A DNA stretch of 63,900 bases, the filler included, from Bonamia ostreae (Eukaryota): NCBI GenBank assembly GCA_040357525.1. It is 18 parts of 18 records of this genome, joined end to end, with 100 filler letters (N's around TTAATTAATTAA, not from the genome) between each part and the next. Parts side by side here need not be neighbours in the genome. Positions count along the whole stretch, not along the records: positions 7,159 to 10,633 come from JBDODL010000497.1; 17 more parts are not named here. One strand, written 5' to 3'. A program made the position numbers and the translations under genes. Below, one piece after another: positions 1-63,900 of the stretch. A model generated the notes under the pieces. It saw nothing but the letters and a program-made list of their open reading frames with translations, was not told the DNA's origin and did not search any database. The first letter of the stretch is position 1. Each line of letters begins with the position of its first letter.

Positions 1-290
1 TAATTTTAGAACGAAATAAATTTGACCTTCGATGTAACTTGAACATCATTCAGTTTCAAAAAATAACTAATTGAAATTTTATTTTCGGACAAGAAATAAT
101 TTTATACTCCTAGTCTTTGAAACAATCAACTAAAAAACTTATATTTTGTGTTTAAATTAACAAAACAAAAAATTTTGTCTTTAGCGGATAAAACTAAAGT
201 TTTTCGAAAAAACAAAGTTTCGTTAAATTTGAAAAAAAGAGATAAATTGAAGAAATTTGATAAAAATTGCCAAAAAAAAACAAGAGATAT

Positions 291-676
291 TTAATATTCT
301 CGTTTCATCTGGACAATTGAACAACAAGGGCAGAAACATGAAGTTAAACAGTCTTTAGAGTTGCTTCCGAAGATATCCTTGTCTTTCCGCAAATTACTTC
401 GCAGATAGTAAACACCGCAAAAATAACAACCCAGAAAATTGATCACACAAAATATAACGCAATTTGAGAATTGGTTGTTTCTCTCCTTCATAATCAACGA
501 ATAAATCTCTCCTTCTGTATGACAAGGACAGAAGATCGAACAAAAAACTTTTATTTAAGAATATAACAGATTTTAAATTCTTCGTGACAAGAAAACAATT
601 GATTGTTCCAATTTTTACCCCCCTTAAGTCTTTGCTTTGACTCAACAAAATCCACTCCAGTTCCGATTAACGTCAT
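291..676 (-). CDS. PLAC8-family Cys-rich protein (2 exons)
   Basis: ATG at 676; removing the 20-nt intron 548-567 gives WNNQLFSCHEEFKIFFCSIFCPC...DCLTSCFCPCCSIVQMKREY, the PLAC8 pattern. Confidence 0.85.
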
Positions 677-721
677 AATCAAAAATTATGTCAAATTTTT
701 TAAAATGTCAAAATATATTTA

Positions 722-3480
722 TTAAGAAGTACTGTCGAAATCTTCATCATAATCGCTCGTTTTCGGTGATTTTTGTGCTGTTTTCTCTTTCTCAACACCG
801 TCGTTACTATCTTCATTTGCCTTGTCATTGCCACTGTCGTTATAATCCTCGTCACTGGCGCTGTAATCGCTACTGTCCGATTCCTGGTCACTTTTTATTT
901 CGACCGGCACTTTTTTCTTGTTGTCGACAGCGAATTTTCTGCAGAGCTCAGTACGTCTCCGAGAGATAACCGATAAAAGTTTTTCGAGAATTTTTGTCTT
1001 TTCTGATTTGTTTAGTTTCATTTTCGAATTGTCTTTCCCTTTAATAAAAAGTTTTGTATCGCGGCAATTTTAGTTGTTGCCATTTTCAAATGTTGCGAAA
1101 ACTTTGCAAATGTTACCATAACCGATATTTTTAGTTTTATGTGATACACCATTAAAATACCTTTTTTTGTTTTTTCTTCGGGTTCTTCGTCGGCCGACAA
1201 GACTTCGAAGAAAGACGTCAAAGTCAATTCTTGTTTTTCCATGACTTTTTGACTGCTTGAAACCTCTTTTTCTTTTCTCCCTAAATATTCGTTTTTGATG
1301 ACCCCTTTGTCGCGCGCTTCTCTGTAGACGTTGAGCAGATCCGAGTCGCCTAGACCCATTAATTTCAACAATGATGTTACCGATTCGGGCACTTCGCTTC
1401 TGCGGTCTTCGGGCAGAAAAAAGTTGAAGACTAAATTCAGGTCGTCGAAAGCTTCACTCAGCTCCTCTCCGTGAAAGAGGGTGAATGTTCTGTCGGAATC
1501 CAATAACATCCATTCCAGAAGCTTGTACACCATCGAACGAGTGGCTTCAATGATAAAATGGCAGTTTTCTTTTAACGTGAATTCTCTTATTTGGGCCAAA
1601 GTAATTGTGTAGTTCGAGAGCTTTTCCGAAGTCTCTGCGTTTTTCAGGTTTTTCGTTTTGAACAGATTTTCTTTTTAATAAAATTTTGTCAATTCCAAAC
1701 TTTATACAAAAAATGTTTTCAAAATAATTTTAACGGAAAAAATCTTTCGAATCGTACAAAGCGATCCGCAAAGCGATGATTTCGAGCAGCAAATCGCACT
1801 GCTCAAACAATGGCTTCATGTCCCATTTCTCCCACTTTGCGCTCACGCTTTTGCCCAACGATCTTTTAACAAAGTTTTGCAGCCGCGATTCAAATTTTCT
1901 CATCGCTTCAAGCAACTCGAAAGTGTTGTCGTAATAGACGCACAGACGCTTCGTCACGCTGGACAGCGCCTTTTTGCTTTTGAAAGGTTTTTCGGATTCC
2001 TGTGCTTCCAGTTCCAACGTCGGTTTTTTCAAGTTCAAGACGGAAAAAATTTGGCTTCTCCGCGCCAAACTTTTTTCGACGTCGACTTCAAGTTTGGTCA
2101 AATCCAGATTTATGAAAGTGCTGACTACGCCTTTCTTCAATTGCTGTTTTTGGAAGAAAATGAATATCAGGCGTTTGAACAAAGAGTACATTTTGCCGGA
2201 TAAGATGGTTAGAACAAGTTCGATGTCAGAGACTTTTAAAATGAAGTCTTTCAAAATCTTGAAAATGTGGTTTTGAATTCTGTTTGCTTCGCTGATAAAT
2301 TCTCTTGACACTTTTGTCGATTTTAAGGCGTCTTGTTTTAAATGCAATGTCTTTCTTTTCTTTTGGGATGTTTAGAGGCCGAAAAAAAAGAATTTTGTGA
2401 GTCATGTATTTGGTAATTGATTTAAAGTTGTGCGCCATTTTTACATAATTTGGATATTGATTAAATTTAGTCGAACATAATTTGTTAATTTATTACCATT
2501 TTTATAAAATTTGACAATTGTTGATTAAATTTAGGGGCCATTTTTTACATAATATGTTAATTGATTAAGACATTTTGCATAATTTGTTAGGTGATTACCA
2601 TTTTCACGAAATTTGAAAATTGTTGATTAAATTTAGGGGCCATTTTTTACATAATTTGGATATTGATTAAATTTAGTGGCCATTTTTACATAATTTTACA
2701 ATCAATTTTCGTCAATTTTAATTAATAAAAGCACATTTTTGATGGGTAGTAACATTCTCTGCAAGAGCGCCAACTCTTCTTCGGTAATGTCCTTTGATTT
2801 CCTTCTGAAAATGCCTCGATAGTCCAAAAACAACATTGAAATTTTTTGGATCGTCGTCTGAGTCAAAAACTTTCTGGATTTTTCGCTTTTCAAAAGTTTT
2901 CTCAGATGCTCATAAAACTGGAATAAGATGCAAGTCGGATATAGAGTGTATTCGGACGGCCCCAACTTCGCCAGAAACGAGTTGCATTCTGAAATATATT
3001 CTGTGCACAAGTACGCGATGCTGTTTTCTCCGGGATACATGTTCAATCCTCTTTTCAATATTTATTATAAACAACGCCAAACGGGTTCTTTGTTATATGC
3101 ACATTACAAACAATTACTGTTTTGTTACAACACTTCAAACATTAGAAAACGGTGTCAAAAGATTGGGCAAGAAATGGCGAGTTTCGTTTTCGACCATTTT
3201 CTGCAATAATTCCATGAATTCAAGCCAATCCTCAGCTATAAAACTTTCCATTTTTATAGGGAACTGCGCGCGATTTTTTGCGTAAAGTTTTTTGAAAGAC
3301 AGAAGAGCTACTTCACTGATGAAACTAGCGATTTCTTTTGTGGTCAGAACACCCGTTTTTTCTACGATCTGTGCGGTCACTGCCAATATTTCGAAGCTTT
3401 CGCCGATGTTGACTGCTTTTCTATAATCTTCTTTGTAATAAAAGTCGTCAACGAATGTTCTGAATTTGTAGTGTATCTTT
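722..3480 (-). CDS. Munc13-like/DUF810 (PATROL1-type) protein, multi-exon, 5' truncated
   Basis: Consecutive minus-strand ORFs; KRLCVYYDNTF, IALRIALYDSKDFF, WMLLDSDRTFT...EAFDDLNLVF and LLSVISRRRTELCRKF resemble DUF810/MHD C-terminal motifs. Confidence 0.5.
2433..2700. repeat. Degenerate tandem repeat, probably intronic
   Basis: Several copies of gccatttttacataatttggatattgattaaatttag. Confidence 0.75.
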
Positions 3481-3580
3481 NNNNNNNNNNNNNNNNNNNN
3501 NNNNNNNNNNNNNNNNNNNNNNNNTTAATTAATTAANNNNNNNNNNNNNNNNNNNNNNNNNNNNNNNNNNNNNNNNNNNN
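3481..3580. other. Artificial contig spacer (first of 17; others start at 7059, 10634, 14206, 17778, 21348, 24915, 28479, 32042, 35604, 39166, 42723, 46278, 49818, 53357, 56879, 60392)
   Basis: N44-TTAATTAATTAA-N44 (stops in all six frames); contig lengths decrease monotonically. Confidence 0.98.
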
Positions 3581-3892
3581 GAAAAAAATAAAAATTTTAA
3601 GGCGAATCGGCAAAAAAGATTTGGTCGAAAAAAATTGCAAAATAACGAAGAGAATAAAAACATAACCAGAATCTTTGAATAAAGCACAAAGACAAAGAAT
3701 GCATAAAAGATAGATAACGACTGGTACAATTCCTACTGATTCGGGAACTTTGATTTTCGAAGGTTTGTTTAAGTCAACTCCGACGATATTTTTCTCCAAA
3801 AAAATAGAAGAAACGAGCGGAATAAATTTGTAGACGAGGATGAAAACCATAAGTGAAAGAGCGAGTACATTGTACATTGTCCCGGAAGCCAT
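3581..3892 (-). CDS. ALG7: UDP-GlcNAc:dolichyl-phosphate GlcNAc-1-phosphate transferase, 5' part
   Basis: Transmembrane segment followed by GVDLNKPSKIKVPESVGIV, the ALG7/DPAGT1 N-terminal motif. Confidence 0.85.
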
Positions 3893-4749
3893 TCTTGGAA
3901 TAAATTTTTATATTTTTAGTTGTTTTTTATATAATTTTTTCGAAATTATTGATGGCATATTCGTTTTTACGTTATTAATGCTCTTTAATTTTTAATTAAT
4001 GCCATTTTTAACAAAAATTTTGAAATTTTTGATATTTTTTAAAATTTTTGAACAAAATTTACAAAAATTTACAGTTTTTAACAAATTTGTTTAATTTTGG
4101 GAAATCATAATTTTTTCTTTTAACAGCAATTAAAATTCAAGATTTCTACAAAGTTTGATCGACATTTAAATTTTGTAAAAATGGCAATTTTAATTTTTAA
4201 ATTGTAAGCAAGATTTTTAAAATTTTTCCAATTATTTTTTCAAGATTCGTGCAAAGCCATTAAATTTTCAAAAAATCTCCAACATTTTATCAAAATGGCT
4301 ATGCAGGATTATCCCGACTACATTGAAGGAGAAAACATAAAATTAATGGATAATTTTGACAAAGATATTGATAATATAATTGACAGTTTTAAAGATTTGA
4401 CCAAATTATAAAAATTAAAATATTCAGTTTTTAGTTTTTTATTGCTACAAGTGCTTCTAAACCAATATTTAATTAGGTACATATATTTTGTCACCAGCAA
4501 ATCTCGGAAAACAATCAAAAAAAGGAACAGAAAAAATTCAATGAAAAGAGATGTGAAAATTTGTTTAGGTCAATGAACGGAAAATTGAGAAACAAAGGAT
4601 TGAACGCAAAAGCTTACAATTCTTTCAGAATAACAACCGCTCAATCTGAAAAGAAAATATTTTGTGAAAACATAAAATATGAAAATGCTGTTTTGTATTA
4701 AAATTACAAATTTTATTCTTGAATATTTGTTATCAACATTTAGTCAAAT

Positions 4750-5703
4750 TTGGCGATAAAACCGGAAGAGACCAACAGAAAACTGATCGAATCGATATTC
4801 CGAAGCAATGGAGCTTCTTCGTTAAATCAAAGTTTTGCCCTAAATCAAGACGTTGCTGAAATTGATGTGACAAAGTACAAAACTGAATTGTGTCTGAATT
4901 GGATGACTTTAGGAAAATGCCCTTATGGAAACCGTTGCAATTTTGGGTTTTTTGTTGTTACAAAACTNNNNNNNNNNNNNNNNNNNNNNNNNNNNNNNNN
5001 NNNNNNNNNNNNNNNNNNNNNNNNNNNNNNNNNNNNNNNNNNNNNNNNNNNNNNNNNNNNNNNNNNNGCTTTTTATTCTATTTAACAAATTTTTTGTTGT
5101 TACAAAACTGCTTTTTATTCTATTTAACAAATTTTTGTTGTTACAAAACTGCTTTTTATTCTATTTAACAAATTTTTTGTTGTTACAAAACTGCTTTTTA
5201 TTCTAGTTATCAAATTTTTTGTTGTTACAAAAGTGCTTTTTATTCTAGTTATCAAATTTTTTGTTGTTACAAAACCGCTTTTTATTAACAAATTTTTTGT
5301 TGTTACAAAACCGCTTTTTAATCTATTTAACAAATTTTTTGTTGTTACAAAACTGCTTTTTTTCTTTAAATTATTGTCGTTGTTACCAAAGCAAAAATAG
5401 ACATGGTGTAAACGATTTGAGAGCGAATCGGCGTGTAAGAAATTACAAAACGCAAATGTGCTGCGATCCAGGTTTTTATTATATGTTAAAGCAAGACAAG
5501 GCGGCCATTCTTGTGCGTTCGGAGCAAAATGCAATTTTTTGCATCCTGGCGAAGCACTGAGGAAAAACTTTTCAAAATCTTACTTTGAAAACGAATACGT
5601 TTCCGAGCTGGAAGCCATTTTTGGAGATAACGAGTTTTTTATAAATATTTTTAAAATTACGATTTTTATATTCTCTATTTTACGATTCATTAATTTTTGT
5701 TAA
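4750..5703 (+). CDS. Tandem CCCH zinc-finger RNA-binding protein (ZFP36/TIS11-like); start probably further upstream
   Basis: KYKTELC...CPYGNRCNFGHG and NYKTQMCCDPARQGGHSCAFGAKCNFLHPGE after removing a repeat-filled intron and the 20-nt intron 5472-5491. Confidence 0.85.
4949..5362. repeat. Intronic minisatellite of about 41 nt (spans an N gap)
   Basis: ttgttgttacaaaactgctttttattctatttaacaaattttt repeated about 7 times or more. Confidence 0.9.
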
Positions 5704-5809
5704 ATAAAAAGAACGCCGTTTGGAGTGTACATTTAAATTATTGCAATTTTTCATTTATAAAAATTATTGTCAATTATAAAAAATTTGCTGTAAATTGCGA
5801 AATTAAAAA

Positions 5810-7058
5810 TCAATTTATCCATTTTACAGAAATCTGAGCCATTTTTAACAAATCTTCTTCACAGACTTTCTTCAACACTTTAATAAGCAACATTCTCAAA
5901 ATCTCTTTTGAATGTTAAAGTTTAAAATCCAAAAAATTAAAACAAAATAACAAACTTTTTAAAAAAGGTTTATGTTGAAATCGAAGATTTTTCTTGAACA
6001 TAAAAAATTTTTTAGCCAAATTTTCCAAAATTTTGCGCGAATTGTCATTAATTTTTGTCATATTTGCCAAATTTGGATTTAAAGAAAATTTACTTTTATA
6101 ATTTTTTCGTATTAAAAGGCGATTTTTGTTGTTTAGATTTTGAATAGAATAGCCGCACCAATTTATTGTTTGTTCGTTTTTTAATTGATAAAATTTTGAT
6201 TTTTCGTTTATTTCAAGTTTTAATGATTTCAAACTTTGATATTTTTAATTATTAAAAAAACTATTTTAAAATAAATTTTAAAAATTGGTTCAAAATATTT
6301 TCGCCGTTGGCAAAACAGATCATATCGTCAACAGAACGATAATATTTGATTTGACTAAATTTTAGAGCATTTTTGTCTAGATTTTGCAAATACAAATTAG
6401 CCAAAATCGGGGCTAGAATTGAGCCTTGCAAAACTCCTTTTGTTTTTGTGTACCAATTCTGGCTTAATTTTCCAGATTTTTTAGAGGTGAATTTTATTGT
6501 GTTGGCAAAAATTGCCCTTTCAAATTGAATTATTGCGTTTTCTCTTGTCATTGATTTTTCGTTCTAAATAAAATTTTTGTTAATTAATTTAATTTTTAAC
6601 AAAATTGTTTTTTAATTTTTTGATAAAATTTATTTAATAAAATAGGTTTTTTAATTTTTTAATAAAATTTTTGTTATTTAGTTTAATTTTTAACAAAAAC
6701 ATAAATTTTGACGATTTCAATTTTGTTAATCTTGTCTAAAATATTTTTAATCATGGAAAAATCGTCCTTCTTGTTAGAACAAACTATTTTTCGAATTTTT
6801 ATAAATTTATCTTTATTTATTTTCTTTATAACGTTCAATTTTTGTATTCTATAAATTTTCTTTAATTTAAAATTTAGCTTTTTTTAAATAATAAAATTTA
6901 ACATTTTTAAAACATATTATTTTGTAAAATTTGGCCTTTTAAATGATCGAATTTTTTTGTTTTAAAAGGTATAAAAACATTTCGCAGATTCTTTTTTACA
7001 AAATCAAATAAAATTTGTTGATCAATATTATCAAAAAAATTTTGAATATCGATTGTAG
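5810..7058 (-). CDS. TERT: Telomerase reverse transcriptase, 3' part (RT motifs A-E plus short C-terminal extension)
   Basis: TIDIQNFFDNIDQ (motif A), YTKTKGVLQGSILAPILANLY (B'), YYRSVDDMICF (C), INWCGYSI (E); interrupted by GT-AG introns. Confidence 0.8.
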
Positions 7059-7158
7059 NNNNNNNNNNNNNNNNNNNNNNNNNNNNNNNNNNNNNNNNNN
7101 NNTTAATTAATTAANNNNNNNNNNNNNNNNNNNNNNNNNNNNNNNNNNNNNNNNNNNN

Positions 7159-9079
7159 TTGGTATCAAAATAAAACCACAAAATAAAAACGACATTGTCC
7201 TTCTCTTTATTGACATATTTTATGACAGAATTTGTGAATTTTTGCCAACCAAAGTTTTTATGCGAATTTGCTTTGTGCGCCTAAACCATTTTGAATTTCA
7301 AAACTTCAACGGTTAAAACTGAATTGAGCAAAAGAACGCCTTCTTTGGCCCATTTTTCTAAGGAACCGTCTTCCCAATTTATTTTGGCGTTGACGTCGTC
7401 AACTGCTTCTTTAAATATGTTTTTCAACGAAGGAGGCAAACTAACGCCTTTTTGGACAGAGAAACTTAAGCCGTGCGCTTGGTTCTCTTCGTGATAGGGA
7501 TCTTGTCCGATTATCACGACTTTTAACTTTTATGTTGATCGAAAAAAAGTTCAAAACATTATTTAATGGCGTTAACTCAAACGCAGAATAGACGGATTTT
7601 AACGGCGGATAAATTACGCTGTTTTTTGAAGAACCGAATATTTTTATTTCTAAATCTTTAAAATATTTTTGCTGAAATTCATTTTTAAAAAAATTTTGCC
7701 AATCGTTATCGACCAAATTTTGCAAATTTTTATTCGATTCGTTTTGCAAATTTTTTGATTTATTTTGCAAATTTTTTGATTCGTTTTGCAAATTTTTTGA
7801 TTCGTTTTGCAAATTTTTATTCGATTCATTTTGCAAATTTTTGTTCGATTTATTTTTCTGTTTTGTAGCGAATGGCAGTAATTGCTGTTTTGCCTTTCTC
7901 TTTCCCTTTTTTGGGACTTTGTCAAAATTTGCAGTTTTCTCAAAATTTCCTGGCAAATCTATTTCCATGACGATAGGGACATGGTCACTCCCGAATACAT
8001 CTGAAGCGACCCGAACGCTTTTCGGCGCGTCGGATAATGAAGGGGGTACAATAAAATAGTCCAACCTCCATCCTCTGTTTTTGACTCTATTACTTTAAAA
8101 AATTTAAATTTGGCTTTTTTGGGACTAAATTTATTTGTGTTGGAAAGCTAAATATTGTGATTTAGACAACTTCCCGAGATAGGACCAAAATGTCATTGCT
8201 TTTTCTCGTTCCTCGGGATAGAATTTTCGGTAAATATCGACAAAATTTTGTTCTTGAAAATATTTTGTAAAATCTTCTCTTTCGTAATCGGTGAAGCCGG
8301 CAGATTTAGAGCGGTTCTTGTTTGTTTCGCCGTCGTAGACATCGTAATCGAGATAGGCTACGTTCAAATCTCCCGTCCAAATAAATGGTTTTTCTTTCTG
8401 GTTTTGTTTCGATAGAATGTAAAAAGCAAAAAATATTAAAAAAATGAAAATTTGATAAAACGTAAAAAGCAAAAAAATATTAAAAAAACATAAATTTGAT
8501 AAAACTTAAAAAGCAAATATTTTGATAAAATGTTAATAAAAGCAAAAAAAAGTGAAAATATTATAAAAATTAAAAAAAACATTAAGTTTTAGTAGAAAAT
8601 TTCTCATTAGTTCATTCCAATTACGTTTTCGTTCCATAAACTTTAGCTTTTCGCCTGCATTCGGGACATAAGTGTTCACCAAATAAAATTTTTCGAATTC
8701 TAAAGTTAAAATTCGTCCATCGCCAATCTGTTTTAAAAATAGTAAATTTGAAAACATCTCCAAAAGATTCTTCGACGACTTTGACCGGTTCATATTTAGA
8801 CAAAATGCCAACACCGGCGTAGCCCGCTTTATGAGAACAGTCGTTCCAGAATATTTTGTACTTTTTATCGATTTCAAAAGGGATTTGGTCCAAGGTACAT
8901 TTCGTCTCAGAAAGGCACAAAATGTCGGGATCTTCCTTTTTGAAGTATGGCAGAAAATGTCCTTTTTTGACACAGGCTCGAAGACCTGCAACGTTCCAAC
9001 TGCAAATTTTAACAAGTGTATTTTTCTCGATATTAATCATTTGGCTAATTTTAGAAAAATTAAAAGTAGCCTTTATCAT
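7159..9079 (-). CDS. ExoIII/APE1-family AP endonuclease fused to family-1 uracil-DNA glycosylase, 3' truncated
   Basis: [43 protein letters not shown], then in the same exon IYPP..., followed by [36 protein letters not shown]. Confidence 0.9.
7714..7860. repeat. Coding 21-24 nt tandem repeat (NES(N)KNLQ linker)
   Basis: ttttgcaaatttttt(att)gattcg repeated about 6 times in frame. Confidence 0.85.
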
Positions 9080-9850
9080 GAAATATTTTTAAAATCGATT
9101 TGTTTATTAAATGTGTTAAATGATTACTAATTTTAACAGAATTGCTAAAATTTACAAAATTTTATCTTGCGTTGTCCTAAATACAAATTGGAGTGCTTTT
9201 ATTTTTAATGCCAAATTTTAGTTTCCAACATCTTTATTTTACAAAAAAGCAAATTTGAATCACAAAATTGCCAATTGTCTAAAAATAATAGAAAATTAAT
9301 TTTTTGAAAATAAAATGGGAAATTTTAAAATATTTTGTGAAAACACTTCACCCAAAAACGTTTCTATTCCGTTAAAAATTTTTGGTTCAAAGACAGTAAT
9401 ATTTTAAATTTGACCGGAAAAAATATTTCAAAAACGGCACTTTGTAAAAAATTGCTAAAATTTTAAATTTGTCAAAGAGTGAACAACAAATTGCATAATA
9501 AATTTTAATATTACAATATTGAAAAAATAGCAAAATTTTGCAATAAATTTTTTTAATGTTAAATATTATGTACCATTTTATTTGTAATTAAAAAGATTAA
9601 CGCGCATATTTTTCGGAGGGCGTCTTTGATAGAATTTTGATTATCAAAGTAAATTTCCAAAATTAATCATTTGTTAAATTTACTCAGTTTTCCCAATTTT
9701 GTCAATTTTTTGCTCGCGTGACAAAATAAAAATTTGCTATAACATTTAAACCGAAATAACAATATGTTAAATTTTACCCAAAAACAATATATTAAATTTT
9801 AGCAAATTTTAGCAAATTCGATTTTAATAAAAAATTAATAACAAGCAGAA

Positions 9851-10633
9851 ATGAATCCAAACGAAATCGATCCTTCGACCATTTTTATTTCAGACATTAA
9901 ATCTAAAAATCCATTATTAATTAGTCTTTGTGTCGACCATTTTGAAACTCTTTCTGCTCTTGTGGGCCCCGAAAAAACAAGTTTTTAATAAAAAACATTT
10001 TATAAAAAGAAAAACTTTTCACGGAAATCAACGAAATGATCGATTCTGTTAATATAACGCATTTTAAATTCGATTCTGGCAATTACGAAAGCCAAAAAAT
10101 AATTATTTCTATTCAACGACTAGGTTTCTCAATAAAATTTAGCCAAAACGATCGATCGATCGTTCATAAATTTCGTCGGCGGCTACCAAAACCTCAACTG
10201 TATTTTCAATTTGTTGGAAAAAATGTTGCGGTTTCCAGATTTCGAAGTTCGAAAAGTTTAAAAATGAAATTTGATAGAACGCGACAAAATCGATAAAAAC
10301 GTTTTTGGTGGCAACAGAAGAAAAGTTATGCAACAAAGAAATAATCGTTCAAGAAATTCTAAAACTGCTAAAATCGCTTAGTTTGGATTCACCAACGACA
10401 CCATCGAAACTGGCAGCGCTGAAAATTGTGAAGCCATTTTCTAAATTTCTCTTTGGAATTTACAAAAATCCCCAAAATATCGAAATGGGTTGTGACAACA
10501 AAGTGAATTGTCACACCGTCAATTCTCTATTGTTCCAATCAATCAACGACCAATCTTTTTTGGTAAGAAATGAAGCCGTTGAAGTTTTAAGTTTCTACGA
10601 TTAAGTTTTAAGTTAAAGTTGCGTTTTGTGTGA
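9851..10633 (+). CDS. HEAT-repeat protein, divergent PP2A scaffold A-like, 3' truncated
   Basis: MNPNEIDPSTIFISDIKSKNPLLISLCVDHFETLSALVGPEKT and DQSFLVRNEAV resemble PP2A-A repeats. Confidence 0.55.
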
Positions 10634-10879
10634 NNNNNNNNNNNNNNNNNNNNNNNNNNNNNNNNNNNNNNNNNNNNTTAATTAATTAANNNNNNNNNNN
10701 NNNNNNNNNNNNNNNNNNNNNNNNNNNNNNNNNTAAAAAAAGATTTCAACAAAAATAAAAAAAAAGATTTCAACAAAAATAAAAAAAAAAGATTTCAACG
10801 AAAATATAAAAAAAAGATTTCAACAAAAATATAAAAAGATTGTTCAAAAAAAATAAAGCCAATTCAGAGATCCGTCAAA

Positions 10880-11650
10880 ATGGGCAATATTCCGTCAATA
10901 AGAGAATACAAAAATTTTGTTCGTGACCAAAAAATAAACAAGAACAACGTTCTAAAGCCAAAGTTCCCAAAAAGCGAAGAACTTGAAAATTTTGTCAAGA
11001 CAAACGAATCTTCGAAATCAAGTAAACACAAAAACTCAAATTATGAAGAAGAAAAGTTTTTAATTGAAATTTAGAAGCACTGATTTTGGTCAACGTAAAC
11101 TTTTAAATATTGTTGCGAATAACAATGCCAAAAAATATAAAATTGATTCGTTTAACAAATCAAAAAACAAAAACGAGAATTTTAATACTCTTTCAAGACC
11201 GAACAAAGAAAGTCCAGTTGAAGCTTTAGATTTGTTGCAAATCGATGAAAGTTCTTTTTTAAATTTATCTTTAAATATCAATCCGAAAATAATTTACAAT
11301 GACATTTCCAATCAGAAAGTCCGAAAACAGAAAAAATGCCAGAAAGTCCGAAAATAGAAAATACAAAAGAAATAAAAGATTTGATAATATCAAAAGGTGG
11401 TTTATAATTTTAAACATTTAAAGCTACGGAACAAGCTCAGAAAAATATAACAAGAACACAAAAGGTCAAAAACACTTTAAAATTAAGCAAAAATGCAAAA
11501 ATTGGAGACGAAACAGCTCCGCTTCCAAACAGAAAAGTTATAAAGGAAACGGAGAGAAGATCGAGAAAAATGTTTTCGCTTGAAAGGGACACAAGAAGAG
11601 CAATTGTTGAAGCTAAACTGAGAAAAGTTTTAAAAGCAAAAAAATCTTAG
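10880..11650 (+). CDS. Hypothetical Lys/Asn-rich protein, multi-exon
   Basis: Successive ORFs ending ...RRAIVEAKLRKVLKAKKS*; no family recognised. Confidence 0.45.
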
Positions 11651-12056
11651 AAAGCCAGAGAGTTTTCCGATAGAATGAAGAAAAAGTAAAAGTCTAATTT
11701 TTAAAATTCCATTTTTTAGTTTTTAGACATTTTGCGATTTTAAATTGGATTTTTTAATCGAGTTTTAAATTAGTCCAAGAAAACGATAAATCTTCGAAAC
11801 AAAGCGCAGAATAACTACGCTTAGTTTTCGAAAAGATTGTCGTCTTAGCATTTTAACCATTTCTAGACCATTTTAACCATTTCTAGATAAGATTTAAATC
11901 TCTCTATTTTACATTTCATCTTTTATGAACAGAACTACGCTTCGTTTTTAAAGCTATATCGTTCTTGCATTTTAACCATTTTAGAAGATAAAGTTTATTG
12001 AAAGTAGTTTTTATATTGTCATTATAAAATAAAAAATTTATAGAAAGTTAGCCAAA

Positions 12057-12794
12057 ATGGATCCAGCTTTACTTGAAAAACGCAGATTAATTAGATTAAA
12101 ATCTGCCCCCATTTTGCCGAAAGGCCTTACAATTTGGACTCCGTCGGAAGAAATCGACGTCGATTTATCTTCGACCGAGGATTCTGACGCGAAGCAGATT
12201 GAAAGAACCAACAACACAAAAAAATATGCCAAAAAAAGAAAAATCGCAGAAACAAAAATTCACAAAAATGCAAAAAATCCCTCAGAAATTTTTAGTGAAA
12301 AATTGACCGAAAAACAACAAGTTCCCGCTAAAATTGCCAAAAACGACGATTTGGCCGCCGGGCCGAAAACAGTCGAATCAACGACAGAGGCAAAGTTGTC
12401 TAAAAGGCCAATTGGACCTGCTTTGCCTCCTGTTTCAGACGCAAAAGTAAAAGGTTATGGAAGCGGTTTGTACCAAGGAGAAGGCGAAGCGATCGCAAAC
12501 TTTGTACAAAAAGGAATGAGAATTCCAAGGAGAGGAGAAGTCGGCTTGACTTCAAAGCAAATCGAAGATTTTGAGTCTTTGGGATACGTGATGAGTGGAA
12601 GCCGGCACAAGAGGATGAACGCTATTCGTATAAGAAAGGAAAATCAGGTTTATAGCGCAGAAGAGAAGAAGGCTCTTTCTGTAATCAACTTTGAAGAGAA
12701 AACTCAAAAAGAGAAGAAAGTTATGGCTGACATGCGCCGTTTCCTCAAATCTCGAATTTCTGCTGCGGCGGATGCCGAAAAGAAGGAAAAATAA
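12057..12794 (+). CDS. NKAP: NKAP-family splicing-associated protein (DUF926)
   Basis: GEGEAIANFVQKGMRIPRRGEVGLTS...GYVMSGSRHKRMNAIRIRKENQVYSAEEKKAL. Confidence 0.95.
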   Translation: MDPALLEKRRLIRLKSAPILPKGLTIWTPSEEIDVDLSSTEDSDAKQIERTNNTKKYAKKRKIAETKIHKNAKNPSEIFSEKLTEKQQVPAKIAKNDDLAAGPKTVESTTEAKLSKRPIGPALPPVSDAKVKGYGSGLYQGEGEAIANFVQKGMRIPRRGEVGLTSKQIEDFESLGYVMSGSRHKRMNAIRIRKENQVYSAEEKKALSVINFEEKTQKEKKVMADMRRFLKSRISAAADAEKKEK

Positions 12795-12864
12795 ATTTAA
12801 TTTTTTGACCATTTTATTTTGACCATTAAAATAGTTTTAGCTTAATTCGATAAAACGATTAGTC

Positions 12865-12936
12865 GTTTTAGGATTTAGTCCATTAAATGTTTTAGGATTT
12901 AGTCCATTAAATGTTTTAGGATTTAGTCCATTAAAC
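12865..12936. repeat. Short tandem repeat, 3 copies
   Basis: gttttaggatttagtccattaaat-like unit repeated 3 times between NKAP and TAF9. Confidence 0.85.
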
Positions 12937-12960
12937 GTGTTTTAGTTTTATAAATTTAAG

Positions 12961-13314
12961 ATGAACTCTGAAAGCAAAGAATACATAAAACGGTGTTTTA
13001 AGAAAATAAAAATTGGAAAAAACGTCGACGATTCAGTTTTGAATTATCTATCCCACGTACTTGATAAATTGATCCAGGAAAATCTTGCCAAATGTTCGAA
13101 TCTATGCGCCATTTCCGGAAAATCCGAGATTGATGCCAATATAATTAACTATTTTGACGAAAAGCTTAATAAGACCGATAATGGCCTATTCTTAGAAATA
13201 GCGGACGAAATCAATAAAAGGCCAATTGAAAGTCTGCCGAGAGGAGTCGGACCGTTTCTCCCAGATTTCAATACCGCTAATTGGAATTACGATCTTGTCA
13301 AAATCAACAAATAA
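12961..13314 (+). CDS. TAF9: TFIID subunit 9-like histone-fold protein
   Basis: Histone fold followed by FLEIADEINKRPI..LP..GPFLP...NWNY. Confidence 0.7.
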   Translation: MNSESKEYIKRCFKKIKIGKNVDDSVLNYLSHVLDKLIQENLAKCSNLCAISGKSEIDANIINYFDEKLNKTDNGLFLEIADEINKRPIESLPRGVGPFLPDFNTANWNYDLVKINK

Positions 13315-13400
13315 AGTTTAATTAAAATCTACTTTTATTAACATTTCGAACATTAAATTTGCCCAAAAACATTAAATTTGATTATTAAAATTTCCATTTA

Positions 13401-14205
13401 TCACTCAATTTCTCAATTTCGGGGGTTCATCATTGGATCGCTTAAATTCGGATAATTTTCTTGGGCCATTAAGTTGCTATTTGGTTGGCTAAATCCTTGG
13501 TGGTTCGTTTGTAGAGAAGGTTGTTTCCGCATCTGCAAATTCATTGCAATATCCCCCGGCGTCGTTCTTTTCGACGAATAGTAATCACAAATTTGCCTTT
13601 TCTTAAATCAGTTTAATCAAACCAATAAAGTATTGATGTTTTCAACCAACAAATCATCGTTGGGTTGTCTTCTCAGCAAACCGCTGTAATCCATAAACAA
13701 CACATTCTTTCTCTTTTTTAAAATTAGGTTTTATAAATTATCCGAATTTTTAAAATTTGCAAAATATCGGAATTGCCAAATTGCCTCGATTTTTAATGTC
13801 GCGATGAAGTCCTGATGTTTTGCAAAGCTCCCTGGTCCGATTCCGAGAATGAGAACGGTAATCGGAAAATTTGACAATTCGTTAAAAGCGCACCATTGTT
13901 GTTTATAATCTTCAAAGTCTGTTGTTTGATGTTAAAATAACCGCCGTTGGTCATTAGAACAAAGAGAACATAGTACTTTTCAATATTGCCGCAATTCGAC
14001 GAAACCAGCAATTGTGCTGTCTTTAGTACTTCGGATAGAGTTTTGGATGCACCAAAACCGACTCTGTCGCGAGCTTTGGAATAAGTGGCCCAAATTTCTT
14101 CGTAAGTGCTTTGTGTTTTCTTGTTGTTGTCGAATGACATCAGAAAGCAATCACTCGTCGAATTGTTCAGTTTTGCATTCTAAATTTTTTTGGGGTTTAA
14201 AGACC
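13401..14205 (-). CDS. Copine-like vWA protein, 3' part
   Basis: FALSFDN...EEIWATY...YYVLFVLMTNGG...LPFS resembles the copine vWA domain. Confidence 0.55.
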
Positions 14206-14710
14206 NNNNNNNNNNNNNNNNNNNNNNNNNNNNNNNNNNNNNNNNNNNNTTAATTAATTAANNNNNNNNNNNNNNNNNNNNNNNNNNNNNNNNNNNNNNN
14301 NNNNNCCACCATGCATAGAATCAAGAAAGAACTTTAGTCTGCTAATCCTTACTATGTCTGGACCTTCAAAACATTTATTTTATCCGATGCTAACTGGACC
14401 TCCGTCCCTTATAGCATCCTCTTCCGTTCACACCTTCGCCGCCTCCCTTCTCCTTATAACTTCCCATATAAAGGAGTGCAGTTTTCGAGGTTGTTCTTAG
14501 ATCAAGTTCACTCTTTCGTATGCGTTGCTGATGGTTTCTTTTCCCAGAAACATTTTCCTGAGTGATCCTGATCTACTGCATTCGAACACGCCGAAGTTGA
14601 AATAATTGTTCAACCGTTTTTATGCTTCGATTTTAATGTGCTAGTTTTCACAATAAAAATTTTTAACGTTATTAAAAAACAAAAATCCAATCTTCAATAG
14701 CTACAAAATT

Positions 14711-16306
14711 ATGAAGAAATTTGAAAAAACGAATGAGAGTGTCAGTAATAACACCAGAAATTCGGAAACTGAAAACGTTACAGCTATTTCGTTTACAAAC
14801 GAAGAAAAATGTATTAGTAAAAATGACAAAGAATACAAAAACTATAAAAGTGTTATGATAAACAACGAAAGAGAGTTCGGCTCAATCTCTGCAACGATTT
14901 GTTACTTTCTTTTTTACTTTATATTCGCAGCTGCAATAATCATTGCTTCCCTGTATTTTTGTGAAGACGAAACAAAGAAATTAATTTTTGGGCTTTACCA
15001 AAACAGAATACTCAACAAAATTATCGTCACACTTGGTAATCAATTATTTTAGTTTTAAGTTTTGATTTTTGTTGGAATCAATTTGTTTTTCTTGTTTACT
15101 TTGTTAGTACGATATGCTACGTCAATTGTCATTGTTCTAGCAATGATTTTGTGCTCAATCGCTTTTATCGTTCCTTATCTTTATCTAATCAAAAACGGTT
15201 TTCAGATATTATTTTAAAAGGGTACGTCGTTTCAGCGGTCTCATTGTCAATAATTTGGTGTTTGTTTTTGGTTTTTGCGATAAATGGAATCATTATTCAC
15301 AAATTCTTATCCGTAGTCTTTCGAAATGGAATGCTTTCACTTTCAAGAAACGTTGGCATTTTTCTTTTTCCTGTTGTGACAATTCCACCACAGGTTTAAT
15401 TTTATGTCAATTGATTGTATTGCAAATGAAGTTTGTCATTGAACTTTTTGGAAGCAAAATCGCAATTTGTGTTTTGAAACAAACAGGAAAAAAGTACGTG
15501 TTTGTAATGATAATGTTTATGGTAAATTTTATATCGGCTTGTTTTATTAATTATTTTAGATGACACTGTATTTTTGGTTTTGACATCATCGTTTGTAACC
15601 TTATTTGACGCCAAATCAGAAAATCAAAACGGGAAAATACTTTTCAAAGCTGCCAAAAATGCTTTGTTTGGAATGGGATTTATTTTTTTGATGTGTGCAT
15701 TTATTTTAGCGTTAATCGAAATGGGAGTGATATTTGTAATTCAGAATTTTTCAAAAACAAAAGATAACTCTTTTATGATCGCAGTAATTTTCGGCACTGT
15801 CTTAGTGCACATTTTTTGGAGTTTGATAGTAATCGCTTTGCAGACTGTTTTACTTTGTATTACTATTTTTTAATTTAGAAGGTTGCGCGCCCAGATTCAA
15901 ATTATTTCCGTCTTTTTAAGGACGAATCAGGTTTAAGATTTTGAAATTTAAGTGTTGTTGTTTCTAAAAATGAGCATTGACTTTGTTTTGGACACCATAA
16001 TTTGGACAATACTGGCTTTAAGTGTAATAATTCTGATATCTGGTGCAAAGGTAATGTCTGTTTCAGAGTACACAGAAATTAACGGAATACAAACGGTTTT
16101 AATTTTGACGGTTTTTACAATAACATTAGTTTTTGTTGAAATTTTGGAGAAAAGCATTCATTTTGGTGCGTTCAAGTATGTTTATGCATATTGTGAACTA
16201 CAGGAATAGAAAATACATTGTAGCCGATGGAGAAAATCTACCCGCGTCAATTGTTAAATTGAGTAAGGAACGCAGATCGTCGAGACTTATTAAAAATATT
16301 TTGTAA
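14711..16306 (+). CDS. Multi-pass membrane protein, possibly choline-transporter-like family
   Basis: About 10 hydrophobic segments spread over micro-intron-separated exons. Confidence 0.5.
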
Positions 16307-17647
16307 TTTCTTATAATGGGGATTTATTTAAATCTAATATAAAAGTTGGGGAGTATATAAAACATAACACTTGGTAACAATGCACAATTTCAAACATAGT
16401 TCCATGTATCTAAACAATGCACACTTTATTAAAAAACACGTGTATCTAAGATGAGATTAAGTCGTTCAAGGAATTAAAGAGGCGAACATAACTTTAGGAA
16501 ATTACATCAGGAAAACTACATACTGACAATAATTCGTTATGTAATCGAAAAAAGTTTTATTATAGGGACAAGTTTTCATTCTAAAAATAAAAAATTTAAT
16601 AGAACAGTTCTCGGCAAAACATTACAACAAACTCATTTACATATTTGTTCGTTTACAACAAACTCATTACAACAAAAAATTCCCGGTTAAAACTCCTGTT
16701 ATTAAAACACGAGATAAAAATTTACGATTGGAATGGTCTCAAGCTTATCTCCAGCAAAAATTTATCTCAAATGTTTACTGATTTATCTCAAGCTAGTCCA
16801 GGGCATCTTTGGATGGCCCTGATAAGTGGCAAAAGGGTTGAAGACCAGTTAAAAACATTTTAAAGAAAAAAAAGTTAAATTTTCAAATTTATCTCTTAAC
16901 CTCCATTATCGAATTGACGATTTTAGATTTAACGAAAGTTCTCCACGTAGGAAAGCCCTTTTTTCTCTTTTCCGGATAAAACTCCGAATAACCAAGCGTT
17001 GAATCCTCAAAAACAGGGTACTTTTCAAATTCCTTTTCATCCACTTTGACGATACTGGGCTATTTTTTATATATTTAAAAACCTCAACTTCTCTGTCTAT
17101 CTTTTCAAGTTCTCTTATTATCTGCAAATTGTTCGGAAAGTTGTAACTGGTAAAACTGCAAATTATTTTAAAACAATCTGTAAAAGAATTGGCCGATGCA
17201 ACAGAACAAGCAACTTAAAAAAGTCGCGATCCACATCGGAATCTGTCTGATCGCGTAAACAGCGCAGCCTTGATTGTCTAATACAAATGACAGCTCATTC
17301 AATGACAGTGTCAGAACCCACCTTTTAATGCTCATTCAAAAAAAAACCAGAGAGGCATTGAAAACATGTACGACAAAACATGTCCCACATTAAACTTTTC
17401 TATCTCAAAGATGACTTGTATGGTCATAACTGCCAGCTGTTTTTATTTTAAAAGCAAACCATGGATGTAAAAATCGAGTACGAAACATAACAAAGTGCCA
17501 ACCCCTTTCCATCTGCGCCGTTATAATTTACGTCAAAGACAAAATAGGTAACCATGTATATCAACAGAACGTCAATGAACGCTTTTAGGACGTATAAAAG
17601 GAACTTTGTTGTAACAATAAATAACAATTCGCCAAACAATACAGCCC

Positions 17648-17777
17648 CAAAGAACAATGTAGCAATAGTTAACATAACAAAGAACAATGTAACAATAGTT
17701 AACATAACAAAGAACAATGTGACAATAGTTGACATAATAAAGAACAATGTAACAATAGTTAACATAACAAAGAACAA
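17648..17777. repeat. 30-nt minisatellite running into the contig end
   Basis: caaagaacaatgtaacaatagttaacataa, more than 4 copies. Confidence 0.95.
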
Positions 17778-17877
17778 NNNNNNNNNNNNNNNNNNNNNNN
17801 NNNNNNNNNNNNNNNNNNNNNTTAATTAATTAANNNNNNNNNNNNNNNNNNNNNNNNNNNNNNNNNNNNNNNNNNNN

Positions 17878-17990
17878 AAACTGATTTGCGATTAATTGTA
17901 ATTTTGAAATTGTTCAATTTTATCGCCATTTTAAAACTGATTTGCGATTAATTGTAATTTTGAAATTGTTCAATTTTATCGCCATTTTTA
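17878..17990. repeat. Direct tandem duplication of about 56 nt
   Basis: aaactgatttgcgattaattgtaattttgaaattgttcaattttatcgccatttta twice. Confidence 0.9.
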
Positions 17991-18302
17991 AGGTGAGAAT
18001 TTTTATATTTTAATTCAAAAATCGATTTCAATTTTTGCAATTTTCGGCTGATTTTTGCCAATTGTTAAAATCATTTTAAAATTTAAGTTGAAACAAGCAA
18101 TCTTCGAATCTGCGTCAGGAAATTTGCTATTTGAAATTATCCACAACGTAAAATAAATTGTCCGATTTGTAAATTGCTGCATCTCCGAATAACAATTAAA
18201 CACAGAAATTTATATATTTGCCCATGAAACAAAGGGCCATTAAACAGAGAAATTTGCCATTAAACAAAAGTTGCGAATTGCAAAAATATTCTGTCATTGT
18301 AT

Positions 18303-18988
18303 TCACTTCTTTTCTTTTAGAATAGCGGAAAGCCAATCGAGCCCTTCGTAGAGCCCTTCGGCGTTCGTAGCGTTGGTGCCTTGAATGTGCCACTTCCTGT
18401 TTTTGATTTCTTGCAACCCTAATTTCTCAGCTACTTCCGGCACGCGCATCGCGTTCGGCAGATCCTGTTTGTTCGCGAAGACGAGCAGCGCCGCGTCTTT
18501 CAGTTCATCCTCGCTCAGCATTTTTTCCAACTCCTCCCTCGCTTTTGTCGTTAGCGCTTTTAAAACCGTTGCTGCCCTCTTCCTCGCTGTTGTTGCCGGC
18601 GATTCTCTCTCTGTCGTTCGAGTCCACCACGAAGATTACGCCGTCCGTGTTCTGATAGTAGTGGCGCCAAAGCGGGCGGATTTTGTCTTGGCCGCCGACA
18701 TCCCTAAAATATTCGGTTTAGAAAGTCCGAAGACAGAATGCAGTGTTAAATTAAAATGGCGAAGGTCCAACCATACGGTGAATTTGATGTTTTTGTAATC
18801 GACAGTTTCGACGTTGAAGCCAATGGTGGGAATGGTGGTGACGACCTCCCCCAGTTTTAGTTTGTAAAGAATTGTGGTTTTGCCAGCTGCGTCTAAACCG
18901 ACCATCAAAATGCGTCTTTCCTCTGATCCAAATAACTTAGAGCTTAAATAAGTTATGTTTACAATATTTTGGTCAATGAGATGCCCAT
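18303..18988 (-). CDS. ARF1: ADP-ribosylation factor 1 (4 exons)
   Basis: [14 protein letters not shown]...GLDAAGKTT...WDVGGQDK...NKQDLPNAM...GLYEGLDWL; introns 18943-18962, about 18704-18771 and 18542-18566. Confidence 0.97.
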
Positions 18989-19311
18989 GAGATGTTTAGG
19001 TTAAAATTTAGCTAATGTGCACGGGTGTGATAGTAAAGTGATTTATATATAATTTGGGTTTCTGCTAAATTTTTGGAGCCAATAAATTGTTAAATATGTC
19101 ATTTTTTGTGTTTTCGGTTTGTTTAAAATGGTTTTCATAGTTTCGGTTTGGCGACCAAAATTTTCATAGTTTCATTGATCAAAAATTGTTTATTTTTAAA
19201 ATAATGGCGATAATTAAATTATAATTTATTATGGCAATAATTTATTCCGAAAATTTGTCAACGTTTCTTTTTATTATGTCACTGCTAAACTTAAGTACTA
19301 AAAATTTTAAA

Positions 19312-20204
19312 CTATTCAAAATATAAAAATACAACGCTGACTTAAAATGTACTCGTAAGTGGTCATCCTTTTAGTCGAAAGAAAAATGTGAAATGACAAC
19401 AGATATATCAAGGACGTCATTAGTACCAAGGTCATCACCATGTTCACAAATACCAAAATCTGATATGTTAATAGAGACATTCCCAATAAATTTTCCCATC
19501 TAATTTTTCAAAAGTTAATTGTAACAACTATAAATACAAGTAATAATGAAAAAACTCATCCTTTGATGTAAAAGAAACAACAAATCCAAAGATACTAGTC
19601 CCAAAAGAAAATAAAAGCATTAACAAAGCACTTATAGCTGAAGTACAAAACCATTTGTAGTTTTTTCTCGAAACGCAATTATTTAACCATTTGCAATGAT
19701 GGTCAAAATGCTCTGTACATCTTTAAATTTTTTATTTTGCAAAATGCCAATTTTAAACTGTTTCAATGAAAATTTTCCATTTTTATCGTTTTAACGTATT
19801 TTAAAGAAATTAATTACATACCTATCACATTCTCGACAATGCTTTGTATCCAAGCCGACATTCCATCTACAATAATCGCACCATTTAGTTTTATTGGACT
19901 CTATTTGATCCCGTCGATGTTCTAATTCAAAACTGCTCAAATTGAATTCGCTGAAAGGATCCGGAAAACCTCTTTTAAGCAGATGTTCGTCAGCTACGTT
20001 CATTGAAGTAGCCATCCAAGTCGTGCCAAATGTCGTCATTGAAAGGATAGCAAAAACAATTGCTATCCAAATTAATGAATAGTCGTTCGATGAATAAGAA
20101 GTCCAAACAATTAAATAGAAGTAGCAAATGAGGAAACCATATATCCCCCAACTGATTATTTGCAATGCGTGATATGGTTTTTGGAAACCATTCAAGCGAG
20201 TCAT
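19312..20204 (-). CDS. DHHC palmitoyltransferase (ZDHHC1/11-like)
   Basis: RLNGFQKPYHALQIISW, KHCRECDR, FDHHCKWLNNCV, MTTYEYI. Confidence 0.92.
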
Positions 20205-20459
20205 AGGATTTTATTCAATAAAATCTAGCTTTCCGGCTAAATTTTATTGGCTAATTATTAAATCTCAGATTTGTCCTTTTAAAATTTTCTTAAATTTACT
20301 TTTTTTAAATTTTAACTTGAATTTTTATTAAAAAAATTTTGATCTGAAAAAATTAAATAAGACAATCAGCATTTAATAAGACAAGTAAAATTTGTTTTTA
20401 AACAAATTTTCAATTTTGTGAAAATTGTCAAATTTAGACAAATTTATCTTCCTTAGATT

Positions 20460-21347
20460 TTTGAAGCATCGAATTATGGCGTTTTTATCAATCAAAAAAG
20501 CCTTTTCCGCCTAAAGATTAATAAAATGTATTAAATAGAACCCATTTTTCGATTTCGAATTCAAAAACATATTCACTATTCAATCTTAAGATGAAGTTTC
20601 TTACAGTGATTTCGAGATTGAAGACGACAATTTTTAAAGATTTCATATTTTTACAATTTTCCGTTAACAGATAAAGCGTTTTTATAATTTTGTGTTGATT
20701 TTTGATATCTCTGCATATTTCAAGATAACAAATTTTATTCTTCGACAAAGTTTTGTCCAACTTTTTGAATTGTATTTAAATAAAATTGAAAAACGTTTTT
20801 TGAGAAACTGATCAAAATTTGTTGGTATTTCTTGATTTCTTCTTTGTAAACGCTTTTGTTTTTGTTCTGATTATATTGCATTTTCATACAGTGCCAAGTC
20901 TTTAAATTTATTAAAAAAAACATTGTAGCATCTTTGATATTCAAAATCAAGATTTAACTTTTTTAATTTGACATAGTTTTAATAAAAACAAATTTCTAAA
21001 GTTATCTAATTTTAAACGGAATATTTGTTAAACAAACAATTTGATAAAAATCAAAATTTTCCAAAAAGACTGAAAAATTGTCGATTTGTATTTTCAAAAT
21101 TCTAAAATAATCTTTCAACAATATTTTTGAATCCGCTTCAGAATAAATAAGACAATAGCGATCAACCAACCTATTCAAGACCTTAAAAAAGTTTTTTAAA
21201 CGTTAGCTTGAATAATTATTTGGTCGGTATCAGAAAAAAAATCTCTTTTATCGAAAAAAGCACTCAAATCGATTAAAATATTGCTTGATTCGAAGAAAAA
21301 ACATGTGAGTGACGTGGATTTTGAAATACAATTGTTGATCATTTATC
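20460..21347 (-). CDS. Hypothetical protein, 3' part
   Basis: Chain of same-strand ORFs; no family recognised. Confidence 0.35.
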
Positions 21348-21516
21348 NNNNNNNNNNNNNNNNNNNNNNNNNNNNNNNNNNNNNNNNNNNNTTAATTAAT
21401 TAANNNNNNNNNNNNNNNNNNNNNNNNNNNNNNNNNNNNNNNNNNNNTTTTTTTAGAAATTTTATTTTTATTATGTTTTAAGATTTTATTATCATTATTT
21501 AAATAATAAAGATTTT

Positions 21517-21980
21517 TCTTGGATTCGCTTTTAATTACGGTGCTTTGATGGGAATAATGGCCGTAACAGGTCAGTTTCAAGCTAGCACGGCATTTCCTCT
21601 TTATGTAGCTGGAATCTTCCATACTTTGATTTACGATACGATCTACGCGTTCCAAGGTTTATTGTTACAAAATAGATATCAAAGACGACAAGAAAATCGG
21701 CGTTAAGTCGTTGGCGATTTTCATTGAAAAAAATCCCAAAAAATGGCTGTCTTCTTTTTCCGTGTTGATGGCCATGTTTTTATCTGTTTCCGGATATTCT
21801 GCCGAAATGGGATTTTTGTTTTATTCCATTTCGGTCGTTGGTTCCTTAGGCCATTTGTGTTGGCAAATAAACACTTTGAATACCCAAAAACCTGAAAAGT
21901 GCAAAGAACTGTTTATTAGCAATAAATGGACCAGTTCGATCATTTTCGCCGGGATCGCATTGGACAAACTTTTGAAATAA
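21517..21980 (+). CDS. COQ2: 4-hydroxybenzoate polyprenyltransferase, 3' part
   Basis: LGFAFNYGALMG...YDTIYAFQDIKDDKKIGVKS after removing the 19-nt intron 21657-21675. Confidence 0.93.
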
Positions 21981-21987
21981 TAAAAAT

Positions 21988-23603
21988 TTAAAATTTAATT
22001 TTCTTCAGCGACTTTATTTTCTTTGTGCAAAATGGGCACTTTTTTCTCAATAGTTTCATTTCGCAAACTTCACATAAAACATGACTAGTTTTTAAAAGTA
22101 TCAAACCCGCAGGGCACTAAACATTTCTTCATTACTTTTGACCTGCAACCTTGGCAATTTGAAGCTTTGGAAAGAGATTTCAAAAGTTCGTCGTGATAAT
22201 TTGCTCTGTTCTTTAAAATTTCTAGATTTCTCTAAAATTTTTTTGGAATAAAACTGTCCCCATTATTTCCGAGATTAATTTATCTACTAACAGAGCTTCC
22301 TTTACGCGTGCTAGACCGGAAACTTCAATTTCGCTTTCTGTAACATTGCTATCAGAAAGGCGTTTATTTACGCCTTTTATAAATTTTACTGCGAATTTGA
22401 GTAAACTGAGAGTTTCAGCTCTTATTAACGCGCTAAGTCTGTCTACTTCGCTGTGGATGTCTTCATCGTCATCGATTTTCGACTCTTCGCGTTTCCCCAA
22501 TTTTCCCGAAATGTAGTTATTTTCGATCTTTTTTTGAACGGCATTGAATATTAGTGTTTCGGATTTAGATATAGCTTTAATATTAAGGTGTATGCGTATA
22601 TTTGCAATTTGTGAATGATCGCAAATTCAGTCATTTGGGAATTTAGAAATAAATCATCCCGTCCAGAAATAAATTTAGAAAGATTTTAAAAAAATCAGAT
22701 TTTACTAAACTGTCGTATAAAACAAAAGCTACTTTGAATCTCCGAAATGTCCAAACATTAAAAACAGTTTTGTTTCGATCAAACTTGGATTTAAACGAAC
22801 AATCGGCCGCTTTCGTTTTTATCTTCGAAAGAGCCTCTTTGCAGTCCTCCAAACGACTGTTTTTAAACACGAACGAAAGTTTTTTGTTTTTACGCTTTTT
22901 GACGACGATTTTGTTCGCCGGTTTTAATTTTCCAACGTCCAAGTTGAGCAAATCGGCCGAAATTTTGTCTAGTTGTTTCTGCGTGGTCTGCTCCAGTTTG
23001 GGCACCAAGTCCATCTTCTTCTCAAATTTTTTTCTCTTTTGATACCTCTCTTTCAATGTGTCCACATTCAGCGATGTCTGCTCAACGACTGCTTCTGGTT
23101 TCTGTTTCGTGTCTGAATTTTTTAAAGTCAACTCTTGTTGTGGCGTCTGCAGTTTTCGTAGTTACTTATCACGGCCATCGTCGTCGGCCTCAGATCGCTC
23201 TTCGAGTGCGCGAAAGAACACATTTTCCCGGAACGACAGCCTTTGCCTCTGTAGCAAAGGGTCGTCAGGTACAAATGCGGGTGGTACCAATTCTCGAAAA
23301 TGGTGTGCGCCTTCTTGCAGTTGTCGCCCTGGAATCAATTTGGCCTTAAAAACGTCTCTACAGAATTTGGCTTCGACGAATGCACTCATTTTCGACTGAG
23401 AACTCGGGTTGACCGCGGGGCAGAAAATCCAACTGTAATCGTATTCCAGCGGATTCCTTCTTCTCTCCTTTAAATTTCGATTCGCAAACGTATTCGTGGT
23501 GGTAATCCGGGCAGTAGCGCTGAATCCCGGCGTCGACTGCGGTGTGGGCGGTGCAAGGCTTCGTTTTGTATTTGTACAGGTAAAAATCGACATTGCGAGA
23601 CAT
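21988..23603 (-). CDS. Unkempt-like CCCH zinc finger plus C-terminal RING protein
   Basis: FYLYKYKTKPC...CPDYH..ERRRNP..YDY...C; C-terminal CQGC...PCGHVLCEVC...CPFC. Confidence 0.65.
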
Positions 23604-23680
23604 TACGAATTTAAACTATATTATATCGCAAATTTAAGCTGTATATAAGTCCGTTAAGACAAATTAACCAAAATAGCTAA

Positions 23681-24770
23681 ATGGAGAAGGATTTTAGGTT
23701 AGACTTGAAACAAGGTCCGTATTTCCATTCCTATTCTCGAAACGGGCGAGATCTGCTTTTGGGCGGGCAAAGAGGCCACGTCGCTCTTTTCGACTGGCAC
23801 AAGCCCCGGATTAAAACCGAACTGCAACTGGAAGAAAGAATCAACGACGTCTGGTACCACTTATTCATAAAAGCACGCTGTTCGACGACTCGTTGTTCGC
23901 CGTCGCGCAGAAGAAGCATCTCTACATGTACGACAACAACGGAATCGAAATCCATTGCATCCGAAAACACAAATTCGTGCACAAATTGACTTATCTCCCT
24001 TACCACTTCCTTTTATGCTCGATCGTTTTTTTTCGATTGTTCCTTTTAGGGCAAATTTGGAATTCTGAAGTACATCGACATATCGACCGGAGAAGACGTC
24101 TCTGCGCTCAATACGAAATCGGGTCCGTGCGGGGTGATGCAGCAAAATCCTTGGAACGCTGTGATTCATTTGGGCCACCTGAACGGGAGCGTGACTCTTT
24201 GGTCCCCAAAAACGCTAAAGCCGTTGGCCAAGATGCTCTGTCACAAAGCACCCGTCACTTCCGTCAATATTGACATGCTCGGCCGATATCTGGTCACTTC
24301 GGGGGCGGACAACAAGATAAAAGTGTGGGACCTGCGGAAGTTTGGACTGCTGCACGGCCATCACAAAAAAGTGTCCAAACCAAACTGCGTCGCCTTGTCC
24401 CAGAAAAACATGCTCGCCGTAGCAGAAGGACCGAGAGTTTCTGTGTACGAGAACATTGTTGTCAAGAAACTGGATAACCAGGTCAAACGAGCATTGTTTC
24501 CGGGTCACAGAATAACAGTTTTTGTCTTTTAAATTTTCAAAGTCGGTCAGTTTTTGTCCGTTCGAAGATGCTTTGGGGCTTTCCAAATCGGAGGGATTCA
24601 GCACTTTAATGGTGCCTCGATCGGGCGAGGCTGACTTTGATTCTCTGGAGATAAACCCGTTTGAGACGAAAGGAGAGAAGAAGAATCGACTCGTCCGTTC
24701 TTTGTTGGACAAGGTCCAACCCGAGTTGATAACGCTCAACCCGAACGACATTGGAAAGATTTTAAATTAA
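23681..24770 (+). CDS. UTP7: WD40 SSU-processome protein WDR46/Utp7 (4 exons)
   Basis: [70 protein letters not shown]. Confidence 0.95.
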
Positions 24771-25034
24771 ATTTTACTAATTCCAAACATCTTCCGCAAA
24801 CATTCAAAGTTATAAACCTTTTTATTGTGATTTTTTTTATTTTTTCGTTTTATGTTTTCGCTTTAATGGGCGATTATTTTATTGTTTTCGAAGATTTGTC
24901 GTTTTTGGATTTTGNNNNNNNNNNNNNNNNNNNNNNNNNNNNNNNNNNNNNNNNNNNNTTAATTAATTAANNNNNNNNNNNNNNNNNNNNNNNNNNNNNN
25001 NNNNNNNNNNNNNNAATAATAAAATTGGTAAAAT

Positions 25035-50004: not shown

Positions 50005-51710
50005 GAAAAGATTCGGAAAATGCGTGGGAAAAATGACGATTCCACGACTTCTGAGTGCATGCGTGCTTACAGCATCGCAACGGAATCCTTTAATTCTTAT
50101 TATAAAAAGTTTTCGTTCCGCCATTATTTCAAAGTTATTCCGACAATTTTCTTCCTAAAGCGCATAAAATGTACACTGCCATTGAAAACGAAAGAAAAAA
50201 GCTGATAGAAGAAGCCCTTTTCAAATTCCCCGAACTTTTCAAGGCGTTCAACAGAAACAACGAAGTTGATTTTCCACACCATTATCAATAAAAAGAACGC
50301 ACTGCAAAAACAAATCGTCGAAAAAGAGGAAAGTGAAGAGAGTCCAACGAAGACAGAAAAGCAGTCGAACAAGAAAGACGCGTCGACTAACGATCCATTT
50401 TTGTACAAATTGACGGAAGTGCTGATAGACAAAGATTGGCACATTTTGCAGTTGAAAAAGAAGCACAACGACATCTTCGACACGACCATCGAATGTCTTC
50501 TGAAGTTCGACCAAAACAAAGGAAAAACCGTTCCGATCGAGTTAACGACTGTGTGCGAATTTGTGCGGGAACACGGCAAAGAAACGGAAGGCATTTTTAG
50601 GATATCAGCTTTAAGCAAGACGACTAGTCGCGTCAAACAATTGGTTTCAATTCATAGTCGATTTTTTAGCGACATTTTTTTATTTTTTGGCGATAATTTT
50701 TTTTATTTTTTGGCGATAATTTTTTTTATTTTTTGGTGATATTTTTTTTATTTTTTGGCGACATTTTTTTATTTTTCGGCGATATTTTTTTTATTTTTTG
50801 GCGACAATTTTTTTATTTTTTGACGATAATTTTTTTGGCGATATTTTTTGGCGATAATTTTTTTTATTTTTTGGCGATATTTTTTTATTTTTTGGCGATA
50901 ATTTTTTTTCGATTTTTTAGCGACATTTTTTTTATTTTTTGGCGAAAATTTGTTTTTATTTTTTGGAGATATTTTTTTATTTTTTGGCGATATTTTTTTA
51001 TTTTTGGCGAACATTTTTTTTATTTTTTGGCGATATTTTTTTAATTTTTGATGATAATTTTTTCGCGATAATATTTCTGATTTTTTGGCAAATTTTTTTG
51101 TCGATAATTTTTTGTGAAAAAAATGCTCAAAATTGCAAAAATAAATGAAGATCAAAACCAAAAAATATGACTTGCCAGAAGAAACGGATGTGCACGCATG
51201 CGCTTGTTTCATAAAACAGTTCTTGCAGCAGTTGCCAGAATCGGTCGTAAACATTCGCGCTGCCAAAAAATGTTACGCGATTGGGGAAAAGCATTTAAAT
51301 GGAGCAAACGTGGATGATTGCATCAAAGACTTTGAACAAATTTTAAAAGATGTTTAAATTTTAAAACGTAAATTTTTGTAAATTGTTCCGACCAATTTAT
51401 TCACAAAAAATAAAATGGCGTAAAACAAAATTTTCGAAAATGATAAAATTTGGCAAAAACAATTTTAATTGTTGCAAAGATTTATCCCGAGAACATACCG
51501 ACATTGGAATACGTGTCGAAGTTCTTGAACGAAATATCATTGAGCAAGGAGAAAAACAGAATGAATCATGAGAATTTGGGAATTATTTTTGCTCCAACGT
51601 TGTTAGCAATGTCTGAAAAAACAATGGAAGATATTTCCACGAAAATCAGAAGAGGGAAGTTTTTTATGATATTCGTCATTGCTTGTGCCAATAAGATTGA
51701 ATGGAAATAA
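50005..51710 (+). CDS. RhoGAP-domain protein, 3' part
   Basis: VPIELTTVCEFV...EGIFRIS, DVHACACFIKQFLQQLPE, NRMNHENLGIIFAPTL. Confidence 0.92.
50660..51112. repeat. Intronic minisatellite of about 20-22 nt
   Basis: ttttttattttttggcgata(a) repeated about 20 times. Confidence 0.92.
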
Positions 51711-51879
51711 CGGATTAAATCATTTTTTCGTATCNNNNNNNNNNNNNNNNNNNNNNNNNNNNNNNNNNNNNNNNNNNNNNNNNNNNNNNNNNNNNNNNNN
51801 NNNNNNNNNNNNNNNNNNNNNNNNNNNNNNNNNNGCAATAAATCAATTTCTTTGTTAAATAAAGCAAAACAAAAAATTT

Positions 51880-52858
51880 TTAATCAGCTTTTTGAGCATA
51901 ACTTTGTAATTCGACGAAATCGTCTAAGACACATTCGTTTCCGCATGCGAAAAAAGCGACTGTGGCCAGGTTAATGTCGATGTTGTCGTCTTGTTGGAAT
52001 TTTTCGACTTGACGAAAAACATAGGGCATTAATTGGAATTCGAACAACCTTTTTGTTAAAACGGCTCATATTTTCAGAAATTTGGGAACGAATTAAACAG
52101 TTTTTTTACAAAAAATTAAATAGTTTTTTAATTAATTTTAATCGATTTTCATATTAATCAAAGTTTATTGGATAAAAACAGTTCTTTTCCGCAATTTTTG
52201 CATCTGAATTTGGGCAAATTTTCGACTTTAATCAAAAGGGGTTTTGTTCCAAAATGGTATCTGAAAAATTGTTTTGGCTCCAATTGCATTTTTAGACTGA
52301 ATTTAACGAATTGGTCCATTTTTGGTTTTTCATATTCTTCCGTGTTTTCGCTCGTTATTATTTTTTCTGCTATTTCTGTTTCTCTCTAATTTGTCAAAGT
52401 TGAAATTTCCAAATTTTAAAATATCTATCAAAGTTTGTCTTCAAGACCTTTTCTTCCTCTGGTTCCTCCATCGCTTCAATTTCAATTGGTTTTAATTCTG
52501 GCTTAGTTAAGGATTGGTCGATGTTCGACAGATCTCCGTCTTCTAGTTCTAGGGAGGAAGTTGCGTAACTAATTGCAGTTATTCCATTTTTTGAATTAAC
52601 GCAGTTCGCTTTGAGACAGCCGACGACAAAAATCTGTCGGTGCCAGTTTTCGACCGGAGCATAAAGTTGCAGAATAAGAGTTTTCTGCGATTTGCATTTT
52701 TCGCATTTTGTTAAACTTGGAAAAGGAGGGACTTTTGGCCATTTCTTTTTGTTATTTTTATGAACAAGATTTACCGGACTTCCACCAAATTTGGTCGTTT
52801 TATGGTCATTTGCAAAATTTGGTTTTGCGGGTAATTTTGCCACTCCTAATTCAGCCAT
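51880..52858 (-). CDS. PDCD2L: PDCD2-like/Tsr4 protein
   Basis: TTKFGGSP, CEKC..LILQLYAP..HRQIFV.GC; RYHFGTKPL, FEFQLMP. Confidence 0.85.
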
Positions 52859-53474
52859 TTTGATGTTGTTAAAGAAGTTTGCTATATAATAAGGTTTTTA
52901 AAGAAGCGCCGAATATTTTAAAAAGATCAAAGTAAAATTTTTTATTTCCGAGTAATCGCTTGTTTTGAATTAATTGGATTATTTGAGAATAAAAACTTGA
53001 TTCACGTTTATGAAAACAGATCGTCAAAGAATCAAACGAGTTTTTTCGCTTCCTCCTCCTTTGATGGAGATTAGAAAAACGAGTGCACGCAGGCTAAGCG
53101 ACACAGATCGAGAAAGGTTTAAAAATTTGAAATTAAAGGGAAGAAAAGAATGCTGAGAGTCCCCGGAGAGAAACATTGACTATTCTCGACATTCTGTTTT
53201 TTACAATATCTTGAAGCAAAAATAAAGAGAAAGCTTCTTAAGTTTCGAAGTTATCTAAATGTTTTTTGTCTTTTCGATTTGGCCGATTTAGGTCGAGTTT
53301 TTGACAAAATTGTTTGATTGGCAAAGTTAAATAATCCTATTCGAACCGATCATTTTNNNNNNNNNNNNNNNNNNNNNNNNNNNNNNNNNNNNNNNNNNNN
53401 TTAATTAATTAANNNNNNNNNNNNNNNNNNNNNNNNNNNNNNNNNNNNNNNNNNNNTTAAAATTAAGGCAAAAC

Positions 53475-55163
53475 TTGCCAAAGAAAAACGACTTTTCGGT
53501 TCAAATATGGAACAGTCGGCTATTTCCAAATTTATCCCAAACGGAGATTGCGCCATTTGGGGACTTTCGAGAACACTGCGAAAAGTTTGAAAGCGAATAT
53601 CAATCGAAGCACAAGAAAAAGAATTTGACGTGGCGTTTCGACCAAGGACGCGCTCTTCTTCAAATCTGCTTCCAAGACGATATCCCCAACGGCGACAAAG
53701 AAAGGACAGAAAGTTTGGACGTAACAACAATTCAAATGTTCGTCTTGAAGCTGTTAGAAGAAAGTGAAGAACCGCTTTCGTTCGAAGATTTGGTTTCGAA
53801 GCTGAAGATCCCACCGCGTCTACTTCGTTTCCACATCAAATTTTTGCTCGAAAAATTTCCCGACGACTCATCTGTTCTTAGAACGACTTCCGGAAATGGT
53901 TTTTATTAATTATCAAAGGCAAATTGCTATATGGAATAAACTCGGACTTTGGTACTAAAAAGAGATTTACAATGTCCGGAATGATCATCGATGCCACAAA
54001 ATTTCCTCCTTTTTCGACGGAAAGATTTGATATGTTGGGCGAAGGGAAAGAGGGCGCGCGCAAATCGGCTGTTTTCGCCGATTTCTTCGGCGGATACAGT
54101 GATTTCGGGAACGAAGAGGAATTGGGTCTGCGGGAGAAGCGGCCGTGGCCGCAGAGCAGCGCCTTTTGCGAACGTTTGAAAGAAAGTTTTTAAGCAAATT
54201 ATTAATGAACATTTTTAAGTAGCTTTTCGGATTATTGAAATTGATTTTATTGTGATTAGACAAATTTAGTATATCCACTTTAAGAAGCTTTAAGGTGTTG
54301 CAGATTTTTGTTTTTATGTAGAAAAGGGGATTTTTGGCCGAAAATTTTGGATTTTCGTTTTTGCAAGATTTTTTAAAATTGATTGCAATAGTTGTTGTTG
54401 CCAATTAAATTTTCATGACTTTGTGCCATGAAAATTTATGTCAACCTTTTCTCTTCTTCGAGAAGCCAACTCTTTTCTACCTTGAGCTTCTTTGTTGTGA
54501 TGAGATTTTTTGATGATTTTACAACTTTTTTTTCACAAAAAAACTTTTGTGATAAGATTTTTTGGTCAAATATTAAAATCTAAAAGTCGAAAAATTTTAA
54601 AAACGAAAAATCTTTTTTCCGTGATGATTAATAATAATTTTTATTAGAAAAAATTAGTAACAAAGAGCTTTTTGTCAAGCAATTTACATAACTGGCAAAC
54701 CTAAAAAAATCTGAAAACGAAAATATTTTAAAAAATCTGTTAAAATCGTCAAATTTTTTTCGGGAAAAAGGCAAAAATTTTTTTGTCGCTTAAAATTGTT
54801 AAACAATTTATGTTAAAATTTTTTTTTGCCCAAATCTGTCAACTCTTTGTGAAAAGACAAATTAGAAAATAACAAAATATTTTTAAAGCCACTGCCACGA
54901 AATTGGACGACAAAATATTGAAAAGCAACGAAATCGGGAATATAAAAAAGCGAGAGTTGACAGACGCCGCGCTGTTAAAAATTTTGCGCGGCTGTGAATC
55001 CGCTAAAGAGTTTAACTTGATATCCGGCGTCCGCAAAGCTCTCGCGTCAACTTTGATGTCGACACTGGAAACCGATTTTATTAAAGAGCGCTTGTCGAGA
55101 CTGGTTGAATTGGAATATGTAAGATTTGACGAGCGGAAGAAAGTTTACTGTTATGTTCCGTGA
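53475..55163 (+). CDS. Cullin, C-terminal part
   Basis: FESEYQSKHKKKNLTW, VTTIQMFVL, DAALLKILR, IKERLSRLVELEY..Y.YVP. Confidence 0.88.
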
Positions 55164-55614
55164 ATAATTTTTTTGTAAATTGGAAAATAATTTTCTCGTT
55201 TTTATAACGATATCAATTTTGCTATTTTTTGTAAATCTATCGATAGTCAATATTTTTCTTTATCTGTTGTCTTCGAAACGTCTAATATTTATCTCTTCCA
55301 TATGTCCAATTTTCTTTGTTTACATCTCCAATATTTACTCTTCTCAGCTCATTTTCTCTTTTTCTCTTCCACAAATTGAATTGTCTTTCCGCATCGAATA
55401 AAATCAGTTACTGATCTTTTGATCATAGAACTTCAGGTTAGAATTCGCTTTTATAAGAAGAAACGACTGCACTCCGAAACGGAAAAGAGACTGCGAAAAA
55501 ACTGGAAAAACGAAACTGCGGAAAAAGATTTAAATTAGCAAAAAATTACAAAAATGGTAAAACAGATTTCACTCGGAATAAACTTAAAAATGGGTCAAAT
55601 TGCAAATTTCAAAT

Positions 55615-56298
55615 TTACTCGTCGAAGACGACTTTCGCGTTTTCAGACCAAAATTGAACGCTTTTTTGATAAAGAGAATGGTCGAGAGCAACTCCGGAAC
55701 CGCCTTCTTGTAGAGGCAGAGCATTCCGCATCATCGTTATAGGTTCCATCGGCAATTCTTCTTCTGTCAATTGCGGCTTAACCGACACTATTCCAAACGG
55801 CTCTTTTTGTGTCGTTTCAGTCCCAGTCGCTTTGTTTTCTTTTCGAATTTGCTCTCTGTCGTAGAGAATGACGTCCAGGAAAGTGGCTCTTTTCAAAGTA
55901 TTTTCGCTCGCTTTGAAATAGCGAACCATCACCGGGAGCTCTTTCGCAGTTCTCGCCAAATATTTTGTACTGCAATTCAAAATTTATCGTCAAAACGATT
56001 TTTAAAATGACAAAATTACTAAATTTTGGCAAAACGTTAAAAGATGTCTGTTTTTTGCGGTAATTGGCAATATCGACGAAAAACAGTTATCTACAAAATT
56101 GGGAACAATCAAATGTTTACAAAATGGAGCATATCCGTCCAAAAGCTTTATCTTTTTATCTCTAAAAAGCTAAATTTTAATTAATGCGGACTTTACCTGA
56201 TTTATTTTGTTTTCAAATTTTGACGGAGAAATGTTTATTGTTTTGTTTTCAAACAATTTAAGACAAAAAGAGTCAACAACACATAAATTTTTAGACAT
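55615..56298 (-). CDS. DUF3228-family protein
   Basis: DGYAPFCKH, ARTAKELPV, LDVILYDREQI, PMEPITMMRNAL..EGGSG. Confidence 0.9.
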
Positions 56299-56353
56299 TT
56301 TTAGCCTATAAAGATTTGCAAATTGTTAAAAACTAAAGGCTAAAAATTATTTA

Positions 56354-56794
56354 ATGTTTGCTTCGAATAAACGTTTTAACCAAACAATGGTAGTTTTCAG
56401 AAAAAGGTTATCGACGACAGCACTCAAAACCGAAAAAGCGTTAATTAAAAAGTCGTCGCCTAAACCAGTTCAGAACTATCATTGGGTTAATTTGATTAAA
56501 GCGGAATATTGGGACAGAAGCAATATGAAATCAGCCAGAACAGCTAAAAATTCTGACGAATTTTTGCATATTAACGTTCGATATAAAACTTTAACAATTC
56601 TCAAAAACAAAAAAAATATAAAAAGCGTAAATCTCATTCTCTGTAAAAATTAGCATCAAAAACATTCAATAATGGCATCATCGAAAAATCTTTCATCGTT
56701 TAGTATAGGAGGGATTTTGCTTGTTCTACAAATCGCCGCATATCTGCTTGGATATCGTTTTGTTTACCGCAACATGTTTGACTCTTCAATATAA
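56354..56794 (+). CDS. Hypothetical small protein, possibly mitochondrial membrane
   Basis: Basic N-terminus; probable second exon with a hydrophobic segment. Confidence 0.35.
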
Positions 56795-56978
56795 AGATAC
56801 GCCAATAATGGTCAAAAAGGATTTTATAATGTTTCCGAGAGTAAAAAAGCAGCACTGTAAAAATGCAATTACTGAATANNNNNNNNNNNNNNNNNNNNNN
56901 NNNNNNNNNNNNNNNNNNNNNNTTAATTAATTAANNNNNNNNNNNNNNNNNNNNNNNNNNNNNNNNNNNNNNNNNNNN

Positions 56979-59900
56979 TTTCTAACAACATTTAGCCCAA
57001 AACGAAGAAGAATTCCAAAAAATATCGATAATTTTCACAATCTTTCATCAGAATACTATCAAAAGAAACAAAATAATCGGAAAACATCAATTGGACATTT
57101 CGCAAGTTTTGAAATCGACATTATTCGTTCTCAAAAATCACTGGGGAATCTTATCTTTGCAAACAGTTCAGCGAGTTAACGAAATCAAAGTTAAATTCCA
57201 TTTTTTAAATTTTATTTTTGTCAAAATTTAAAACAGGGCTATCTCAAATATTCAGTTATGTTGATTTCGGAAAACAATTTATACAAAAACATCAAAAATC
57301 TCACGGAAAATTCAACTGGCGAAGATGTTTTTGGCCATAATTTAAAGATCTTGCTGCGCCCTCCAACGTTAAAAACTGAGAACTTCTCTCTTGAAATCGA
57401 TATTTTTGAACTAAGAGATTTACCGAAAATGGATTTAACGAATAATGGTTCACTTTAAACTATAAAATTTGGTAAATAAAAGAAAATTCTTGTGATCCGT
57501 ATATCGAAGTCGCCTTTGCAGGAGAAAAAATGCGGACTGATGTCTTCAAAGGTAGAAACACCACAATACTTCAGACATTAAAAATGGCTGTTGTCGAACC
57601 AACTGTTTTAAGGCCAAATTTTTTTAAATTCAAATTTATTGAAATGATTTTTGATAAAAAGGGATCCGATTTGATAAAAATAAGAATAATGGACAAAGAC
57701 AAAGTTTAAGCGATTTAACAATTTTAAAAATTTGCAGTTCAAAAAAGACGAAGAAGTTGCAGAAATTATATTAAATTACGACGATTTGAAAATTGAAGCT
57801 TTGAAACCGCGCTGGTTTCCTTTGTACAAAAATGAAAATTTTTGTGATTTTTATAGAGGTCGTTTGTTCGTCGGCGCAAAAGTCAAAAAATGTTCGAATT
57901 TTAATAAATTTTTGTCAATTTTAATTAAAAACAATTTTTGTCAATTTTAATTAAAAACAATTTTTGCCAATTTTAATTAAAAACAATTTTTGTCAATTTT
58001 AATTAAAAACATTGAAGCTGAGGACAATTTAAATTCAAAACTTGTACTTAGAGACCAAAAAGACAAAAACACTTTAAAAGAGACATTTTTAAATGTAACA
58101 ATATTCAATGGCGTCAATCTTATCGATTTCGACCATCTCGGTCTCGCAATTAATCTCGGAACATTGTTTTTGCCAACATTTTTTTAAACAAAAACTCAAA
58201 AACAATTTGGCAATTTTTAAAAAAATTAGAACATTTTCCACAAAATCGAGAAAAACTGAAAACGGAAAAATAATTTGGAACGAGATTTTATGCAAAAACA
58301 AACCGATTCTAGTTCCCAAAAACTCGAAAGAGCGACCAAATTTTATTTTCTATTTATTCCAAAACAACAAAAAAATTGCTTTCGAAGCGATCAAAAACTC
58401 AAAAAAATTTAAAAATCGGCCGTTTTGGATAAATTTCAATCAGAAAAATCGCTATTTGGGCTCTGTTTTGCTTTTTATCAAGTTCGATGATCGCGTTCTA
58501 ACAAAAAGCGATCAAATTTATAACAAAAATTGCTTTGATTTGTTCAAAGGAAATTTAACAATAAAAATGAGCACTTTAAACAACAACGAAAAATCTACAA
58601 AGATAACAATAAATCACAAAGATCAACAAAATCTAATTTTAAACTCAATAAATTCCACCATTTTATTTAAAAAACCGATGTTCAATATATTAATTTTAAA
58701 AATCCGAAGACTTTTTAAAGCTGTTCGTATGAAAGATTTGATCGAAATAACCGGAAACGGCGATCGTTACAAAATAAACATTTTCGACCAAATCAAATCG
58801 CCATTAAGAAAAAATTTCCATTTCGTCAAAATATTCAAAATCGATCATCGAAATATCGTTTTTAAGCTCTATTTCGAATTTTATTCGGACATAGATTGTA
58901 GCAACATAAAAAATATTATCGATCCGACCGATTTGTTTTTTTGTGAACACTTTTTAGCAAATTTTTGCCGTTTCTTCTGAAATGCCATTTATATCAAACG
59001 AAGAACATTGAAACAACCGCAAAATTAAGACAAAAAGCGATTGTAACAATGAATTGCAGCGGATATCAAACATATTTTTCTTCTAAAACATTGAAACCAA
59101 CGATGGATTGGTACCAGAGCAGATACTTGCGATTATATCTGAACGAACACTTTTGTTTATGGCCTCAAATCTTCATCGTTTTAAAAACGAATTTCGGCAA
59201 TTTGAAGTACATAGCTCAAATATCTCTTCTGAAAATTGTTACAATGAAACTTTTCTATCCTTTGAAACCGGTAAACCTGGAATTAAATCTGTTTTCCGGC
59301 GGAAACAAAGAAAACATTTTAAACAATGGCCAAATTTTAGTGAATTTTGAGTTGATCGAGAAATCCAAAATTGACGAAAATGCTTTGAAACTACCGATTT
59401 TGTATCCTTTAAAAACATTGTACTTTCTGTCTGTTGCTTCTTTGGGATTAAGAGACGTTATCTCGATTTTTCCGGTCAATAAACCGTTTTTGCGCTTTTA
59501 TTACGAAAATGGTTTTTATAAATTTTATTTTTCACAAAAAAAGATTTAATTTATCAAACAAATTCTTCAAATTGTTTCCAAAAAAATCTTTCAATTGTCG
59601 AATATTTTCATGTTCCGCTCAGTGCTCCTAAAGACAAAAGTTTTTCTGTTGTTTTGATCGTCGAAATAAGGGACAATTTAAATTTTATGAAGAACAAATC
59701 GTTTTTAGTGGGACGAATCAAAATCAATTTGAGAAAATTGAGCAAAAATAAAAATTTTGAGCTTAAAAATAAGAAGATTTTGGATATAGTAAAGAAAAAA
59801 TCCGAAAAAATTTTTGTGAAAATTGATTTTTGTTATAAAAAATTTGACGATTTTTATGTTATCGATTTTTGTGATTTAAAAAGTGAATTATTTTCTGCAT

Positions 59901-60391
59901 TATTTTTGACTAAATTTTAATAAATTAGTTTTTAGCTAATTTTTGTCTAAATTTTAATAATTTTAAAGAAATTGCGATAAAAAAGGTGGAGCCTTCTTTT
60001 TTAAAAGACAGAAAAGTGTTGATGGAAAAAGCAGATCTTTCAATTTTTGATAAATTTGGTTTTAATTTGTTTTCTAATTAAAAGAAATCGATTCAATTCA
60101 AAATTTGGTTTTTTTTGTAATAAAAATTTTCAGAAAATCAAAAAATCGTTAAAATAATATTAAAAAAAATTTTGATAAAAGGGAATCAAAAAGGGATATT
60201 TTAAAGCAATAATTCAATTTTCGGAAAATTTGAAAACTTTTGACGAAACAAATGTTTTTCTGAAAAACAATTTTGTCGTTATTCGATTATATGTCATTAG
60301 CGCAGAAAACTTGATTTCAAGTTCGATTGACGGGTTATTTTATTTTGATTTTAAATATATTTAAATTTTTTCGTTTGTGCGTGTCTTATTT
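56979..60391 (+). CDS. Ferlin-like multi-C2-domain protein, internal part
   Basis: LRDLPKMD..CDPYIEVAFAG, YRGRLFV, LKCHLYQTKN, SLGLRD, IRLYVISAENL. Confidence 0.8.
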
Positions 60392-60744
60392 NNNNNNNNN
60401 NNNNNNNNNNNNNNNNNNNNNNNNNNNNNNNNNNNTTAATTAATTAANNNNNNNNNNNNNNNNNNNNNNNNNNNNNNNNNNNNNNNNNNNNTTATGTCTG
60501 ATTAGTAAGTTATTATTGTTGTTTGTTTTATTTGGTGATTTTTTTAGTTAGAATGTTTTTTGTAATGTATGTATTTGTTTCATGTTGTTTTTTTGATTGA
60601 CTAGATTTGTTAATTTAAAAATTTTGTTTTTTTTTTTTGTTTTTTTATTTTTTTTTTTTTTTTTTTTTGTGTTATAAATTGTTTTTAATTTTTTGTTAAT
60701 TTTGTTATTATCTGTTTTTTTGTTGTTTCAAAACGGAACGAAAA

Positions 60745-61204
60745 ACGATTAAAAAGCAAAAAGAAAGAATTCGAACTGTCGGAAGACCAAAGCGAAGACT
60801 TGTGCGAATGGCTGCAGAACACTCTCAAATCCAAAGTAAAAACGGTCAAAATCACTCGCCGTCTCGACAAAGCGCCCGCCATCGTCACCGGCCACGAAAG
60901 CGCTTCTGTCCAGGTCATGATGAACCTCGCAAGCGGAGGAGCTGACAACCATCGCACTCCGCAAACGCTGAACATCAATCCTGCCCATCCCGTCGTGCGA
61001 GGGCTGTTCTACACGATGAAAGAAGAAGAGCCCCTTGCGAAGAAGGTCGCCGAGCAGATGCTGGACAACGCGATGATCGCTGCGGGGCTGATAAAAGATC
61101 CGCGCGAGATGTTGGCTCGTCTCGGGGAGATCATGACGGCGGCGATGGATGTGGAAGGGATCGAGATGGAGTTGAAGGAGAAAAAAGCAAATAAAAAGAA
61201 ATGA
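60745..61204 (+). CDS. TRAP1: Mitochondrial Hsp90 (TRAP1/HtpG type), C-terminal part
   Basis: VKITRRLDKAPAIV, LNINPAHP, AEQMLDNAMIAAGL.DPREM. Confidence 0.85.
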
Positions 61205-61226
61205 GATTTTTTTCTTTTGTAAAAAA

Positions 61227-62260
61227 TTAAAAATTTATTTTTTTTCTCGTTCTTTTAAAAGTCGGTTTTGAGAAGGAATCCCAAATGTAAAGTGGTCTTT
61301 TAACCGAAATGACAATTTTTGATCGATCATTTTGGTCATCTGTCACTTCCACGATGTTTTCTGTAAATCCCGAGATTTTAATTGCTGATCTAAAATAACT
61401 TTAAATGAAATTTATTTTTTTGTCATTTTTTTAATTTATTTTTGTCGTTTTTATGAAAATTTATTTTTTTGTTGTTTTTTTGAATTTATTTTTTGTTGTT
61501 TTTATGAAAATTTATTTTTTAAATTTATTTTTTAAATTTATTTTTTCTAGTTTTTATGAAAATTTATTTTTTGTTGTTTTTGTTAAAATTTATTTTTTGT
61601 TGTTTTTTTGAATTTATTTTTTTGTTGTGTTTGTTAAAATTTAATTTTTGTAAAAATTATGAAACGCTAAATTATTCAAACTAAGATCTTTCTTTAAACA
61701 ATCAAATTCCCTCAGATTCATCTTAAACTCCACCAAAAACATTGATATCACCAAAATATGACAAAAAAGCTTTTTTCTGTGTTTAATGTCCGAATCTCTG
61801 CCCAATTTAAATCGATCAATCAACTTTCTGCCCACATTATTTGGACATCCGATAAATTTAAATATTTCCTTTTCATTTCTATGAAGCTTAAAAGCTCTTA
61901 TTAAGTATTTTAAATATAATAATATCGGAGCTTTATCGGATTTAATGTCTTTAAAGGACATTATTTCTCTTAAAAATGAAGGATATTCGTCCAAACCGCA
62001 ATTTTCAGCTTTTTTTTCGAGAATTTTCGATATTTTTTTGACTGCGAAATTTTGGTCAAAATTTTCGGGGAGCACTAAATTGAAAATTTTGTCACAAAAT
62101 TTATATAAAAACGATCAGAAAAATCAAAAATGGCTTCGTCGCTTTCGGCGTTCATATTATATTTGGGCAAATATGTGAAGCTCCGCCGGACTTTCTCTTC
62201 ATATTTATCGTCTTCGTTTCCGTCTATTTTTGAAATCGATTTCTTTAGAAATTTTTGCAT
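61227..62260 (-). CDS. RPA49: RNA polymerase I subunit A49/PAF53-like; start uncertain
   Basis: YLPKYNMNAES..AIFD, LLYLKYLI, KLFCHILVI, LKKDLSL. Confidence 0.65.
61410..61650. repeat. Intronic tandem repeat
   Basis: aatttattttttgttgttttt(atga) repeated about 8 times. Confidence 0.8.
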
Positions 62261-62436
62261 TTCAACAGCTTTTTGCTAGTTATTGTATTTACATATAATT
62301 TGTATATTTAAAGCTCATGTTATTTTTTAGCTTTTTTGTAAATTTTGCGAGGGCTTATAAATTTTCATTCTTCCAAGATTTTACATTTATAATCAATTGC
62401 TCATTAAAACAAGATTAAAAAAACACAATAGAAATT

Positions 62437-63844
62437 ATGTTTTTCAGAAAATGGCGAACCGAAAACTTTTTAAAAATCTTTTTAAAACTGCCAAAATTTT
62501 CGTTGGCCGCTGTTCCAATCGCAGCAGACGAAGATTGGCGACAAAATATAAAAAGAAATTATCACAACAGAATCCGTAGTCTCTCCAGACCCGAAAAAAT
62601 TTTCAGTACTTTCGCTTCCGTCACCAAAGATGGCGAACCCGTTTATGTCAAATATATGACATTAGACGATTTCATCAATTCCGTAGTTCCCTTCAATTGC
62701 CAATCTGACCACGACAAAAGCTTTTAAAAACATTTTGCAAAATCATTTTTCGCGTAAGTTTAAACCTTTTCTCAAAAATGGCTAAATGGCGATAAATTTT
62801 TAGTGCACCAAAATTAAATAAATGGCTATACGGACAATTGTTAATGTTTAGGAAACTTGAGAAATGAAGATTACGCCGCTTTCTTCGATTCCGTCGATGT
62901 GGACAAAGACGGATTGATATCTCTTCCGGAATACGCTTTGTTTTCGATGTTACTTTCGATTCCAGAAAACAACATCGAAACGGCTTTTAAAATGTTCGAT
63001 TTGGACGGGAACGGTCGTGTTGAAATTGACGAATTTTTTAATTTGATCGACGTGATGTCGGACAAAACGTGGCCCGGATTTAGTTTAAGATCGATCGCGA
63101 AAGAGGCGCATTTAATTAAACTGTTTTTCGGGGATAAAAATGAAGAAACTTTGTCGTTTGATCGGTTCAAGCGATTTATTGTTCATCTCAGAAGAAATGT
63201 TTTTATTGTTTTAAAATGGCAATTTTTTATTTGTTCATTTTTCGAAGTTAAAGTCAATGACGTCATTAAAATCGGCGTTTCGTATAAAAATCTTCGAAAA
63301 TCTAAAAAAAGATAAATTTTTTTATAAAAAAATCTTCGAAAATAATAAATTTTTTTATAAAAAGATAAACAAAATGGAATTCGATTATTACGACAAAAGC
63401 AAAAGCGGTTTCATAGACGCAAAGTCGTTTGCTTTCAGCATTACTTCATATTGCTCCAACAACAGAATCGACCATTTTATAGAAAAATGCAAAAAAATTC
63501 CGATCGATTTGGCCAAAGAGCGAATTTCCAAAGACGATTTTTTGATGTTCAACAAAGTGCTCAGTTCTTTGGAAGAAATCCGATACGCTCTCGAACTGTT
63601 TACTTCGTCGCAAAAGGCGTTGGACAAAGCAGATTTTAACAGAGCAGTTGTGACGGTGACCGGAGAGAAGTTGAACAAATCGGTGATCGATGTGATTTTT
63701 TATGTTTTTGACGAAGATGGTGACGGGAGATTGAGTCAATTGGAACTGATGAAAGCATTGGAGTTTCGGTACAAAAATAAGGTGGAAGTGTGGAATGAGT
63801 TTGGGCTGAAAAATCGGTTTGATTGTGTAAAGAGTTGTTTGTAA
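62437..63844 (+). CDS. MICU1: Mitochondrial calcium uptake EF-hand protein
   Basis: YHNRIRSLSRPEKIFSTFAS, YMTLDDF, LLSIPE..AFKMFDLDGNG, VFDEDGDGRLS. Confidence 0.9.
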
Positions 63845-63900
63845 TGGCGTAGATGATAAAATAAATTGTTGAATTTTATATTTTGTTTTAGATAAAAAAG

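Follow-up and report, generated by a model that had tools for sequence, protein, structure and literature searches.

A gene encoding a fused AP endonuclease and uracil-DNA glycosylase in the oyster parasite Bonamia ostreae

INTRODUCTION

How the toxic abasic product of a DNA glycosylase is handed over to an AP endonuclease is a long-standing question of base excision repair (BER); in model organisms the glycosylase and the endonuclease exist as distinct proteins, each stimulating the other. A preliminary description of a locus of Bonamia ostreae, a parasite of oysters, placed the end of an exonuclease III (ExoIII)-type AP endonuclease and the start of a uracil-DNA glycosylase (UNG) in one exon without a stop codon. 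This raises the question of whether the parasite carries both steps on one chain, and where such a chain came from. The analysis presented here indicates that the gene, MHBO_001783, is very probably one nuclear gene coding for a single polypeptide, in which an APE1/ExoIII-type nuclease is followed by a flexible linker and a family-1 UNG.

RESULTS

Gene structure and transcript

The analysed window of 63.9 kb is a chain of contigs of about 3.5 kb joined through N44-TTAATTAATTAA-N44 spacers, with a G+C content of 31%, as in an AT-rich genome. MHBO_001783 lies, in minus-strand orientation, on a contig of 3,475 bases (window positions 7159–10633) and extends from an ATG at 9079, upstream of which in-frame stops are present, to the contig end at 7159. 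Since the window consists of separate contigs joined by spacers, the UNG domain is truncated at this point. DNA contigs of X1 and X3 extend past this end by 296 and 273 bases, respectively. NCBI already annotates the gene under the label "hypothetical protein", and its models P0161, P0001, and P0162 represent the fusion; our RNA-based model coincided with the partial protein P0161 letter for letter. Five introns lie inside the contig, and a sixth begins at about 7176 (Table 1), so that the last five residues of P0161 (FYFDT) are read out of the start of intron 6. Intron 2 contains a 44-nt tandem repeat (8411–8517), the words of which had high depth in the DNA runs (bins 8435–8550).

The stop-to-stop frame 7441..8094 (−) of 217 aa contained parts of both domains without a stop between them, in the order GWRLDY, GSDHVP, KKGKRKAK, NES(N)KNLQ repeats, a 21-residue stretch, and AFELTP. 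The junction exon is thus as it was first described, at the same coordinates. The encoded chain has at least 520 residues and probably about 600 when complete. A tblastn search within the 63.9-kb window revealed no further piece of UNG and no second copy, this locus being the only match.

Table 1. Features of the MHBO_001783 locus (window positions; X4 contig, the contig of run X4 taken as cDNA-derived)
Feature	Position	Strand	Comment
Exon 1	8756..9079	−	aa 1–108; ATG at 9079; start of ExoIII/APE1 domain (SWNV, LSETK); X4 contig covers up to 8993
Intron 1	8728..8755	−	28 nt, GTTTT..AG; absent from X4 contig (record 25), present in DNA runs
Exon 2	8581..8727	−	aa 109–157, ExoIII domain (YVPNAG)
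Intron 2	8398..8580	−	183 nt, GT..AG; joint 8397>8581 in X4
Exon 3	8171..8397	−	aa 158–233, ExoIII domain (GDLNVA)
Intron 3	8093..8170	−	78 nt, GT..AG; joint 8092>8171 in X4
Exon 4 (junction exon)	7558..8092	−	aa 233–411: ExoIII C-terminus (GWRLDY, GSDHVP), linker, N-terminal helices of UNG
Intron 4	7527..7557	−	31 nt, GTTTT..AG; joint 7526>7558 in X4; retention shifts the frame
Exon 5	7305..7526	−	aa 412–485, UNG catalytic core
Intron 5	7281..7304	−	24 nt, GTTTT..AG; 24 letters missing in X4; retention gives an in-frame stop
Exon 6	7177..7280	−	aa 486–520; X4 contig down to 7176
Intron 6 (start)	7159..7176	−	GTTTTATTTT...; cut by contig end; loose end of X4 contig at 7176
Putative ExoIII/APE1-like AP endonuclease domain	7951..9022, introns included	−	aa 20–280; Pfam, APE1 alignment, AF2, Foldseek
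Inter-domain linker	7726..7950	−	aa 281–355; rich in N, K, Q, L, S; predicted disordered, low-confidence helix
NLS-like basic patch KKGKRKAK	7888..7911	−	aa 294–301; from sequence
Tandem array of 21-nt (some 24-nt) units encoding NES(N)KNLQ	7691..7856	−	TRF
Putative family-1 UNG domain, first ~72%	7177..7725, introns 4 and 5 included	−	aa 356–520; GQDPYH, GLSFSV, LPPSL, LLLN, ILW(G)

Run X4 yielded one contig of 1,469 nt (depth 763) lying on 8993..7176 (−), from which all five introns were removed, while the DNA runs X1–X3 retained all five. Because its contig is without the five GT..AG introns, X4 was taken as cDNA-derived. The transcript link across the repeat array is therefore a single de Bruijn contig whose RNA nature was deduced from the missing introns. 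In this contig exon 4 was one piece, and the translation ran in one frame from ExoIII into UNG and, through 16 further bases past 7176, to ...ILWGKQAQ. The junction, for which a check at the transcript level had been proposed, is thus spanned by a single spliced mRNA that keeps both domains in frame. The deposited assembly is in agreement with the X4 contig. Among runs X1–X3, no DNA contig crossing the entire 21-nt array was found, the contigs breaking or barely overlapping at 7763–7804, so that continuity of the array at the DNA level depends on the deposited assembly. Of the two faults that could have undone the fusion within the linker repeat, a stop codon is absent, and a misassembly is the one on which these DNA contigs leave some room.

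The coding sequence differed between the runs at seven places (five synonymous and two nonsynonymous differences). Two length differences were seen in the linker, both of 21 nt (a unit left out at 7763 in X4 and one added at 7717 in X3) and therefore in frame; every version of the linker seen across the runs keeps the frame. We set aside the interpretation of these length differences as alleles, since two units of the array are identical and k-mer collapse is possible.

Two of the NCBI isoforms end early: P0162 (449 aa) keeps the 31-nt intron and is frameshifted, and P0001 (492 aa) keeps the 24-nt intron, which introduces an in-frame stop. Part of the output of MHBO_001783 may therefore be nuclease-only.

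Domains of the encoded protein

The Exo_endo_phos profile (PF03372) matched residues 26–270 of P0161 over its full length (1–225 of 225) with 93.6 bits against a cut-off of 24.5. In the AF2 model the nuclease domain had pLDDT >90 (pTM of the whole model 0.58), and the best 50 Foldseek matches were all APE1, ExoA, or XthA (TM(target) 0.84–0.95), sharing the four-layer alpha/beta sandwich fold. The entire catalytic domain corresponds to those of human APE1/APEX1 and bacterial exonuclease III (Xth) (PDB 1DEW, 1E9N, 4IEM, and others): residues 21–277 aligned to 60–316 of the 318 residues of human APE1 (E 4e-61 to 1e-60, 43–44% identity), and the predicted model superimposed on APE1 structures with TM(target) 0.85–0.88 and rmsd 1.6–2.0. 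The metal-binding and catalytic residues of APE1 are kept. When eight fused proteins were aligned, the invariant nuclease columns were N29, E58, Y128, D167, N169, D244, D269, and H270, falling in the SWN, ETK, YVPN, GDLN, RLDY, and SDH motifs aligned to APE1; we take their counterparts in human APE1 to be N68, E96, Y171, D210, N212, D283, D308, and H309. The catalytic roles of these columns, as well as of those in the UNG domain, are presumably the ones given in the APE1 and UNG literature. Unlike APE1, the Bonamia nuclease has no disordered N-terminal Ref-1/NLS arm and carries UNG on its C-terminus instead; it also lacks the SAP domain found in its nearest relatives such as P0002. P0135, which has a basic tail, shares 65% identity with the end of the nuclease. 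The nuclease half is thus a putative Mg-dependent AP endonuclease of the APE1/ExoIII type.

The UDG profile (PF03167) matched residues 407–518 of P0161 with 41.7 bits (cut-off 24.3), being covered only at positions 4–89 of 141 because the contig ends. The visible part had pLDDT >90, and its 165 residues were 50–58% identical to the best-matching UNGs. Residues 361–521, including the N-terminus of the domain, aligned to chain residues 6–165 of 223 of solved family-1 enzymes, such as human UNG and E. coli Ung (PDB 1AKZ, 1EUG, 4UQM; E 9e-49 to 5e-43), with which Bonamia shares GQDPYH (D420), GLSFSV (F433), LPPSL, and LLLN (N479). Residues D420, Y422, F433, and N479 were invariant in the eight fused proteins. 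We take these motifs to be the water-activating loop, the uracil-stacking Phe, the Pro-rich loop, and the uracil-specificity Asn, respectively. In contrast to the complete solved UNGs, the C-terminal third, with the expected HPSPLS loop, catalytic His, and intercalating Leu, lies beyond 7159, and no more than the following 16 nt (WGKQAQ) is visible in the RNA contig. The earlier statement that the catalytic motifs of both domains look intact consequently holds for the visible ones, the UNG C-terminus being beyond the contig. Judging by its motifs, the C-terminal half would be a family-1 UNG able to excise uracil.

The linker of about 75–80 residues is basic and repeat-rich, with a heptad-like NES(N)KNLQ unit and pLDDT of 36–75. 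It takes the place of the disordered N-terminal arm of UNG2, which binds PCNA and RPA. Both of its previously noted elements, the basic patch and the repeats, were recovered: KKGKRKAK resembles an NLS and may direct the protein to the nucleus, and TRF delimited an array (7691/7717–7856) with a period of 21 and about 6.2–6.7 copies. Two units are identical (7763–7804, 42 nt). The only Met between the nuclease and UNG domains, M276, is within the last strand of the nuclease. A PIP box (canonical Qxx[LIM]xx[FY][FY]) was looked for in the linker by eye; KQQLLPFA does not fit.

Other fusions and origin of the Bonamia gene

The ExoIII-UDG order was also found in four metagenomic clusters of giant-virus kinship (P0004/P0256, P0034, P0287/P0368, and P0288/P0371). 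These proteins of 481–533 aa share with Bonamia both families and their N-to-C order, show 36–41% overall identity, and have a complete UNG including HPSPL. They are intron-free, with linkers of about 5–40 aa lacking the NLQ repeat, whereas the Bonamia gene has introns and a longer repeat linker. The shortest of these tethers leaves only about five residues between ExoIII (1–274) and UNG (280–442) of P0371. In one relative, L081, the two genes are separate, with a 119-aa ORF between them. The reverse order, UDG-SAP-ExoIII, was found in Vannella robusta and one further sequence (P0291). The Vannella robusta protein A0A7S4I9H6 (P0289, 646 aa), which is only automatically annotated, is like that of Bonamia a eukaryotic chain with a family-1 UDG and an ExoIII; its domains follow as UDG 63–223, SAP 296–328, and ExoIII 387–626, while no SAP DNA-binding domain separates the two enzymes in Bonamia.

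Phylogenies of the individual domains, which the preliminary description had called for, placed both Bonamia domains with unfused relatives. The nuclease fell into a clade of 15 rows with support 99 in the FastTree phylogeny (216 rows) and into a clade of 16 with SH-aLRT 96 in the IQ-TREE phylogeny (55 rows). All other members of this clade are unfused, including P0023 of Cercozoa sp. M6MM, and the grouping is with rhizarian and other eukaryotic APEs. The UNG domain grouped with unfused P0173, P0175, P0167, and P0187 (support 81–87). The fused nucleases of giant-virus kin nested among IMG/VR giant-virus loci, elsewhere in the tree, and both domains of the Vannella robusta-type fusions had neighbourhoods different from those of Bonamia. 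A nuclease tree forcing the eight fused rows together was 208 log-likelihood units worse (p-AU 1.75e-66), the clade for the AU test having been chosen after the first tree was seen. This test rejects common descent of the fused forms, and fusion is thus recurrent and convergent. The domain trees reject a giant-virus transfer of the ready-made fusion and point to an APE and a UNG, both eukaryotic, having been joined within the lineage of the parasite, independently of the giant-virus and amoebozoan look-alikes.

In a profile scan, none of 80 viral loci had both domains within one locus span. Viral scans with P0004 and with the neighbour ORF of L084 gave no matches, and an ESM Atlas search with P0256 returned only ExoIII clusters (scores 0.81–0.82).

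In other natural BER fusions, too, one chain covers steps of uracil or abasic-site repair that follow one another or are related. We found ExoIII-PolX (P0101, P0118), HhH-GPD-UDG, Fpg/Nei-UDG, and dCMP-deaminase-UDG, and in an entomopoxvirus AP endonuclease 2 is reported to be joined to a nucleotidyltransferase of the Pol-beta family (PMC3493329). Their partners are different, none of them combining a monofunctional UNG with a hydrolytic ExoIII-type AP endonuclease. In the searched literature, including the available parts of PMC3493329 and PMC5871332, we found no account of a natural APE-UNG fusion; the supplements of PMC11069148 might list the gene. The words intron, uracil, DNA repair, and endonuclease are all absent from the text of PMC9329632. 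The impression that the architecture was unfamiliar is accurate as regards characterised proteins: neither a characterised member nor a paper describing one was found. The architecture itself is already present in databases, in the NCBI models, the four metagenomic clusters, and Vannella robusta.

DISCUSSION

The fusion is real and uncharacterised. A chimera, in which an APE gene ending in the NLQ repeat and a UNG gene starting with the same repeat were merged by both the genome and the transcript assemblers, is nevertheless worth weighing, since the array interrupts the Logan DNA contigs (X1 at 7729/7771 to 7807, X3 at 7747 to 7807), the two X2 contigs share an overlap of just 4 nt, and the summed depth in bin 7739–7854 is raised (33 versus about 10 in X1). 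The periodic stretch, with two units identical over 42 nt, exceeds k=31, which would permit collapse. We consider such a merger very unlikely: the array is imperfect, and it begins and ends with units of one 24-nt variant, NESNKNLQ, as would be expected of a single array grown in place. The unit is unique to this array in the 63.9-kb window (3/3 matches), the frame is intact over the entire array, and no stop follows the nuclease domain, M276 being the sole intervening Met. The match of the X4 contig to the deposited assembly and the fusion of the same two enzymes in other lineages also speak against it.

A genuinely fused gene might still serve as a co-expression device with separate working products, the nuclease arising by intron retention and UNG from another start or by cleavage of the linker. 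The two early-ending isoforms and the long linker, which is predicted to be disordered and could be protease-accessible, are in line with this. Against it, the single abundant transcript contig has lost every intron, even if contigs do not preserve rare variants; M276 is not followed by any start codon before the UNG domain, and the roughly five-residue linker of P0371 argues that the single chain itself is kept, making separate products improbable. Decay of the UNG half, which would leave a functional AP endonuclease followed by a degenerated glycosylase, could hide in the C-terminus beyond the contig and would agree with the over-representation of DNA-repair genes among the gene losses of B. 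ostreae (PMC11069148). The conservation of the 165 visible residues, with GQDPYH, GLSFSV, PPS, and LLLN kept, the in-frame continuation of the transcript into the WG..AQ motif, and the fact that none of the four between-run differences in the UNG-coding part of exon 4 and in exons 5 and 6 closes the frame render it extremely improbable.

For the single bifunctional chain, the domain identities suggest a coupled hand-off. The UNG domain would flip out and excise the uracil and remain on the abasic product, and the tethered nuclease, present at high local concentration, would displace it and cut 5' of the abasic site, leaving a 3'-OH and a 5'-dRP for gap filling. Because both domains target the same nucleotide, they would act sequentially rather than simultaneously, which the long disordered tether would fit. 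The fusion could also provide a 1:1 dosage, with one localisation signal serving both activities. Kinetic coupling of the two activities in the nucleus is what this arrangement would predict.

Natural single-chain versions have several origins in unrelated lineages, occur in both orders, and have linkers of about 5 to about 80 residues. They are ready-made constructs for testing whether tethering speeds up turnover or shields AP sites. A broader proposal, which we regard as doubtful, is that selection favoured the joining of UNG and ExoIII on four or more independent occasions: in Bonamia, in each of two giant-virus lineages, and, reversed, in Vannella. If this is true, tethering would genuinely benefit uracil repair, kinetically or by protection, and the fused proteins would amount to a natural experiment in which the "passing the baton" model of BER can be examined. 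Under the same proposal, the fusion may be Bonamia's sole supply of the two activities, and keeping the 31-nt or the 24-nt micro-intron could toggle production between the nuclease alone and the bifunctional chain. For annotation, it should be noted that the deposited models are called "hypothetical protein" and that two isoforms out of three end within a micro-intron that was left unspliced. Bonamia has a reduced set of repair genes (PMC11069148); the gene suggests that short-patch uracil repair was kept and compacted in the parasite.

Structure and expression of the fusion gene

The 63.9-kb window has a G+C content of 31% and comprises about 18 contigs of ~3.5 kb in falling length order, separated by N44-TTAATTAATTAA-N44 spacers (e.g., 7059-7158 and 10634-10733). 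Since these contigs were joined artificially, adjacency across the spacers carries no meaning. For Bonamia ostreae, a haplosporidian that parasitises flat oysters, the draft assembly is split into 9,705 scaffolds with an N50 of 1,417 bp and is thus highly fragmented (PMC11069148).

The preliminary description placed the ExoIII end, a linker with a basic KKGKRK patch and NES(N)KNLQ repeats, and the UNG start in one uninterrupted frame. All of this was found in a 217-aa stop-to-stop frame (7441..8094, minus strand), which contains, in order, GWRLDY and GSDHVP, KKGKRKAK, the NES(N)KNLQ repeats, the UNG start, and AFELTP. Pfam detected Exo_endo_phos in pieces upstream of this junction frame and UDG in the downstream piece. 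A protein search with the frame returned one match, the 492-aa B. ostreae "hypothetical protein" MHBO_001783 encoded on a 3,475-base contig, with precomputed Pfam assignments PF03372 and PF03167.

Four public runs were aligned to the contig, namely three DNA runs (X1-X3) and X4, whose type ("RNA?") was only guessed. X4 yielded one 1,469-nt contig (word depth 763) covering positions 8993 to 7176 on the minus strand; relative to the genome, stretches of 183, 78, 31, 28, and 24 nt are missing from it. Each of these gaps is GT..AG on the minus strand, four starting with GTTTT and one with GTTGT, and all five are retained in 3/3 DNA runs. Therefore, the X4 contig derives from spliced RNA, and the proposed RNA check across the junction gave a single contig with introns removed and both domains on one spliced product. 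One gene and one spliced mRNA encode both domains. The 24-, 31-, and 28-nt introns are very short spliceosomal introns.

Features of the contig and gene
Feature	Position	Strand	Details
Contig bearing the fusion gene	7159-10633		3,475 bases
Intron	8728-8755	minus	28 nt, absent from X4
Intron	8398-8580	minus	183 nt, absent from X4
Intron	8093-8170	minus	78 nt, absent from X4
Intron	7527-7557	minus	31 nt, absent from X4
Intron	7281-7304	minus	24 nt, absent from X4
Linker DNA array	7691/7717-7856		period 21 (some units 24), 6.2-6.7 copies, 84-88% matches

The window spliced as in X4 gave a 525-aa open product identical to the NCBI partial isoform P0161. The other two isoforms, P0001 (492 aa) and P0162 (449 aa), retain the 24-nt and 31-nt introns, respectively, and stop early; these are artefacts of annotation, or else the introns are genuinely retained, which would yield a nuclease-only protein. 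The X4 contig departs from the genome at 7176 and continues for 16 letters, and its product past this point fits the F.LWG..A..K consensus of UNGs. Thus, a sixth intron (GTTTTATTTT...) begins there and the gene extends past the contig; P0161 ends in five residues that are read out of this intron. In X1 and X3, DNA contigs extend 296 and 273 bases past 7159, respectively. The contig has 18 listed single-base differences, 7 of them in coding sequence; of these, 5 are synonymous and 2 are not (S440G and F368L, the latter in 4/4 runs).

The 183-nt intron harbors a 44-nt tandem repeat (2.5 copies, 8411-8517), whose words had a summed depth of 121-450 in the DNA runs versus ~5-10 alongside, and ~4 in the RNA-like run; this intron probably contains part of a dispersed repeat of high copy number. 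On the plus strand, short RNA-like contigs with one GT..AG joint (9360-9595, 236 nt) cover 9182-9942 and point to a divergently transcribed neighbor gene beginning within ~100-300 bases of the fusion gene ATG. Pfam scans of its ORFs (10006-10296 and 10278-10604) gave no match. The neighboring contig carries an RVT_1 reverse transcriptase fragment (6261-6563, minus strand, E 1.3e-9), probably a decayed retroelement.

Integrity of the join

The join could instead be an assembly chimera of two loci across the linker array, since no DNA contig from X1-X3 spans the entire array and all break, or overlap by 4 nt, at identical units. However, the reading frame is unbroken across the array, which is bordered on both sides by the same 24-nt variant unit, and the nuclease domain is followed by no stop. 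The sole inter-domain methionine, M276, lies within the last strand of the nuclease, and the X4 contig is concordant with the deposited assembly. A chimera is therefore very improbable.

The array unit is confined to the array within the window (3/3 matches, 0.15 expected by chance). A stretch of 21 nt is missing from X4 at 7763, and X3 carries an additional 21 nt at 7717; neither difference disrupts the frame. Since the units 7763-7783 and 7784-7804 are identical, these differences may reflect assembly collapse rather than alleles.

Domains and linker

In P0161, Pfam assigned residues 26-270 to Exo_endo_phos (93.6 bits, cut-off 24.5) and 407-518 to UDG (41.7 bits, cut-off 24.3; profile positions 4-89 of 141). 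Among solved structures, the nuclease matched human APE1 chains (E ~1e-60, query 21-277 versus 60-316 of 318), and the glycosylase matched family-1 UNGs (E 9e-49 to 5e-43, query 361-521 versus 6-165 of 223). The UNG N-terminal helices sit in the junction exon and match UNGs by themselves (E ~1e-3). Foldseek returned APE1, ExoA, or XthA in 50/50 top hits (TM by target 0.84-0.95).

An alignment of eight fused proteins showed invariant residues including N29, E58, Y128, D167, N169, D244, D269, and H270 on the ExoIII side and D420, Y422, F433, and N479 on the UNG side, which presumably have the catalytic roles of the corresponding APE1 and UNG residues. Both catalytic domains thus look intact, as had been proposed, the UNG only as far as the contig reaches, since the loop with its catalytic histidine lies past the contig end.

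The AlphaFold2 model (60-row alignment; mean pLDDT 87, pTM 0.58) had pLDDT >90 in both domains and 36-75 at residues 281-350, with a low-confidence long helix across the linker repeats. The 80 residues from 281 to 360 include 18 asparagines, 17 lysines, 9 glutamines, 9 leucines, and 6 serines. The linker between the domains is basic and predicted to be disordered.

Occurrence of the architecture

When 1.84 billion representatives were searched exhaustively with P0001 by phmmer, 18,803 matches reached E <=0.001. Both families were present in 3 of 20 Pfam-scanned proteins from the best 150 of these (P0001, P0004 of 532 aa, and P0034 of 485 aa), in 5 of the best 120 of 2,480 in a profile search (P0001, P0287, P0288, P0289, and P0291), and in 2 of the best 120 of 631 in a region search (P0001 and P0256). 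A phmmer search over 373 proteins and 1,221 locus ORFs identified 23 two-domain chains: 2 from Bonamia, 8 from the metagenomic P0004/P0256 cluster (contigs L084 and L085 included), 6 from the P0034 cluster, 3 from P0287/P0368, 2 from P0288/P0371, and 2 from Vannella robusta. P0291 is one further such chain, by Pfam. The order was ExoIII followed by UDG in all except V. robusta, with the reverse order (UDG 63-223, SAP 296-328, ExoIII 387-626), and P0291, reversed likewise.

Source names for the fused proteins are automatic only ("uracil-DNA glycosylase"). The architecture had been called unrecognised; the fused gene is in fact already modelled at NCBI and has relatives in databases, including the reverse-order one in UniProt, but literature searches, mostly at listing level, found no description of a natural UNG-AP endonuclease fusion. 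The words "glycosylase" and "fusion" are absent from the main text of the assembly paper (PMC11069148).

L084 and L085 are AT-rich and intron-free, with ORFs tightly packed on both strands, and encode DUF5872, PAP2, GT25, PLOD-GT+GT25, and a DnaG-like fragment. In the giant-virus MAG locus L081 (10001-11828), ExoIII (268 aa) and UNG (193 aa) are separate on the same strand, with a 119-aa ORF between them that had no Pfam match. These are the nearest relatives of the fused proteins of the P0034, P0287, and P0371 clusters, and the split arrangement represents either fission or a pre-fusion stage. Other UNG fusions were HhH-GPD(EndoIII)-UDG, Fpg/Nei-UDG, dCMP/cytidine deaminase-UDG (Oscillospiraceae MAGs), and SAP-UDG, and another ExoIII fusion was ExoIII-PolX (repair-fusion proteins P0163-P0165, P0127, P0178, P0296, P0177/P0189, P0168, P0101, and P0118).

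Origin of the fusions

The P0004-cluster nucleases fell inside a 14-row clade with IMG/VR giant-virus MAG loci (FastTree, 216 rows, support 99) and among such loci in IQ-TREE (55 rows, SH-aLRT 92-94). The P0034, P0287, and P0371 clusters and L081 formed one clade in nuclease (support 95, 270 rows) and UNG (support 81, 166 rows) trees. The Bonamia nuclease belonged to a clade of 15 rows (FastTree, 216 rows, support 99) or 16 rows (IQ-TREE, 55 rows, SH-aLRT 96), every other member of which is unfused. Its best match, P0002 (53-54% identity), is SAP + ExoIII, and another member, P0023, comes from a free-living relative, Cercozoa sp. M6MM, that was sequenced alongside the parasite (PMC11069148). 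The Bonamia UNG, a long branch in a poorly resolved tree, clustered with four unfused unnamed proteins (support 81-87).

A single origin of eight fused nucleases (Bonamia, four P0004-cluster, and three P0034-cluster rows), a group defined after the first tree was known, was rejected by the AU test: forcing them together cost 208 log-likelihood units (p-AU 1.75e-66). The set of 55 rows comprised 33 chosen and 22 random from the remainder, with six near-duplicates excluded. We read the fusions as having probably arisen independently at least four times: in Bonamia, in two giant-virus lineages, and, in reverse order, in Vannella/P0291.

The C-terminus of the Bonamia nuclease is closest to P0135 (170 aa, 65% identity, from a 2,299-nt Logan contig), which also extends past the SDH motif as a ~60-residue basic tail. 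P0135 may be a related haplosporidian protein whose gene is likewise fused.

Proposed action of the fused enzyme

The fold and chemistry of both domains are classical. In base excision repair, UNG remains tightly bound to its abasic product, its turnover is stimulated by AP endonuclease, and both enzymes engage the same nucleotide. Based on these properties, we propose sequential action in the fused chain: the glycosylase domain would act before the nuclease domain, and the tethered nuclease would then take its place and cut on the 5' side of the abasic site. Reach would come from the linker, the KKGKRKAK patch could give nuclear import, and the fusion would set a 1:1 dosage of both activities. 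Linkers in other lineages vary from ~5 to ~80 residues, which suggests that the single chain itself, not one geometry, is under selection.
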